Shown here: in pieces, positions 1-64,000 of the stretch | How the letters are laid out: each line of letters starts with the position of its first letter | Numbering within the stretch: the first letter of the stretch is position 1 | Assembly (NCBI GenBank): GCA_000004695.1 | Contig: CM000151.3 | Location: forward strand, 2,656,001 to 2,720,000 | Source of the DNA: Dictyostelium discoideum | Lineage: Eukaryota | Direction of reading: 5' to 3' | DNA length: 64,000 nucleotides | Made by a program: the position numbers and the translations under genes | Notes under the pieces: generated by a model | What the model saw: only the letters and a program-made list of their open reading frames with translations | What the model was told of the DNA's origin: nothing | Database searches by the model: none

Positions 1-2172
1 TGTCTTCTTTGTAGTGAAAGAGAGTTTTTAGATTTTGTGTTGAAAACGAATTTTACGATGTTATTTTCAATACTATTGTGTTGTGGTGTGGTGTTGATGT
101 AAGTGTGGAACGTTAACTGAGATAGTGCATATGTTTTTGCCATTATGAGTCTGCCCATATAGGTTGATGAAGTTGAGTTCCATGTTACTAGTTTAGCTCT
201 GATGTTGTCTGAGATTGTATTGATTTTGGATTTGATACCCTTATTGTTGAAGTCAAAGCCGAGGTACCTTTCGTTTGATTTTATGACGGTGTATAGCGTT
301 CTGGTGTTCCATTTGAAAGTGATACACGAGCATTTGGTTTGGTTTATTTTTGCGCTGGTTGCTTGGCAAAACTTCTTGATCCATTCATTCATGAGGAAAT
401 GGTCCATAAAGTTGTATGCTATTGTTGCTGTATCATCGGCGAACTGTAGTATTTTAATGGTTTCTTTGGTTACACCATTGATGCAGCGGTCATTTATTAT
501 AGTAGTTGCCATGCATTCAACCACTAATGCGAAGATAGTGGGAGAGATAGGATCACCTTGTTTGGTTCCTCTTTTTGATGTAAAGCTTTTAGATAATGAG
601 TTATTGATGTACACTGATGTTTCTGATTCATTGAGTAAGTTCATTATTGTGAGGACCATTTTGAGTGGTAGTTTTAGATGTGCAAGAGTACGTAGAATGG
701 CGTTATGTGAGATTGAATCGAATGCTTTTTCAAAATCATAAAATGTTATGATTGGTTCCATATCCTCTTTTGTGTTAATCTCTCGTTTTATTATTTCTAT
801 TGTTGAGTTTAAGGTGATGATGTTATCGTGCAGTAGTCTTCTTGGTACGAATCCAGTTTGGAATGGTGAGATTATTTTGTTTAAGAACTTCAGGATCCTA
901 TTGTTGATTATTTTCGAATAGATTTTGTAATCGACATTTAGAAGTGTTATTGGTCTATAATTATCCAGGTTGTTTGGGTCTCCTTTGTTTTTATATATAG
1001 TAATCAATATCCCTTGTTTGAAGTCCTTTGGGATTGTTGTGTTCCAGAAGTGATTGTATAGTTTTGATATTATTGGTAGAATTTCATTAATGTGGTTTTT
1101 GTAAAATGTTGGAAGGAGTCCATCTTTACCAGGTGCTTTTCCTTCTTGTATTTTTTCAATGCCTAGTCTGATTTCATATCCTTCTATTGGTTGATTAATT
1201 TCGTCCAATATCTTTTGATCAATCCTTTTATTGAATGTTTTTAGGAGTTCGTGGTGAGTGTCTTCGTTGCATTCTCTCTTCTGGTACAGGTTCTCGTAAT
1301 ATCTTCTTGCTACTTCGAGGATATCCTCGTGTTTTGTTACCAAACAATTGTTGCTTGGATCTAGAATTTGAGGGATTTCATTTGTCTTTCTTTGGACTTT
1401 TAACCTTCTGGTTAAGTATTTTGATGGTGTTTCTTTGTTGTTGATGTGGGTGTTGGTTTGGTTTGCTTGTTTTATTCTTACTTGTTCCTTTAGAATATTG
1501 TTGATCTCTTCTTTAAGGAAGATTGCTCTTGAATCTTTGGCTGTTTCGAGTTTTTCTGCGAGTTCTTTTAGTTTGTTTTTGGTTTTATTGCTTTCTCTAA
1601 TTTCTATATTAATTGACAGTTTCTTTATTTCATCTTTTAGTTTCAACCATTGTTCGCAAATGTTTAATTTGTACCATTTGCTGGTGTTCTCTTCGAATTT
1701 TTTATTGTAGTATTTAATTGTTTTATTAATTTTGAGGCTGGTTGAATTCATTTTGAGAGTTTCTAGGTTTTGTCTCCATAGTCTTTCTCCTTTCTTTTGT
1801 TGCTCGTATTCTGGTATTTTTAATTCAATGATTACCATGTTGTGATCAGATTTTAATTTGATTTCCTTAGTAGTAACTATTGGGTTTAGATGGAGTATCT
1901 TCTTTGAGACAAAGACCCTATCGATGGTTGATTTGTTTCTTGGAAATGTGATTCCATTCTTAATTTCTGTAAATTCGAATTCGTCGAAGATTGTTTTAAT
2001 ATATTTGTTAAGGTTATTATCCACTGAACAGTCTACATTGAAGTCTCCAGTTATAATATCGCTGTGTAGTATTTCTTCTGTGAGATTTTCCTTATACCAT
2101 TCATGTCTTTCGTTTGACTTTGCTGGGGCATAAATGGTTGTGCATTTGATCTGTGTTTTTGCAATCATCCAT
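1..2172 (-). CDS. TRE5-A-like ORF2 (AP endonuclease + reverse transcriptase), N-terminal ~720 codons only; continues beyond the window start
   Basis: A continuous minus-strand reading frame runs from the ATG at ~2172 down to position 1 with no stop in the window, which is why it is absent from the ORF track. APE motifs sit near 2000-2150. Plus-strand ORFs in 202-2589 are antisense artefacts. Confidence 0.7.
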
Positions 2173-2458
2173 TCGGAAGATATAATTCTTTCGTTTATTG
2201 TTTTTGTTGTTGTTTTTATTTGGGTGTTGATGATGATTTGTGACACCCCTTGTCCTGTTTTATCAATTGGTGCGTGGTGTGTTATTTTGTTTTTATATTG
2301 TTGATTTATTGAGTAAATTTTATTTGTTTTTATATTTGTTTCAGTTAGAAGTGCTGCGTCCAGCTTGTTGTTGTCTAATACGGTGTTTATTATGCTGGCA
2401 GATTGGATGGTGTTGGATCCTTGGACGTTCCAAACACCTATTCTTATTGTGTTTTTCT

Positions 2459-3793
2459 TTATAGTTTTATTTGGGGTAGATTTTTATCTACCTTTTGAAG
2501 TTTCTGGTTTATTTTGTCTTCTAACTGATCTTTACTTTGTTCGTTGTGTTGTTGGTCTTGTGTGTTTGTGGGGTTTTTTGATTTACTGATTTGTTTTAGA
2601 ATTTCCTTGTTGAAGTTGTCTATATCTTCATCCATTTTTGTTTTTATGCTTTTTTGTCCATATTCACCCAATTTTGGTTTGACTGGTGTTTTGTTGGTCC
2701 TGTTTGTTTTGTCTTGTTGTTTGTTTTTTGGTGTGTTTAACAATTTACTTGGTGAATCGATAATTTTCGATGGTGTACCATAGGTTGGGCTGAAACTCAT
2801 GATATGTTTTATTGGAGAGGAGAAGAACCATTGATTTGAAGGGATTGAAAGTGGGAATTCTATTTTTCTTATTGCATCAGTGTTTGGGCTGGTGAAGTCG
2901 AAGATATCATTTACCTCTCTAAGTTTTTCTTCCGTTGTTAGTCTCTTTGTTTCGCCGTGTTGTTTTATTGGTGTATTGTATGGAGATGGTGGTTCAATAG
3001 GTTTTTCTGATTTTGTTTTAATTTCTTGATTGTTTATCGATTGGGTATTGATCTCATTCTCTATTCTTGTTAGTTCATCTACGTTTTCTAGTGATGCATC
3101 TATTACCTTTTGAGCTGTATCATCTAGGGCCATAAATGTTTTATCATTAGATGAGGAGGTGATTGGTGGGATAATGATTGTTCTTTTTCCTTGTTTTGGT
3201 ATTTGTTCTGATGTAGATTGTGGTTGTTGTTCATCTGATTGTTTTTTATTTTTGTTTTCTTCTTGATTTTCTGGTAATGAGGTTTGATCTCTCCATCCTT
3301 TGTTGGAGTGACCAATTAATGTTAGATTGTCTAGTTCAATGATAGTGTCATATTCTTCTACGACTCTTTTCACTGTTTTGATAATTAGAGTTTCGCCTTT
3401 AATTTCAGATTTAATTAGTTTACATCCTTCATTTTCTATTACCCATTCTATTTCTGTGAGTGATTTATACCAATCGAAATCCGTATACATATTTTTTGGT
3501 CTTAGAGTGGTTATAAATTGTCCTTTTAATTCTGCATCGAACATATTTACAAAATAGATTACTGTACTAATACTGTCTGTGAGAATTTTGAATGTATTAT
3601 TACTTTTGATTAAAACATCTTTTTTGTCCAAACTTTTTTCTAAATCTTTTTTTATTTTATCGTCTGGTTCGTGATTGATGTTTATGACGTATTTGAATTG
3701 TTTTTTTTTTAATTGAGTTTTATCCACAATTTCGCTTATTTTTTGTAGGCATTTGTGTTGCTTAATATTTGTGGTGTTGTTTGTGATTTTCAT
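2459..3793 (-). CDS. TRE5-A-like ORF1 protein (444 aa, ~51 kDa)
   Basis: An intact 444-codon minus-strand ORF sits immediately 5' of ORF2. Its size matches the TRE5-A ORF1 protein. It is Lys/Asn/Gln-rich and has no cellular homologue I recognise. Confidence 0.7.
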   Translation of the reverse strand: MKITNNTTNIKQHKCLQKISEIVDKTQLKKKQFKYVININHEPDDKIKKDLEKSLDKKDVLIKSNNTFKILTDSISTVIYFVNMFDAELKGQFITTLRPKNMYTDFDWYKSLTEIEWVIENEGCKLIKSEIKGETLIIKTVKRVVEEYDTIIELDNLTLIGHSNKGWRDQTSLPENQEENKNKKQSDEQQPQSTSEQIPKQGKRTIIIPPITSSSNDKTFMALDDTAQKVIDASLENVDELTRIENEINTQSINNQEIKTKSEKPIEPPSPYNTPIKQHGETKRLTTEEKLREVNDIFDFTSPNTDAIRKIEFPLSIPSNQWFFSSPIKHIMSFSPTYGTPSKIIDSPSKLLNTPKNKQQDKTNRTNKTPVKPKLGEYGQKSIKTKMDEDIDNFNKEILKQISKSKNPTNTQDQQHNEQSKDQLEDKINQKLQKVDKNLPQIKL

Positions 3794-3842
3794 TTTATTT
3801 TCTTTCTATCTTTTATATTTTTCTTTAAAAAGTTAAAAATCT

Positions 3843-3869
3843 GGAAATTTTCTGATTAACTTGGGTTCC

Positions 3870-3912
<43 letters not shown>
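3843..3912. repeat. poly(T) homopolymer of about 70 nt (oligo(A) on the element strand) between the module array and ORF1
   Basis: Seen directly in the sequence. In the other seven module copies the corresponding junction is only ttgtttttt. Confidence 0.9.
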
Positions 3913-3915
<3 letters not shown>

Positions 3916-5535
3916 TCTTTTTTATATGAAAAATGAAATAATCAAAAAAAGAGATTGTTGTTGTTGTTTGTTTTTTTTCGATCTGATTATTTTTTGCTTT
4001 TTTTTGAAAATTTTGCTACGCAAAATTCTCAAAACGAAACAAATAATAAATTACAATAAAGTAAAAAGATGGCTTTTTAAGATAGTTTATTTATTTATTT
4101 ATTTGTTTTTTAAGTCTTTTTTATATGAAAAATGAAATAATCAAAAAAAGAGATTGTTGTTGTTGTTTGTTTTTTTTCGATCTGATTATTTTTTGCTTTT
4201 TTTTGAAAATTTTGCTACGCAAAATTCTCAAAACGAAACAAATAATAAATTACAATAAAGCAAAAAGATGGCTTTTTAAGATATTTTATTTATTTATTTA
4301 TTTGTTTTTTAAGTCTTTCTTATTTGAAAAATGAAATAATCAAAAAAAGAGATTGTTGTTGTTGTTTGTTTTTTTTCGATCTGATTATTTTTTGCTTTTT
4401 TTTGAAAATTTTGCTACGCAAAATTCTCAAAACGAAACAAATAATAAATTACAATAAAGTAAAAAGATGGCTTTTTAAGATAGTTTATTTATTTATTTAT
4501 TTGTTTTTTAAGTCTTTTTTATATGAAAAATGAAATAATCAAAAAAAGAGATTGTTGTTGTTGTTTGTTTTTTTTCGATCTGATTATTTTTTGCTTTTTT
4601 TTGAAAATTTTGCTACGCAAAATTCTCAAAACGAAACAAATAATAAATTACAATAAAGTAAAAAGATGGCTTTTTAAGATAGTTTATTTATTTATTTATT
4701 TGTTTTTTAAGTCTTTTTTATATGAAAAATGAAATAATCAAAAAAAGAGATTGTTGTTGTTGTTTGTTTTTTTTCGATCTGATTATTTTTTGCTTTTTTT
4801 TGAAAATTTTGCTACGCAAAATTCTCAAAACGAAACAAATAATAAATTACAATAAAGTAAAAAGATGGCTTTTTAAGATAGTTTATTTATTTATTTATTT
4901 GTTTTTTAAGTCTTTTTTATATGAAAAATGAAATAATCAAAAAAAGAGATTGTTGTTGTTGTTTGTTTTTTTTCGATCTGATTATTTTTTGCTTTTTTTT
5001 GAAAATTTTGCTACGCAAAATTCTCAAAACGAAACAAATAATAAATTACAATAAAGTAAAAAGATGGCTTTTTAAGATAGTTTATTTATTTATTTATTTG
5101 TTTTTTAAGTCTTTTTTATATGAAAAATGAAATAATCAAAAAAAGAGATTGTTGTTGTTGTTTGTTTTTTTTCGATCTGATTATTTTTTGCTTTTTTTTG
5201 AAAATTTTGCTACGCAAAATTCTCAAAACGAAACAAATAATAAATTACAATAAAGTAAAAAGATGGCTTTTTAAGATAGTTTATTTATTTATTTATTTGT
5301 TTTTTAAGTCTTTTTTATATGAAAAATGAAATAATCAAAAAAAGAGATTGTTGTTGTTGTTTGTTTTTTTTCGATCTGATTATTTTTTGCTTTTTTTTGA
5401 AAATTTTGCTACGCAAAATTCTCAAAACGAAACAAATAATAAATTACAATAAAGTAAAAAGATGGCTTTTTAAGATAGTTTATTTATTTATTTATTTGTT
5501 TTTTAAGTCTTTTTTATATGAAAAATGAAATAATC
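3913..5535. repeat. Tandem array of a 199-bp module, 8 full copies plus a 5'-truncated ninth (TRE5-A A-module-like)
   Basis: Units start at 3926, 4125, 4324, 4523, 4722, 4921, 5120 and 5319, and all are identical except copy 2, which has about 4 substitutions. Each unit carries a spurious 69-aa ORF (MKNEIIKKRDCCCC...). The array ends at ...aaataatc at 5535. Confidence 0.9.
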
Positions 5536-5583
5536 CATATATATTTATAAAGCTAACAAGCTTTATTACAACTTACATACAAA

Positions 5584-5666
5584 GCAAGGGTAGGAAAGTC
5601 TGGTTAAATCCGTGTGACTTAAGATCTCATCCATTCGGTTCGCGAGTTCGAATCTCGCCTCTTGCA
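5584..5666 (+). tRNA. tRNA-Leu(UAA), class II (long variable arm), 83 nt
   Basis: The acceptor stem GCAAGGG/CTCTTGC has one G-U pair. The D-stem has 3 bp. The anticodon loop is CTTAAGA (U33, anticodon TAA, G37), and its stem TGTGA/TCTCA has one U-U mismatch. The T-arm is GCGAG-TTCGAAT-CTCGC. The discriminator is A. Confidence 0.8.
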
Positions 5667-5697
5667 ATGATTTTTCAACTTCATTAATAGGATCATA

Positions 5698-5708
5698 TGT
5701 TCGACTCC
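5698..5708 (+). promoter_or_regulatory. external B-box (ex-B) downstream of tRNA-Leu
   Basis: tGTTCGActCC lies 32 bp after the tRNA 3' end and matches the GGTTCGAnTCC box-B consensus. Dictyostelium tRNA genes often carry a second B box 20-40 bp downstream. Confidence 0.5.
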
Positions 5709-5934
5709 TTTTTAATCCTTTAAACATTTATTAAATAAAAACTTAATCTAGATAAAATTGATGGACATTATTTAAAAAAATTAAAAAAAAACTGGAGATT
5801 GTTCGTCACCAAATACACAATCCAATAATAAATAAAAAACGGTGGCTTAGATATGTTGGATTTTGGCCATTCTAGCAAAACACATAATAAGAAATAATAG
5901 TAAAAAATTTTCTAAAAGGAAAAATCAAATTTTT

Positions 5935-6640
5935 TATTATCTAAGTTTTGGTTTAAATGAAAAACCAAAAATTGGAGTACCATCAATTTTAGTATTTTCA
6001 AATGGTGGTAAAATATGGAAATTTAAGACCAAATTGGTTAATAAGAGATATAATTCATCTTGGGAGAAACCCATACCAACACAATTTCTAACACCAATAC
6101 TATATGGAAACCAATTATTTGATTAATTATTTTGATAAATGAATCTTTCTGGAATAAATTCATTTGGTGATGACCAGTATTTTTCGTCTCTAAATATTGA
6201 ATAAAGTGATTGAATGATTTGAGCACCTTTTAGAAATGTATATTTACCATTATCAATTGTAAATTCTTCAATTACTAAACGTGATACACCAATGCTACTG
6301 GTGGGTATAATCTTAATACTTCTTTTAATGAAGCATTAAATAAAGGTGTCAATGGCCGGTGAGATAAATTAATTAATTTATTTTCACTTGGTAATTGTTT
6401 TAATTGAAATTCTTTGCGATTACATTACTCTAGAGTAAACCATTTCATTGTAGCACTATTATTTTCAACTGCAGCTAAAATTCATTTGTAATTGAAATAA
6501 CTGAACACTCTTCTTTTCCATTTACTTTTCTATATTCTGAAATAATTGAATCTAAAACATCTCTTGGATTATCAATATAAATTGTTTCACAATGTTCTTA
6601 ATAATATTTATTAATTATCTTTTTCAAGGGGTCTGAAGGA
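5935..6640 (-). pseudogene. cytochrome P450 C-terminal fragment, disrupted by stops and frameshifts
   Basis: The minus-strand translation contains SLKEVLRLYPPVALV (K-helix ExxR and PP), DEKYWSSPNEFIPERFI (PERF motif) and FPYSIGVRNCVGMGFS (FGxGxRxCxG haem-binding loop). These lie in different frames and are separated by TAG/TAA stops. About 700 bp of the ~1.5 kb expected for a P450 remains. Confidence 0.65.
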
Positions 6641-6752
6641 TGACCAAAAATTTTTGAATAAATAAAATAAAATGGATAACAATTATTATTGAGAAAAATT
6701 AATTCTGATTAATCTGTGAAATATTGCTATTTGAAATTTTTTTTTCAAAAAT

Positions 6753-6824
6753 GGCTCCTTAGCATAGTGGTATTGCGCTTCCCTAGTAAGGAAGAGGTCA
6801 TGAGTTCGATCCTCATAGGAGCCT
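6753..6824 (+). tRNA. tRNA-Thr(AGU), 72 nt including discriminator
   Basis: The acceptor stem is GGCTCCT/AGGAGCC. The anticodon stem is CTTCC/GGAAG with loop CTAGTAA (anticodon AGT). The T-arm is ATGAG-TTCGATC-CTCAT. A weak ex-B-like GGaTCGAtTCtCC sits at 6851-6864. Confidence 0.85.
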
Positions 6825-6857
6825 TTTAAAAAATTCTGTTAAATAGATCAAGGGATC

Positions 6858-7075
6858 GATTCTCCAAACAAAAAAACAAACAAACAAAAAAACAAACAAA
6901 CAAACAAAAAAACAAACAAACAAACAAAAAAACAAACAAACAAACAAAAAAACAAACAAACAAAAAAACAAACAAAAAAACTAACAAAAAAACAATCAAA
7001 AAAACAATCAAACAATCAAACAATCAAACAATCAAACAAACCAACCAACAAACAAACAAATTTTAATTAACAAAC
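6858..7075. repeat. A/C microsatellite (ACAAACAAACAAAAAA)n, then (CAATCAAA)n
   Basis: A direct tandem repeat begins just downstream of tRNA-Thr. Antisense reading yields the spurious 65-aa poly-F/L/V ORF 6826-7023. Confidence 0.9.
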
Positions 7076-7112
7076 AAAAAATACTTTGTTTTAATTAGGG
7101 AGAAGCTAAATT

Positions 7113-7219
7113 TTATTTTTTCAAAAATTTATTTAATAGTCTCTCTCTTCTAAAATACATCATTTCAATTTTTTCTTTGGGAATGATACCATTATTTTGG
7201 TTATTATTTTGGTTATTAC

Positions 7220-7283
<64 letters not shown>

Positions 7284-7894
7284 TATAAAATTGATTGGTA
7301 TTATATTTTGGGTAAAATGCATTTGACCAATTAATATAAAATATCTTTTTGTAAGAATATTTTTAGCTTGTGTTGAAATTAGGTATTTTGAGATTTTTTG
7401 AGAGGTTTTAAAAAATAATTGTCTTCCAAAATTACCAAAATCATAAAGAGTTATTAAAAATTTAAATATTGACTCTAATAATTCTTTTGAATCCCTATTA
7501 TCTATAATTGTTTGTTCATTTGGATATCTTTCAAAGTCAATGATATTATTATTATTATTATTAGTATTTCTTTGAAAGAAATAAGTTTTTAATTTAATTA
7601 AACTATTTCTTATACTTGTATTATGAGATTCCTTTAAATTTTGTTGTACTTGATTTATTGGATCATTATAAATTATTTGAATTATAATTTTAATGAAATG
7701 TTTGATTAATTTCATTATAATTAAATTTATATTATCATTTTGATTTTCATCACTATTATTATTATTACTATTTTCATTTTCATTTGTTAATGATAATAAA
7801 TCCAATCTTGAAGAATAACAATAAAGGAAAGAATTAAATAATTTAAAAATTTCAATTTTACTTGATATTGACTTTTGGTTGAAATTTATAAAAC

Positions 7895-7977
<83 letters not shown>

Positions 7978-8436
7978 ATAAAAATTGATTTAAAAATTAA
8001 AATAAAATTATGTTGAATTATATTATGTAAATCAATTTCTTGATATTTTATATTATTTTTAAATAAATATTTTGTAAATTTAATTAAAACCAATTGTGTA
8101 TGAATACAAGCACTACCATTACCACTAAAATAAAAACCAAATAAATCATTCAATATAAAAGATTTTAACTTTTCAAATTTTAATAAATGAATTGATAAAT
8201 TTTTAAAAGATTTCTTTTTCCTTTGATTCATTTGTTGATCAAATGATTTTAATATGTGAATGAAAATCTTTGAAAACCAATAATTATAATTTGGAAATAC
8301 TTTATCAAATGAATAAATCAATTGATTTAAATCTTTTACATTCTTATATTCTAAATCTTTTAAAAATAAATCTATAAATTTTGATCCAATACTATTATTA
8401 CTAATAATATTATTATTATTATTTAAATTCTTTTGA

Positions 8437-8498
<62 letters not shown>

Positions 8499-10049
8499 TG
8501 TTATAGTTTTTATTGTATTATTACTATTTATATTATTATTTATATTATTATTATTATTATTATTAATATTATTAATTTTATTACTCTCTTTTAAATCAAT
8601 AATAAAATGTGGACAAATTACAACTACCATATTTACATAGGCCATTAAAACTGACATTTTAGAAATACTGTTTGATATATGTTTATTCTCTAAATCATAA
8701 ACTTTTGATCTTTCTTCAAATGAATTTAAAAATCTAATTTGATAATCGAACCAATCGAATTCTGGTATTTTTGAAGGTTGTTGTTGTTGTTGTTTTTGTT
8801 GTTGTGGTAAAGTTTTTTGGGGTGAAGTTGTTGTTGTTGTAATTGTTAAATTAATTTTTGAAGTTGGTAATGGTTTATCAATTTGATATTGATTTTCAAT
8901 TCTTTTTAAAAATTGTAAAATTAATTTTCTTTTTTCAGAAGTTTTTGAAAGATTTGTTGATAACATGAATTGATTATCCTTGAAAAGGTAATGATTTTTA
9001 AATACTAAACAAGTTGAAGTCGGTATTGATAGTAAAAGGAATTGATCGATATACTTTTGATGTAATTCAATTTCAAATAATAAAATTGGATCAATTAGTA
9101 CCAACATAAATATATTTATAAATTGATTTTGATATCTCTTTAAAAAATGTTCATTAAATTCTTCATCTTTTAATATCTTTGTAAAACAATAAATTGATAT
9201 TAAAAATATATTATAATCATTTGAAATTTGAAAATTATTATTATTTTTAAATGTTGGTGGTATATTAATATTTAAAAAGTATTGATTAATATCAATTGTA
9301 GTTGTTGTCGTTGTTGTTGTTGTTGGTGGTAAAGTTGTTAATTTAAATTTCCCAATTAAACAATCACCAATACTCTTTATAAAATTAATTGATTGTTTTG
9401 TATAAATTGAATAAAGTTGAACTGTTATTGGATTAAAAAATGATTGATTATTTGATACTATCTTATATCTATTATTATTTTGATTATTATTATTATTTTG
9501 ATTATTTAATAATGATAAATTATTAATTGGATTATTTACAAAAGTTGATACTAATAAATGAATATATTCGATATATTTCTCTTGAACTGATTTTTCAAAT
9601 GATTTAAAATGTCTTTCTAAATTGAATGAGAAATTATTAAAATATTTTGAATCTTTTTTTATAAACCTAATATATTGATGTAAAATAAATTTTGACCATA
9701 ATTCTCTATTAAAATTATTTTTATTATTATTATTATTATTATTATTAATATTTGAAAATAATGATTTCAAATTTTGATTTGGATACATTTTATCAAAAAT
9801 ATTTGTTACAATGATTGTTGTAATATCTTTAATTAATGAAATTAAAATATCTTCAAAAGAAAATAGATATTGAATCATTAAATTCATTACACTGAAAATA
9901 CCATTTAATATTAAATAACCAGCTTGTAAAAGTATAGTTTCTGATCTTGAAAAATCAATTAATAATGTCATTGATTTTATAATTCTTTTTAATTGATCAC
10001 ATGTAGTTGTTGTTGTTGTTGTTGTAGTTGTTGTTGTTGTTACTATTGA

Positions 10050-10127
<78 letters not shown>

Positions 10128-10360
10128 ACCAATACTATCAATACATAAAACTGCAATTGAAATTAAATTTGAAAACCAACATTTAAATGTTGAAATTGGT
10201 GTATCCAATTCTTTAATGACTTGAACAGAAGATGAATTCAATTTACTCTTTTTAAATTGTTGATATAATTCTTCATATGGATTTTTAATTTGTTCAAATG
10301 AAAAACTGTTAAATGCTCTTTTAAATGTTATAATTCTATATACGATTGGTGTTATTTGAC

Positions 10361-10436
<76 letters not shown>

Positions 10437-12191
10437 TAATAATGTTGATACTATACTTGGTGATTCATTATTATATATATTTATCAATTTCTGAATTATA
10501 TTATTGTTATTGTTATTATTGTTATTATTGTTATTTGATTTTGGTGGTGTGGTAGAAGGAGAAGGAGAATTTAATTTTCTTTTATAGTAATTTATTAAAC
10601 ATAAAAATAAACTCGTATTAATTAAATCTAATGATGCTGGTTCAATATTTGATTTTAAATAGAGATCTGAAAAAGAAGAGGAAGATAAAGATGATGGTGA
10701 TGAATAATCTGGTTTAAATAATTCTATAATTTTATTATAAGATGGTGCAGTATCATTAATAGAAGGATTTGATGCTGATTCTTGTAAAAATGATAACAAA
10801 ACTATAAATTTATAAATCTCTTCGAATAGTGTATCTAAACTAATTAATGGTGATGTTATCTCTATATACCTAAATAAAATTACCATTATTTTTGAAAATT
10901 GATTTATTATTGATTCCAAATTATTATTATAATTTTTATTACTATTATTACTATTATTATTATTATTTGTAGTAGTTGTAGTTGTAGTAGTAGTGGCGGT
11001 GGTGAGATTTATTAATATTTGAGTATTTTTTTTAATGAAATTTAAAACTAATTTTGAAATTAAACTCCAATTTTCAAATTTATTTTCAAATTGATAATTT
11101 AAAAGTTTAGAAATTGGTGATATTAAATAATTATTATTATTATTGTTTTGATGATCTTTATTTTTTTGAAATTTTAATAAAGCTTTAGTTATCTCTAAAG
11201 TAATATTCAAGTAATGTATTATTGATTGATTGTATAATTCAAACTTTTTATTCCTATTTTTATTATTTATATATAAATTAAAGTAATCCCAAAATGTTGA
11301 TGTTATTGGTGCTAAATTATCTTGATTATCTTTTTTAAATAATTTTAAAAAGTTGAATATAAATTTTTGAAGATTATATTCATCATCTTCGTTATCTTCT
11401 TCTTCTTCTTCTTCTTCTACTTCTTCATAATCATCATCATTATCATATTTATTTTTATTTCTACTATTTCTACTTTTATAACTAACATTATTATTATTAA
11501 TTGTACCTCCTCTAAAATATTAATTTATTTAAGATTAGTATAGTAAATTAAAATATTATAAAATACACGATAAAAAATCTGATAATGATTTTTTTTTTTT
11601 TTTTTTTTTTTTACCTTTTAAGTGAATCTAATTTTGAAATTGATATTAAGATAATTGATAAAAATGAATCAATTATTGAATCTAATATATTTGAATTATC
11701 ATCATCTAAAATAAAAGTAGTATTATCATAAACTGATATTTTAAATAATTGGGCTAAAATTGAATTAATTAAAAAACTATGATTCAATTGTTTAATTTGG
11801 TCATTTAATAATGTTGATTTTTGACTAATTAAAAATTCTAAAGAATAAACATTCTCTTTTTTTTGTTTTTTTTTTTTTTTTACTATGTTAATAAAATATT
11901 ATTTGATTAAATGAATTTTATTTTATTAAAATTATACATACGTCTTAAATAATGTTTAATTCTATAAATTAAGCAATTAATGAATGTATTATTATAAACA
12001 TTAAGGTATTGATTATTATTATTATTATTATTTGTAAAATAAGTAATTAAATCTTTAAAAAATTTAATAAATTCTTTGGTGGTACCCCCTTTACTATTAA
12101 AATCAAGTACCGTTTCTTCAATTTCATTAAATATATTCAAAAAAAAATTATTTATTTCCTTTGTTTAATAGTTTTGTGAGTGTGAGTAAAA

Positions 12192-12233
<42 letters not shown>

Positions 12234-12312
12234 AGTATTTACATCTTTGGAAATAATTGGGCAAAATCTTAATTTTCTATTTTTATATTGAAAAAGGAAA
12301 ATTATTTTATTG

Positions 12313-12386
<74 letters not shown>

Positions 12387-12443
12387 ATTATTATTATTAT
12401 TATTATTATTTCTATTTAGAAAGTTGTATTCATTATCAATCAT
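7113..12443 (-). CDS. Large Asn/Thr-homopolymer-rich protein of unknown function (~1694 aa), 4 exons
   Basis: Model on the minus strand: join(12443..12243, 12158..11942, 11882..11615, 11511..7113). Introns are 84, 59 and 103 bp with donors GTAAAT, GTATGT, GTAAAA and acceptors ending AAAG/ATAG/TTAG. All splice phases are consistent (201+217+268+4399 nt = 1695 codons). The ORF-track 'M' starts at 12140 and 11210 are TTG codons inside exons. The first in-frame ATG is at 12443. No conserved domain recognised. Confidence 0.6.
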
Positions 12444-12490
12444 TTTCAAAATGAATGAATGAATTTTTTTTTTTTTCTTTTTTTTTTATT

Positions 12491-12506
12491 ATTTTGGCGC
12501 CAAAAT
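12491..12506. promoter_or_regulatory. Perfect 16-bp palindrome ATTTTGGCGCCAAAAT containing overlapping inverted E2F-type sites (TTTGGCGC)
   Basis: It is the only GC core in a several-hundred-bp AT desert. It lies 48-63 bp upstream of the ATG (12443) of the large Asn-rich gene. The TTTSSCGC E2F/DP consensus and the dhfr-type overlapping-inverted arrangement are established knowledge. Confidence 0.4.
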
Positions 12507-12725
12507 TTTTTTTTTTCCAAAATTAAAAAATAATAAAAAACTAATAAAACAACAACAAATTTTAGTTAGTATACAAATCTGCCAATCAAGCCATTAATGG
12601 TACAACTACGTTATGATTGGTACCACTTATGGTTAAAATAAAATTTCGGTGTAATAAAACCAAAAATATTTATTATTTAATTTAATTTTTTTTTATTTAA
12701 TTTAATTTTTAATTGGTGTTTCATC

Positions 12726-15271
12726 TCATCTGTCTTTAAAAGATTTTAAACCACAAATTAATTTATGATCACTTTGCCAATCAACAGTTTGACAATCACG
12801 ATCACAATAGTTTGTTGTACATTTTGAAGTGCAAATTTTACCACAATTTGCGCATAGCGATGGAGTTGTGGGGCCTTGAATGATCCAATCACAATCGTGA
12901 ATTTTTTGATTATCAAATTTAGAACGACATGTTGAAAAGGCAATAAACGAGTATTTACCACCAACTTTCAAGCTTGAAGGATCGATACATTGACCACCTT
13001 CGACAGCGAATCTACATGGGAAACCTTGGACGTCCCATAAGAGTAATTCGATATCATCACCTCTGACCAACGGTTGAGCGGCGAGTGTACTTGGAAAAAA
13101 CATTTTTCAAAGACAGTTCTAATGTCTGGCATTAGATCAGCCAATGGGTTTGTACCACCTTGATCAAATGAAGACTGAGCAACAAGTTTATAATCCTTCA
13201 TTGTGATTCTTGGATTCTCTGGAAACCCCTTTGAGTAGCCACCATACTCTTTATGTCTAATGAGTTTATCATTTTCATGGTCTTTTAATAATTGACGAAA
13301 CTCTTTAATCACTTGAATTTCTCTAGCAGACTTTTTAACCTTTGCTTCTTGAGCGTTTGCAAATACAAATGGTACTTTTTGATCGAGATCAACCTTTACC
13401 TTTCTTCCCATTTAGATGTGGCTTTCTTTGAGAGATTAGCCAAGATTTGACTTGCTTTACTTGAGCCTTTGATTGAAGCAACCTCTAAATATGTTAAACC
13501 TAATTTACCATTTTTAGTGACATTGATACCTTTGCCATGACCATCAATTTGTAAATACAATTTACCCAATTCAAATGTAGCTTGAACTATATTATTTTCA
13601 CCATCATTATATTCCAAAGATTTTTGAAAATTCTCCAATGCTTTTGAAATGGCAGATGATTCAGATGATTTCAATAATAATAATCTACCTAAATTTAAAT
13701 TTGCTTCACCAATACCAGTATTCATTTTATAACCAGTTGACATTGCAATTGATAAGTTTGTAGCTTTTGTATACATTTGCTTTGCCTTTTATAAATTACC
13801 TTGACTACGATAATAATCACCCATGGGTGCAACGAATACATCAGCAAACACCGTTTCATTTAAACCTTTACTTTTGATTAACATTTTCTCAGCATTTTTT
13901 AAATCTTGATAAAAGAATTTACTTGTCTGTGCAGCTGGTTCATATTCCAATGATGGATTCTTATCGAAGTATTCCCTTCTTTGCTTTACATTTACTTTAA
14001 TCAATGCATCACTAACCAAAATCAATTTCAGGCTCTGATATCTCTGCAGCAAGTTTAACAGTATCCATTTCTGGTAAAGTACCCGCCCTTGTCATATTGG
14101 TAAAACGTTATCAGAATCTATCGGCTCGGTAAATGCTGATTTCTGTTTTGTACCCATTACTGACCTGACGCTATCCTTATACTTTTTATTATTTGGCTCA
14201 AGATCCAAAGCTAATTTATAAAAGTAGGCTGCCTTCTTTGATTTTTCCAATAGTGTAAAACACTTTGCAATCACAGCATACCCCTCTGCCCTGCATGGAC
14301 GAATGTAAAGTAATCTTTCAATATCAGATTTCGCAATATTTAAATGCTGTTGCATTCTAGTCTTCACCTTTTCACACCACTGTAACCAACATTTTCCTCT
14401 TGAAAGGTATAGATCAGAAATGAAATTCTCTGTCAAACCTCTATAATCCAATGCTAATGAATTGAATTGCTGCTTGCCCATTACCTGCTTTAATCATTTC
14501 ATCAGCTTGATACTTATATACCATCGCCTCTGCCATTTCATCTAAATGTGGATAAAGTGGTTTCAACTCCAAATCATCTGAATTATCAGTCCATGAATTA
14601 AGTTGTTTAGTCCAATCTGCAACACTCATAGTTTTATCCAATACAAATATACTCTCAACAACTTTAAGTGTAACTAATTTTAAATGATTCCATGAATTGA
14701 ATTGTTCACTATGTTCACAACCTTCATTACATTTTCTTGATTTTTCAGTTGGTTCTTTATCATTATTTGTATCATAAAATCCCTTTATATATATATATAT
14801 ATATGTTAATACTTGTAATTTTATTATTATTATTAATATTATTATTATTATTTTATATTATATTGTATATATGAATATATACCTCATAAAAATGACTACC
14901 ACATGCTAAAATAATTTCATTTTCATTTTCTAATTGACTTGATGGTATATTTTTCCATGGATGACTAACCTAAACATCAACAAATAGATTGAAATCAAAA
15001 TCAGAAGTACGACCAACTGCTAATTTTTTCATCATTAATTCACTTTTAAGATATCTTAATTTTGTATTTTTAATTAAGAATTCACCTCCAACTGGACCCT
15101 CTTTATATTCTGCATAAGTTTTTTCCCATCTTTCATAAAAAATCTTTCTAAAATTTCTGAATGCTCTATCAGATGAGCCAAACCCTTTAAAAAAAAAAAA
15201 GAAAAAAAAAAAAAAAGAAAAAAAATATTTACTCTGTATTTGAATTTATATTTTTCATCAAGACTAACCAT
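12726..15271 (-). pseudogene. TPR/Sel1-like repeat protein with C-terminal MYND zinc finger, disrupted by at least 2 frameshifts and 3 in-frame stops. Its body has atypical GC-richer composition.
   Basis: Minus-strand ORF segments 14441-14641, 14092-14481, 13789-14052, 13396-13776, 12968-13411 and 12726-13103 abut or overlap without introns. The b/c and c/d segments share a frame but are split by TGA and TAA, and a TAG separates FVDV|VSHPW near 14925. Frameshifts of 1 nt occur near 14460, 13400 and 13100. The C-terminus reads CANCGK..CTSKC..YCDRDCQTVDWQSDHKLIC (MYND). Upstream, AYFYKLALDLEPNN and LGKLYLQIDGHGKGI look TPR/Sel1-like. Codons such as GGC, GCG, CCG, CGG and TCG are frequent (about 38-42% GC against under 30% for typical exons here). 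The 5' exons (15271-15233, 15184-14960, 14882-~14700) are AT-rich with normal 48- and 103-bp introns. Confidence 0.5.
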
Positions 15272-15646
15272 TTTCTTACTGTTGTTGTAGAATTATATGA
15301 ACAATGAAATTTACAAAAAAAAAAAAAAATTTGTGCTAACTAAAAAAAAAAAATAAAAAAAAATAAAAATAAAATAAAATAAAATTAAAAAAAAACAAAA
15401 ATGGCTAAAATATATAAAATAAACAATTAAATTATATTTTGAACTTCTATTTATAATGGCGAGATTTAAGAAAGATTTTTTTTTTTTTTTTTTATAATTT
15501 TTTTTTTTTTTATTTTTATTTTCATTTTTTTAATTTTTTTTTTTTTTTATTTTTTTATTTTTTATTTGATGGTTTAAACAAATATTCAATCTGAAATTTC
15601 AATAATTAATTTGTTTTGAAAACAAAAAAAAAAAAAAAAAAAAAAA

Positions 15647-17138
15647 TGAACCCAGAAATTTTAGAACATAAAAATGAAGATTGGGAATTCATTAAAATTT
15701 TAGGTTCAGATAAAGAAGTACATAAAAAGAAAAATGGTCCCTTAAATGAGTAAATGTATCACTTTGTGTAATTAAAAAAATTGAAAAAGTATGTAATAAT
15801 AATAACGATAATAATAATAATAGTTTTATGTATTAATTTTTTTATTTTTATTTTATTTTATATTTAGGAATTTTTTTTTTCAATTATTGATATTTTAAAT
15901 AAATTAAAAAATTGTGAATATTCAACAAAATATTATGGATTTGCATATGATAAAAATAATAAATTATATATTTATATGGAATATATTGATGGTGCAATTA
16001 CTATAGAAGAGAAATTAAAACAAATTGAAATTGTTCCACAAGATATTATTATTTTATTAACAATCAAAATAGCAGAAGCATTAAGTAAAATTCATGAAAT
16101 GGGTATTATTCATCGTGATATTGGGGTAGTAATATACTTTTACTTGAAAAAGAGAATAATCAAATTCAAATTAAATTTATTGGTTTTGAAAATGCAATAC
16201 AAATTGAAAACAATTCAAAATATAATTCAAGAGTTGGTACAGCTACACATATGGCACCAGAAGTGAAACTACAAGATGGTAATGCAGGTCGTAAATCTGA
16301 TGTATTCAGTCTAGGTTGTACAATAATTGAAATGGCTGGTGGTGATTTAAATAGTACCATTGGTAGAGACGCCAATGGAATACCACCAATACCAGTACAT
16401 TTATCATCAGAATTAAAAATCATCACCCAAAATTGTTTACATTTTAACCCAAAAACAAGATTTAGTATAGATGATTTAATTTCTCATATTAATAAAGAAA
16501 AAGTTAATAAAGACCATTTCTATTCTCCATTTGGGTATATAATACCATCAAATGTAAAAAGGCTTGAAAAAAGAGATGGTGGTGACCAAACACTTACAAT
16601 TGGATTAATTGGTAATGATATAAACTACCTTTCATTTCCATTTTATAATCAAATGATTCCAGTTGGATCAATTCCATCATCAGTAAAATATCTTTTATTT
16701 AAAAAACTTAATCAAAGGATTGAAGATGGATCAGTGCCAGATTCTGTTGAATATTTAGATTTAGGTGATGAATTTGATATTGTAAACAATGGTATCGATC
16801 TTCCAAATGATAGTATTTCAGTGTTAAGATGTGGTTTTAATTTTCAAACACCAATTCATTTAAGAAATTTACCAAATTCAATAACAGATTTACAATTGTA
16901 TAATTATAATATAAATATATTAAAAAATAGTTTCTCATCAAATGTATCATCACTAACACTTGGTTCCAATTTTAATTCCTTTGGATCCCTTAAAAATCTT
17001 TCAAATTTTAAAAATTTAAAAAGTTTAACATTTAGTTTTGAAGGTGTTGAAAGTCAACAACTTATAACTCAAATAATCAATGATTATATACCAAATAATA
17101 TTATTTCTGTAATTATAAATGGAAAACAAAGAAGATAA
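15647..17138 (+). CDS. FNIP-repeat protein kinase-like gene, probable pseudokinase or pseudogene (degenerate catalytic motifs and an apparent 1-nt frameshift)
   Basis: Exon 1 starts at ATG 15647 (MNPEILEHKNEDWEFIKILGSDKE), and an intron of about 150 bp ends at the acceptor at 15868. The kinase hinge YMEYIDG is present. The catalytic loop reads HRDIG (Lys replaced by Gly), then shifts frame at ~16126 to SNILLLEKENNQIQIKFIGFENA (DFG replaced by GFE) ... GTATHMAPEV. The C-terminal 240 aa are FNIP-type repeats, characteristic of Dictyostelium. The first-intron donor phase is also ambiguous. Confidence 0.5.
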
Positions 17139-17520
17139 TTAATTAAAAAAAATAAAAATTAAAAAAAATAAAAAAAAAATAAAAAATTTGATATTTAAAA
17201 TTTAAACAAACTGTTTTTTTTTTTTTTTTTTTTCTGATAACCCCCATAATTAATAATTCAATTTTTAAAAAAAAATATTTAGATATTTTCCAATATCCTA
17301 AAAAAACAAATTTTATTTTCCAAAAAATCTTTTTTTTTCTCTAAAAATATCTGATTTTATTTTTTTTTTATTTTTTTTTTTGTTTTTTTTTTTTCAAAAT
17401 AATTCGCTGACAAACCATCACCTCTATCATTTTTTTTTTCATTTTAATTTTTTAATTTTTTTTCAATTTTATTTTTTTATATTATATTTAGTATTTAAAC
17501 ATTTAAAAAAAAAAAAAAAA

Positions 17521-17983
17521 ATGCCAAATAAAAAAAGAAATAAAGATTTAAACAACAGTGAAACTGTTCCAGAGGAGACAGGTAAAAGAAAAAGAAAATC
17601 AATTTATGATTTGGAAACAATTATAAAACCAAACCAAAAATCAACATCTGTTCCAATTGTTGAAAGAGAAACACCATTTATATCACAACCACCACCAACT
17701 ACCAATAATGAAATTTCTCAAGCATTTAAAGAAATTTCGAATAATGATGTTACATTCAAAAATGAAGATTTAATAAATATTGAATATTTAAATAATTGTA
17801 ATAAAGCAAGATTGGAATATATTTCAAATACAATTGGAATTCCAGAAAATATAATTAAAAAATGTGATTTTCGTGGTCTAATTAAAAAAATCATTGAAAT
17901 TGGTATTAGTCGTTATCAATTTATAAATCAACAAGAACAAATTAATAATAATAATTATAAAAATAATAATAATAATAATAATA

Positions 17984-18074
<91 letters not shown>

Positions 18075-18654
18075 TAATAAAAATGAAATTTTATTTTGGA
18101 GTGTATGGAGAAATTTAGTATTGAAAAATACAATATTATCAAACTTTTCACCACATCTATCAATTAAATATGATTCTATTGTTATGGTTGATAAAATGAT
18201 AAATAATGATCAATTATCAATGATAAAAGATAAAGTTAATAGAAATCAATTTTTAATATTTAGTAGTGGCTCATTAAAAAAGTTATATTCAGTATTTGGT
18301 AAAGAAGATGAGGAAGGAAATAATGAAAATACTCGATTCTTTTTTAATTTATTTAATAATTATGGTGATAGATATATAATTGATTGGAAATCAAAAGGAA
18401 AATCAAATTTAATTAAATCATTAATAGAGAATAATTCAGTTACAGGAATTTCAACATTAGTCAATAAATTTCAATTTGAAATTAATATAAATGAATCCAT
18501 CACACTTGCAATTTCAACTGGTTGTTCTTTAAAATTATTTAAATATCTTTTTGAATTATTTTTATTTAAAACTACCAATAATTATAATAATAACAATAAT
18601 AATAATATTGAAAATAATAATAGTAATATTGAAAATAATAATAGTAATATTGAA

Positions 18655-18743
<89 letters not shown>

Positions 18744-21171
18744 AAATAAATCTATGGATTTCATTTTATCAATATTTTTATCATCTCCTAATAAAAGTAA
18801 AAAAGAATTAATTAAAACATTTAAAATGATTTTATACTTGATGGAAAGAGAAATAATAAATTTAAGACAATATAAGGATGAAATTTTAAAAAAGATAACA
18901 ACATTATGTCCATTAGTATCATTATTTAGATTAAAAGATTTAATTAAAGTTATTAAAATAATTAATTGGTTTAATAATAATAATGATAATGATAATTCAA
19001 ATTTAATTAATAATGAATATTCAATTTGTCAATTAAATGCAAAACTTGTTGATCCAACAAATTTTAATAAAAAAATAAATAAATTAAATATTAAAGAATT
19101 ATTAAATATTTATTATAGTAATAGAAAACAACTAGATTTTACTTCAAAACAATTCTTTAATTATTATTATGGTGATGATAATGATAATGATGAAAGTAAT
19201 AAGGAATCTCAAAATTATACTCTTTTTGGAAACTTTTTAAATCAAGTTGATAGACAAGAAAGTGATATAGAATTTAAGCTTACTCAACCTTTACAAAATG
19301 GTGATTTACATTTATTTAGTGATTGGTTATATAATTTTAATAATAAATATGATCATGAATTTTTTAAAACATTATTAGATAAAAATCAACTACTTAAAAA
19401 TGAAAATTCAATATTATTTTCAAATTTTAAAAAACAAGAAGATCAAATTAATTTTTTAATTTCTTGTACTTTAGTAATAAAAGAAATTATTAAAACAAAT
19501 GAAAACTCAAATTTCATTACAAATTTTATTGAATCAAATATTTTGTTTTTATTTTTAGTAAAACATGATTCAGTGGAATTATTTAAACATTTCTCAAATC
19601 AATTCTCTCAAAATGAAAAAGAAGTTGTTTTTTGTTTTCATGATGAATCTCAAGATGAAATACTTGATTTCAATATTTGCAAATATATAAATTCTATTGA
19701 AATGTTAGATTTCATTTATCAAGAATTTCATCATCTTTTTATTTATTCAAAGTATCCAAATTTTTTAAATTTTAAAAATTTAAATTTATTAAAACACTTT
19801 GAAAAATTAATAAATTCATCAAAGAAAAATAAACAACTACAACAACAACTACAACAACAACGACAAATTAAAACTCATTATAAAGAAAAACTTTATTTAA
19901 TTAATTTTAAAGGTAGTTTTAAATTAAATTTTGAAACTTTTAAACATATTGTAGAAAATCCTACAATATATAACTATGGTTCAAAAATTTTAACACCAAT
20001 TATTACTGATTTATACCAAGGTAATAATTGTAATGAAGTTGTATGTTTATTTAAACATATATTCAATACAAATATTTTCGATAGTGAAATGAAATCAAGA
20101 ATGCTACAAGTTTCAAACTACTTTTTAGATTCTGACGAAAAACCAATTTTATTATCAAAGTTTTTTGAATGGTTATATGAAAATAAACATTTTACCCCAC
20201 CAAAAGATGTACCATTCATTAAAAAATCAAGTTTTGGTCCAGGTTTCGCTTCATCATCATCGTCACCATTTGGAGGATCTGGTACTAGTAGTACAGTTGG
20301 ATCAAGGTTTGCTAGTTCAACTTCATCATCATCACCATTTGGAGAATCAGGTACTAACAGTACAGTTGGATCAAGATTTGGCAGTTCAACTTCATCACCA
20401 TTAGAAGGATCAGGTACGAGCAGTACAGTTGGATCAAGATTTGGTAGTTCAACTTCATCATCACCATTAGGGGGATCAGGTACCAGCAGTACAGTTGGAT
20501 CAAGATTTGGTAGTTCAACCTCATCATCACCATCAGGAGGATCAGGTTTTAGTAGTAATACAAATGGACCAATATTTGCTAGTTCAAATGTAATTCCAAA
20601 TCCAACAACCATTTTAAATAGTCTTCCAGATATTATTTGCTTTTATTACTTATCAGGTAAACTTGATGAAATCGATGATGAAATCTTTAATTTTAAAAAC
20701 ACCTATTCTGGAGGTAGGGATATGTTTACTTCATTTTTATATAAACTTGCATATTTTATTGGTAAAAGAGGTGATTTGAAAGCATTATCAACTGTTATTA
20801 GCAGAGCAACAGATAATTTAAAACCATTCCCAAATTCAAATGTTCCTGAATATAATGCTGAGTTTAATTGTATCAGAAATTTCATTTATTCAATTTTGGA
20901 AACAGCTGCTTATAATGGTCAAATCCAAATATTCCAATATTTTCAATATCATCATTGTCATGTTTTGCAAGAAAATGCCATCGAATGGTTTAGAGAAGAT
21001 AAACTTTTAAATTTAATTAGAACCTCTTTAAAAAATGATCATATTGAGATTACTCAAATATTATTATCACATCTCTATCTTTCAAAACACAAGTTTTTAA
21101 ATATTTACTTTAATGATAACATTTTTAAAACCAAGATTTCTTATAATTATTTTTGTGAACTATTTAAATAG
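17521..21171 (+). CDS. Asn-rich protein of unknown function (~1216 aa) with 5 tandem Ser/Gly-rich 21-23-aa repeats near the C-terminus
   Basis: A continuous ORF runs from ATG 17521 with Dictyostelium codon usage and a polyN tract at aa 145-200. The ORF-track start 17380 is upstream non-ATG read-through. Confidence 0.65.
20230..20560 (+). repeat. 5 tandem copies of a 63-69-bp coding repeat (FGSSTSSSPxGGSGTSSTVGSR)
   Basis: The protein-level repeat is visible in the ORF translation. Antisense ORF 20118-20612 is its mirror image and is spurious. Confidence 0.8.
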
Positions 21172-21893
21172 TTTGACAGAAAATATGAAATAAAATAATA
21201 TAAAATAAAATAATATAAAATAAAATAAATAAAATAAATAAAATAAAATAAAATAAAATAAAATAAAATCAAATAAAATCAAATAAATAAAAAAAATAAA
21301 ATTTTAAAATAAAATGATCAATTAATTGAAAGCAATGGGGTTAAATTTTTTTTTTCATTTGTTTATTGTTTATTTTTAGTTACTAGCAAAATGGTTTGCG
21401 TGTTGTGGTATTTCTGAAGTGTGGTCCATGAATGTTCATTTGGGAAAATGGTAATAATATTATAATATTATTATTTTTATTATTATTTTAATTCAAAGTT
21501 TCTCGGAAAAATAAAAATAAAAATTAAATAATGTGTGGCGTTTGTGGGAGTTGAATTTAAAAACAGGAGTAGATTTTATTTTAATTTTAACTTTGCCTAT
21601 CATACACAAACACATTCATACATTGCCTTAACTTATATTGGTTAATTTTACAATTGTAATTGTTTTTTTTTTTTTTATGGGTTTTATTATATTTTTTTTT
21701 TTTTTTATTATTAATAATAAAAAGGTTATTATTTTTTTTTTTTATTTTCTTATTAATAATAAAAAGGAATATTACTTATAATTTAAAAAAGGTAGAAAAA
21801 TAAAACAAGTATACCAGAAAATTTTTAAAAAAAATATATATATTAATAGTTTTTTTAAAAATAAAAGATAAAAAATAAAAAATAATAATAATC

Positions 21894-22085
21894 ATGCTAA
21901 AAGTTTTAATAGCTATTTTAGTGGTAATCTCATTACTTTCAAATTTAAATGCTGTTAATGGACAAAAATTTTATTGTTTTTTAGATTGCATTAAAAAAGA
22001 TAGAAATTGTCGTATGGGAAGATCAGAAGATGCAAATTGTCTTGAATATTTTAAAAAATGTAAAGATGAATGCCATAATAATTAA
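21894..22085 (+). CDS. Candidate small secreted cysteine-rich peptide (63 aa; signal peptide plus a ~40-aa twin-CX3C mature region)
   Basis: The start is a true ATG in AAAATCATGC context. The N-terminus MLKVLIAILVVISLLSNLNAVNG is a canonical signal peptide. The mature part QKFYCFLDCIKKDRNCRMGRSEDANCLEYFKKCKDECHNN has 6 Cys arranged C-x3-C...C...C...C-x3-C. It is an isolated ORF in a 2-kb intergenic stretch. Confidence 0.4.
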   Translation: MLKVLIAILVVISLLSNLNAVNGQKFYCFLDCIKKDRNCRMGRSEDANCLEYFKKCKDECHNN

Positions 22086-22521
22086 TAAACCTGAATTCAA
22101 TTTTATATTTAATATTTTTTTTTTACTTTTAAAATATTTTTATTTTGATTATTTGGAATTTATCTCTCTTCTGCCAATTGTTTTCATTATTATTATTATT
22201 TAATTAATTATTTAAAAAATTATCTAAAATGATACAATAATCTTTTTTTTTTCCACATATATTGGTATTTTTTTATGTATTTTTTTTTTCTTAATTATAA
22301 TTTTATTTTTTTTTCTCCATATAAATCATTTGTTTTTTTGTTTTTGGTTGGCAAAAACTAAATATAAAAAATTTTTACATTTGGTTTGTCCAATTAATTT
22401 TTTAAAAAAATTAAAATAAAAAAAAAAAACGAATAGAAATTTAATAAATGTGGTGGGTGTGAATGTATTTTTTAGTAAAACTTAATTTCATTTACTAGTT
22501 ATATATATTTTTAATTTTTAA

Positions 22522-22552
<31 letters not shown>

Positions 22553-23134
22553 TTTTTTTTTCATGGCTTTGTTGGTGATGTAGTATTATTCAAAAGCATC
22601 AGATCTGTAGTTTATCTAAAATTTTATTGGTTGTAAGGAAATTTATTTAAATTTTTATTTTATTTTATTTATTTATTATTTTAAACCACCCATAACATAA
22701 TTATTAATTTTTTTTTTTAAAAAATTTTTGATTTTATAAACACTACTTTGATAATTTAATAATTAAAATCCCTTTGACCAATATCTTATTTTTTTAAAAG
22801 CAATTTTTTATTTTTTATTTTTATTTTTTATGATCTCTTTTTTGATTTCTTTTATGATTTTATTATTTTAAGATTGCCTAGACAAGATATTTTTTTTTTT
22901 TTTTTTTTTTTTTAATAACAATAATTTAATTTTATTAATTTTAATATGAGCCAAGTATATGAAAATAAATCCAAAAATCCAATTTAAATTCCAGATAAAA
23001 AAGTAAAAAAGGTTTTTTAAAAAATTAAAAAAAAAAAAAAAAAAAAAAATGAAATTTTTTATGAACAAAATGAAATTTTAAATTAAAAAAAAATAATAAT
23101 TAATAATAAAAAAAAAAAAAAAAAAAAAAAAAAA

Positions 23135-25639
23135 ATGAAATTATTATCTCAATTTATTTCTATAATAATTATATTTTTAATAATATTTATAAGTGTAAAT
23201 AATTCTCAACAGCAGCAACAAGAAGAAGATATCATTGCAGAGGAAGAACCAAATGGTATACCAATTAATTTGAATATTATATTAATCGGATTCGATGGTA
23301 ATGGTGCATTCGAATATAATTTACCACCAGAAACCTTAAATGATCTTTTAGTTGAAACCTATCCAATTCATTATGTACATTCAATATTCGATTCAAATTA
23401 TTTAAAACCATATAATAAAGATGATGACAACAACAATGGTAATGCCAATAATAATGATGATATAGAAAAAGATAATATTGGTAAAAGATTAATTTCACAC
23501 TACGATTTAAAATACAATGTAATATCATCAAATAGAATCTCATTAGATTTATATGAACAATTATTGCAAATCAATATGAAACCAATTGAAAGCGCAACTC
23601 CATCACATGATGGTGAAACTCATTTAGTTGAAATTGAAGTTTTAGAATCTTATTTTGATAATGAAATTACAAAGATTAAATCATCATCAACTAACTCAAA
23701 TAAAGATTATAGTATAATATTTATAAATCCATCAAAAGAGAGAATATTAACAGGTAGAGCATTAAATAATAATGATAAAACAGGATTGGGAGAATTTAAA
23801 TATCAGTATAGTAAAAATGGTCAAATCACATCACCATGTTGGATAGGATCATCAAGATTCATTGTTATAGATTTAAGTGCAGGTCCATTGAAATATGGTA
23901 CAACATTACATAAATCATCTGATGAATACTATTCAGAGGGTTCAATTGGCCATGACTCAATACCAAGACTAATTGAATACTTTGTGAAGGATGGCTACAG
24001 CGGCACTTCCATTCAGGGTGCATCACCAATCGAAATCATCTCTCATATGTCTTCTTTGGTGATTACCAGTATTCAAAATGTGTTTTTACAAGATTGCAAA
24101 TTCAATTATGTACCATTATTTCAAAAGATTTTAATACCAATTCTAATTTTCAAAGATTCATCCTCTGTCAATGTCCAAAAGGATTTACTAGATTTAGAAT
24201 TAATTAAAAGACAATCCAAAAAGGTATTCCCATTCTCCACGGTTGAATTTGTATTTGCAGAACATTCAATACATGAACATAAACATATTTCAATGGCATT
24301 TTCAAAATCAATTAAATCTCATTCCTCCTTTGAAATGAATCCAACCAATGGTAAATTCTATTCAGTTAGAAAGAATTATTTAGATAGTAAAGAATTACTA
24401 TTATCACTAAAACAAGAAGATGACATTTTAGCAAGTGGTTTAATTGGTAATGATGTTTCACAAATTCCATTAAGTTTAAAAGTTTCAAATAATAATAATA
24501 ATAATAAAAATAGAAACTCACCAACACAAAAATCAAAAATTTTACCAGTTTATATTTTTGCTTTAACATCATCATCAACAAATAATGATACAAATAATTA
24601 TAATAATTTATTACTTGATAAATATCATTCCTATGCAAGTAATCAAGATGCAATTGTTGTTTTAATGTCAAATCATACATATAATAGTACATTTTATAAA
24701 GGTAATTTACCGGTACAAGTGAATTCACTTTATTCAGGTACAAGAAATATTATTGCTGGTTTAGGTTCATCTCAAGGTTTACTCGGACCAACTTTACATT
24801 ACTCTGAATCTCATAATAGGTTGGTAAATAATTTCTTATGGAGTTTTGGTTCATCACCTTGGAATTTATTCAATGGTCGTTCAAATGATGCTAGTAATGC
24901 CTTCACTGGTGGTAGTGGTGATATCTCTCAAATCTTTATCGATGCAATCATTCGTAATACCATTATAACTTCAATTCAATCATCTGAACATAATTTAAAT
25001 TTAGCATTGAATGAAATCACTAAATTCTCTTCAAAATATTTAATTGATTCATTAGGTTTTGAAATTGAAGATATCTCTTTGAATAAAGGTAATTTCATAA
25101 TTGATAGACTTTATCATACTCCACCTTCGAAATTACCAATTTTAAAATCAATTGTACAAAGATTACATAATGATTTAGAACAAATTACAAATGAAATTAC
25201 AAATCAAATTAAATCAATACCTTCTTATTTAAATTCAAAAGAATTAACATCGTATGTTATTTATTTATTTATTTATTTAATTAATTAAATAATAATAAAA
25301 TTACTAATTATATATTATTATTTTTATAGTTCACAAAAAGATAAAATTTCACAAGATTTGATAATGGTGGCAACTCAAGTTGTTGGATTTTTAGATTATG
25401 TTCATAAAGAGATATCAAATGTTGAAACACAATTACTTTGTTGTGCAATCACTCATGGTAATTCAAATAAATCTGGTGGTTTCTTTGGTAATAATCTAAA
25501 TATAATAGTTGTTGTCGTTGCAATCATTATCTCTGCAATAGTTATTAAAATTGCAAATGAACAAATATCAAATGATAAAAAGCCATTACTTATTAATAGG
25601 AATAGAAATAGAATTAGATCAAAAATAAATACAAATTAA
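23135..25639 (+). CDS. Type I transmembrane glycoprotein of unknown function (~808 aa), 2 exons
   Basis: Model: join(23135..25251, 25330..25639), with a 78-bp intron (donor GTATGT at 25252, acceptor TATAG at 25329, phase 2 consistent). The N-terminal signal peptide is MKLLSQFISIIIIFLIIFISVNN. The second exon encodes the single TM helix IIVVVVAIIISAIVIKI and a short basic tail. Confidence 0.65.
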
Positions 25640-25848
25640 TAATAAAAATAAAAATACAATAATTATTTAAACACCTTTTTTAAAAATAAATTGGGAAAAA
25701 CAAAACAAATAAATAAATAAATAAATTAAAATAGATTTTTTTTTTTTTTTTTATAAGGAGGAGAAAATATTTATTTTATTTTTAAAAAAAAAGTTAAATA
25801 TTTCTTCAAAAATTTATTATTTTAATTATAAATTGTATATTAATAAAT

Positions 25849-26571
25849 TTAAGCAACGGTTGGGACGTTTTGAGTGTTGTAACCCTTCTTTTTACCGAAA
25901 CCAGCGACGGCGGCGACGTTACGTCTGTTGAAGATCATTCTCTTTTTAGCACGACCAACCTTTGGTTTTCTTTTTTCTTCCTTATCTTTCTTTGGAGTAG
26001 CGTTTCTGACTTTACCAGCACGATTCAAACCACCATGTACTTTACCTATAATTTTTCAATCAAAAAAAAAAAAAAAAGAATGAAAATATATTTTTTAAAA
26101 AAAAAAAGTTAATATAAAATTCTGCTTTATTATTGAAAGGACGAGGAAAAAAAAAAAACGGAATCCAATAAAAATAATAAAAAAATTGTATCTTTTTTTT
26201 CGATCCCTAAGTTTGTACAATTTTTCAAGGTAAATTTTGATGATAATGATTGGTTTTCTTTTTTTTATTCCCCTAAATTTTATTTTTCTCTTTTCTCTTT
26301 TTTTTTTTTTTCTTCTTTTTTTTTTTTTTGTTTTTATTATTATCATTTTCTCAGTTTTTTCCTATTTTTTTTTTAAAAAAAAACCTGCATGGTGTGTATC
26401 ATTTCATCTGTGAACTAAATGCTAAAATAGACCCCAATTTTTTTTTTTTTTTTTTCGGTTTTTTCCATTATTTATTTCTATTTTATTTTTTATTGCCAAT
26501 ATCATTATCATCAAAATTTAATTTATTACTGTAGTCAATCAAACACCGCTCCAATTTTTTTTATTATTTAT

Positions 26572-26602
<31 letters not shown>

Positions 26603-26650
26603 CTCTTTGTTTTTTTTTATATGGGTAAAATAAAAGAGAGACATACCCAT
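25849..26650 (-). CDS. rps30: 40S ribosomal protein S30 (eS30), 66 aa; start codon split from the body by a ~600-bp intron
   Basis: Minus-strand exon 25849..26045 encodes (G)[64 protein letters not shown]. This is a clear eS30 match (KVHGSLARAGKV...GRAK.R..YNRRF....FGKKKG) with C-ending, high-expression codons. A phase-1 acceptor ATAG|GT implies an upstream ATG+G exon. The only ATGG|GTATGT upstream is at 26650-26647. The exon-1 assignment is the weaker part. Confidence 0.7.
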
Positions 26651-26727
26651 TCTGTGTTTTTTTTTTTAAGGTTGCGTAAATAAAATAAACAAAAAGAACT
26701 AAAAAAATGAAAAAAATTATTTTTGTG

Positions 26728-26764
<37 letters not shown>

Positions 26765-27189
26765 ACTCATAACCAATGTAAAAAATTTGAAAACTTTGTA
26801 ACGGCTTACATAATTTTTACATTATTTTTCTCAAACCTATAAAAAAAAAAAAAAAAAAACGAAAATTTTCGCAGAAACTTTATATCATTGTTATAATTAA
26901 TTATACAAATATTTTAATATAACAACTTTTTTTTTTTTTTTTTTTTTTTTGAATCTATTTTTTCATTATTAAATATTTGATTATTAATTTTAATTTTTTT
27001 TTTTTTTTTTTGTGTCTATTTTTCTTTTTTTTTTTTTTTTTTCTTTAACACACAAATGTCTCTGATTAATTTTTTTTTTTAAACATTTGACCCAATCTGC
27101 TTTATTTTTATTTTATTTTTTTTTATTTTTTTTTAATTTTAATTTTTTTAATTTTTTAATTTTTTTTCAAAAAAAAAAAAAAAAAAAAA

Positions 27190-28488
<1,299 letters not shown>

Positions 28489-28640
28489 ATAAGTAATAAA
28501 TAATAATTTTAATACAAAATAATAATGTATTTAAATAAATAAAATAAAATAAAAAAAAAGAAAGAAAACAAAGAAAAGAAAGAAAGAATAATATATTATT
28601 ATATTTTATATTTATATATATATTTATTTTTTATTTTTTA

Positions 28641-28691
<51 letters not shown>

Positions 28692-28716
28692 TATTTTCTT
28701 TATATGTTTATATATT

Positions 28717-30674
28717 TTATAAAGTTGGTTGAGGAATTGGAGGTGGATTTTTGTGACCTTTTGGATGAGGTAATGGGAAATCATCCATATTTGGTAAAAC
28801 CATCATTTCGAAAACTTCAGCTTTTAATTTATTGACAATGATTTTTGCTAATTTTGGCATATTTGTGAAATAACCAGTTTTAGATTGACCAATTGAAGTA
28901 TCGATTGATAATTCACATTCAGGTTCTTCATAGAAACCAATCCAAAGTCTTTTAGTTGGTGTTGGTAAACATTGTACATTTAATCTACCTTGTAATGATT
29001 TAATTAATACTGAAATTACAAATGGAATTGTAACTGAATGATTACGGAAACTAATCATAACTTCAATTTTAATTGTTAAAGTGAATCCACCATGATATGT
29101 AATTGCTATATCTGCACTCTATAATTATTATTATTTTTATTATTAAATAAAATAAAAATGAATTAATAATTACATATTTAAAATATATATATATATATAT
29201 ATATATTTTTAAAACTTACAAATTCACCTTGTGGTGTTAAATATAAAAGTTTAGCATCATTTAAAACTGGAATATTTGGACCGAAATCTAAATTTTGTAA
29301 AGTAATTGATTTAAGGATTGATGGTTTCTTTAATTTATTAATTTTTTTAGTGATTTTTTCAGCGGCAAAACCCAATAAAGTTTCAGATGCATAGAAATTA
29401 AAGAATACACGAGCCAATGCAACATTGAACCAATCGTATCTAGATTGTACTGGTTGAATTTGACTTGGTATTGATGAATTGGTATTTTGCATGAATTGAT
29501 TAGACGATAAATGAATACTACCATTTTTAGCAAATCCACTATTACCACCACTACTACTACTGCTACTACTATTGTCATTAATATCATCAATTAATGTATT
29601 AATTTGACTATCGATCATTTCATTTGAGAATGCAGAATTTGTTGAAGATGATTTCGATGCTGATCTATCTCTCAATATTGATTGTTCTTCTGTTGGTTGT
29701 GATGTTTTTGATTTAAATTTATTAATTGCAAAACTTGATAATGATGATGCTGTTGAATTTATCGATGATGATGATGATGATGATGCCGATGATGGTGTAT
29801 CAAAACTACCACCACTACCACCACCACTAGTACTACTACTATTCGTTATATTATTACTATTATTACTATTGTTATTATTATTATTATTTACATTATTTGT
29901 TACAGATGGTTGAGTTTGTTCTGGTATTGTACCAACCCTACAACTTTGTGGTATATTTAAACGTGCTGGTAACTCTTCGAAAAACTTTTTACAAATTTTC
30001 TCTTCTTGATCCTCTAATTGTGTTTTCTTTACAGTCATTGATGATGCTTCCTTTACAAACCAATACCATGTTTTTAAATCTTTTCCACAATCAAAATAAA
30101 AGTGTAAAATCTTTGAATGATATAATAAATCTCTTTCTGGTTGCATAACTGATATACAATTCTTTTTATTATATTTACTTGATCCAATTTTATTTCTAAC
30201 AATCGATACTGAACAACCATCAAAACAAATCACATTAACTGCTGATACATCCTTTGTTTTTTTTAAAAAAAAAATAATAAAAAGTAAAAAATAAAAAATA
30301 AATAATTAGCTTTAATTTTATTTATTTATTTATTTATTTATTTATTGTTTTTACCTATGTATTTATATATATATACATACATTTGGATTATTAAATAAAA
30401 ATAACATATTGTTTTTTAAGACACAATAATGCTTTTCTGGTATATTTGTTGTTGAATCTGGTAGTTTTATATAAACTTTACCTCTTTTTTCAGAGTTGTA
30501 TCTTGAAGTATCTAATTTCATTAACTTTTTCTCTGCTTCGGTCTCTTTTAACATTTCAAGATATTCTTTTTCGGTTTTTGTATCTAATGTCTCCAACAAT
30601 CGAATAAATAAATAAATTGCGCATACTATTGTGGAGAAAACTCCAAATAAAAATGAAAATATATTTATAAACAT
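28717..30674 (-). CDS. TEX2/Nvj2-like lipid-transfer protein (N-terminal TM helix, PH-like region, SMP domain), ~575 aa, 3 exons
   Basis: Model on minus: join(30674..30381, 30251..29220, 29118..28717), with introns of 129 and 101 bp (donors GTATGT and GTAAGT) and all phases 0. The sequence DWFNVALARVFFNFYASETLLGFAAEKITKKINKLKKPSILKSITLQNLDFGPNIPVLN...ADIAITYHGGFTLTIKIEV resembles synaptotagmin-like mitochondrial lipid-binding (SMP) domains of TEX2/Nvj2. Confidence 0.6.
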
Positions 30675-31966
30675 ATTTTCTTTTTTTATTATTTTATTAT
30701 TTAATTAATATTATTTTATAATTTATTTTTTATTATTTATTATTTTTTTTTTTTTTGAACAACATTAAAATTATTTTTTATTTTTTATTTTTTTTTTTTT
30801 ATTTTTTATTTTTTTTTTATCAATCCTTTTTATCGTACTTTTTGTTTTTATTATTATTATTTTTTATTTTTTTTTTATTGAAATAAATAAAATAAAATAG
30901 ACAAAACAAACAATAAACAAAATAAAATGCAGTGACAATATTTTCACCACATGTGCAATATTGAATTTTTTTTTTTTATTATTTTTTTTTTTTTTTATTT
31001 TTTATTTTATTTTTTTTTTATTTTTTTTTTTGTTTTTTACAAACTTAATTAAATGAGGAAAAAAAAAAAAAAATGAAAAAAAATTTGAAAAAAACAGAAA
31101 TTCGCCAGTCAAATATCTGACATTGTCATCAAAAAAAAAAAATCCTGAGAATTAAAAAAAATTATTTGGGTATCATTTTAATGATTAAAGGATAAATACA
31201 TTGTAATATAATAAAATAAAATAAAATAAAATAAAATAAAATAAAATAAATAAAAACAAACAAAACAAAAATAAAATAAATGATAAAAAATAAATAAATT
31301 ATAAAAAAATAATAAAAAGAATTTCAAGATCAAAAAATTAATTCAGTGGGTGTTGTTTTGACCATTATAACTTTCAATTTTTTTTAAAAAAAAAAAGAAT
31401 AAATAAATAAAAATAATAAATTTTTTTTTTTTTTTTTTTTTTATTACCATTTATTACATGTAATTTTTAAATTTTTTTTTTTATTTGTATTAATTTATCC
31501 TTATATTCAATTTTAAGAATATATAGTAATAAATAACAAAACAATAGTAATATGACACAAAGAATTTTATTATATAATTTAAAATAAATTATTATCTTTT
31601 TTTAAATTTTTTAATTTTTTAATTTTTTTTTTTTAATTTTTTATTTTTTCTTTTGTGTTTAAAAACAAAGCAGGAAAAAGAAAAATTAAATAAAAAAAAG
31701 TGGAGTGAGAAAATCTAAAATTTTGCATATAATCTAAAAAAAAACATCATTTTATTAATATCTGGAAAAAAAAAAAAAAACAAAAAAAAAAAAAAAAAAA
31801 AAAAAAACCATTTGAATAAAAAAAAATATTTTAATTTAATTTAAAATTAAAAACAGGTTAACACTTAAAAAGGAAGGGATATTAACTTTTTATATAATTT
31901 TTTTATATAAACAAAAAAATTGGGAAAAAAAAATAAAAATAATTTTTATAATAATAATTTTAATAA

Positions 31967-32001
<35 letters not shown>

Positions 32002-32314
32002 TTTATTTTATTATTTTTATTTTATTATTTTTATTATTTTTATTATTTTTATTATTTTTATGTGCTTTATCAAAAATAAAATAAAATAAAAAAAATAAAT
32101 TAAATTAAATTACTTTTATTGTTTCTTTATTTGTTTTTTGTTGTTGTTAAATTTAGCACGATCGAATTTATTCCTGCCAACGTTCAAATAATTTTTTTTT
32201 TTTAATTTTTTTTTTTTTTTATTTTTTTTTTTTTTTAAAATTATTTTTTTTATTTTTTTTTTTTTTTTTTTCAACAAAACCCCACAAAATTTTTTTTTTT
32301 TTTTGCCATATTAT

Positions 32315-32349
<35 letters not shown>

Positions 32350-32820
32350 TTAATTTTAAATTTTTTATGTATTGCTGATTTTTTTTTTTTTTTTATTTAT
32401 TTCTAATTGTTATCTATTTTTTTTTATTATTTCTGTATAATAGTAAAATATTAAATAATAGTTAAAGAAGAAGAGCATTCATATCACTCTTTTTTTTTTT
32501 TTTTTTAATAATAATACCATACAAAAATAATTAAATTATAGATAATAATATAATAATTGTACATATAAATAAATAAATTTTCAAAAAAAATAAAATAAAA
32601 TAATATAACAATAATAGTAATATAGTGTAATTTAAACAAATAAGAAAAAAAAAAAAAAAAAAAAAAAAACATCAACACACCTTATTATCATTATTAAATC
32701 ACATCAAGTTCAATAATATAACAACATCAAGAAAAGCAAATAACAACAATAAAAGTAATACCAGTGTATATAATATCATCAATAAAGAAACAATAAAATA
32801 AAATACATACCAATTAAAAG

Positions 32821-33019
32821 ATGGATTTAAGAATTGGTGGTAAATATAGAATAAGTAGGAAGATAGGTGGTGGATCATTTGGTGAGATTTATTTAGGAAC
32901 CAACATATCAACCAATGAAGAAGTTGCAATTAAATTAGAACCTGCAAAAGCAATTCATCCACAACTTTTATTTGAATCAAAATTATATAAAATATTTCAA
33001 GGTGGAAGTAAGTTATTAT

Positions 33020-33053
<34 letters not shown>

Positions 33054-34431
33054 TTTCAAAAGAAATTATGTTTCTAATATATTTTTTATTTTCTTCCTAT
33101 ATATATATATATATTAATACTAATATTTTTTATTTTTAATTTTTTTTTATAGTTGGTATACCTGCAGTTAAATGGTTTGGATTCGATGGTGACTATAATA
33201 TAATGGTTATGGATTTATTAGGACCAAGTTTAGAAGATCTTTTTAATTATTGTGGTAGAAAGTTTAGTTTAAAAACTGTGTTAATGTTGGGTGATCAAAT
33301 GCTTAGAAGAATAGAGTTCATTCATTCAAACAACTTTATTCACAGAGATATAAAGCCTGATAATTTCTTGATGGGAATTGGAAAACGAGGCCATGTTGTC
33401 AATCTAATTGATTTTGGGTTGGCAAAACGTTATCGTGATCCAAAGACTCATCAACACATTCCATACAGAGAACACAAGAATTTAACTGGTACTGCTCGTT
33501 ACGCTTCGTTGAATACTCATCAAGGTATTGAACAAAGTAGAAGAGACGATTTAGAATCACTTGGTTATGTTCTTATGTATTTCAATAGAGGTAGTTTACC
33601 ATGGCAAGGTTTAAAAGCTTACACTAAAAGAGATAAATACGAAAAAATTTGTGATAAAAAAGCACAAACTAAAATTGATACATTATGTCAAGGTTTCCCA
33701 AGTAAGTTATATTATAAGTTTTTTTTTTTTTTAAAAAATAGAAAATATAATTTAACCTTTTTTTTTCCTCTCTTTTCTTTTTTTTTTTTAGGTGAATTTG
33801 CAACATTTTTAAATTATACAAGATTCTTAAAATTTGAAGATAAACCAGATTTCCTTTATCTTAGAAAGTTATTAAGAGAAATGTTTGTAAGAGAGGGTTA
33901 TAGATACGACTATATGTTTGATTGGGTTATTGTTAGAAAAGTAAGTTTTTAAATTATTTGTATTGTATTAGCTGTATATATATATATTAAATTTACATAT
34001 TAATATTTATATATATATTTTTTTTCTATCTCTAGCTAAGAGAAAAGCCACCTCTTGAAAGACCATTATCAAACGACAACAAACAAATTCAACAACAAAT
34101 TCAACAACAACAACAAGCACAACAACAATTACAACAACAAGCACAACAACAACAACAACAAACTACAACCACCACTACAACATCATCTTCACAACCAAGC
34201 AATGTTAAAAATATTTCAACCGTTTCAAATATAGCTACAACCACTACAGATGAGCAATTCAGACAATTATTATCTACCCCATCTTATAATAATGTAGACT
34301 CTGATCAATCACCACAACAAACTACTACTACTACTTCATCATCTAATCCAAATCAAACTACCTTCTACAGACAGAATAAAGTCGTAGTTCCACAATCTTC
34401 TTCAACCACAACAAAGCCACCAGCAAAGTAG
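32821..34431 (+). CDS. cak1: Casein kinase I (CK1 family Ser/Thr kinase), 426 aa, 4 exons
   Basis: Model: join(32821..33007, 33153..33701, 33792..33940, 34036..34431), with all donors GTAAGT. Hallmarks include [57 protein letters not shown] and the CK1-specific [15 protein letters not shown]. The C-terminal tail is Gln/Thr-rich. Confidence 0.85.
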
Positions 34432-34706
34432 AATTCTTAATTTATACATAATCAAAAAAAAAAAAAAAAAAAGTATTTCTTTTCCTATAATAAATTAAAA
34501 AGTAAAAAAAGAAAAAAAAAAAAAAACAATCAGGTAAAAAAGTAAAACAAATACACAAAAAAAAAAAAAAAACAAAAAAAAAAAAAAAAAAAAAAAACAA
34601 ATAAATAAATAAATAGTAATAAAAAAAAAAAAAACTCTATCTTTTTTATTCTTTTTTTTGAGCTTAAAAAACTCTATCTTTTTTATTCTTTTTTTATATA
34701 TTTTTA

Positions 34707-36470
34707 TTAAGAGTTTAAATAATTATCCCATTCTTGTTTAAATTGTTGATTTGTTAATAATTCAAAACCTTTTGATTTACTAATCCTTAAGTAACGATTA
34801 AATATCCTAATTCTTAAGATTTGACCTTTAATGGGTGGTAAGAAAACTTCAGGTACAGTTGTTCTTATGAACCAAACTAAAACCCAACCCACACAAATGA
34901 AACCAACTATCCAATAATAATTAACCAAATAAGGATAAGCTGAATGATGACCATAGCCATGATTATTAATTAAATCATTATAGATAAATGAGAAAGCAAT
35001 ACCACCACCAACACCAGCTAATGCCCATGCCGATAAAATTAAACCATGAGTGGCTCCAACATTTTTAGAACCAAACATGTCATTTAAAAATGCTGGTATT
35101 ACACCGAATGAGCCACCATAACAAAGTGTGGAAATCCAAATTAGTCCTATGAAAGCTTCATAGTTTAAATCTTTCATTGCTTTTATTAAGAAACCAACTG
35201 AAAAACATTGAATGGTAAGCATTGCTATATAACATTTCTTTCTACCAAATTTATCACTAACAAAACCAAACATTAATCTACCGAATAAATTGAATGCACC
35301 ATTAACTGATACCACCATAGAACCAACAACTTTACTTTTACCAAACATGTTTTGGCACATATCACTTAATCTTCCAATTGCAACCACTCCAAATATGACA
35401 TTACAGAAAAACATTAAATAAATAATTGTATACTCTGATGATGTAATTGCATCAGATAATAAATAATCTGAAAATTTAGGTTCTTTTTTAGTTTTAATAA
35501 TAACATTTTCAGATGATGATCCAATTTCATTTTGTTGTTGATGTTTTTCTGGTAATTTATCATCAGTGGTTGATTGTGATACTGATGATGAAGATATTTC
35601 ATCATTCTTACAAACTTTATTATTAATATTATTTTTATCTATTGATGATGTCGGTGATTCAGTTCCTTCATTAATATTAGATTCTTCATCTGAGTTTTCT
35701 TTTAATCTATTTTGATCAGAATCTTTACCATTAACTTGAAAATTTGGTGGTGGTGTTCTAAAAATAAATGAAATTGAAAATAATATACCGAAAAATAATG
35801 ACCCCAACACTACGAAATTTAATGCAAGACCAACCCTTGCAATTATTTTTATTGGTATTGAACCAAAAGCAATTGAGCCAGCACCAAATCCACATACAGC
35901 CAAACCCGCTGCTAAACCTCTATGATCCGGAAACCATTTTTGTAATGTTGAAACAGGACCAATGTAACAAATACCCATACCCGAACCACCAAATGCCCCA
36001 TAACCAATATAAACTAGCCAAATTACTTTTGTGTAAATTCCAAGAGCAGTTAAAAAATGACCAGCAACGAATAATGTAGAACCAATATACATTGATTTCA
36101 TAGGACCAATTCTATCCAAAACCGGACCCAATATTGAACAAGCACTACCAAAGAAAAAGAATGCAACATAAAATGTGTAGGGTGCCATTCCTTTATTTTC
36201 ATCACCAAAAATTGCTCCATCCACTGGTTTATTATAAATACTCCATGCATATAATGAACCTACAGTAAATTGTGATAAAATTGCAATTGGAAATAAAATC
36301 CATCTATTAAATTTAACTCTTTTTCCTAATAAATATTTTTCATTTTCAATTTGTTGTTCTGTTTTTTTTTGTGGATTGTTTTTATAATGATTAACAATAA
36401 TTTTTATTATTGGATTGATTTTTTTATTTTTATTATTTTCAGAAGTGTGGTTTTCATCAATTTCATTCAT
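34707..36470 (-). CDS. Major facilitator superfamily transporter (oxalate:formate antiporter / monocarboxylate-transporter-like), 587 aa, single exon
   Basis: A true ATG starts it at 36470. It has about 12 predicted TM segments in two halves split by a hydrophilic Ser/Asn-rich loop, and a GxxxDRxGxR-like motif (VLDRIGPMKS). Confidence 0.7.
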   Translation of the reverse strand: MNEIDENHTSENNKNKKINPIIKIIVNHYKNNPQKKTEQQIENEKYLLGKRVKFNRWILFPIAILSQFTVGSLYAWSIYNKPVDGAIFGDENKGMAPYTFYVAFFFFGSACSILGPVLDRIGPMKSMYIGSTLFVAGHFLTALGIYTKVIWLVYIGYGAFGGSGMGICYIGPVSTLQKWFPDHRGLAAGLAVCGFGAGSIAFGSIPIKIIARVGLALNFVVLGSLFFGILFSISFIFRTPPPNFQVNGKDSDQNRLKENSDEESNINEGTESPTSSIDKNNINNKVCKNDEISSSSVSQSTTDDKLPEKHQQQNEIGSSSENVIIKTKKEPKFSDYLLSDAITSSEYTIIYLMFFCNVIFGVVAIGRLSDMCQNMFGKSKVVGSMVVSVNGAFNLFGRLMFGFVSDKFGRKKCYIAMLTIQCFSVGFLIKAMKDLNYEAFIGLIWISTLCYGGSFGVIPAFLNDMFGSKNVGATHGLILSAWALAGVGGGIAFSFIYNDLINNHGYGHHSAYPYLVNYYWIVGFICVGWVLVWFIRTTVPEVFLPPIKGQILRIRIFNRYLRISKSKGFELLTNQQFKQEWDNYLNS

Positions 36471-36596
36471 CTCTTTTTTATTATATCTTTTGATTACAAA
36501 TAAAGCAATATTTAAAAAATAATGTTAAATTTATAATTTTTTAAAATAAAGAAGAAATTAAATTTTATTATATTAATTAATTATATTAATGTAAAG

Positions 36597-36633
<37 letters not shown>

Positions 36634-37103
36634 AACACTAATTGTTATTTTTTTTTAAAATATTAAAATAAACAATTTATAAAAATATCACCACACACCT
36701 TCTTTGTGTGTTTGTTTTTTTTAAAATTCTTTTTTATTATAAATTAACACACAAAAACTCTGTATGTAAAATTGATTATCCACTTTTTTATTGTCATAAA
36801 AGTACTGATAATAACAATTTATTATTCATAATTTCTTTTACTTTAAATAAATTAATTCCTAATTATTGGAGTTTTAAAAAATTATTATAAAATAAATTTT
36901 AACCAAAAATGTAAATATTAAACTTAATAATTAATAATAAAAAAATTTAATTATAAACCAAAATAAAAATAAAATTTTTTATTTTTTTTCAATACAATTT
37001 AATAACAAAATTAAATCTATTCTTCATATGTTTAAAAAATAAAATTTTAATAGGGATTTATTTTTAAAATATTAAATATTAAATATTATAATTATTTATT
37101 TCT

Positions 37104-38755
37104 TTATAAAATCAAAGATAATAGTACAAAAAATGTAAATGAAACATAAGTAATTGAGACAATTGATGAGCTTGAATCTGAGTCTGAATCTTCATGTTGA
37201 TGTTTTGATTCACTTCCTAAATTATCAACAGGGAGTTGTGTAGAAGATTCAGAGGTTGATGTCGAAGATTCTTGTGAATTGGTTTCAATTGATGAACTTT
37301 CTGTTGGATTTTTAGTTTCAATTGGAGTCCCAATATCTCCAGAGCTTTCATCAGATGAAGTCGAGATAATTGGAATATCTTCTGAATTTTGATTTTTGCT
37401 TGAGGAATCAGTTGCTGGGTTATCACTAGATAATTGAGTGTTACTTCCAGATGTATCTGATGGAGTTTCAGAGGTTTCATCAGATGATCTTGGATTAGAA
37501 GTATCCAACGAATCAGATGGGATACTGGTTTCTGATGAAGCTTCAGAAGGAGTTGGGGTAGAGGTCTCAGTTGGAGTTACTGTTTCAGAAGGATTTGGGG
37601 TAACAGTCTCGGTTGGGGTTGTACTCTCGGATGGGGTTGGAGTAATAGTATCGGTTGGAGTTACTGTTTCAGTTGGGGTTGGAGTTACTGTTTCAGTTGG
37701 GGTCGGAGTGGCAGTTTCGGTAGGAGTTACTGATTCAGTGGGAGTTGGGGTTGTAGTCACTGTAGGAGTTGGGGTTACTGTTTCGGTTGGTGTTGGAGTG
37801 GCAGTCTCGGTAGGAGTTGGAGTTTCTGTTTCAGTTGGAGTTGGAGTGGCAGTCACTGTAGGAGTTGGAGTTACTGTTTCACTAGGAGTTGGAGTTGCAC
37901 TCTCAGTAGGAGTTGGAGTAACAGTCTCAGTTGGTGCCGGAGTAGTAGTCACAGTAGGAGTTGGAGTTACTGTTTCGGTGGGAGTTGGAGTTGCACTCTC
38001 AGTAGGGGTTGGAGTAACAGTCTCAGTAGGAGTTGGAGTAACAGTTTCGGTTGGTGTTGGAGTAGTAGTCATTGTGGGTGTTGGAGTTACTGTCTCAGTG
38101 GGAGTTGGGGTAGCACTCACAGTTGGAGTTGGGGTAACAGTTTCAGTTGGAGTTGTTGTTGGTGTTACGGATGCACCTAGAACCCATCCAGAACATGAAG
38201 ATGATTTAGAAACTTGTAAAAAACCTGTTTCAGGATATCTATAAGTTTTTGAACCAGTGGTTTTTACTTCGTAGTAATATGCTTGGCAAGCGACATAAGT
38301 GGAAGTTGTAATATAAGCACCAGAGCTTGCAGTTCCATAAGTTCTTGATAAAACTTTTGAGGTTCCGTCACCAAATACCAATGACATAGTTGAAACACTA
38401 TCGGTAGTACTATAAAATAAAACAATGAATTGTGGATTACTTGTTACCCAAGTATGAAAGCCAGAATAAATTGGATTTGTTGGTGAATTACAATTACCTT
38501 CATTGAAATCTTGGGTCCAATATTGAGTATAATCAGATCCAGATTTAGAATAGTAACCAACACCTAATGTTTTATAATCACTAGACATAATGGAAGAACG
38601 ATGTCCATCGCTACTTGATTTATCATTAGCACATTTACCACCAGTTTCATCACATACCAACATTTTAATAGCTTCAAGAGCATCTGTACCAGCTGCAATA
38701 TTTTCTGACATTGCACCATTTGAGCCTTTACATGTAATAAATTGATTAAAACGTC

Positions 38756-38798
<43 letters not shown>

Positions 38799-39175
38799 TT
38801 AAAATAATAATTTAAAAATTTTAAAAAAAATAAAATTATTACATACGTCCAAATATTAGTTCCATCACATGAATTATGTTGAAAACAGTTATTATTTCCC
38901 ATATCTTGACTATGTGATAAAGCAAGTCTATTTAATGTATTATCATAATACAAAGGAGGAACTGGTGGATAGTTAACAAGCATTCCATTTAGATTTGAAT
39001 ATGTACTCATATAATCTGCCTTCCACTGAGTAGGAAACATTCTAATTAAATTAACTAAATTGAATTGTTCTCTTTCTTGATAACTTGGCAATCCAGAAGA
39101 ATCAGATTCACCATAACTATTCACATTTTTGGTGAATGTAAAAAATAAAACTATAAGTGATAATAATAATTTCAT
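37104..39175 (-). CDS. Secreted CAP (SCP/PR-1-like) domain protein with a Thr/Pro-rich mucin-like repeat and a C-terminal hydrophobic anchor, ~659 aa, 2 exons
   Basis: Model on minus: join(39175..38847, 38754..37104), with a 92-bp intron (GTATGT...TAATAG). The signal peptide is MKLLLSLIVLFFTFTKNVNS. CAP-like motifs are HSQDMGNNNCFQHNS and GHRSSIMSSDYKTLGVGYY. A long (TPTPTETV)n tract is followed by an acidic Ser-rich tail and the terminal IVSITYVSFTFFVLLSLIL (TM or GPI signal). Confidence 0.55.
37560..38170 (-). repeat. Coding tandem repeat (TPTPTETV/TPTPTESA)n, about 25 octapeptide units
   Basis: It lies within the CAP-domain gene. The antisense spurious ORF 37438-38244 (GVGVTVSV...) mirrors it. 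Confidence 0.8.
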
Positions 39176-39310
39176 TTTATAATAGATTTTTTAAATTTAT
39201 TTTTATAAATATTATAATATATTTGGTTTAATTTAGTTAATGTAGAATAATTAATTTCTTTCAGTTTTGTTTTTTTTTATTATTTTTTTTTCCAAAAAAA
39301 AATATAATTG

Positions 39311-39343
<33 letters not shown>

Positions 39344-39627
39344 GAAATAAATAATTTTTAATATATATATATATTGATACTAAATTGTAAATGAAAAAAA
39401 GTGAATAAAAAAAAAATTGTTTAGTTCAAATACCTTTTTTTTTTAATTTTAATTATTTTATTTTTAATTTTTTTTTATTTTTTTTATTTTTTTTATTTTT
39501 TTTATTTTTTTATTTTTTATTTTTTAGATTTATAAAAAAAACATTATTTTTAATTAAAAAAAACATTGTTTTTAATTTCTAAATTTAACGGATTATTTTT
39601 CAAATAAGATTTGTCCGTTTTTTATTA

Positions 39628-39661
<34 letters not shown>

Positions 39662-40095
39662 AAATGCAAGTTGAGTTTTAAAAAGTCATAAAATGGAAAT
39701 TAAAAAAGATTCTTTTGGAAATTTTTTAAAGATTGGAAGAAATTGTAAAAATCATTTTCAATTTACAATATCAAACCAATTAATTCATTGAAAAAAAATT
39801 TTTTTTTTCAAATAATGTTTTATCCTGTATCCCTATGTTTTTTTTATTATTTTAAAAATAAAAAAAAAAAAAAATTAAATTTTTAATTAATAAATTAATA
39901 ATTAAAAAAAAAATCCATAACAAAAACAAAATAATTCTCTTGAAAAAATGTTTAAAATTAGATTGAATTTAATAAAAAATAAAAAAAAAAAAATAAAAAT
40001 ACCAAGTTTAAACAAAAATAAAAATAAAATAAAATTCCACTTTTTTTTTTTTTTTTTTTTGGTTATTTATTTTTTTTTTTTTTGATTTTAAAATT

Positions 40096-41063
40096 TTATT
40101 TCATTAATTCTAATTTATTATATTTACAATTATTTTTATTTGAACATTGTTGATCTAAAATTAAACTATTTGAAATGATTTTATTATAATCTTCAAAAGT
40201 GACATTGAATGGTTTGTTAACTGGGAATCCATCTTCAACAGATGATTGGACGGCTGTAATTGATCTTTTATCAGACCAACCACATGATGATGAACCAAAG
40301 AGATCTTGACAAATTTGTGATGATGCATCAATAATTGCCATACCTGCTTCTTCTTCAACACTAATATTTGGACCAGCATCAATAGTAATTGCTTTAACAC
40401 AAACACCATAGAAACTAAATTTTTTTTTTTTTTTTTTTATATTTTTTTTCCAAAATTTTAATTTTAATATTAATATTTTTTAAAAATGTTTAAAATGAAA
40501 ATAGTTTAAATCTTACCCTCCAGTTTCCATAGTTGAGCCACTACCGCTTCCACTTGAACCACCACTTCCACTTGAACTGCCACTACCACTTCCACTTGAA
40601 CTACCACTTGAAGAACTACCTGATGTACCACTTCCACTTCCACTTCCACTACCACTACCACTACCACTTCCACTTCCACTTCCGCTTGAAGTTGAGGTAC
40701 CTGCAGAACCTGTTCCACCAGTTGTTGTTGAACCACCACTTGTTGAACAAATTGTTAATGTTACACCACAACCAAAACGTTGACTATCTGCAGTCTATTA
40801 TTTATGTTGTAAGTACAATAATTACTTTATCAAAAAATAAAAAACAAAAATAAAAATAAATGCTTTCTATACTTTACAAAGTAAGTTTGGGCTGAACATG
40901 GAGTTCCACAGGCAGTAGATTCATCACAAAAAGTAGTAAGATAATATTCATTATTGCTTGGAATAGAGCAACACATATTACCATAGCATGGGTTACTACA
41001 ACTATATTGACCACTAACGGTTAAAACAAAAATAAGTAAAATCAAAGTTACCAAGAGTCTCAT
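40096..41063 (-). CDS. Secreted RlpA-like double-psi beta-barrel (expansin-like) protein with an N-terminal Cys-rich module and a Gly/Ser linker, ~260 aa, 3 exons
   Basis: Model on minus: join(41063..40878, 40794..40517, 40414..40096), with introns of 83 and 102 bp. The signal peptide is MRLLVTLILLIFVLTVSG, followed by an 8-Cys module. Exon 2 encodes a (GS)n linker. Exon 3 (FYGVCVKAITIDAGPNISV...MAIIDASSQICQDLFG..GWSDKRSITAVQ) resembles DPBB / RlpA-barwin-like domains. Confidence 0.45.
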
Positions 41064-42233
41064 TTTTATTTGTTAAAAAATAAAGTAAAATAAAGTAAAA
41101 TAAAATTAAATAAAAAAAAAAAAAAAAAAAAAAAAGTTGGTTTTAAAATAAAATAAAATAAAATAAAATAAATAAAATAAAATAAAATAAAATAAAATAA
41201 AATAAAATAAAATAAAATAAAATAAAATAAAATCAAAAAAAAAAAATCATTTTCTTTTTTTTTTTCATTTTCCCAAACGAAAACCCATTTTTTTTTTAAC
41301 CAAAATATCTTAAAACTATTTTTATTTTTATTTTTTTCCACACTTTTCACAATTATTTTTCTATTTTTGTTGGGACACACAATAATCATTTTACAAATTA
41401 TATTTTTATCATTAAAAAAAAAAAAAAAAAAATCATTTAAATACAAATAAATTACAAAAACTTTTGAAATAATTTATCTTTTTTTTTTTTATGTATTATT
41501 TGGAAATAATTTTGATGATTTGAAAAGATATTAAAATAATAAAAAAAAAAAAAAAAAAAAATTGGAGAAAGATATAAATTCCAAATAATAAAAAGTTTTA
41601 TAAAAAATTTTATTTGTTATTTTTAAAAAAAAAATTTAGTAATCCTGGATGTTCATTTTTATTTTTATTTTTTTTATTTTTTATTTTTTTATTTTTTTTA
41701 ATCCAATTCTCAAAATAAAGAGACCACCAACCACGTTTATTTTTATAATAAAAAAAAATATATATGTTAGAAAAATAATAAAAAAAAATAATAATAAAAA
41801 TAATAAAAACTGTGATTACCTTTACTTCATTCAATGAATTTTTTTTTGAAAAGCAATAATTATTTGTTAATGGTGTTTAAATTTCATTTCAAATTTGTTG
41901 TGAAATCTTTGAAAATTCTGTTTGAAAAAAAAAAAATAAAAAAAAAAATAAAAAAAAAATAAAAAATTAAAAAAAAAAAATTGCATTTAAATTTTTTTTT
42001 TTTTTTTATAAAAATTATATATTAAATCGTTTTTTCTTTTTGCGTCATACTATTAATTAATAGTATAAATTATTTATTCTTAATAAATAAATAAATAAAA
42101 TTTTATTTATTGTAACATCAATTAGCAACAACAACAACAATAATAGTAATAATAATAATAATAATAATAGTAATAATAAAATAATAATAAAAATAATAAA
42201 ATAATAAAAAAAAATAATAAAATAATAAAAAAA

Positions 42234-43664
42234 ATGGTTTTAATAAATAGAGTTAATATACAACCAGAAGAACTACCATTATTATATCATGTTAATTCAA
42301 TGGATGTTTATAATTTATTACAAGATATAGGATCTAGTAAGATTATAATCGATTTAAGAACTAAAGAACAATATGAAAAGAATCATATTAGAACATCTGT
42401 CAATATACCACCACCACCATCAACAACACCACTCTATGAAAATGGTGAAATTAAAGAATTCAATCTTAGTAAATATATTGGGTCCAATGTGACTGCAAAG
42501 CATTGGAATTTAATATTTCAAAAACTTATAGTATACAGCGACAAACCATTCCTTTATAATATTGATGAATTGGAGAAAACCATATCAACAACAACAATTA
42601 CTACTACTGCTACTACTACTACTACTACTACAACAACCTCAAATAGTATTGGTAGTGATCAAGATATAATCAAATCTTTAAAGGTATCGGATTGGGATAA
42701 AGTAGTACTTAGACATTTCCTATTAAAAAAAAAGAAAACTAAAGTTATAATTTATCAAGGTGGTTTTGATCAATTTCAAAAAGATTATTCATTCATGTGT
42801 AATCCTTCTTCTTCTCCTTCTTCAAGTAGTGGCGGTGGTGGTGGATCACAATTATATCCATCAGAAATTATTAAAGATTTTTTATATTTAGGTGGTGCTG
42901 AGAATGCAGGTAATAGACAACAATTGATAAATTTAAAGATAACTCATTTAGTTAATATGGCAGGTGAATTGGATGATGTTTATCCTCACCTTTATAAATA
43001 TTATAGAGCAAACTTGGACGACAGACCAAAAGCAAACATTTACGAACACTTTGAACCAGTTATTCAATTCATTAATGATTGTAAGAAACAAGGTGGTAGA
43101 GTTTTAATACACTGCGCAATGGGTATTAGTAGATCAACAACTGTGGTATTAGCATACTTAATGAAAGAAGATCATATGACCTATTCAGATGCTTTCACTT
43201 TTTGTAAACAAAAGAGATCTTGTATTAATCCAAATTTCGGTTTCGTTAAACAATTAAAAGATTATCAACAACACTTAACTTTAGAATGGGAAAAACAAGA
43301 AAAACTTAAAAAACAACAACAACAAACTTTAAATATTAATAATAATAATACTGGAATCCCATTATCAAAGAAATTACAATTAGATGTATCTGATCCACTT
43401 TCAAATTCTTCACCTTCATCACCTTTAATCTCTTCAACTTTACCTATACCTGAAACTCCACCTGCTATTATTTTAAAAAATGAAGTTGCTTCACCATGCC
43501 CAATTAAAACAACAACATCATCAACAACAATTAACAATAAGGGACAACAACAAGATAAAGCTCAAGAAGAAAAAGATTCAATATTTAGTTATGCTGATAA
43601 ACAAGAGAAAATGACACATCCAACTTTACATTCACCAATTGAATTACCTCAATCCTCACTGTAA
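42234..43664 (+). CDS. Rhodanese-domain dual-specificity protein phosphatase (MAP-kinase-phosphatase-like), 476 aa, single exon
   Basis: An N-terminal rhodanese/CH2-like region is followed by the DUSP catalytic core VLIHCAMGISRSTTVVLAYLM (HCxxGxxRS). Confidence 0.8.
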   Translation: MVLINRVNIQPEELPLLYHVNSMDVYNLLQDIGSSKIIIDLRTKEQYEKNHIRTSVNIPPPPSTTPLYENGEIKEFNLSKYIGSNVTAKHWNLIFQKLIVYSDKPFLYNIDELEKTISTTTITTTATTTTTTTTTSNSIGSDQDIIKSLKVSDWDKVVLRHFLLKKKKTKVIIYQGGFDQFQKDYSFMCNPSSSPSSSSGGGGGSQLYPSEIIKDFLYLGGAENAGNRQQLINLKITHLVNMAGELDDVYPHLYKYYRANLDDRPKANIYEHFEPVIQFINDCKKQGGRVLIHCAMGISRSTTVVLAYLMKEDHMTYSDAFTFCKQKRSCINPNFGFVKQLKDYQQHLTLEWEKQEKLKKQQQQTLNINNNNTGIPLSKKLQLDVSDPLSNSSPSSPLISSTLPIPETPPAIILKNEVASPCPIKTTTSSTTINNKGQQQDKAQEEKDSIFSYADKQEKMTHPTLHSPIELPQSSL

Positions 43665-43842
43665 TAATAAAATATATTTAAAAACTTATATACACACCAA
43701 AATTTAAATTTTTCCCTCCTTTTTTTTTTGTAATTTTTTAGATTCGTGGGTTTTAAATTGAATTTTTTATTTTTTTCATTTTTTTATTTTTTATTTTTTT
43801 TTAGGTTTGGTTTTATCAACTATTCAAAACAAATATAATAAA

Positions 43843-43920
43843 ATGCAAGCTGCAGTAGCATCTAAAACAAATATTTCATTAAAAGGTTCAACAGAGATTG
43901 TAACTGAATTTTTTTGTAAG

Positions 43921-43965
<45 letters not shown>

Positions 43966-44327
43966 ATACTAATTAAAAAAAAAATATAAATTTATAAATA
44001 TATAAATAGCATATAGTATAAATACAATTCTATTTCAAAGAGGATTATATCCACCAGAATCATTTACAAGAGTTGCAAAATATGGATTACCAATATTGGT
44101 AACTAATGATCAATCATTAAAAGATTATTTAGATAATGTATTAAAACAATTATCAGAATGGTTATTAAGTGGTGATGTTCAAAAATTGGTTTTAGTAATC
44201 ACTGATATCGTTACAAAAGAGGTTTTAGAAAGATGGGTATTCGATGTTACAACTGATATTCCAAAAGAAGGAGAGTATGGTTATTCTTTTTTTTTTTTTT
44301 TAATATTTATAAATATAAAATAATAAT

Positions 44328-44366
<39 letters not shown>

Positions 44367-44652
44367 TTATTTATTTAGAGCACCAAGACAAAAACCAGAA
44401 AAAGAGATAATGAATGAAATTCAAGCAATTATTAGACAAATTACAGCAAGTGTTACATTTTTACCACTTTTACCAAATGCATGTACATTTGATTTATTAG
44501 TATATACAAGTAAAGATTTAGCAGTACCTCAAAAATGGGAAGAATCTGATCCAAAATTCATAACAAATTCACAACAAGTTAAACTTAGATCTTTTACAAC
44601 AACAATTCATAAAGTTGAAAGTATGGTTGCCTATAAAATTTCAAATGATTAA
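43843..44652 (+). CDS. mad2: Mitotic spindle assembly checkpoint protein MAD2 (HORMA domain), 203 aa, 3 exons
   Basis: Model: join(43843..43915, 44010..44274, 44379..44652). It is near-colinear with human MAD2L1: SLKGSTEIVTEFFSYSINSILFQRGLYPPESFTRVAKYGLPILVT...VQKLVLVITDIVTKEVLERWVFDV...IRQITASVTFLPLL...FDLLVYTSKDLAVPQKWEESDPKFITNSQQVKLRSFTTTIHKVESMVAYK. Confidence 0.9.
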
Positions 44653-44861
44653 AATAATAAAATAAATAAATATAATAAATAAATAAATAATATATGTATA
44701 GATATAATAAAATAAATAAATAAATAAATAAAATGGGAATAAACTAATATTTATTTCTCAGTAAATAATATTATTTATTTAATTTCCTTCGAAATAAAAA
44801 AAATAATTGTCTTGTTGCTCTTTTAATGAATAATGATCTAATTTTATTTATTTTTTATTAT

Positions 44862-44892
<31 letters not shown>

Positions 44893-44897
<5 letters not shown>

Positions 44898-46467
44898 GAG
44901 TTTGAGGAGTTGAAGGAGCCATTGAAATTTGTTGTGGAGTTGGATTTGGAGTGGTTTGTTTTGAAAGATAATTTTTTACAAGTTCTTCAGTCATTGGTTG
45001 ATAATAGAAAGAAGCATGTCTTTCCTCTTCGAAACCAGTTGAAGTTGTTGATTTTGAAACTTGGAAATCTTTTACTAAATTTGCTGTTGTATCATTTAAG
45101 AAACCTAATGGATCAGATGATAATTTTTCCATGAATTCACGTTTTCTCTTATGTTGATAAACTTTTTGAATATGATGATTAATTTCATCATTCAATTGTG
45201 AAATCTCTTTTCTCATTGTTGGATTTGGATTAAAGATTGGTTCATCAACTTCAACTTGAATATCATATGCTTGTTCATAATCTTTTGCATCTCCTGATAA
45301 ATGTAATGTATATTGAAATTCTAATGGATCAGGTGGTGATAAATGTTCTCTTAATAATTGTGGTATTTGATTAAATTGTAATTCTTCTAAACTAAATATC
45401 TAAAAAAAAAATAAAAAAAATATTAATATATTTTATGTGGGGGTGGAAAAAAAGGAAAAGGGGGTAGAAAGGGGGGAGACGGGGTAGGTAGTTTAATAAA
45501 TATTTTTTTTTTTTTTTTTTTTACATTTTTTAAATTTTCATCACAAGTAATTTTCTTTGTTTCTGCATCTAATAATGTATTTGATTTAATGTAATGCCAT
45601 AATGCTAAAATGATTCTTGGTTTGGTATCTGTGTGAATATTTAATAATTGAGAAAGTCCACCTAATACTTTATATTTTTGTGGTACGTGATCTAAATACA
45701 TTAAAATCTATATAGATTATAAAAAAAGTAAGTACATGTATATTGAAATTTATATAGTATGTATAGGATATTGTGATCACACATACTTTAATATCAACTT
45801 CTTGGTTACCATTTCTTTTAATTTCAAAACCATCAGTTTCAGTAAAAGTTTGAGATTTATCCCATTCACAAGTATCTCTATGACCAATTTGAATGAAAAC
45901 CTTTTTAAAAAATGATGAAAACTTTCTTTTATTTGCTGTTGAGGAGGATGATGATGAGGATTTAATTGATTTATTTACAAGTTCATCTTGAGATTCATCC
46001 AATAATTTACCTTCAACACGTAATGACCATGATGGTCTTTCTTGAACGGAATTTAATGATTTATTATCTAAATGATAGTATGCAGATTGGTTGGAGTATG
46101 TGTTATAGATTGATAAACGAAGTGTACGAATGTTTTTAATACTGTTTCTTCTTGACGCTTCTTGAATATCAATTAATCTTTTATTGATTGATGCATCTAA
46201 TTTCTCTTCAAATTCTAATAATTGTGAAAATAGTAAACATTCTGGTGCAAATGAAATTAATTCCTCAACTGGTAATGTAACCGATGGTGGTAATGATGAT
46301 GGTATACCATTAATTGAATTACCTATATTTGTATTATTACTATTATTGTTACTATTATTATTATTATTTAATGTTGCATTCGCTTTTGCTATATTTGCTG
46401 CAATTGTTGCTGCTGTCGATAATTTCGTTTTCTTTTTTTTATTACCAGTTGTACCATTTTTAGACAT
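44893..46467 (-). CDS. snf12: SWI/SNF chromatin-remodelling complex subunit BAF60/SMARCD (SWIB domain), ~456 aa, 3 exons
   Basis: Model on minus: join(46467..45787, 45707..45525, 45399..44893), with all phases 0 (donors GTATGT and GTAAAA). Exon 2 encodes the SWIB/MDM2 domain PQKYKVLGGLSQLLNIHTDTKPRIILALWHYIKSNTLLD. The C-terminus is ...RHASFYYQPMTEELVKNYL. Confidence 0.8.
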
Positions 46468-46661
46468 TTTTCCTTTATATTTGATATTTTATTTTATTCA
46501 GAAAAAAAAAAAAAAAAAAAAAAAAATGTCGATAATTTGTATAAATTAAATTAAAATTATTTTTAAAAAGATTGAATATTACAAAATTTCTTTTTTTAAT
46601 TAATTAATTGAAAATATCTAAACTTTTTTTGTTTTTTTATGTGTTTTACAGATGTTCAATC

Positions 46662-46699
<38 letters not shown>

Positions 46700-47069
46700 A
46701 AAAATAAAAAAAAAAAAAAAAGAATTTTTTGGAAATTTTTTAAAAAATTTAAAAAAAAAAAAAAAAACGGTTGTAATTTTTTATTTTATTTAATTTTAAT
46801 TTTTATTTTATTTTTTTGTTGATAAAATTTAAAAAAAAAAAAAATTGTTTTTATATAAAAATTATAATTATTTCACTATTGTACTGCTGGTCAAAACATA
46901 AAATCTAATCGACCCGCTGGTATTGTATTAAAATTATTTAAATTATATTTTTTTTTAATTTTTTTTTTTTTTTTTTATTTTTTTTTTTTTTTTTTTTTCC
47001 AAAGTCCATTTTTTTTTTTTTTATTATTTAATTTCCCCTCGTTGTAATTTTTTTTTTTTTTTTTTTGTT

Positions 47070-47106
<37 letters not shown>

Positions 47107-47673
47107 TTTTTTTCTTTCCAAACACATATTATCATAAATATAAAATAAAAAAAAAAAGGTCAGTAATAAATTTTAAAAACAATCACCATTGTTGTTAAAT
47201 TAATACAATATTATCAATAATAATCTATTTTCAAATCAAATTTTTAGTCATTTTTGGAAGTTAAATAAAATAAAAAAACCAACACACAATCTCAAATTTT
47301 TAGCCATTTTTAGATATCTTGATGTGATTTTTTTTTTTTATTTTTTTATTTTTTTGTTTTCAAAATTGCAATTTATGTCACATTACCACACATAGTAAAA
47401 TAAAAAATAAATAATATTAAAAAAAAAAAAAAAAAAAAATAAACCAAAACTCATTTTATCTCATCATAATGTGTTTTTTTTAATTAATATGTGATATGAT
47501 AGGTATATTGATAGTAGTTATAATAATAAAAATAATTGTCACACACATTCACACATACATACCACCACCACCACCACTCTTTCTCACATAGAGAGAATAC
47601 ATATCAAACATTCACCCACTCTTACTACTTTTTTTTTCTGTGAGTGTGTTTGTGTGTTGCGTTTTTTGTGTTG

Positions 47674-47709
<36 letters not shown>

Positions 47710-48085
47710 TATTTTATTATTCAAATTTCTATTTTTGTTTTTTTGTTTTTTTTTTTAATTTTTTTTTTTTTTTTTTTAATTTATTATTATTATTATTATT
47801 ATTATTAGTAATTTCTTTATCATTCATTTCTTTATAATAAATTCAAATATCAATAAAAATTAATTATTAACATTTTTTTTTTTTTTCCTTTCTTTATAAT
47901 AATAAACAATTAATTTCTTATAGAGAGTGATAATAATCACTTTTGTAAATATATATATTTTTTTTCATTTTTTTTTTTTTTTTTTCATTTCATTCCATAT
48001 TTTTTTTTTTTTTAAATTATTAAAATAAAAAAAAAAAAGTTTATCAGGCAACTACGATTATAAAAAAAAAAAAAAAAAAAATAAA

Positions 48086-51000
48086 ATGTATTCAACAAAT
48101 TCATCATCAGATGATGAAGAAAAAGAATTAATGGATGAAATTCAATTGAATCAAAATTTAAGTGGTAGTTTTGGTGGAATTGGATCATCATCAAATAATA
48201 TTGGAGCATCACCAGGTGGAGATTTTATAAATCAAATGGAACAGGTTTTTAAAACTATTGATACTGAAGAGAATGGAATTATATCAATAACACAATTAAG
48301 ACAAGAGATTGAATCATTAACTGGTGAATCAAGTGAAACCAATCCATTAATTGGTAAATTATTAAATTTTTTAAGAATTGTTCATAGAGCTGAACAACCA
48401 AAAAATGATGATGACGAAGACGAAAATGAAGACGAACAACAAGAGGGTGATGATCAAGAAAATACAGGTGGTAGTGATTTTGAAGATGATTCATCATTTG
48501 AAGATTTAATATTAAATGAAAAGAAACAAATTGAAGAAGATAATACATTTGTTGATCTTCAATCATTTTTAGAATCTATGGCAAGTTATATGGATGGTGA
48601 AGATCCAAAAAAATTACGTGAGAAACAAATTGAGAAATTAAAATTACCAAAATTTAAGGTACCAATTGACTTATTGAAAAAGTATAATATCACACCAAAA
48701 TTTTTATCACCATTAATTTCTGGTGGTAATAATTCACTAAATAATAATGATTCACCAAACAGCGGTGGTGGTGGTAGTAATATGGTATTTTCACATTTAA
48801 ATAATAGTCCATCAAAAAGTGGTGGTGGTGGATCATCAAATAAATTTAATAGATTATTTACAGCGAAACCAATGGTAACATTTGAGCAATTTAATCAGTT
48901 AATTACAAAATTAAATTATGGTAAAGAAATACCAAAACAAAAGTTATTAATGCATTTACATGATTTACCAACTGATAAAGATGATTGTATTGATGCAAAT
49001 TTATTTTTATCAAGTTTTGGTGGTTTAAATCATCCAATGTCACCAAAGTTAACTTATAATGATGATGGTGAGGAAAATCTACAACAACAGCGATATAATA
49101 ATGAAAAAAAAGAAAATCAATTTAATATAAATTCACGTGGTAGTGGTAATACAAGTCCACCAAATGTTAAAATTAATAATAATAATAATACTAATAGTAA
49201 TAGTAATACCAATATCAATAATACATCAACTAATAATATTAGTCAATGGAATTCAAAGAATACACAAATTGTTGATCAACTTCAAGATTCATATAAAATT
49301 TTAGAGAAAGAAGTTGAGTCATATCAAAGTGAGTTATCAATGTTGGAGAAATCTAGACAAATTCAAGACTCAACATTAAAGAAAAAAGATCAAGAAATTG
49401 ATAAGCTTAGAAAGGAGGCTAGATTCGTCGATGGTATGAGAGACGCTAATAAAGATTTAATGGTACAAAATCAAAATTTAAAAAATCAATTATCAAAATT
49501 AACTTTGAATGAAGAATTGTTACGTGAAAGTATCGATCAAGAAAAAGATAGATTACGTGAAGCAATGGAATCGAATGTATTGAAAGAATTGGAACTTAAA
49601 AAATTAAAACTTTTATTAAAAACACAACAAAATATTAATAATAAATTATCAATGATGGTAACATTCAGTGATGACACCCTACAAGAAGGCGGCGGCGGAG
49701 GTAGTGGCACAAATTCACCAAGTGGTGCTGGTGGTTCAATTAATTTCACAAGTAAAAGAATAAAACCAACAATTGATAGAGCAAAACAAGTCCTAAGTAG
49801 ACAAAAATCAGATAAATTCGAAATCGATAAATATTCAACCATTCATGCAAATAATAATTTCTCAATGTTTTTAAAACAACAACAATTACAATTACAAGAA
49901 AAACAAGAAAAACAATATCAACAACCATATTATTACACAAGTGGTACAAATTCACCACAATCTTTACAATCTGAATTTGAAGAATTAAATAAACAACAAC
50001 AGGGTACTACTACTCCACCATTATCACAACAAAATTCAATAAATTATGATAATAACAATAATGATAATGATAATAATGATAATGATGATGGTTCATCAGA
50101 ATTAGATTCTTTAAAGAAACAATTAAGTGGATTCGATTATCAATTACCATCTGAGGGTTCTTTTGATTCTCCATCACATAATCAATCATTTGATTCACCA
50201 ACATTATTATCGTCACCACCAATTTCACAATTAATTTCAAAAGTTTCAGATGGACCACAACCAATTCAAATGATGTCACCAATGACTCCACCATTACCAA
50301 ATCAAATTAGTAGTGGTAATTTATCAATTTCATTAAATGCAACACCATCAAAGGAACAATCTATTAAATCATTATTTTCACCAAATTATATTAGAACTTC
50401 ATCACCATCAATTAAATCTACAACAACAACAACAGCTCCATCATCAGCACCAATTTATTCATCAACTCCTTCAACAAGTACTGCTGCTGCTTTATTATCA
50501 CCATTTAGTTTAAATAATCCTATTACAACAACAACTACAACTACTACCACTACATCCAATACCGTTAATTCTCCATTAAATAATAATAATAATAATAATA
50601 ATAACACATCATCATCATCATCGACAAATATAGCAGGAAATAGCAATAGTAATAGCAATAGTAATAGTAATTTAGGTTATAATACAATTAGCAGTAATAG
50701 TTTTAATAATATAGGTGGTAATGGTTTAACATCAAGTCAATTAATACAGGATCAATTTAATGTGGGTAGTATTAGAAGATTAAAGAAATCAGATATTATT
50801 AGATTACATACATCAGAAATGGAGGAACAAAATGAATCAGCACAAATGTTAATTACAGAGGCAGAGAAAGCATTGGAAGAATTTAAAAAGAATAGTTCAT
50901 TGGAATTACAGCGTTTACAAAAATTATTACAAGAGGAAAGACAACATTCTAAAACATTGGAAAAACAACTCTCTAGCCAATTGGATAAGAATAAAGAGAT

Positions 51001-51118
51001 GGTCACTGGTAAAGAATCTACCAATACTAGTAGTTGGGGTGGTATGCAAAATTTCTTTTCTTTTGTAACAAATTATTTACCTTCAACTTTATTTTGTAAT
51101 TTATCAAGTACAAGTTAA
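48086..51118 (+). CDS. Coiled-coil, low-complexity protein of unknown function, 1010 aa, single exon
   Basis: A true ATG starts it at 48086. It has an acidic N-terminus with an EF-hand-like FKTIDTEENGIISITQL and central/C-terminal heptad-rich segments (QDSYKILEKEVESYQSELSMLEKSRQ...). Multiple antisense ORFs inside it are spurious. Confidence 0.6.
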   Translation: MYSTNSSSDDEEKELMDEIQLNQNLSGSFGGIGSSSNNIGASPGGDFINQMEQVFKTIDTEENGIISITQLRQEIESLTGESSETNPLIGKLLNFLRIVHRAEQPKNDDDEDENEDEQQEGDDQENTGGSDFEDDSSFEDLILNEKKQIEEDNTFVDLQSFLESMASYMDGEDPKKLREKQIEKLKLPKFKVPIDLLKKYNITPKFLSPLISGGNNSLNNNDSPNSGGGGSNMVFSHLNNSPSKSGGGGSSNKFNRLFTAKPMVTFEQFNQLITKLNYGKEIPKQKLLMHLHDLPTDKDDCIDANLFLSSFGGLNHPMSPKLTYNDDGEENLQQQRYNNEKKENQFNINSRGSGNTSPPNVKINNNNNTNSNSNTNINNTSTNNISQWNSKNTQIVDQLQDSYKILEKEVESYQSELSMLEKSRQIQDSTLKKKDQEIDKLRKEARFVDGMRDANKDLMVQNQNLKNQLSKLTLNEELLRESIDQEKDRLREAMESNVLKELELKKLKLLLKTQQNINNKLSMMVTFSDDTLQEGGGGGSGTNSPSGAGGSINFTSKRIKPTIDRAKQVLSRQKSDKFEIDKYSTIHANNNFSMFLKQQQLQLQEKQEKQYQQPYYYTSGTNSPQSLQSEFEELNKQQQGTTTPPLSQQNSINYDNNNNDNDNNDNDDGSSELDSLKKQLSGFDYQLPSEGSFDSPSHNQSFDSPTLLSSPPISQLISKVSDGPQPIQMMSPMTPPLPNQISSGNLSISLNATPSKEQSIKSLFSPNYIRTSSPSIKSTTTTTAPSSAPIYSSTPSTSTAAALLSPFSLNNPITTTTTTTTTTSNTVNSPLNNNNNNNNNTSSSSSTNIAGNSNSNSNSNSNLGYNTISSNSFNNIGGNGLTSSQLIQDQFNVGSIRRLKKSDIIRLHTSEMEEQNESAQMLITEAEKALEEFKKNSSLELQRLQKLLQEERQHSKTLEKQLSSQLDKNKEMVTGKESTNTSSWGGMQNFFSFVTNYLPSTLFCNLSSTS

Positions 51119-51190
51119 AAAAAAAAAAAAAAAATAACACTCACATATATATATACATAACTCCTACATATAAAAAAAAAAAAAAAAAAA

Positions 51191-51191
<1 letters not shown>

Positions 51192-51243
<52 letters not shown>
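51192..51243. repeat. (CAAT)13 tetranucleotide microsatellite
   Basis: Seen directly in the sequence. Confidence 0.9.
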
Positions 51244-51244
<1 letters not shown>

Positions 51245-52038
51245 ATAAATAACTTTATTTTTTTTTTTTTATTTTTCTTTTAAGGTTTTTTTTTTTTTTT
51301 TAATAAAAATAGTAAATAATAATAATTATAATAATAACCACACCCCCTTCCCCCTGTCCCCTCATTTTCTCTTCTCTTCGCCAATAAAAAAAAAAAAACA
51401 ATTAATTGTTATGTCAAAAAATTGTATTACTAACTTTTAAAAAATAAATAAAAAAATAATATATTATTTAACACATTTTATCTCTTCTCTCTCTTTTTTT
51501 TTATTTATTTATTTTATTATATTTTTTTATTTATTTTTATTTTAAAATTTATTTATTTTTATTTATTAATTTATTTATTTATTTAATTTTTCATTTTTTA
51601 TTTCTTTTTTTTATTTTTTTTATTTATTTAGTTTTTTTCTTGCTTTCAATTATTTCTATAATCTTGATAAAAAATTGGTCAAATTTACAAAAGAATATAT
51701 TCTAAAGAAAATAAATCAAACAAAGTTTTAGGAAGTCCTTTTTTTTTATATAAATATATTATAAAAAAAAAATAAAATGTTTTTTTTTAAAAAAAAAAAA
51801 GGGATAATTAAGTAAGGATTTTTTTTTGAAAGTTTATTTTATTTGAATACTTTGGAACTTTTTTTATTTTCATTTTTTTTTTTTTAATTTTTTCTTATTT
51901 TTTTTTTTTAATTTTTTTAATTTTTTTTTTTTTAATTTTTTTATTTTTTTTTTTAATTTTTTTTTTATTTTTTATATGAGTTTTTGTATGGTGTATGTAG
52001 AAAATTAAGAAGAAAGAGTTTTTATTATTATTATTATT

Positions 52039-53559
52039 ATGGACACTACAACAAACAACAACATAGAAAATAATACAACCGAAAATATAAAAAAAGAAGA
52101 AATTTTAGAAAAACAACAACATGAAGCAATAAAAGAAGAATCTACAACAATAAAAGAAGAAATTATTGAAAAACCTAATATAAATAATAATAATAATAAT
52201 AATAATAGTAATAATAGTAACAATAATAATAATAATAATAATAATAATAGCAGAGAATCTACAACTAATAATAATAGTAGTGGTAATAATATTATTAATA
52301 ATAATAATAATAATATTAATAATAATATTAATAATAATAATAATATTAATAATAATATTAATAATAATAGTAATAGTAGTAGTAATAATAATAATAATAA
52401 TAATTTACCACAAAATGGGTCAACTCATAAAGAGGAATCAACAACATCTTCATCCTCAACAATAAATTCAAACCCAAACCCAAATCCAAATCCAAACCCA
52501 AATCCAAACCCAAATCCAAATCCAATAAATAAAGCACCGACCATACATGGAACAGTAATTACGACGGCAATGTTAACAGGTATAATAAATTCAGTTTCAA
52601 ATATGGATAATATTCGATATAATAATAGTGATAGTGTTTGGGGTTCAAGAAGTGTTGATTCTCATGAAAAAATAGAACAAATTGGTGAAGGTACATTTGG
52701 TCAAGTTTATAAAGCAAAAAATAAATCAAATGGTGATATTGTTGCGTTAAAAAAAGTTATTATGGATAATGAAGTTGAAGGAGTAAGTAAATAAATAAAA
52801 AATATATATATATGTGTGTGTATATATAATTTATAATATTAATTTTATATTATTTATTAAATATAATTTTTTTTTTTAAGTTTCCAATTACAGCAATTAG
52901 AGAAATTAAAATTTTAAAAGAATTAAATCATGCAAATGTTGTAAATTTAAAGGAGGTTGTAACTTCTAAAGCAAGTGCATCCAATAATCATAAGGGTAGT
53001 GTTTATATGGTATTTGAATATATGGATCATGATTTAAATGGGTTAATGGATTCACCAGCATTTAAATATTTTGCACCAGGTCAAATTAAATGTTATTTAA
53101 AACAGTTGTTGGAGGGTTTAGATTATTGTCATCGTAATAACGTTTTACATAGAGATATTAAAGGGTCAAATTTGTTACTTGATAATAATGGTATTTTGAA
53201 GTTGGCAGATTTTGGTCTTGCAAGACCATTCAATTCGAGTGAGAAAAAACAAATTCTAACCAATCGTGTCATCACCCTTTGGTATAGACCACCTGAACTT
53301 TTATTGGGCACCTTTCATTATGGTCCAGAGATTGATATGTGGTCTGTTGGTTGCATTATGGCTGAACTATTATCAAAGAAAACCCTCTTTCCTGGTAGGA
53401 ATTCAATCGATCAATTAGATAAAATTTATCAAGTTTGTGGTTCACCAAATGCAAATAATTGGCCAGAAGCAATGGATTTACCATTTTGGGATGCTTTAAA
53501 ACCAAAAAGAGAATATAATAGTTTAAGTTTAAAAGATTTTTATCAACAGTAAATTGTCA

Positions 53560-53601
<42 letters not shown>

Positions 53602-54364
53602 TTATTATTTCTTTTTATTTTAATCATTACTAACTAATTTATCTTTTTTTTAAAATTTTTTTTTTAATTATTTATTAATTTAAAAACAAAGTGAAAATCC
53701 ATCATTTTTTACAAAAGAAGCATTTGATTTACTAGATAAATTATTATGTATGGATCCAAAAAAAAGAATTACGGCATCTGAAGCATTAGATCATCAATAT
53801 TTTTGGACTGATCCAATGCCAGTTAATCCAAAAGATTTACCTCAATATCCATCTTGTCATGAATATAGAACAAAGAAAAGATTAAGACAACAGAATCAAA
53901 ATCAAAATCAACAACAAAATCAACAACAACAACAACAACAACCACAAAATCAACATCAACAATCACAATATCAAGGCGCAAATGTAAATCATCACAACAA
54001 TCATAATAATAATAATAATCAACCACCACCTTATCAAAATGGTAGTGGTAGTAATAATAGTAATAATTTTAAAAAACAAAGAACAGATTATAATCAACCA
54101 CCACCACCACCACCATCATCATCATCAACATCAAGTTCGACTCAACAACCATTTAATAAAGGACCTTATGGCCAACCACCACAAGTTCAACCACCTGGTG
54201 GTAGTTTTGTTAATGGTGGCAACAATAATTATCCACAAAATAGAAATACTTTACCTCAACAGGGCGGAGGCGGAAATAGACCACCACAATCACAACAAAA
54301 TAAAAATAATTTTCCAACGAATAATAATAGTAGCAGTAATAGTAGAAATCCAAGTCACAGATAG
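52039..54364 (+). CDS. cdk9: CDK9-like cyclin-dependent kinase (P-TEFb catalytic subunit family, PITAIRE motif) with a ~200-aa Asn-rich N-terminal extension and a Gln/Pro-rich tail, ~694 aa, 3 exons
   Basis: Model: join(52039..52782, 52881..53548, 53692..54364), with donors GTAAGT and GTAAAT and phases checked. Motifs include [77 protein letters not shown] and [11 protein letters not shown] (compare human CDK9 NHDFFWSDPMP). Confidence 0.8.
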
Positions 54365-54495
54365 AGTCAAAATAATAATAATATTATTAATATAATAAAA
54401 TCAGAAGATATCATCCCGATCATTTATTAAATAAAGATATCATTTTCAAATTTTTTTAATTTTTTTCCTTCCAAAAACCCATACAAATAAAAAAT

Positions 54496-54526
<31 letters not shown>

Positions 54527-54892
54527 TAAAACTAAAAAAAAAAAAAAAAAAAAAAAACAAAAAATAAAATTATATAAATAAAGTTTTATATACACCAAAA
54601 AAAAAAAAAAAAAAAAATTTTAAAAAAAAACCAAAAATAAAAAAAATAAACAAAACCAATTTTGGACTGAACAATGAAAAAATAATATCAATTTTTTTTT
54701 TTAATCTTTTTTTTTTTATTTTTTAATTTTTTTTTTTTTTTAATTTTTTAAAAATTTGAATATTAATTTATTTTTTATTTTTTAATTGACACAAAAAAAC
54801 AAAAAAAAAGAATTTAAATTTTCATTTTCTCTAATAAATTTAAATAATTTTATATATGTGTGTAAACTTAATTTTTTAAAAAAAAGAAAAAA

Positions 54893-54924
<32 letters not shown>

Positions 54925-55049
54925 AAAAAATTTATTGTAGAATTATTTTTCTAGATTTTCTAATGTATATTTTTTAAAATTTTATAAAAAAAAAAAAAAA
55001 AAAAAACTATATAAAAAAAAAACATAAAAAATAAAATAAAAAGGTTATA

Positions 55050-58000
55050 ATGTCTAATGTATCACCAAATTCTATGAATTTAAATGGATCAACATCATCG
55101 ACAGCATCAGTTAATGATAGTGGAGGCGGTGGTGGTGGTGGCAATGTAACATCTCCAACACTATCATCATCATCAGCATCATCAATTAGTAATAGTAATA
55201 GTAGTAGTAGTAATAATTTAAAACCATCAACACAACCATTATCATCGTCATCTACTTTAAATACTCCAACACAATTTTCACTTCAACATTCTTCTTCATC
55301 ATCTTCATTAAATAATACAAATATTGATATAATTGAACATATTACAATTTCATGTATGTTATATTAAAAAAAATATAATATTTATATAAATTTATGGATA
55401 TATACATATAATTACCCCTCAACCCACCCCAATATAGTTTCAGTATTAATTTAATTTTTAATTTTTTAATTTTTTTTTTTTTTTTTTTTAGATCAAGATG
55501 AATCATCAATTTGGAAATATATTGAAGCAGAATTACCAAATCATTTACCGTTAAAGAATATATCATGGAAAACTAAAACAGGACATACAAAAGTAGTGGA
55601 GAAGATGCCAATTGAAATATTACAATATAATGATGAACGTGTAAAGGCACATTATGATAATCAAAATCTATACAAGAAACCATACCTCTATTTGTATTTG
55701 GTACATTGTGATGATCCTGATACCTATAAGAATGTTGTACGTGCTAAAATAAAACAATGGGTAACTCAAATGACTGAACGTCAACAAGAGTGGTTAATAG
55801 TTTATGTTTCATTAGGTCCAAAAAGATTTAGCGAATTAACTTCAAAATTAACAAGAACTGTTTTCGATAGAATTAAAAATGATTTCAATGTTAAACGAGA
55901 TCGTTGTTGTCAATTAAGATTTTTAGATACAAATAATACAAGCAGCGGCAATAATAAAGATAAAGATAATGATAATGGTGGTGGTAGTAGTGGAACAGGT
56001 TTGTCAACAAGTACGAAACAACAAGATGATTTATGGGATGATTTTCTAATTAAAATGAAAGAGGGTATAATTTCATCAGCAGAACAATATTTAACAACCT
56101 ATGAAGATGAAATTAGAAAAATGGATGCAAAGAGGACAACACCAGGTTGGAGTTATCAAAACTTTTTTTTCATAAAGGAAGGTTTAGCATTAATCTATGA
56201 ACGTGCTCAATTATATGAGGATGCATTAATGCAATATTTTGAATTGGAAGTACTTTTCGGTGATCCAAATAATAGGTCACAATTTGATCAAATCACTGAT
56301 GAAGTTTTACAACCAAATAGTATTCATTGTAATGGTAACATTTTAGATACTTCCTTTAAAAATTATAGAAAGTTAATTTATGAAAATAAAATTAGTTTAT
56401 TTGATTTTAAAGTTTATTTATTTGCAAGACAATCAAAAGTAAGTTATAATTAGCAAAATCAATAAATAATATTATTAATATTCTTTTACTAATTGTGCGT
56501 GTGTGTGTATATATAGTTATTATTTTTATTACAAAAACCAATTGAAGCAGCAACGAAATCAATATCATTTATTACATCAATGTCAATGATAATTAAACAA
56601 TATCCAAATTCATTTGCACCAATGTTTAAAGAATCATGGATATTCAGTACAAGTATGGAATTGATTAAAGCATGTCAAGATTCATTCGATAAGATTGTAA
56701 ATGGTGCTCAACAACAACAACAGCAACAGCAACAACAATTACAACTTCAACAACAATTACAACAACAACAACAGCAACAAACTATAAATGGTAGTGCACA
56801 AAAAGTTGTGAAATCAATTAGTTCAACTACACCCATTTCAAAATTATTTGGTGCATTTGGACCTTTTGGTAGTAGTAGTAGTAATACACCATCATCGACA
56901 TCAGCAACTACAGCAGCAAATGGTAAAAATACACCAATGCCAAGTAATAGTGGTATAGCTTCATTAAGTGCAGGTGGATCAACGATTATAGCAGGTTTAT
57001 CAGGTTCACAATCTTTAAACAATTTACAATCTGCACAATTATCAGGTGCTTTAAATACTCAACATTATATTCGTACACCTTCTTTAAATTTAACAAGTGA
57101 TCTCTCTGAAAGATTAACTGAAAAACAAGATAGAGAAAGTTTAGATTTTTTAGTTGGTGATTTATTATTTAGTTCAGCTCAAAGAGTAGTTAATTCATAA
57201 TTCATTGTTATTATTATTATTATTGGTTTTTTTTTTAATTATTTTATATTAATATATTTTTATTTTTTTCCAGTTAGAAGAATTGGCAATAATTATTGGA
57301 TATTTACCAGTTGATGATTATAATAGTGAAATGTTCTTTCAAAATGTAGAAGAAGTTATATTTAAGAGTGTAGAGAATAAAAAGATTGAAGTTGATTCAA
57401 TGACAGCATTTAGTTATCAGCCATTACAAGTCTCACTTCAATCATCGAAACAATTCACTCAACTTTATTTCGAATTGTTAGGTCAAATTGAGAAATTGTA
57501 TATTCAATCTAATAGAATGAGAAGTATTAGTAGATTAACATTTGCAATTGCAAATTTAAATTTCAAATTAAAAGAATTTCAAATTGCAGAGAATCTTTTC
57601 AAATCAATTTCAAATCTTTACTCTAGAGAACATTGGTCCTATATAGAATATGCCGTTAAAACTAGATTATCCTATTGTCAAAAGCAGTTGGGTCATTTAG
57701 TTGATTATGTAACAACTTGTGTTGGTTTATTAGCTCCTGGTTTATTAACAAATAGATTTGAAAAAGATCATTATTTATCTGAAATTATTCAAATTTCTCG
57801 AAAACCTGAATTAAATAGTAGGTTTTATTTAATAATAATTTTGTTATAAAAAAACTATTATTAATTTTTTTTTTTTTTTTTTTTTTTAAAAAAAAGTTGT
57901 TCAACCAATGATACCATTATTTAAATGTAAAGTTACATTTAAAGAAACAGTTTATAGATATTTTGAAACAATTAAAATCAATGTTAGAATAAAGAGTAAT

Positions 58001-59761
58001 TTAATATCACCAATTAGATTTAATAATGGTGCAGTTAGTTTTGTAAAGAGTGGTTTCGGTGATAAATTAGTATTTCAATTGAATGATTTCCTTGTTGAAC
58101 CAGGTGTAAACAATTTCCAATTCACAGCAGTTGGTACAACTAAAGCAACCTTTGTTAAAGATTCAATTTGGTTAAAAATTGATAACCTTTCATTTGGTTA
58201 TTCATTACGTAATGCTGATACAGCTATTGGTGGTGGTGGTGGTGGTACAAATACAACAACAACTACATTACCAGGTGAAATTAAAGTTATTGATAGTGAA
58301 TCACAAATAACTTTAGAATCATTTGCAAATAGTCCATTATTATTTTATAGTATTCAATATGTTGGAATTAAATTACATACTCATTCCGATACGATTGAAG
58401 CGGGTGTATTAACATTCACTTCACCAACTGGTGCAACTATAATACCAACTTCATCAGTAATCATCATACAGAGTGACGATAAAACTTGTGAAACTTCCTC
58501 AAGAACAATAAATTTAATTAATGATAAGTTACCATTATCTCAAATTGGTTATAATCAAACATTGGAATTCTATTTACCATTGATGGCTGTAAATACCGAT
58601 ACTTGCACTCATCAAATTAGAATCGAATTACAACATCAAAAACAAACCAAAGAAAAATTTTCATCATCATTGGTCTCTTCAATTTTATTCATTAATCCAT
58701 TGACAATCGATGAATCTGTCATTAATGTAAATAATAGATTATTCTTAAAAACTATTATACAATGTAATTCTCCAAATATGATTCAATTTAATTCTTATTC
58801 TTTAGAAGGTTGTGATTCAGAATATCAATCACCTGAACAACAACAATTACAACAACAATTACAACAACAGCAGCAATTATCATTATCATCTTCAAGTTCA
58901 TCAATCTCATCAATCTCTTCAAAATCTTCACAACAACCAAATTTATATTATTTAGTAAAAGATCATAATCATTCATTAGCACCAAATTTAAATTTATACC
59001 CTGGCCAATTAGTTTCATTAATTTTTGAAATTAAAAAGTATGAAAATGAATCTTTATCATCATCAACATCACCTTCATCAGCAACTGATAGTAGTAATAG
59101 TAATGGAAACAATAACAACAACAACAATAACAACAACCATAGTAAAAATGATTTGAAATTAAAGATAAAATATACAAGTAAAATGCCTCAACAAGATTTA
59201 GATAGACCATTAATTAGAGAATGTAAATCATTATGGAGAGATCAAAACGAATTTAGTTGGCCAATTAAAATCGAGCTTCCAACTTATCTTTATCAAATAG
59301 ATCTATCAATTCAAAGTAGGGCTTATGTTGGTACAATAGTTCTTTTTGAAATTGAAATTACAAATTTAAAACAACAACAACAACAACAAAAAGAAAGTAA
59401 TAATGATAACGGTAATGAAAAACAACAAAAACAACAACAATTACAATATCATATAGTTGCTGATTCACAAATTTGGATGATATCTGGTAAGAGTAAACAT
59501 ACATTTTCATTTAATAGTGATACAGTTGGTGAAAAGCTTAAATTTAGTTGTGGTTTAATTCCAATCTCCTCTGGCTCATTACCAATTCCAAAAGTAACTT
59601 TAGTCGGTATAAATAATTCAAATATTTCTTATCCAAAAACTAAAAATGAAAAGATATTCGTTTATCCATCACCACAAATTTATTCATGTCATCAATTACA
59701 AGATAATAATAATAATAATAATAATAGTATTAATAGTCAAACTAGTACAAACAAAACATAA
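55050..59761 (+). CDS. TRAPP II complex subunit TRAPPC10 (Trs130-like), ~1442 aa, 5 exons
   Basis: Model: join(55050..55353, 55492..56438, 56517..57185, 57274..57817, 57897..59761), with phases consistent. The donors at 57186 (GTAGTT) and 57818 (GTAGGT) are weak. Colinearity with human TRAPPC10: DRCCQLRFLD~DRCVVLSDPL, KRTTPGWSYQNFFFIKEGLALIYERAQLYEDALMQYFELEVLF~KRTEPGWSFCEYFMVQEELAFVFEMLQQFEDALVQYDELDALF, and YLFARQSKLLFLQKP~YLFSRQCTLLLFLQRP. Confidence 0.75.
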
Positions 59762-59891
59762 ATAAAAGGAATTATATATACAATAAAAAACAAAAAACAA
59801 AACAAAAAAAAAGAATGTCATTTTTATAATTTATTTATTTATTTATTTATTTGTACTTAATTTTAATTAATTTAATCTAAATAAATAAGAA

Positions 59892-61923
59892 TTATAAATT
59901 ATTTAAATATAAATTTTTAATATCTGTATATATTTGTTGACTTTCAAATACATGATCAGGTAATTTAAAATTATTATCATTTAAAAATTTAGAAATGATT
60001 AATCTTTGGATTTTACCACTTTTAGTTTTTGGTAATTGTTCAACAATTATTATATGTGTTAATTGAGCAAATTTATCAATATCTTGTGTGATGATACTAT
60101 TAATTTCATTTTTTAATTGAATTAAGTCGACATTTGAATCTTGTTGTTTTAAAGTTAATAAACCAATTGGTTTATTATAACAATCTGGATTGTAAATACC
60201 AATTGAACAACATTCAATAACATTTGGATGTTTTAAAATTGATGTTTCAATTGTGTTTAATTGAACTTTATTACCACCAATTTTAATTTGATCATCTGCT
60301 CTTGAAACGATAGCATAATATCCATTTTCATCTTTATAACCTAAATCACCACTACTATAATAACCTGGGAATTTTGTTAAAACTTTTTTAAATTGTTCAT
60401 CATTTTTATAAAATGTTGAAGCGAATCCAGGTGGTAATGGTAATTTGAATACGATTTCACCAATTTGATTCACTGGTAATTCAATACCATCTTCTGATAA
60501 AATTGATGGGTAGACAAATGGTGATGGTGGACCAACTGTGTTGTATGGATTTTTTTTTGATTTTATGTAATCGAATAAATACAAATAACCAGTTTCAGTT
60601 TGACCATATCCAATAGATGGTCTTGATTTTAGTTTGTTTTCAATATATTCTGGAATTGAATCTTCAATAACTTCACCACCATTCCAAATTGATTTTAAAC
60701 TTGAAATATCATATTTTGAATGTATTTGTTTTGCATCTGGATCAACTTTATTTAAATATCTTATTGTTTTTGCTAATGTTAGAAATGCACTAACTTTATG
60801 CTTTTCAACAATTGACCAAATATCATCTTCCATATGTTTTGGTTTTACAATTCCACCTTCAAACATCACAAATGAACATCCATGTAATAATGAAGCATAC
60901 AAAAATGAATGAAACGATACCCATCCTATACTAGTATGAGAAAAGAAAGTAGTATTTTTTTGAACAATTGATGGCCAAAGATAACCAAAACAAACTAAAT
61001 GTGGACCATTACTTCTAACAACTCCTTTTGAATTACCAGTTGTACCACTTGTATAAATAATGTAAAGTGGATGACTTGATTCTACTGTAACATATTCATA
61101 GAATGGTGTTTGATTGTTTTCTTTAATTTTGTTGATTTCCAAGTCCCAATCCAAAGAAGATGGTACAGTAGGTATAGTTTCAATTATTGATAATTGTGCA
61201 TCGGAACTAATTAAATCTCTATTATGTGTAATTACATGATCTGGTTTAAAAGTTGATATTTCAATTGCTTCAATTAAATTTGGTGTAAATGTAATAATTT
61301 CCTCATTTAAAATACCATAATTTGAGGTAATAATAACTTTTGGTCTTACAGCTTCAATTCTATCTATTAAACTTTTTGTTGAATAGCCATCGAATAGTAC
61401 ACAATGAGTTGCACCAATACGAGCACATGATAACATTGCAATTGGTGCTTCAACTGTATTTGCCATAAATATTAAAATATTATCATTTTTTGAAATATTT
61501 AAATTTAAAAGTACTCTTGAAAATTCACATACTTTTTCATATAATTGATAATAAGTTAATTTAACAGTTTTCTTTAAAAATGGACATTCATAAATTAATG
61601 CGTCTTGATCTCTTTTTAATGGATTTTGAACTTGAATATCTAAAACATTATAACATGTATTTAATTCACCACCTTTAAACCAATCTGGATACATTTCATC
61701 ACCACTATAAACTTTATCATACATTTTATCCCTTTTTTTTTAAATTATTTATTGGTATAATTGGAATTTTATTATATTTTTTAAATTATTAATAATTTAT
61801 TTTACAAAATTTTTAAACTTACCAATGTATATATTTTTTGGCAATGTCATCCCAAAATGAAACAGGTTGGGATTCTGCATATTTTAGATCATTTTCATAA
61901 TCAAAAGGATCACTTAATTTCAT
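59892..61923 (-). CDS. Acetyl/propionyl-CoA synthetase-like AMP-forming acyl-CoA synthetase, paralogue 1 (~646 aa, 2 exons)
   Basis: Model on minus: join(61923..61823, 61731..59892), with a 91-bp intron (GTAAGT...AAAG) and phase 2 consistent. The N-terminus MKLSDPFDYENDLKYAESQPVSFWDDIAKKYIHW|DKMYDKVYSGDEMYPDWFKGGELNTCYNVLD is typical of acetyl-CoA synthetases. The AMP-binding motif is YIIYTSGTTGNSKGV, and the C-terminus reads ...LPKTKSGKIQRL. Confidence 0.75.
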
Positions 61924-62094
61924 TTTTTTCCAAAATTATTTTAATAAAATAAAATTAAAAAAAAAAAAAAAAAAAAAAAAAGTTTATTAATCTTTTTTTT
62001 TTTTTTTTTTATTTTATCGAAGATTTTTTTTTTTTTTTTTGTCAAAAAATCTTAATAAAAATTAATCAGCAAATTTAAAAAAGAAAAAAATTGG

Positions 62095-62446
62095 TCTGAA
62101 ACTCTTTTAATTGTTTTCTTTAAAAATGGACATTCATAAATTAATACATCTTATTCTCTTTTTAATGGATTTTTAATATGAATATCTATTAAATTATAAC
62201 ATGTATTTAATTCACCACCTTTAAACCAATCTGGATAAATTTCATCACCACTATAAACTTTATCATACATTTTATCCCTTTTTTTTTTTTTTTTTATTTA
62301 TTATATGTTAAAATTTGTTTTTTTTTTTTTTTTTTTTTTTTTTTGTGAAGTGCATACCAGTGAGCTTCGTCCCAAAATTAAATTGGATTAATTTGAGAGA
62401 AATTGTAATCATTTTCATAATCAAAAGGATCACTTAATTTAAACAT
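62095..62446 (-). pseudogene. Degenerate partial duplicate of the 5' end (exon 1, intron, first ~170 bp of exon 2) of the adjacent acyl-CoA synthetase gene
   Basis: 62105-62280 is about 90% identical to 61563-61740, including the acceptor and the first 55 codons of exon 2. 62365-62446 is similar to exon 1 at 61841-61923. The copied exon 1 reads MFKLSDPFDYENDYNFSQINPI* (premature stop), and similarity ends abruptly at ~62100. Confidence 0.7.
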
Positions 62447-63021
62447 TTTATTTTTTTCGTTGTTTTTTCGTTGTTTTTTCAAGTTTTTGTAATTAATTAA
62501 TAAAAAAAAAAAAATTTAAAAATCATTATATTTTATTTTTTAAAAAAAATAAAATTTAAAAGTAAAAATAAATTTTATGTGAAAAAAAAAAAGTGGAAAA
62601 CATAAAATGTGGAAATTTAAAATAAAACTTTTTCATTATTTATCCTTTTAAAGAAAATAATGAATTAAAATAAAAAGAAATTATAGATGGATATATTTTA
62701 TCAAAGATGAAAAAAAAAAAATACTTGTTTATTGTGGAATTTTAATTATTTGTTTATTTTTTTGTCTTTTAATAAAATATATTAAAAAAGTTTCGGGTTA
62801 TAAACAACCAACCACAAAAATTTTCAATACAAATAAAAATAAGTAAATGTATTAAAGGGGTTAAATTAAAAAACACGCACTGTGTCTGTGTGGAATATTT
62901 TTATGTGAAAAAAAACTCTTACTTATAAAATTACTTTTATATTGAACAAAAAATAAATAATTGAATTATAAAAATATATATATTTATTTATTTTTATTAT
63001 AGATTAAAATTTTTTTTTGGA

Positions 63022-64000
63022 TTAAATATTTTTATTTGAGTTTTTAATAAAAGAATCTTTTATGTTATAAAATAATTGAAGATTTTCAATATTATCTGGT
63101 AATTTAAAATTATTGTTATTTAAATAATTAGAAAGTATATGTCTTTGAATTTTACCACTTTTAGTTTTTGGTAATTGATTTACAATGATAATTTGTTTTA
63201 GTTCAGCATAACTTTCAATATCATCATTAATAATATTATTAATTTCATTTTTTAATTGATTGAAATCTAAAATTGAATCTTGTTTTTTTAAAACCAATAT
63301 ACCAATTGGTGCTTTATAACAATCATAATCATTAATACCAATTGAACAACATTCAATAACATTTGGATGTTTCAAAATTGATGATTCAATTGTATTTAGT
63401 TGAACTTTATTACCACTAATTTTAATTTGATCATCAGCTCTTGAAACAATACCATAATATCCATTTTCATCTTTATAACCTAAATCACCAGAATTATAAT
63501 AACCTGGAAATTTTGAAAATAATTTTTTATATTGTTCATCATTTTTATAAAATGTAGTCGCAAATCCAGGTGGTAATGGTAATTTGAGAGAGAATTCACC
63601 AATTTCATTAACACCCAACTCTTTACCATCTTCAGATAATATTGATGGTTTAATAAATGGTGATGGTATACCTACTGTATCATATGTTTTATTTATACTT
63701 GAATATTCATAAATATACATCATTCCACTTTCAGTTTGACCATATAAACCAATTGATTCAGCATTTAATTTATTTTCAATATAATCTTGAATTGATTTTT
63801 CAATAACTTCAGCACCAATCCAAACTTGCTTTAAACGTGATATATCATATTTTGAATGTAATCTTTCAGCATTGGGATCCATTTTCTTAAGATATCTCAT
63901 TACAATTGGTAATGCTAAATAAATGTTTACATTATGTTTTTCAATGGTTGCCCAAATGTCATCTTCAACATTATTTTGTTTTAAGAAACCACCTTCAAAC
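63022..64000 (-). CDS. Acetyl/propionyl-CoA synthetase-like acyl-CoA synthetase, paralogue 2 (C-terminal 326+ codons; continues beyond the window end)
   Basis: The minus-strand ORF is about 70% identical at protein level to paralogue 1 over the same region (..FKLPLPPGFATTFYKNDEQYKKLFSKFPGYYNSGDLGYKDENGYY..LPKTKSGKIQRH..). The frame stays open to position 64000 (..FEGGFLKQNNVEDDIWATIEKHNVNIYLALPIVMRYLKK). Confidence 0.75.
   Translation of the reverse strand, partial: FEGGFLKQNNVEDDIWATIEKHNVNIYLALPIVMRYLKKMDPNAERLHSKYDISRLKQVWIGAEVIEKSIQDYIENKLNAESIGLYGQTESGMMYIYEYSSINKTYDTVGIPSPFIKPSILSEDGKELGVNEIGEFSLKLPLPPGFATTFYKNDEQYKKLFSKFPGYYNSGDLGYKDENGYYGIVSRADDQIKISGNKVQLNTIESSILKHPNVIECCSIGINDYDCYKAPIGILVLKKQDSILDFNQLKNEINNIINDDIESYAELKQIIIVNQLPKTKSGKIQRHILSNYLNNNNFKLPDNIENLQLFYNIKDSFIKNSNKNI

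Follow-up and report, generated by a model that had tools for sequence, protein, structure and literature searches.

A disrupted TPR/Sel1–MYND gene at its ancestral locus on chromosome 2 of Dictyostelium discoideum AX4

The window analysed here comprises 64,000 nucleotides of chromosome 2 of Dictyostelium discoideum AX4 (contig CM000151.3, 2,656,001–2,720,000), and its minus strand holds the remnant of a gene that is still intact in a sister lineage. The DUF7906 protein encoded nearby matches its D. discoideum AX4 counterpart at 100% identity. The locus is very probably a unitary pseudogene, that is, a non-processed copy which decayed in situ, and its oddity in GC3 and codon usage was inherited from the ancestral gene. 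The dead gene is a native dictyostelid TPR/Sel1–MYND gene and not a foreign import. Inactivation of the AX4 copy looks recent, within loosely bounded timing; the gene has presumably lost its function here, and relaxed selection is the likely cause of its decay.

A first-pass annotation had described long open minus-strand segments coding for TPR/Sel1-like repeats and a MYND finger, broken by all three stop codons and several changes of frame. Analysis of positions 12726–15271 revealed such segments of 85–147 codons in three frames, as well as the three stops and the frame changes. The computed chance of a 100-codon open run is about 4e-4, with approximately 7.6% stops expected per codon at the local composition. 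TPR_1 (32.1 bits in the window translation, cut-off 27.8) and zf-MYND (25.6 bits in the window and 26.1 bits in the intact ortholog, cut-off 22.7) exceeded their Pfam thresholds, while Sel1 gave only a weak Pfam match (16.6–17 bits, below the cut-off of 30.7).

Intact ortholog, synteny and lesions

The conceptual translation of the window matched P0001 (ACTFIW_011930, a hypothetical protein of 819 aa) with E = 0, 88% identity and 100% coverage. P0001 belongs to assembly GCA_054859355.1, which is labelled D. discoideum and is diverged from AX4. The two loci resemble each other in exons, introns, GC3 mosaic and neighbours (FNIP kinase, a 1211-aa gene, DUF7906 and p450), and their identity amounts to 88–91% at the protein level and approximately 95% at aligned coding positions. 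The 22.7-kb ortholog locus (L001) was collinear with positions 25286–5729 of the window at about 84–92% DNA identity, flanking genes included. With approximately 20 kb of collinear flanks and both introns at the same positions as in L001, the AX4 copy is retained at the ancestral locus and is not a retrocopy. The frame of P0001 is intact over 819 codons, whereas the AX4 copy carries six frameshift deletions (1, 5, 1, 8, 7 and 1 nt), three nonsense codons (TAG, TAA and TGA) and five in-frame indels. Exon boundaries were taken over from the gene model of L001, which on splicing translates exactly into P0001, and base-by-base alignment of the window against the intact ortholog located the lesions (Table 1). 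The first of the frameshifts closes the spliced frame 49 codons in, so that no full-length product should be possible.

Table 1. Features of the AX4 remnant in window coordinates, from the 5' to the 3' end of the gene.
Feature	Position	Strand	Remark
Whole gene remnant	12702-15271	-	Syntenic, intron-retaining ortholog of 819-aa ACTFIW_011930
Exon 1 remnant	15233..15271	-	ATG + 12 codons, MVSLDEKYKFKYR; undamaged; protein identical to P0001 residues 1-13
Intron 1 (GTAAAT...AAAG)	15185..15232	-	48 nt; position as in ortholog, 68 nt shorter in AX4
Exon 2 remnant	14883..15184	-	Three lesions (alignment to ortholog)
1-nt frameshift deletion, exon 2	15177	-	Spliced frame from ATG ends after 49 codons
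3-nt in-frame deletion, exon 2	15113	-	Alignment to ortholog
Nonsense TTG>TAG, exon 2	14972-14970	-	Alignment to ortholog
Intron 2 (GTATAT...AAAG)	14783..14882	-	100 nt; position as in ortholog
Exon 3 remnant	12702..14782	-	Five frameshifts, two nonsense codons, four in-frame indels
TPR module, three repeats, P0001 residues ~195-330	14143..14545 (approximate)	-	Profile vs PDB; TPR_1
Candidate 31-nt mini-intron of first-pass annotation	14454..14484	-	Coding in L001 (GNEQAAIQFISL); GN/AI/L conserved in H. album
5-nt (TTCAT) slippage frameshift deletion	after 14462	-	Alignment to ortholog
Stretch between 1-nt deletion (14095) and 8-nt deletion (14030)	14030..14095	-	True frame encodes TRAGTLPEMDTVKLAAEISEPE
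Sel1-like repeat region, P0001 residues ~408-580	13402..13923 (approximate)	-	Profile vs PDB; weak Pfam Sel1
Nonsense GAA>TAA, codon 451	13789..13791	-	Alignment to ortholog
7-nt frameshift deletion (AAAGAGT)	directly 3' of base 13404	-	AX4-specific vs both L001 and L002
1-nt frameshift deletion (G)	directly 3' of base 13091	-	AX4-specific vs L001 and L002
MYND zinc-finger remnant	12753..12854	-	zf-MYND 25.6 bits
9-nt in-frame deletion in MYND finger	after 12829	-	Second CxxC pair CTQKCSKC -> CTSKC; H. album keeps CSKC
Nonsense TGG>TGA, codon 812	12726..12728	-	8 codons before ancestral stop
Ancestral TAA stop	12704-12702	-	Alignment to ortholog

The alignment also moved several landmarks of the first-pass annotation. 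The TAG was present, but it lies at 14972–14970 and not near 14925, and among the 1-nt shifts placed near 14460, 13400 and 13100 only the last (13091) is of 1 nt, the other two being deletions of 5 and 7 nt. A TGA between two same-frame segments had been read as nonsense; it is an out-of-frame artefact of the 64-nt stretch between a 1-nt and an 8-nt deletion, which sum to 9 nt, and a tblastn HSP at 14095–14027 in a different frame matches the shifted stretch. The 5' exons were not clean, as exon 2 has the 1-nt deletion at 15177, and the apparent terminal TGA is a nonsense codon that falls early.

A further assembly (GCA_054859385.1; locus L002) carries P0002 (ACTFIR_009569) at the same locus and in the same synteny as AX4; the identity of the protein to P0001 is 97% across the C-terminal 346 residues. 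L002 lost the gene in a different way from AX4: one deletion of 1.66 kb at the 5' end, with 7 nt of filler, took away the start codon together with the promoter-proximal region, exons 1–2 and the initial third of exon 3; the 3' part that is left retains an open frame. This loss is independent of the AX4 loss, and the gene is therefore dispensable in this clade. Three allelic states thus occur in the D. discoideum complex, namely intact, 5'-deleted and multiply disrupted. Relative to both L001 and L002, the four indels of the 3' 1 kb are AX4-specific. With its lesions polarised against an intact ortholog and an independent loss in a sister lineage, the locus is a clean case of gene death, which could be used in indel-spectrum and gene-loss studies of the D. 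discoideum species complex; beyond annotation its importance is small.

Homology, exhaustive-representative and profile searches recovered no AX4 protein of this TPR/Sel1–MYND family, and a translated search of the window DNA revealed no second copy within the 64 kb. The loci of D. citrinum and D. firmibasis that were reached via the DUF7906 ortholog lack synteny on the side where the gene would lie, and no trace of it was detected in the stretch from D. citrinum.

Reality and age of the lesions

A number of the lesions fall within or close to short repeats or homopolymers (the TTCAT repeat and A runs), a placement that would suit sequencing or assembly errors in an intact gene. Such errors are nevertheless an extremely unlikely explanation. 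The region 12600–15400 was 100% identical in assembly GCA_054883475.1 (L007), which elsewhere shows 11 mismatches to the window and 30 gap positions in 23.7 kb; these differences suggest that it is independent of the AX4 reference. Moreover, deletions of 5–9 nt and three base substitutions are among the lesions, a spectrum atypical of homopolymer errors. As a second assembly that differs elsewhere is identical over the region, the lesions are real.

The probability that the gene is alive through programmed frameshifts, stop readthrough or mini-introns is close to nil. The first-pass annotation had offered a 31-nt GTAATG..TTAG candidate (14484–14454), the removal of which together with the 5-nt deletion gives 36 nt and restores the frame, and in a near-identical assembly an automated pipeline has forced a gene model of 641 aa through the locus. 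However, the candidate is conserved coding sequence and, at 31 nt, falls well short of the gene's own introns (48 and 100 nt), and its splicing would repair only one of the nine disabling lesions. These nine are independent and of varied kinds with no common motif; none is found in L001 or L002, and the ortholog reads through each site. The product is truncated at codon 49 by the first lesion, and the deletion in the MYND finger alters the ligand spacing. Annotation should record the locus as a pseudogene and regard the 641-aa automated protein model as spurious. Judging from the sequence, a fragment may be expressed from the AX4 locus, the candidate being a predicted 125-codon ATG ORF at 12726–13103 (minus strand) which includes the MYND remnant.

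The comparison of AX4 with the intact ortholog gave a pairwise dS of 0.122 and a dN/dS of 0.32, against dN/dS values of 0.12–0.38 in four neighbouring live genes. The AX4 branch received 18 synonymous and 28 nonsynonymous changes (effective omega about 0.38), which was indistinguishable from the neighbouring genes or from the other branches (omega about 0.44, with only 14 changes). The substitution pattern thus contained no measurable relaxation, which fits a recent death and allows no finer dating than that. Together, the nine disabling lesions and a dN/dS no higher than that of the neighbours bear out the earlier description of a recently inactivated gene.

Composition and family distribution

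The body of the gene had been described as 38–42% GC, rich in CGN, GCG, GGC and CCG codons, and the most anomalous coding region of the window. Its GC content is indeed higher, and its codon use less typical, than in neighbouring genes, but GC was 0.34 over 12702–14460 and 0.315 over the whole span, and 0.40–0.44 was reached only in 200-bp peaks at 12851–13250. The GC3 of the body was 0.25, compared with 0.08–0.22 in the cellular genes of the window. On a codon index, codons 1–180 were typical (0.765), and codons 181 to the end scored 0.53, lower than any of the 19 cellular ORFs that served as reference in the window (0.58–0.78). A GC of 0.40 or more is likewise attained at eight further sites in the window. 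The compositional oddity of the body is real but moderate, and it is exceeded by the retrotransposon ORFs at 3–3805 (GC3 0.26–0.36, codon index 0.37–0.48) and by a Thr/Pro-repeat gene at 37.1–38.7 kb that reaches 0.49 GC. The supposed codon richness was not borne out either: the body of the intact ortholog contains few such codons (CGT 5, GCG 4, GGC 5, CCG 2), and AGA, GGT, CCA, CAA and AAA dominate.

The same mosaic was present in the intact syntenic ortholog, where the corresponding parts had codon indices of 0.756 and 0.509; codons 1–180 were typical, and codons 181–420 and 541–720 atypical. The mosaic consequently predates the AX4/ACTFIW split and is unrelated to the decay. This bears directly on the proposal, which we regard as very unlikely, that the body came from a GC-richer foreign source not long before inactivation, through either horizontal transfer or ectopic conversion. 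The contrast between typical codons 1–180 and a body below every reference ORF, together with the patchy distribution of the family, would be expected from a foreign source. However, the compositional transition occurs inside exon 3 at no plausible junction, the usual D. discoideum codons are still dominant in the body, and a recent, AX4-specific acquisition is largely refuted by the mosaic shared with the intact ortholog.

The homologs point the same way. The first-pass annotation had proposed homology searches with the conceptual translation to decide between amoebozoan and foreign relatives; the closest and the only full-length homologs were dictyostelid, and they are collinear over the seemingly native and the atypical parts alike. 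Heterostelium album PPL_08368 was collinear with P0001 over residues 2–814 (E 2.9e-122). This protein and its paralog PPL_08366 (MYND-type domain-containing, UniRef D3BI00) are full-length, collinear and 34–36% identical, and they share the N-terminal domain, the TPR, the putative Sel1-like repeats, the beta-rich region and the MYND finger. As in D. discoideum, the bodies of the H. album paralogs are GC3-richer than their neighbours (0.44–0.47 vs 0.23–0.34). They differ in belonging to a distant dictyostelid group and in genomic context, and both are intact; the two copies lie in a cassette, duplicated in inverted orientation, that also holds H-lectin and B-box genes. No full-length homolog was found beyond the dictyostelids among 1.84 billion representatives, and in this exhaustive search the family was carried only by H. 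album and the D. discoideum complex. A word-indexed protein search missed P0002 and P0003; the exhaustive representative and profile searches recovered the homologs. The two full-length homologs in H. album make the family dictyostelid and not foreign, and the composition, being common to the intact ortholog and the homologs of H. album, is an old family trait without a recent foreign signature.

Domain architecture and distant relatives

The ancestor would have been a three-exon dictyostelid gene for a scaffold-type protein of about 820 aa, comprising an N-terminal helical domain, a three-repeat TPR module, Sel1-like repeats, a beta-rich region and a C-terminal MYND finger. Selection on the gene presumably lapsed in the AX4 lineage, which has since accumulated point mutations and small deletions, some of the deletions through slippage at repeats.

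The three allelic states, the patchy distribution and the GC3 excess in two distant lineages would also fit a fast-turnover family of the conflict or immunity type, in which TPR, Sel1 and MYND come after a degenerate DZIP3-like HEPN domain and which was repeatedly gained, duplicated and lost in dictyostelids and owes its GC3 excess to lateral spread or GC-biased conversion rather than to ordinary vertical descent. We consider this unlikely. The relevant comparison is P0008 (749 aa), a DZIP3/hRUL138-like HEPN plus TPR protein with a near-threshold match to HEPN_DZIP3 (PF18738), which scored 25.6 bits where the cut-off is 27; TPR and Sel1 repeats come after it. The N-terminus of P0008 aligned with P0001 residues 20–104 (BLASTP E 4e-7), and unlike the dictyostelid proteins it has no MYND finger. 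The N-termini of P0001, P0003 and P0048 gave no match to PF18738 even at E <= 10, and inspection of the alignments revealed no catalytic Rx4-6H motif in the dictyostelid proteins where P0008 has RNKATQH. Membership of the dictyostelid proteins in HEPN_DZIP3 is thus unsupported. Literature on Dictyostelium MYND pseudogenes, on the HEPN-TPR-MYND architecture and on the new assemblies yielded nothing relevant.

For the native dictyostelid family, profile comparison gave only repeat-level likeness to co-chaperone TPRs (SGTA, HOP/STIP1 TPR1, Hip and RPAP3, at P0001 residues ~195–330) and to bacterial and eukaryotic Sel1-repeat proteins (~408–580), with E values of 1e-14 to 1e-8. None of the SGTA/HOP-type or Sel1-repeat proteins has the N-terminal domain or the MYND finger of the family, and by eye the Hsp70/90 'carboxylate clamp' residues seem not to be conserved in its TPR module. 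Among PDB sequences, the family profile matched SGTA (E 9e-14), HOP (E 5e-11), the Sel1 repeat proteins 6ok3 (E 1.5e-12), 8sxq and 6ork, and the MYND domains of ETO/DEAF1. An AlphaFold2 model of P0001 built on a four-sequence alignment had a mean pLDDT of 49 and a pTM of 0.29, and only the region of the TPR module reached pLDDT 70–89. The MYND finger of P0001 retains a complete C4-C2HC ligand pattern (C767, C770, C778, C781, C786, C790, H799 and C803).

Domain content and orthologous locus

Long open segments, spread over three frames, follow one another on the minus strand between 12.7 and 15.3 kb, with stops and frame changes between them. Stop codons are expected in ~7.6% of random codons at the local composition, so the six abutting open runs of 85–147 codons on this one strand are not due to chance, and homology to the intact protein P0001 settles this. 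Pieces of the pseudogene translation matched the Pfam families TPR_1 (32.1 bits), zf-MYND (25.6 bits), and weakly Sel1, in agreement with the broken TPR/Sel1 and MYND chain described in the first-pass annotation.

The concatenated conceptual translation revealed one strong match, P0001 ("hypothetical protein ACTFIW_011930" of Dictyostelium discoideum), an uninterrupted protein of 819 aa with 88% identity at 100% coverage, which is exactly the translation of a three-exon model of its locus L001. This 22.7-kb locus (GCA_054859355.1) was collinear with window 25286–5729 at about 84–92% DNA identity, and the DUF7906, 1211-aa, FNIP-repeat kinase, ~1700-aa, and P450 genes were common to both. By this comparison, L001 is the orthologous locus in a diverged lineage and not a paralog. 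The DUF7906 ORF of the window (23135–25285) shared 100% identity with a protein of D. discoideum AX4, which places the window on AX4 chromosome 2. Four neighboring genes showed dS values of 0.07–0.15 between L001 and AX4, far above expectation within one species; thus, the "D. discoideum" label of GCA_054859355.1 probably covers a deep lineage.

Both GCA_054859355.1 and GCA_054859385.1 (locus L002), labelled D. discoideum, differed from AX4 by ~8–15% in overall DNA, and L001 from L002 by ~5–8%; they resemble deep lineages or cryptic species more than ordinary strains. In D. citrinum, synteny with AX4 was kept to the right of DUF7906 and broken just upstream (window ~23013), and the block of the 1216-aa gene, FNIP kinase, and TPR-MYND gene was not adjacent in this species. 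The same break was seen in D. firmibasis, as judged from the gene list alone.

A family profile compared with PDB sequences revealed, in the ancestral protein, an SGTA/HOP/Hip/RPAP3-like TPR module of three repeats (residues ~195–330, E down to 9e-14), Sel1-like repeats (residues ~408–580, E 1.5e-12), and an ETO/DEAF1-like MYND finger (residues 764–808). Since each of these modules serves protein interaction, the intact protein was most likely a scaffold or adaptor. The N-terminal ~195 residues matched no Pfam family. Residues 20–104 aligned with the N-terminus of P0008, a distantly related 749-aa TPR/Sel1 protein (BLASTP E 4e-7), whose HEPN_DZIP3 score was near-threshold (25.6 bits vs a cut-off of 27). 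The Rx4-6H motif was absent from the dictyostelid family proteins, and the AlphaFold model (pLDDT 49) was too poor for judging the N-terminal fold; kinship to HEPN_DZIP3 may serve as a lead only.

Lesions and timing of inactivation

Lesions were catalogued by global alignment of the pseudogene locus to L001.

Lesions and introns of the pseudogene, from alignment to L001 (deletion coordinate = last minus-strand base before the gap)
Feature	Position	Strand
Intron 1	15232-15185	(-)
Frameshift deletion, 1 nt	15177	(-)
In-frame indel, -3 nt	15113	(-)
Nonsense substitution TTG>TAG	14972-14970	(-)
Intron 2	14882-14783	(-)
Frameshift deletion, 5 nt, one TTCAT repeat unit	14462	(-)
In-frame indel, -3 nt	14150	(-)
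Frameshift deletion, 1 nt	14095	(-)
Frameshift deletion, 8 nt	14030	(-)
In-frame indel, +3 nt (CCC)	13827-13825	(-)
Nonsense substitution GAA>TAA	13791-13789	(-)
Frameshift deletion, 7 nt	13404	(-)
In-frame indel, -3 nt	13352	(-)
Frameshift deletion, 1 nt	13091	(-)
In-frame indel, -9 nt	12829	(-)
Nonsense substitution TGG>TGA	12728-12726	(-)

Both introns retained their GT..AG ends and positions. The 5' exons are not free of damage: with the 1-nt deletion at 15177, the spliced frame stops after 49 codons. In essence, the earlier description of the breakage holds, but it missed some lesions and misplaced others: the segment-splitting TAG exists, at ~14971 instead of 14925, and the frame changes read as 1-nt shifts exist, although two are the 5- and 7-nt deletions. 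A TGA placed between two same-frame segments is an out-of-frame artefact and no substitution; the flanking 1-nt and 8-nt deletions sum to 9 nt, and the true frame between them encodes TRAGTLPEMDTVKLAAEISEPE. The apparently terminal TGA (12728–12726) is itself premature, by 8 codons relative to the ancestral stop. Through the 9-nt deletion, the MYND finger has CTSKC in place of CTQKCSKC at its second Cys pair, with CSKC kept in Heterostelium album.

Recoding, with removal of a 31-nt GTAATG..TTAG mini-intron (14484–14454), had been offered as an alternative and is rejected. The stretch is coding GNEQAAIQFISL in the ortholog, with some residues conserved in H. album. Its removal would offset the neighboring 5-nt deletion only, and eight further disabling lesions would remain.

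Indel errors were checked against a second assembly, in which window 12600–15400 occurs exactly (L007, GCA_054883475.1). Over 23.7 kb, this assembly departs from the window elsewhere by 11 mismatches and 30 gap positions; the lesions are therefore not sequencing errors. Polarity could be assigned in the 3' 1 kb of the gene using L002 as a third lineage. All four indels there were unique to AX4, and unique substitutions numbered 46 on the AX4 branch (18 synonymous, 28 nonsynonymous), 10 on the L001 branch (4 and 6), and 4 on the L002 branch (1 and 3). In L002 itself, 1.66 kb has been deleted, with 7 nt of filler; the missing part starts 32 nt before the ATG and reaches about codon 472, and the leftover 3' frame is still open. 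On this three-way alignment, the close lineages hold two independent inactivations and one intact copy.

Pairwise comparison of pseudogene and ortholog gave dS 0.122, dN 0.039, and dN/dS 0.32, inside the range of neighboring live genes (0.12–0.38). The AX4-branch omega of about 0.38 was clearly below neutrality, indicating that constraint lasted for most of the branch; on a rough estimate, the neutral phase would occupy at most about a fifth of it. Neutral divergence of about 1–2% would accommodate the three nonsense changes and eleven indels. The proposed recent inactivation is therefore reasonable on these rates, with timing loosely constrained.

Automated annotation called a 641-aa "protein" over the pseudogene in L007 (5208–7753, window ~12728–15273), with spurious introns skipping the lesions, and the 347-aa P0002 model (ACTFIR_009569) placed an invented start (MQIHNIFHF) on the L002 remnant. 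A ~375-bp A/T-homopolymer-rich spacer (15272–15650) separates the pseudogene ATG from the divergent FNIP-kinase gene; this promoter region, shared by the two genes, is also conserved in L001, so transcription of the pseudogene may persist. A long (AAT/ATT)n tract directly downstream (12300–12420) yields ORFs of poly-Asn or poly-Ile/Tyr in several frames, typical of Dictyostelium simple sequence.

Codon composition and family origin

Composition was compared with 19 cellular ORFs of the window (GC3 0.08–0.22), from which a CAI-like index was built (0.58–0.78; mean 0.695, SD 0.055). In the AX4 pseudogene, codons 1–180 had an index of 0.765 and GC3 of 0.12, and codons 181–end 0.534 and 0.25, with the index down to 0.42–0.44 at codons 241–360 and 661–720. 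The compositional claim is half right: the GC-richer usage noted at first is real in the body, and the usual D. discoideum codons AGA, GGT, CCA, CAA, and AAA still predominate.

A body recently acquired from, or converted by, a GC-richer source is not supported either. The intact ortholog has the same mosaic (codons 1–180, index 0.756, GC3 0.08–0.15; 181–end, 0.509, mostly 0.17–0.40) and is slightly GC-richer; L001-to-AX4 differences comprised 66 G/C-to-A/T vs 44 A/T-to-G/C changes. Both H. album paralog bodies (GC3 0.44–0.47) also exceeded their neighbors (0.23–0.34). From this shared mosaic and the H. album values, the compositional oddity was inherited as a trait of the family.

Nine regions of the window reached a 200-bp GC of at least 0.40, and the pseudogene is not the most anomalous coding region, being exceeded by retrotransposon ORFs and a Thr/Pro-repeat gene. 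The non-LTR retrotransposon (3–3805, minus strand) runs off the window start; ORF2 matched RVT_1 (E 2e-33) and weakly Exo_endo_phos, with ORF1 upstream at 2462–3805, and both are more atypical than the pseudogene (GC3 0.26–0.36, index 0.37–0.48). Because tRNA-Leu(taa) (5584–5666) and tRNA-Thr(agt) (6753–6824) lie nearby, it may be a tRNA-targeted (TRE-type) element. The other gene (37104–38711, minus strand) encodes a (TPTPTETV)n protein with a C-terminal hydrophobic tail and has the highest GC in the window (0.49 at 37501–38000), owing to amino-acid content and not GC3 (0.16).

Whether the closest homologues were amoebozoan or foreign was answered by an exhaustive HMMER scan of 1.84 billion representatives. 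The only two strong matches were dictyostelid: P0002 and, from H. album, the 857-aa PPL_08368 (E 2.9e-122), which is collinear across residues 2–814. The remaining matches covered the TPR or MYND module only; PPL_08366, the other H. album paralog, came from a profile search, and the databases searched contained no AX4 protein of this family. As sampled by these searches, the family is dictyostelid, old, and patchily distributed. Taken on its sequence, the locus is very probably a unitary pseudogene of the ordinary kind, left by a native dictyostelid TPR/Sel1-MYND gene that died recently in the AX4 lineage.

In H. album (GL290990.1, L008 7398–21940), the two paralogs, 68% identical to each other, lie in an inverted duplicated cassette of H-lectin (122 aa), TPR/Sel1-MYND (890 and 857 aa), and B-box (638 and 639 aa) genes.

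Follow-up and report, generated by a model that had tools for sequence, protein, structure and literature searches.

DDB_G0273187 of Dictyostelium discoideum belongs to the beiC family and encodes a predicted secreted six-cysteine hairpin peptide

The open reading frame (ORF) is located at positions 21894–22085 on the forward strand of the window (the whole 64-kb stretch of Dictyostelium discoideum DNA that was analysed) and encodes a protein of 63 aa (MLKVLIAILVVISLLSNLNAVNGQKFYCFLDCIKKDRNCRMGRSEDANCLEYFKKCKDECHNN*). A preliminary description of this DNA had placed it in an intergenic stretch of about 2 kb, with a true ATG in an A-rich context. The sequence agrees: the start codon stands behind an A-rich leader (…aaaataataataatcATG), and the frame lies within a gap of 1963 bp, with long ORFs ending at 21171 and beginning at 23135. 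The TAA stop codon (22083–22085, forward strand) overlaps an AATAAA hexamer at 22084–22089; this hexamer is frequent by chance in such AT-rich DNA, and its presence at the stop is weak evidence. An Rfam search of the spacer at E values up to 1 returned no RNA family, so that its GC-richer patches do not correspond to a known non-coding RNA.

The product is an exact match to EAL70564/XP_644490 from chromosome 2 of D. discoideum AX4, and the AX4 reference annotates the ORF as DDB_G0273187/DDB_G0273747 (UniProt Q556X9, ‘hypothetical protein’). DDB_G0273187 is a single-exon protein-coding gene with DDB_G0273747 as its duplicate copy. It is not a new gene, being already known from the AX4 annotation, and the earlier impression that it was unannotated does not hold for the reference. 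The accompanying remark that gene finders miss such ORFs is borne out in the newer GenBank annotation GCA_054883475.1 of an AX4-like assembly, where no gene is called between the flanking genes and the ORF is present unchanged. Exact look-ups of three AX4 paralogues, including beiC, found no called gene either. This is a practical warning that recent automated annotation appears to skip such members of the family.

The length of the ORF was dropped as evidence for a gene (P about 0.1). When the AT-rich spacer was simulated with a first-order Markov model, 2-kb sequences of equal composition contained an ATG-initiated ORF of at least 63 aa in 9–10% of trials, as would be expected if this were a chance ORF mis-annotated as a gene. 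The same could be said of its codon score, which ranks just 15th among the 68 small ORFs of the window. Yet the composition is coding-like, with GC contents of 34, 27 and 9% at codon positions 1, 2 and 3 compared with 14% in the flanks, and a codon log-odds of +0.23 bit per codon in frame that is negative in the five other frames. Moreover, the ORF has at least 12 homologous paralogues with invariant cysteines and a conserved signal peptide (E values down to 1e-27), and a promoter and a 3′ block are conserved at fixed distances from it. This sequence homology is the decisive evidence that the ORF is a gene; the family evidence rules out a chance origin, to which we attach a negligible probability. 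We are highly confident that DDB_G0273187 is a real gene and a member of the family described below. The original reading of the ORF as a genuine small gene for a predicted secreted, cysteine-rich peptide of a social amoeba is supported.

Residues 1–23 (MLKVLIAILVVISLLSNLNAVNG; 21894–21962, forward strand) are predicted to form a signal peptide from their hydropathy, their identity across the family and the −3/−1 rule. M-L-K makes up the n-region and VLIAILVVISLL the h-region; the mean Kyte–Doolittle value is 3.0–3.5 over residues 1–14, and the sequence is hydrophilic thereafter. Cleavage is predicted most likely after G23 (between AVNG and Q), with A20 as the alternative. The G23 site satisfies the −3/−1 rule no worse than A20, and V at −3 together with G or A at −1 is kept in the five closest paralogues. 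The signal peptide had been proposed previously with the cut before VNG, that is after A20; its presence stands, while G23 fits at least as well as the site then given.

The mature peptide would comprise 40 aa (QKFYCFLDCIKKDRNCRMGRSEDANCLEYFKKCKDECHNN; 21963–22082 by translation of the forward strand). It contains six cysteine residues, at positions 28, 32, 39, 49, 56 and 60 of the precursor (codons 21975–21977, 21987–21989, 22008–22010, 22038–22040, 22059–22061 and 22071–22073, forward strand), spaced as C-x3-C-x6-C-x9-C-x6-C-x3-C. The outer pairs constitute twin CX3C motifs, CFLDC and CKDEC. This twin arrangement, noted at the outset, is real in the ORF and conserved across the family.

A helix-hairpin fold had been suggested from the cysteine spacing, and AlphaFold2, run with the family alignment, arrives at the same prediction. 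The model is a helix-loop-helix with helices at residues 2–11, 14–17 and 24–39 (mature numbering) at a pLDDT of 78.4, and the hairpin is obtained at a pLDDT of 76–78 whether the signal peptide is included or not. Helical periodicity and analogy to twin-CX3C hairpins suggest a nested set of disulfides, C28–C60, C32–C56 and C39–C49. The ER would remove the signal peptide, most likely after G23, and the 40-residue product would fold as an antiparallel helix-loop-helix in which cysteines i, i+4 and i+11 of helix 1 would face cysteines i, i+7 and i+11 of helix 2. Three nested disulfides would then form, with C39–C49 closing a variable tip loop of nine residues. We consider a secreted helical hairpin with three disulfide bonds to be likely. 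The mature peptide carries a net charge of about +2, within a family range of −2 to +5. The charges in the family are not typical of cationic membrane-active peptides, and the modest +2 counts against a classical cationic antimicrobial peptide, antimicrobial action having been one of two candidate roles named at the outset, with signalling the other.

The fold has no specific known relative. Pfam gave no credible family for DDB_G0273187 (no match at E values up to 10) or for 13 family members, and a profile of the mature domain searched against all PDB sequences returned noise only (E = 0.39 or worse). Two further assignments were rejected. The saposin-like proteins (amoebapore/Apl type) also have six cysteines, but none of the 13 members matched them in Pfam, and the mature peptide has 40 aa compared with about 80 residues for a SapB domain; the saposin cysteine spacing is different as well. 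The 24-residue cysteine-rich repeat of the EcmA/EcmB type (Dicty_CTDC, PF00526) was not matched in Pfam by any family member.

The beiC/cupC family is defined here from alignment. The closest paralogue of DDB_G0273187 is DDB_G0273111 (E = 4e-11), the paralogue matches spanning E = 4e-11 to 1e-9, and the match to the family profile has E = 6.5e-27. When 1.84 billion representatives were searched with a profile, 12 matches were obtained, all in D. discoideum, and DDB_G0292970 was added by a second profile search. Paralogues with the same cysteine framework, for which a scan had been suggested, were therefore found. When all 14 family members were compared with the window by tblastn the sole match was the DDB_G0273187 ORF, and a scan of JGI metagenomes with the family alignment gave 367 pattern matches, none of which was confirmed. 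The family comprises at least 12 AX4 paralogues, together with copies from two divergent lineages that carry the D. discoideum label, and by these sequence searches is confined to genomes so labelled. Neither of these lineages showed an orthologue of DDB_G0273187, but their annotations miss family members, so that this is uninformative.

All six cysteines are invariant in 12 aligned mature domains, within the framework C-x3-C-x(6-11)-C-x(7-11)-C-x6-C-x3-C to which DDB_G0273187 conforms (3-6-9-6-3). The family signal peptide, ML[KR]xLIAILVxxSLLSNLNAV, is present in DDB_G0273187, where 20 of 23 residues are identical to those of DDB_G0273111. Mean identity within the family is 76% in the signal peptide compared with about 25% for the non-cysteine residues of the mature region. 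The signal-peptide coding sequence is 81–87% identical to that of paralogues (z about 4–5 relative to shuffled sequences), with a dN/dS of 0.4–0.5 and a dS of 0.25–0.36; in the mature region dN/dS is 0.8–1.5 and dS 0.5–1.9. A mature-region ratio near 1 between paralogue pairs is compatible with diversifying selection and with relaxed constraint alike, and with small counts and paralogue comparisons positive selection is not statistically demonstrated in the family. The closest AX4–ACTFIR pairs are 70% and 82% identical, while the neighbouring antiporter is 96–97% identical. Judged from these comparisons, the family is fast-evolving on a fixed cysteine scaffold.

Between C2 and C3 most full-length members carry the segment P-[ND]-[YF]-x-K, in place of which DDB_G0273187 has a four-residue gap (KKDRN----C). 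The segment is not universal, DDB_G0273241 likewise lacking its proline, but DDB_G0273187 is the only full-length member without the whole of it, and no other member has a C2–C3 spacing as short as its 6, compared with 9–11. Damaged copies are also found. In AX4 these are the pseudogenes DDB_G0273243, without C5 and C6, and DDB_G0273373, with three cysteines only; others are a fragment with an in-frame stop (L001, 10626–10727), a frameshifted copy (L004b) and a copy with a 1-nt insertion after the ATG (L003). On sequence grounds DDB_G0273187 is divergent but intact, and it belongs to a lineage-restricted family that includes cupC/beiC (DDB_G0282455).

The region upstream of the ATG carries a family promoter signature (21784–21850, forward strand), consisting of TAAAAAAGGTAGAA at −110 and a TATA-like ATATTAATAGT at −54. 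A single copy of the combination AAAAAGGTARAA-N30-50-ATATTAATAGT is present in the 64-kb window and none in 100 shuffles; the related loci, about 109 kb in all, have it upstream of three paralogues and of the same ORF and nowhere else. Within the signature, TTAAAAAGGTARAA is present with one mismatch at 21784–21797. With at most one mismatch it lies 50–110 nt upstream of the ATG in all six family copies examined; there is one further match in the loci, against a background of about 1.3 per 64 kb. A TATA-like run (atatatatattaatag) followed by seven T residues extends over 21834–21856 on the forward strand, in what we take to be the usual Dictyostelium core-promoter layout of TATA box and oligo-dT. 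The sequence ATATATTAATAGT is unique in the window. From this arrangement we infer a start of transcription near 21860.

Downstream, a conserved block AATTTATCTCTCTTCTGCCAATT lies at 22157–22179 (forward strand), 72 nt past the stop. It is unique in the window at up to two mismatches, is absent from 100 shuffles, and is found at the equivalent relative position after two ACTFIR paralogues (L004, 10300–10322 and 11751–11773). It is probably a 3′-UTR or terminator element of a duplicated gene unit. The gapped identity of the AT-rich flanks to those of paralogues is barely above shuffled controls (z = 1–2.4), and so only discrete motifs are claimed. A more distal block comprises two copies of TTATTAATAATAAAAAGG on the forward strand (21708–21725 and 21750–21767), observed in the sequence and by alignment. 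The pair aligns with a TATAAAAAGGAT block upstream of three paralogues, although in DNA of such low complexity this is weak. Two other candidates were discarded: a DUSE-like octamer near 22690 matches at chance level, and G-box-like motifs of the GTGTGG type, situated 360–475 nt upstream, do not line up with their counterparts in the paralogues.

Expression data for the paralogues were taken from published supplementary files. Table S6 of Kin et al. 2018 (PMC6198379) lists DDB_G0282455 as cupC/beiC, a cup-specific marker, and the paper cites Chen et al. 2017 for its use as a late cup-cell marker. In file 5 of that study, the TPM values of DDB_G0282455 are 978 in cup, 57 in spore, 17,637 in stalk and 0.4 in vegetative cells, rising from 8.8 at 20 h to 356 at 24 h in the time course. 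DDB_G0293268 has 23,900 TPM in stalk and 1,115 in cup, and the stalk values for DDB_G0281757 and DDB_G0281753 are 692 and 123. In all four paralogues measured there, stalk exceeds cup, where expression is lower or negligible, and onset is mostly at 20–24 h, DDB_G0281753 showing some earlier expression in addition (PMC6198379). In the lists of Rosengarten et al. 2015 (PMC4403905), assigned by column count, DDB_G0293268 falls in UP_Hr20_gradual, and DDB_G0282455 and DDB_G0273111 in UP_Hr24_gradual. Among the rows available from the supplementary lists searched, six paralogues are present and DDB_G0273187/DDB_G0273747 is not. These lists cover differentially expressed or cell-type-specific genes only; being partial and selective, they make the absence of DDB_G0273187 weak evidence. 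No family member was found in the supplementary tables searched from bacterial-response and infection RNA-seq. Paralogue expression points to terminal stalk and cup differentiation at 20–24 h and not to bacterial feeding. That the DDB_G0273187 copy is itself expressed late in stalk or cup cells is plausible, at slightly less than an even chance; it would, like the measured paralogues, be switched on at the end of culmination (20–24 h) in the sterile stalk/cup lineage.

A full-text literature search with all family gene IDs found none in any searchable main text, and Kin et al. 2018 use neither the word ‘cysteine’ nor the term ‘signal peptide’ in their main text. In the literature searched beiC serves only as a marker, and the family is not described as such. 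The analysis adds the family context of the ORF, including that of the standard cup-cell marker beiC. The family also includes two of the most abundant transcripts of stalk preparations. Its traits are a predicted six-cysteine helical hairpin, a conserved 5′ cassette of promoter motif and signal peptide, fast-evolving mature peptides and many pseudogenes. The candidate cis-element TTAAAAAGGTARAA and the structural and evolutionary hypothesis for these peptides provide a testable question.

We propose that the peptide would be released by secretion into the extracellular space of fruiting bodies and would act there, in bulk, as a stable, protease-resistant binding peptide. On the conserved cysteine scaffold, quickly evolving surface and loop residues would meet variable targets; these would most plausibly be of microbial or proteolytic kind, giving a role in defence or inhibition. 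Taken as a whole, this reading (a gene of this family whose product is a secreted hairpin with an extracellular function in the late fruiting body) we judge to be evenly balanced, and a function of the defence or inhibitor type, as opposed to matrix or signal, is suggested tentatively. The principal doubt about DDB_G0273187 itself is that it may be a silent or decaying duplicate of a beiC-family gene, no longer expressed or useful, which has simply not had the time to acquire a disabling mutation. Its unique four-residue deletion has cost it a motif that the family conserves, pseudogenes are common in the family, the mature-region dN/dS is 0.8–1.3 relative to paralogues, and the gene is missing from the available rows of the lists that show six paralogues. 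However, the selectivity of those lists weakens the last point. All 63 codons, the six cysteines and the signal peptide are intact in a genome with many codons a single mutation from a stop, and the copy has kept its promoter motif as well as the TATA-like element and the 3′ block. On this balance a silent copy is rather unlikely, though it is the rival to which we give the greatest weight.

Two other roles can be set against defence or inhibition. The transcripts of the paralogues reach 1.8–2.4% of stalk-preparation mRNA, a level typical of bulk structural products, and it is conceivable that the peptides are components of the matrix of the stalk tube, cup or sorus, acting in mechanics or cross-linking instead of binding foreign targets. 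Matrix proteins with signal peptides, from families with extensive gain and loss of genes, are the products of many of the strongly expressed stalk and spore genes (PMC9117722), and the spore mass is mechanically supported by cup cells (PMC8808424). Yet neither the Dicty_CTDC repeats nor any cellulose-binding domain is matched, the even number of cysteines is set for internal pairing with no evident free thiol for cross-links, and a soluble, highly charged 40-residue hairpin would be an unusual building block; we regard a matrix role as improbable. The same abundance is far beyond the need of a signal, which tells against a pheromone- or hormone-like peptide passing through a receptor from stalk or cup to spores or other cells during terminal differentiation. 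A receptor-facing surface should be conserved, but the non-cysteine residues are poorly so and diverge quickly between lineages, and the paralogues are numerous with frequent pseudogenes. The small size, predicted secretion and predicted disulfide stabilization of the peptide would suit a signal, as would the expression of paralogues while spores mature. D. discoideum does have prestalk-to-spore peptide signalling, exemplified by the SDF peptides. Overall we find a signalling role very improbable. Returning to the defence or inhibitor role, its most far-reaching form would make the beiC family a rapidly diversifying arsenal of secreted helical-hairpin peptides with three disulfides, released in bulk by terminally differentiating, sterile stalk and cup cells to shield the fruiting body and its spores from microbes or microbial proteases, TTAAAAAGGTARAA being the cis-regulatory switch of this late programme. 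This is speculative and, as a whole, unlikely. If true, it would constitute chemical immunity in a social amoeba, with the soma protecting the germline by means of a scaffold convergent with the plant alpha-hairpinins.

Among known systems the nearest is beiC itself. It is a homologue of DDB_G0273187 with 46–48% identity over the full length (66 compared with 63 aa), and the signal peptides are alike (MLKFLIAILVIFSLLSNLNAV in beiC, MLKVLIAILVVISLLSNLNAV in DDB_G0273187). They share the six-cysteine framework, and neither has a Pfam domain. The differences are that beiC has a P-N-Y-Y-K segment and a C2–C3 spacing of 10, where DDB_G0273187 has 6, and that very high late expression is recorded for beiC, a literature-validated cup marker, while DDB_G0273187 has no such record.

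Toxin and defence gene superfamilies, such as those of the conotoxins, combine a conserved signal peptide with a hypervariable mature peptide and a fixed cysteine framework. The beiC family is similar in that conservation of its signal region extends to synonymous sites, the cysteines are invariant and there are many paralogues and pseudogenes. The organism, fold and cysteine framework are unrelated, however, and the beiC family has no pro-region. The small Tims (PF02953) resemble the predicted structure of DDB_G0273187 in having a twin-CX3C helical hairpin with nested disulfides, of which they have two. In contrast to DDB_G0273187 with its predicted cleavable signal peptide, they have no ER signal peptide, are oxidized by the Mia40 relay and are located in the mitochondrial intermembrane space. 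Membership of this family was rejected, there being no zf-Tim10_DDP or other Pfam match at E values up to 10 and an N-terminal hydrophobic signal being present.

The plant alpha-hairpinins, reviewed in PMC7191063, include EcAMP1, VhTI, BWI-2c, Tk-AMP-X2 and Luffin P1. Like the DDB_G0273187 product, as predicted from its sequence, they are secreted peptides of about 35–50 residues with a hydrophilic surface. They have two antiparallel helices connected by a loop with a CXXXC motif on each, as AlphaFold2 predicts for DDB_G0273187, and the pairing of their disulfides, outer with outer and inner with inner, is the one proposed here. There are differences: alpha-hairpinins have four cysteines in two disulfides (C1–C4 and C2–C3), where DDB_G0273187 has six with a predicted third, loop-closing pair, and they derive from multi-module or vicilin-type plant precursors in contrast to a single-domain amoebozoan precursor of 63 aa. 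Profile searches of PDB sequences and Pfam revealed no similarity to alpha-hairpinins, so the likeness is either convergent or undetectably distant. Their activities are antifungal and, by means of a rigid loop, inhibitory to trypsin (PMC7191063), and by analogy the alpha-hairpinins may offer the best guide to how the DDB_G0273187 peptide works.

The ORF extends from an ATG through 63 codons to a TAA (21894–22085, +; translation MLKVLIAILVVISLLSNLNAVNGQKFYCFLDCIKKDRNCRMGRSEDANCLEYFKKCKDECHNN) and lies within a 1963-bp gap, bounded by a long ORF that ends at 21171 and another that starts at 23135. It contains six cysteines with the spacing 3-6-9-6-3, and every element of the preliminary description of the sequence (ATG, ORF and six cysteines) is present in the DNA. 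ATG-ORFs of at least 63 aa arise in 9–10% of simulated spacers of the same composition, so that length alone is insufficient to call a gene. The composition is coding-like. The GC content at codon positions 1, 2 and 3 is 34, 27 and 9% respectively (flanks 14%), and the codon log-odds are positive only in the reading frame of the ORF (+0.23 bit per codon; the other five frames score below zero), but by codon score the ORF is only 15th among the 68 small ORFs in the window. The downstream neighbour (23135–25288, +) encodes a DUF7906 domain (E = 3e-13) and an N-terminus resembling a signal peptide; as a single ORF it has 717 aa compared with 808 aa in the newer annotation, and must therefore contain at least one intron.

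The exact protein is recorded as the hypothetical protein DDB_G0273187 / DDB_G0273747 of Dictyostelium discoideum AX4 (UniProt Q556X9), placed on the 8.48-Mb chromosome 2 record. The proposal that it is unannotated is thus wrong for the reference genome, and the novelty of the gene is modest. We presume that the paired identifiers most likely reflect the known AX4 chromosome 2 duplication. An AX4-like strain with a newer GenBank assembly (GCA_054883475.1) has the identical ORF at 14374–14562 of locus L005, and the annotation of that assembly calls no gene between the two genes flanking the ORF. Exact-protein look-ups found no called gene for three AX4 paralogue proteins, including beiC. The expectation that gene finders miss such ORFs is therefore borne out, and beiC-type genes do seem to be easily overlooked by automated annotation, so the missing call in GCA_054883475.1 does not count against the ORF.

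By sequence homology the window gene is a member of the beiC/cupC family. Paralogues were found on chromosomes 2 and 3 by word-seeded searches. All 12 significant matches in an exhaustive profile search, run over 1.84 billion representative proteins, came from D. discoideum-labelled genomes, and DDB_G0292970 was added by a further profile search. Paralogues with the same cysteine framework, for which a scan had been suggested, do exist. The AX4 members of the family are DDB_G0273187 (the window gene), DDB_G0273111, DDB_G0273241, DDB_G0273243, DDB_G0273183, DDB_G0273373, DDB_G0281753, DDB_G0281757, DDB_G0282455, DDB_G0293324, DDB_G0293268 and DDB_G0292970. The window holds no other member, no Pfam family matches any member, no PDB sequence matches the mature-domain profile, and a metagenome scan gave no relatives. 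The narrow distribution agrees with the statement that none of beiA–beiH is conserved outside taxon group 4 (PMC9117722). In the family alignment the N-terminus is near-invariant (ML[KR]xLIAILVxxSLLSNLNAV), and all six cysteines are invariant within the framework C-x3-C-x(6-11)-C-x(7-11)-C-x6-C-x3-C. Mean identity is 76% over residues 1–23, compared with 25% over the non-cysteine mature residues.

Residues 1–23 form a classical secretory signal, comprising a basic n-region, a 12-residue hydrophobic core (Kyte–Doolittle mean 3.0–3.5) and a polar c-region. With 12 hydrophobic residues the core is too short for a membrane anchor. At positions −3 and −1 relative to residue 24 the five closest paralogues retain V and either G or A, respectively, so that by the −3/−1 rule cleavage after G23 appears at least as likely as after A20. 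The signal peptide proposed earlier is thus retained, with its site after A20 as the alternative. The mature peptide of 40 residues is hydrophilic and carries a net charge of about +2 (family range −2 to +5). AlphaFold2 with the family alignment places helices at mature residues 2–11 (carrying C1 and C2), 14–17 (C3) and 24–39 (C4–C6) with a mean pLDDT of 78, and the full-length model is in agreement; the helix-hairpin fold put forward from the cysteine spacing is therefore also the predicted one. The cysteines fall at i, i+4, i+11 and at i, i+7, i+11, i.e. on one face of each helix, so that nested disulfides C28–C60, C32–C56 and C39–C49 would be the simplest pairing. Fold searches returned generic helical hairpins only. 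Small Tim, saposin-like protein and the Dicty_CTDC matrix repeat were rejected for this protein (Pfam negative).

The flanks were compared between the window ORF and five other family copies from two assemblies labelled D. discoideum, with locus tags ACTFIR (GCA_054859385.1) and ACTFIW (GCA_054859355.1). The promoter motif TTAAAAAGGTARAA (up to one mismatch) lies 50–110 nt upstream of the ATG in all six copies (6/6), with one further match in about 109 kb of loci and a window background of about 1.3 per 64 kb. The longer signature AAAAAGGTARAA-N30-50-ATATTAATAGT occurs once in the window (21786–21850) and in 0 of 100 shuffles; outside the window it is found only upstream of three tandem ACTFIR copies and of the same ORF in L005. 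On the 3′ side a 23-nt block, AATTTATCTCTCTTCTKCCAATT (22157–22179, 72 nt after the stop), recurs in the corresponding position behind two ACTFIR copies and nowhere else. Whole-flank gapped identity to the family copies is not clearly above shuffled controls, and our claims are therefore restricted to these discrete elements. They show that, as read from the DNA, the ORF occupies a complete copy of the family gene unit, in which the family promoter and the 3′ element enclose a signal peptide and a six-Cys domain.

Three patches of the spacer (21395–21435, 21533–21552 and 22449–22466) are richer in GC and contain GTGTGG/GTGGG-type motifs (tgcgtgttgtggtatttctgaagtgtggtcc; aatgtgtggcgtttgtgggag; atgtggtgggtgtgaatg), which we take to resemble the Dictyostelium G-box/CAE (GBF-type) elements of post-aggregative genes. 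The patches have no Rfam match. Similar motifs lie 420–570 nt upstream of two ACTFIR paralogues and are not collinear. The sequence ACCCATAA at ∼22688–22697 (+) resembles the upstream sequence element of Dictyostelium small ncRNA genes; base composition predicts about 1.5 chance occurrences of such an octamer in the window, no GC-rich candidate RNA is present about 60 nt downstream, and Rfam gives no match. Elsewhere in the window a 444-aa ORF (2459–3793, −) falls into a cluster (90% identity) of 17 near-identical D. discoideum proteins from several chromosomes. It is adjoined by a tandem array (3887–5535) in which a 199-bp unit is repeated 8.3 times at 99% identity, and which stops 48 nt before tRNA-Leu(UAA) (5584–5666, +). 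The layout of 2459–5583 would fit a tRNA-gene-targeted retrotransposon of the TRE5 type that carries a multiplied 5′ A-module and is inserted about 48 bp ahead of a tRNA gene. After tRNA-Leu(UAA) and tRNA-Thr(AGU) (6753–6824, +) comes a (CAAACAAA)n microsatellite, repeated about 24 times (6865–7060).

The family gene identifiers are absent from the main texts of the searchable literature and present in supplementary tables. DDB_G0282455 is the cup-specific marker cupC, renamed beiC (Table S6, Kin et al. 2018, PMC6198379). In rows of the k-means file of that study, whose column header is known from the first sheet only and which were assigned to the Stalk sheet on the grounds that the rows around them all have their maximum in the Stalk column, the TPM values at hr20 and hr24 and in cup, spore, stalk and vegetative cells are 8.8, 356, 978, 57, 17,637 and 0.4 for beiC; 107, 234, 1,115, 22, 23,900 and 0.09 for DDB_G0293268; 4.1, 296, 93, 1.9, 692 and 0 for DDB_G0281757; and 32, 30, 0.9, 0.1, 123 and 0 for DDB_G0281753. 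DDB_G0273373 has 11 TPM in stalk. DDB_G0293268 is also placed under UP_Hr20_gradual and, by column count, DDB_G0282455 and DDB_G0273111 under UP_Hr24_gradual, with DDB_G0281753, DDB_G0273183 and DDB_G0273373 in other differential lists (Rosengarten et al. 2015, PMC4403905). DDB_G0273187 and DDB_G0273747 are not among the entries listed; since the lists searched are limited to genes with differential or cell-type-specific expression, and some of them are incomplete, this is only weak evidence against expression of the window copy.

The neighbouring oxalate/formate antiporter at 34707–36470 (−), a conserved MFS protein, is 96–97% identical between AX4 and both ACTFIR and ACTFIW, a difference of 3–4%. 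The latter assemblies have no member of at least 90% identity for two other window proteins, and GCA_054883475.1 is identical to AX4 in these proteins. ACTFIR and ACTFIW appear to be divergent lineages and not ordinary strains. Assuming orthology, the closest AX4–ACTFIR family pairs are much more divergent than the antiporter: beiC is 70% identical to ACTFIR_000751, and DDB_G0281753 82% identical to an ACTFIR copy that is intact and unannotated (L004 12577–12783). Nei–Gojobori values between family copies with DNA, which are paralogue comparisons with small counts, give dS 0.25–0.36 and dN/dS 0.4–0.5 for the signal peptide; dS 0.5–1.1 and dN/dS 0.8–1.3 for the mature peptide of the window copy against paralogues; and dS 0.28 and dN/dS 1.5 for the mature peptide of the least-saturated tandem pair. 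None of the ratios differs statistically from 1, and the mature values are reached despite six invariant cysteines. A dN/dS of about 1 had been named as evidence against the ORF. Such values are indeed seen in the mature region, but the argument does not apply cleanly, because these are paralogue comparisons and a fixed cysteine scaffold with free surface residues is typical of diversifying secreted peptides.

The family shows birth-and-death turnover. In AX4, DDB_G0273243 lacks C5 and C6 and DDB_G0273373 retains three cysteines only. An ACTFIR pseudogene fragment with an in-frame stop (L001 10626–10727) lies about 420 bp downstream of ACTFIR_000751, and the ACTFIW copy (L003 11648–11860, GCA_054859355.1) has a 1-nt insertion directly after the ATG (ATG TCT TAA). 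The annotation treats the latter as the final exon of a 117-aa protein whose gene has a 1.5-kb intron, the insertion being rescued by splicing. Three tandem copies occupy L004 10001–12783 (GCA_054859385.1, contig JBTAPF010000020.1), where the annotated 129-aa ACTFIR_000464 is copy 1 fused via a false intron to the frameshifted copy 2; copy 3 is the intact, unannotated one at 12577–12783. The main rival explanation for the window copy is that it is a silent or decaying duplicate, which we consider unlikely. This copy is full-length, the sole full-length member with a four-residue C2–C3 gap and without the common P-[ND]-[YF]-x-K segment; it has four of six family features, the P-N-Y-x-K segment being missing and the sixth, late stalk/cup expression, being putative for this copy.

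In the preferred reading the window copy is a working gene. Its product is predicted to enter the ER and lose the signal peptide, and the mature peptide to form a helical hairpin held by three disulfides, one of which closes a variable tip loop. The gene would be expressed late in the sterile stalk/cup lineage and the peptide secreted into the fruiting body. We favour a bulk extracellular binding role, e.g. defence or protease inhibition, over a receptor-mediated signal because paralogue transcripts are very abundant, exposed residues change fast while the scaffold stays fixed, and the genes of the family turn over. For the family peptides a matrix role is the main alternative to such binding, and a classical cationic pore-former is disfavoured by the modest charge. 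The preliminary interpretation is partly supported. To it are added recognition of the family, its tie to an established cup marker and to late stalk/cup transcripts of extreme abundance, the fold predicted for it and a candidate cis-element.

In its combination of a conserved signal with a hypervariable mature region the beiC/cupC family resembles the gene superfamilies of toxins and defence peptides. The window peptide is not a plant alpha-hairpinin, from which it differs in cysteine number, precursor type, taxon and sequence. These are nevertheless the closest by architecture, with two CXXXC motifs on antiparallel helices and nested disulfides, as predicted for the window peptide, and they have antifungal or trypsin-inhibitor activities (PMC7191063).
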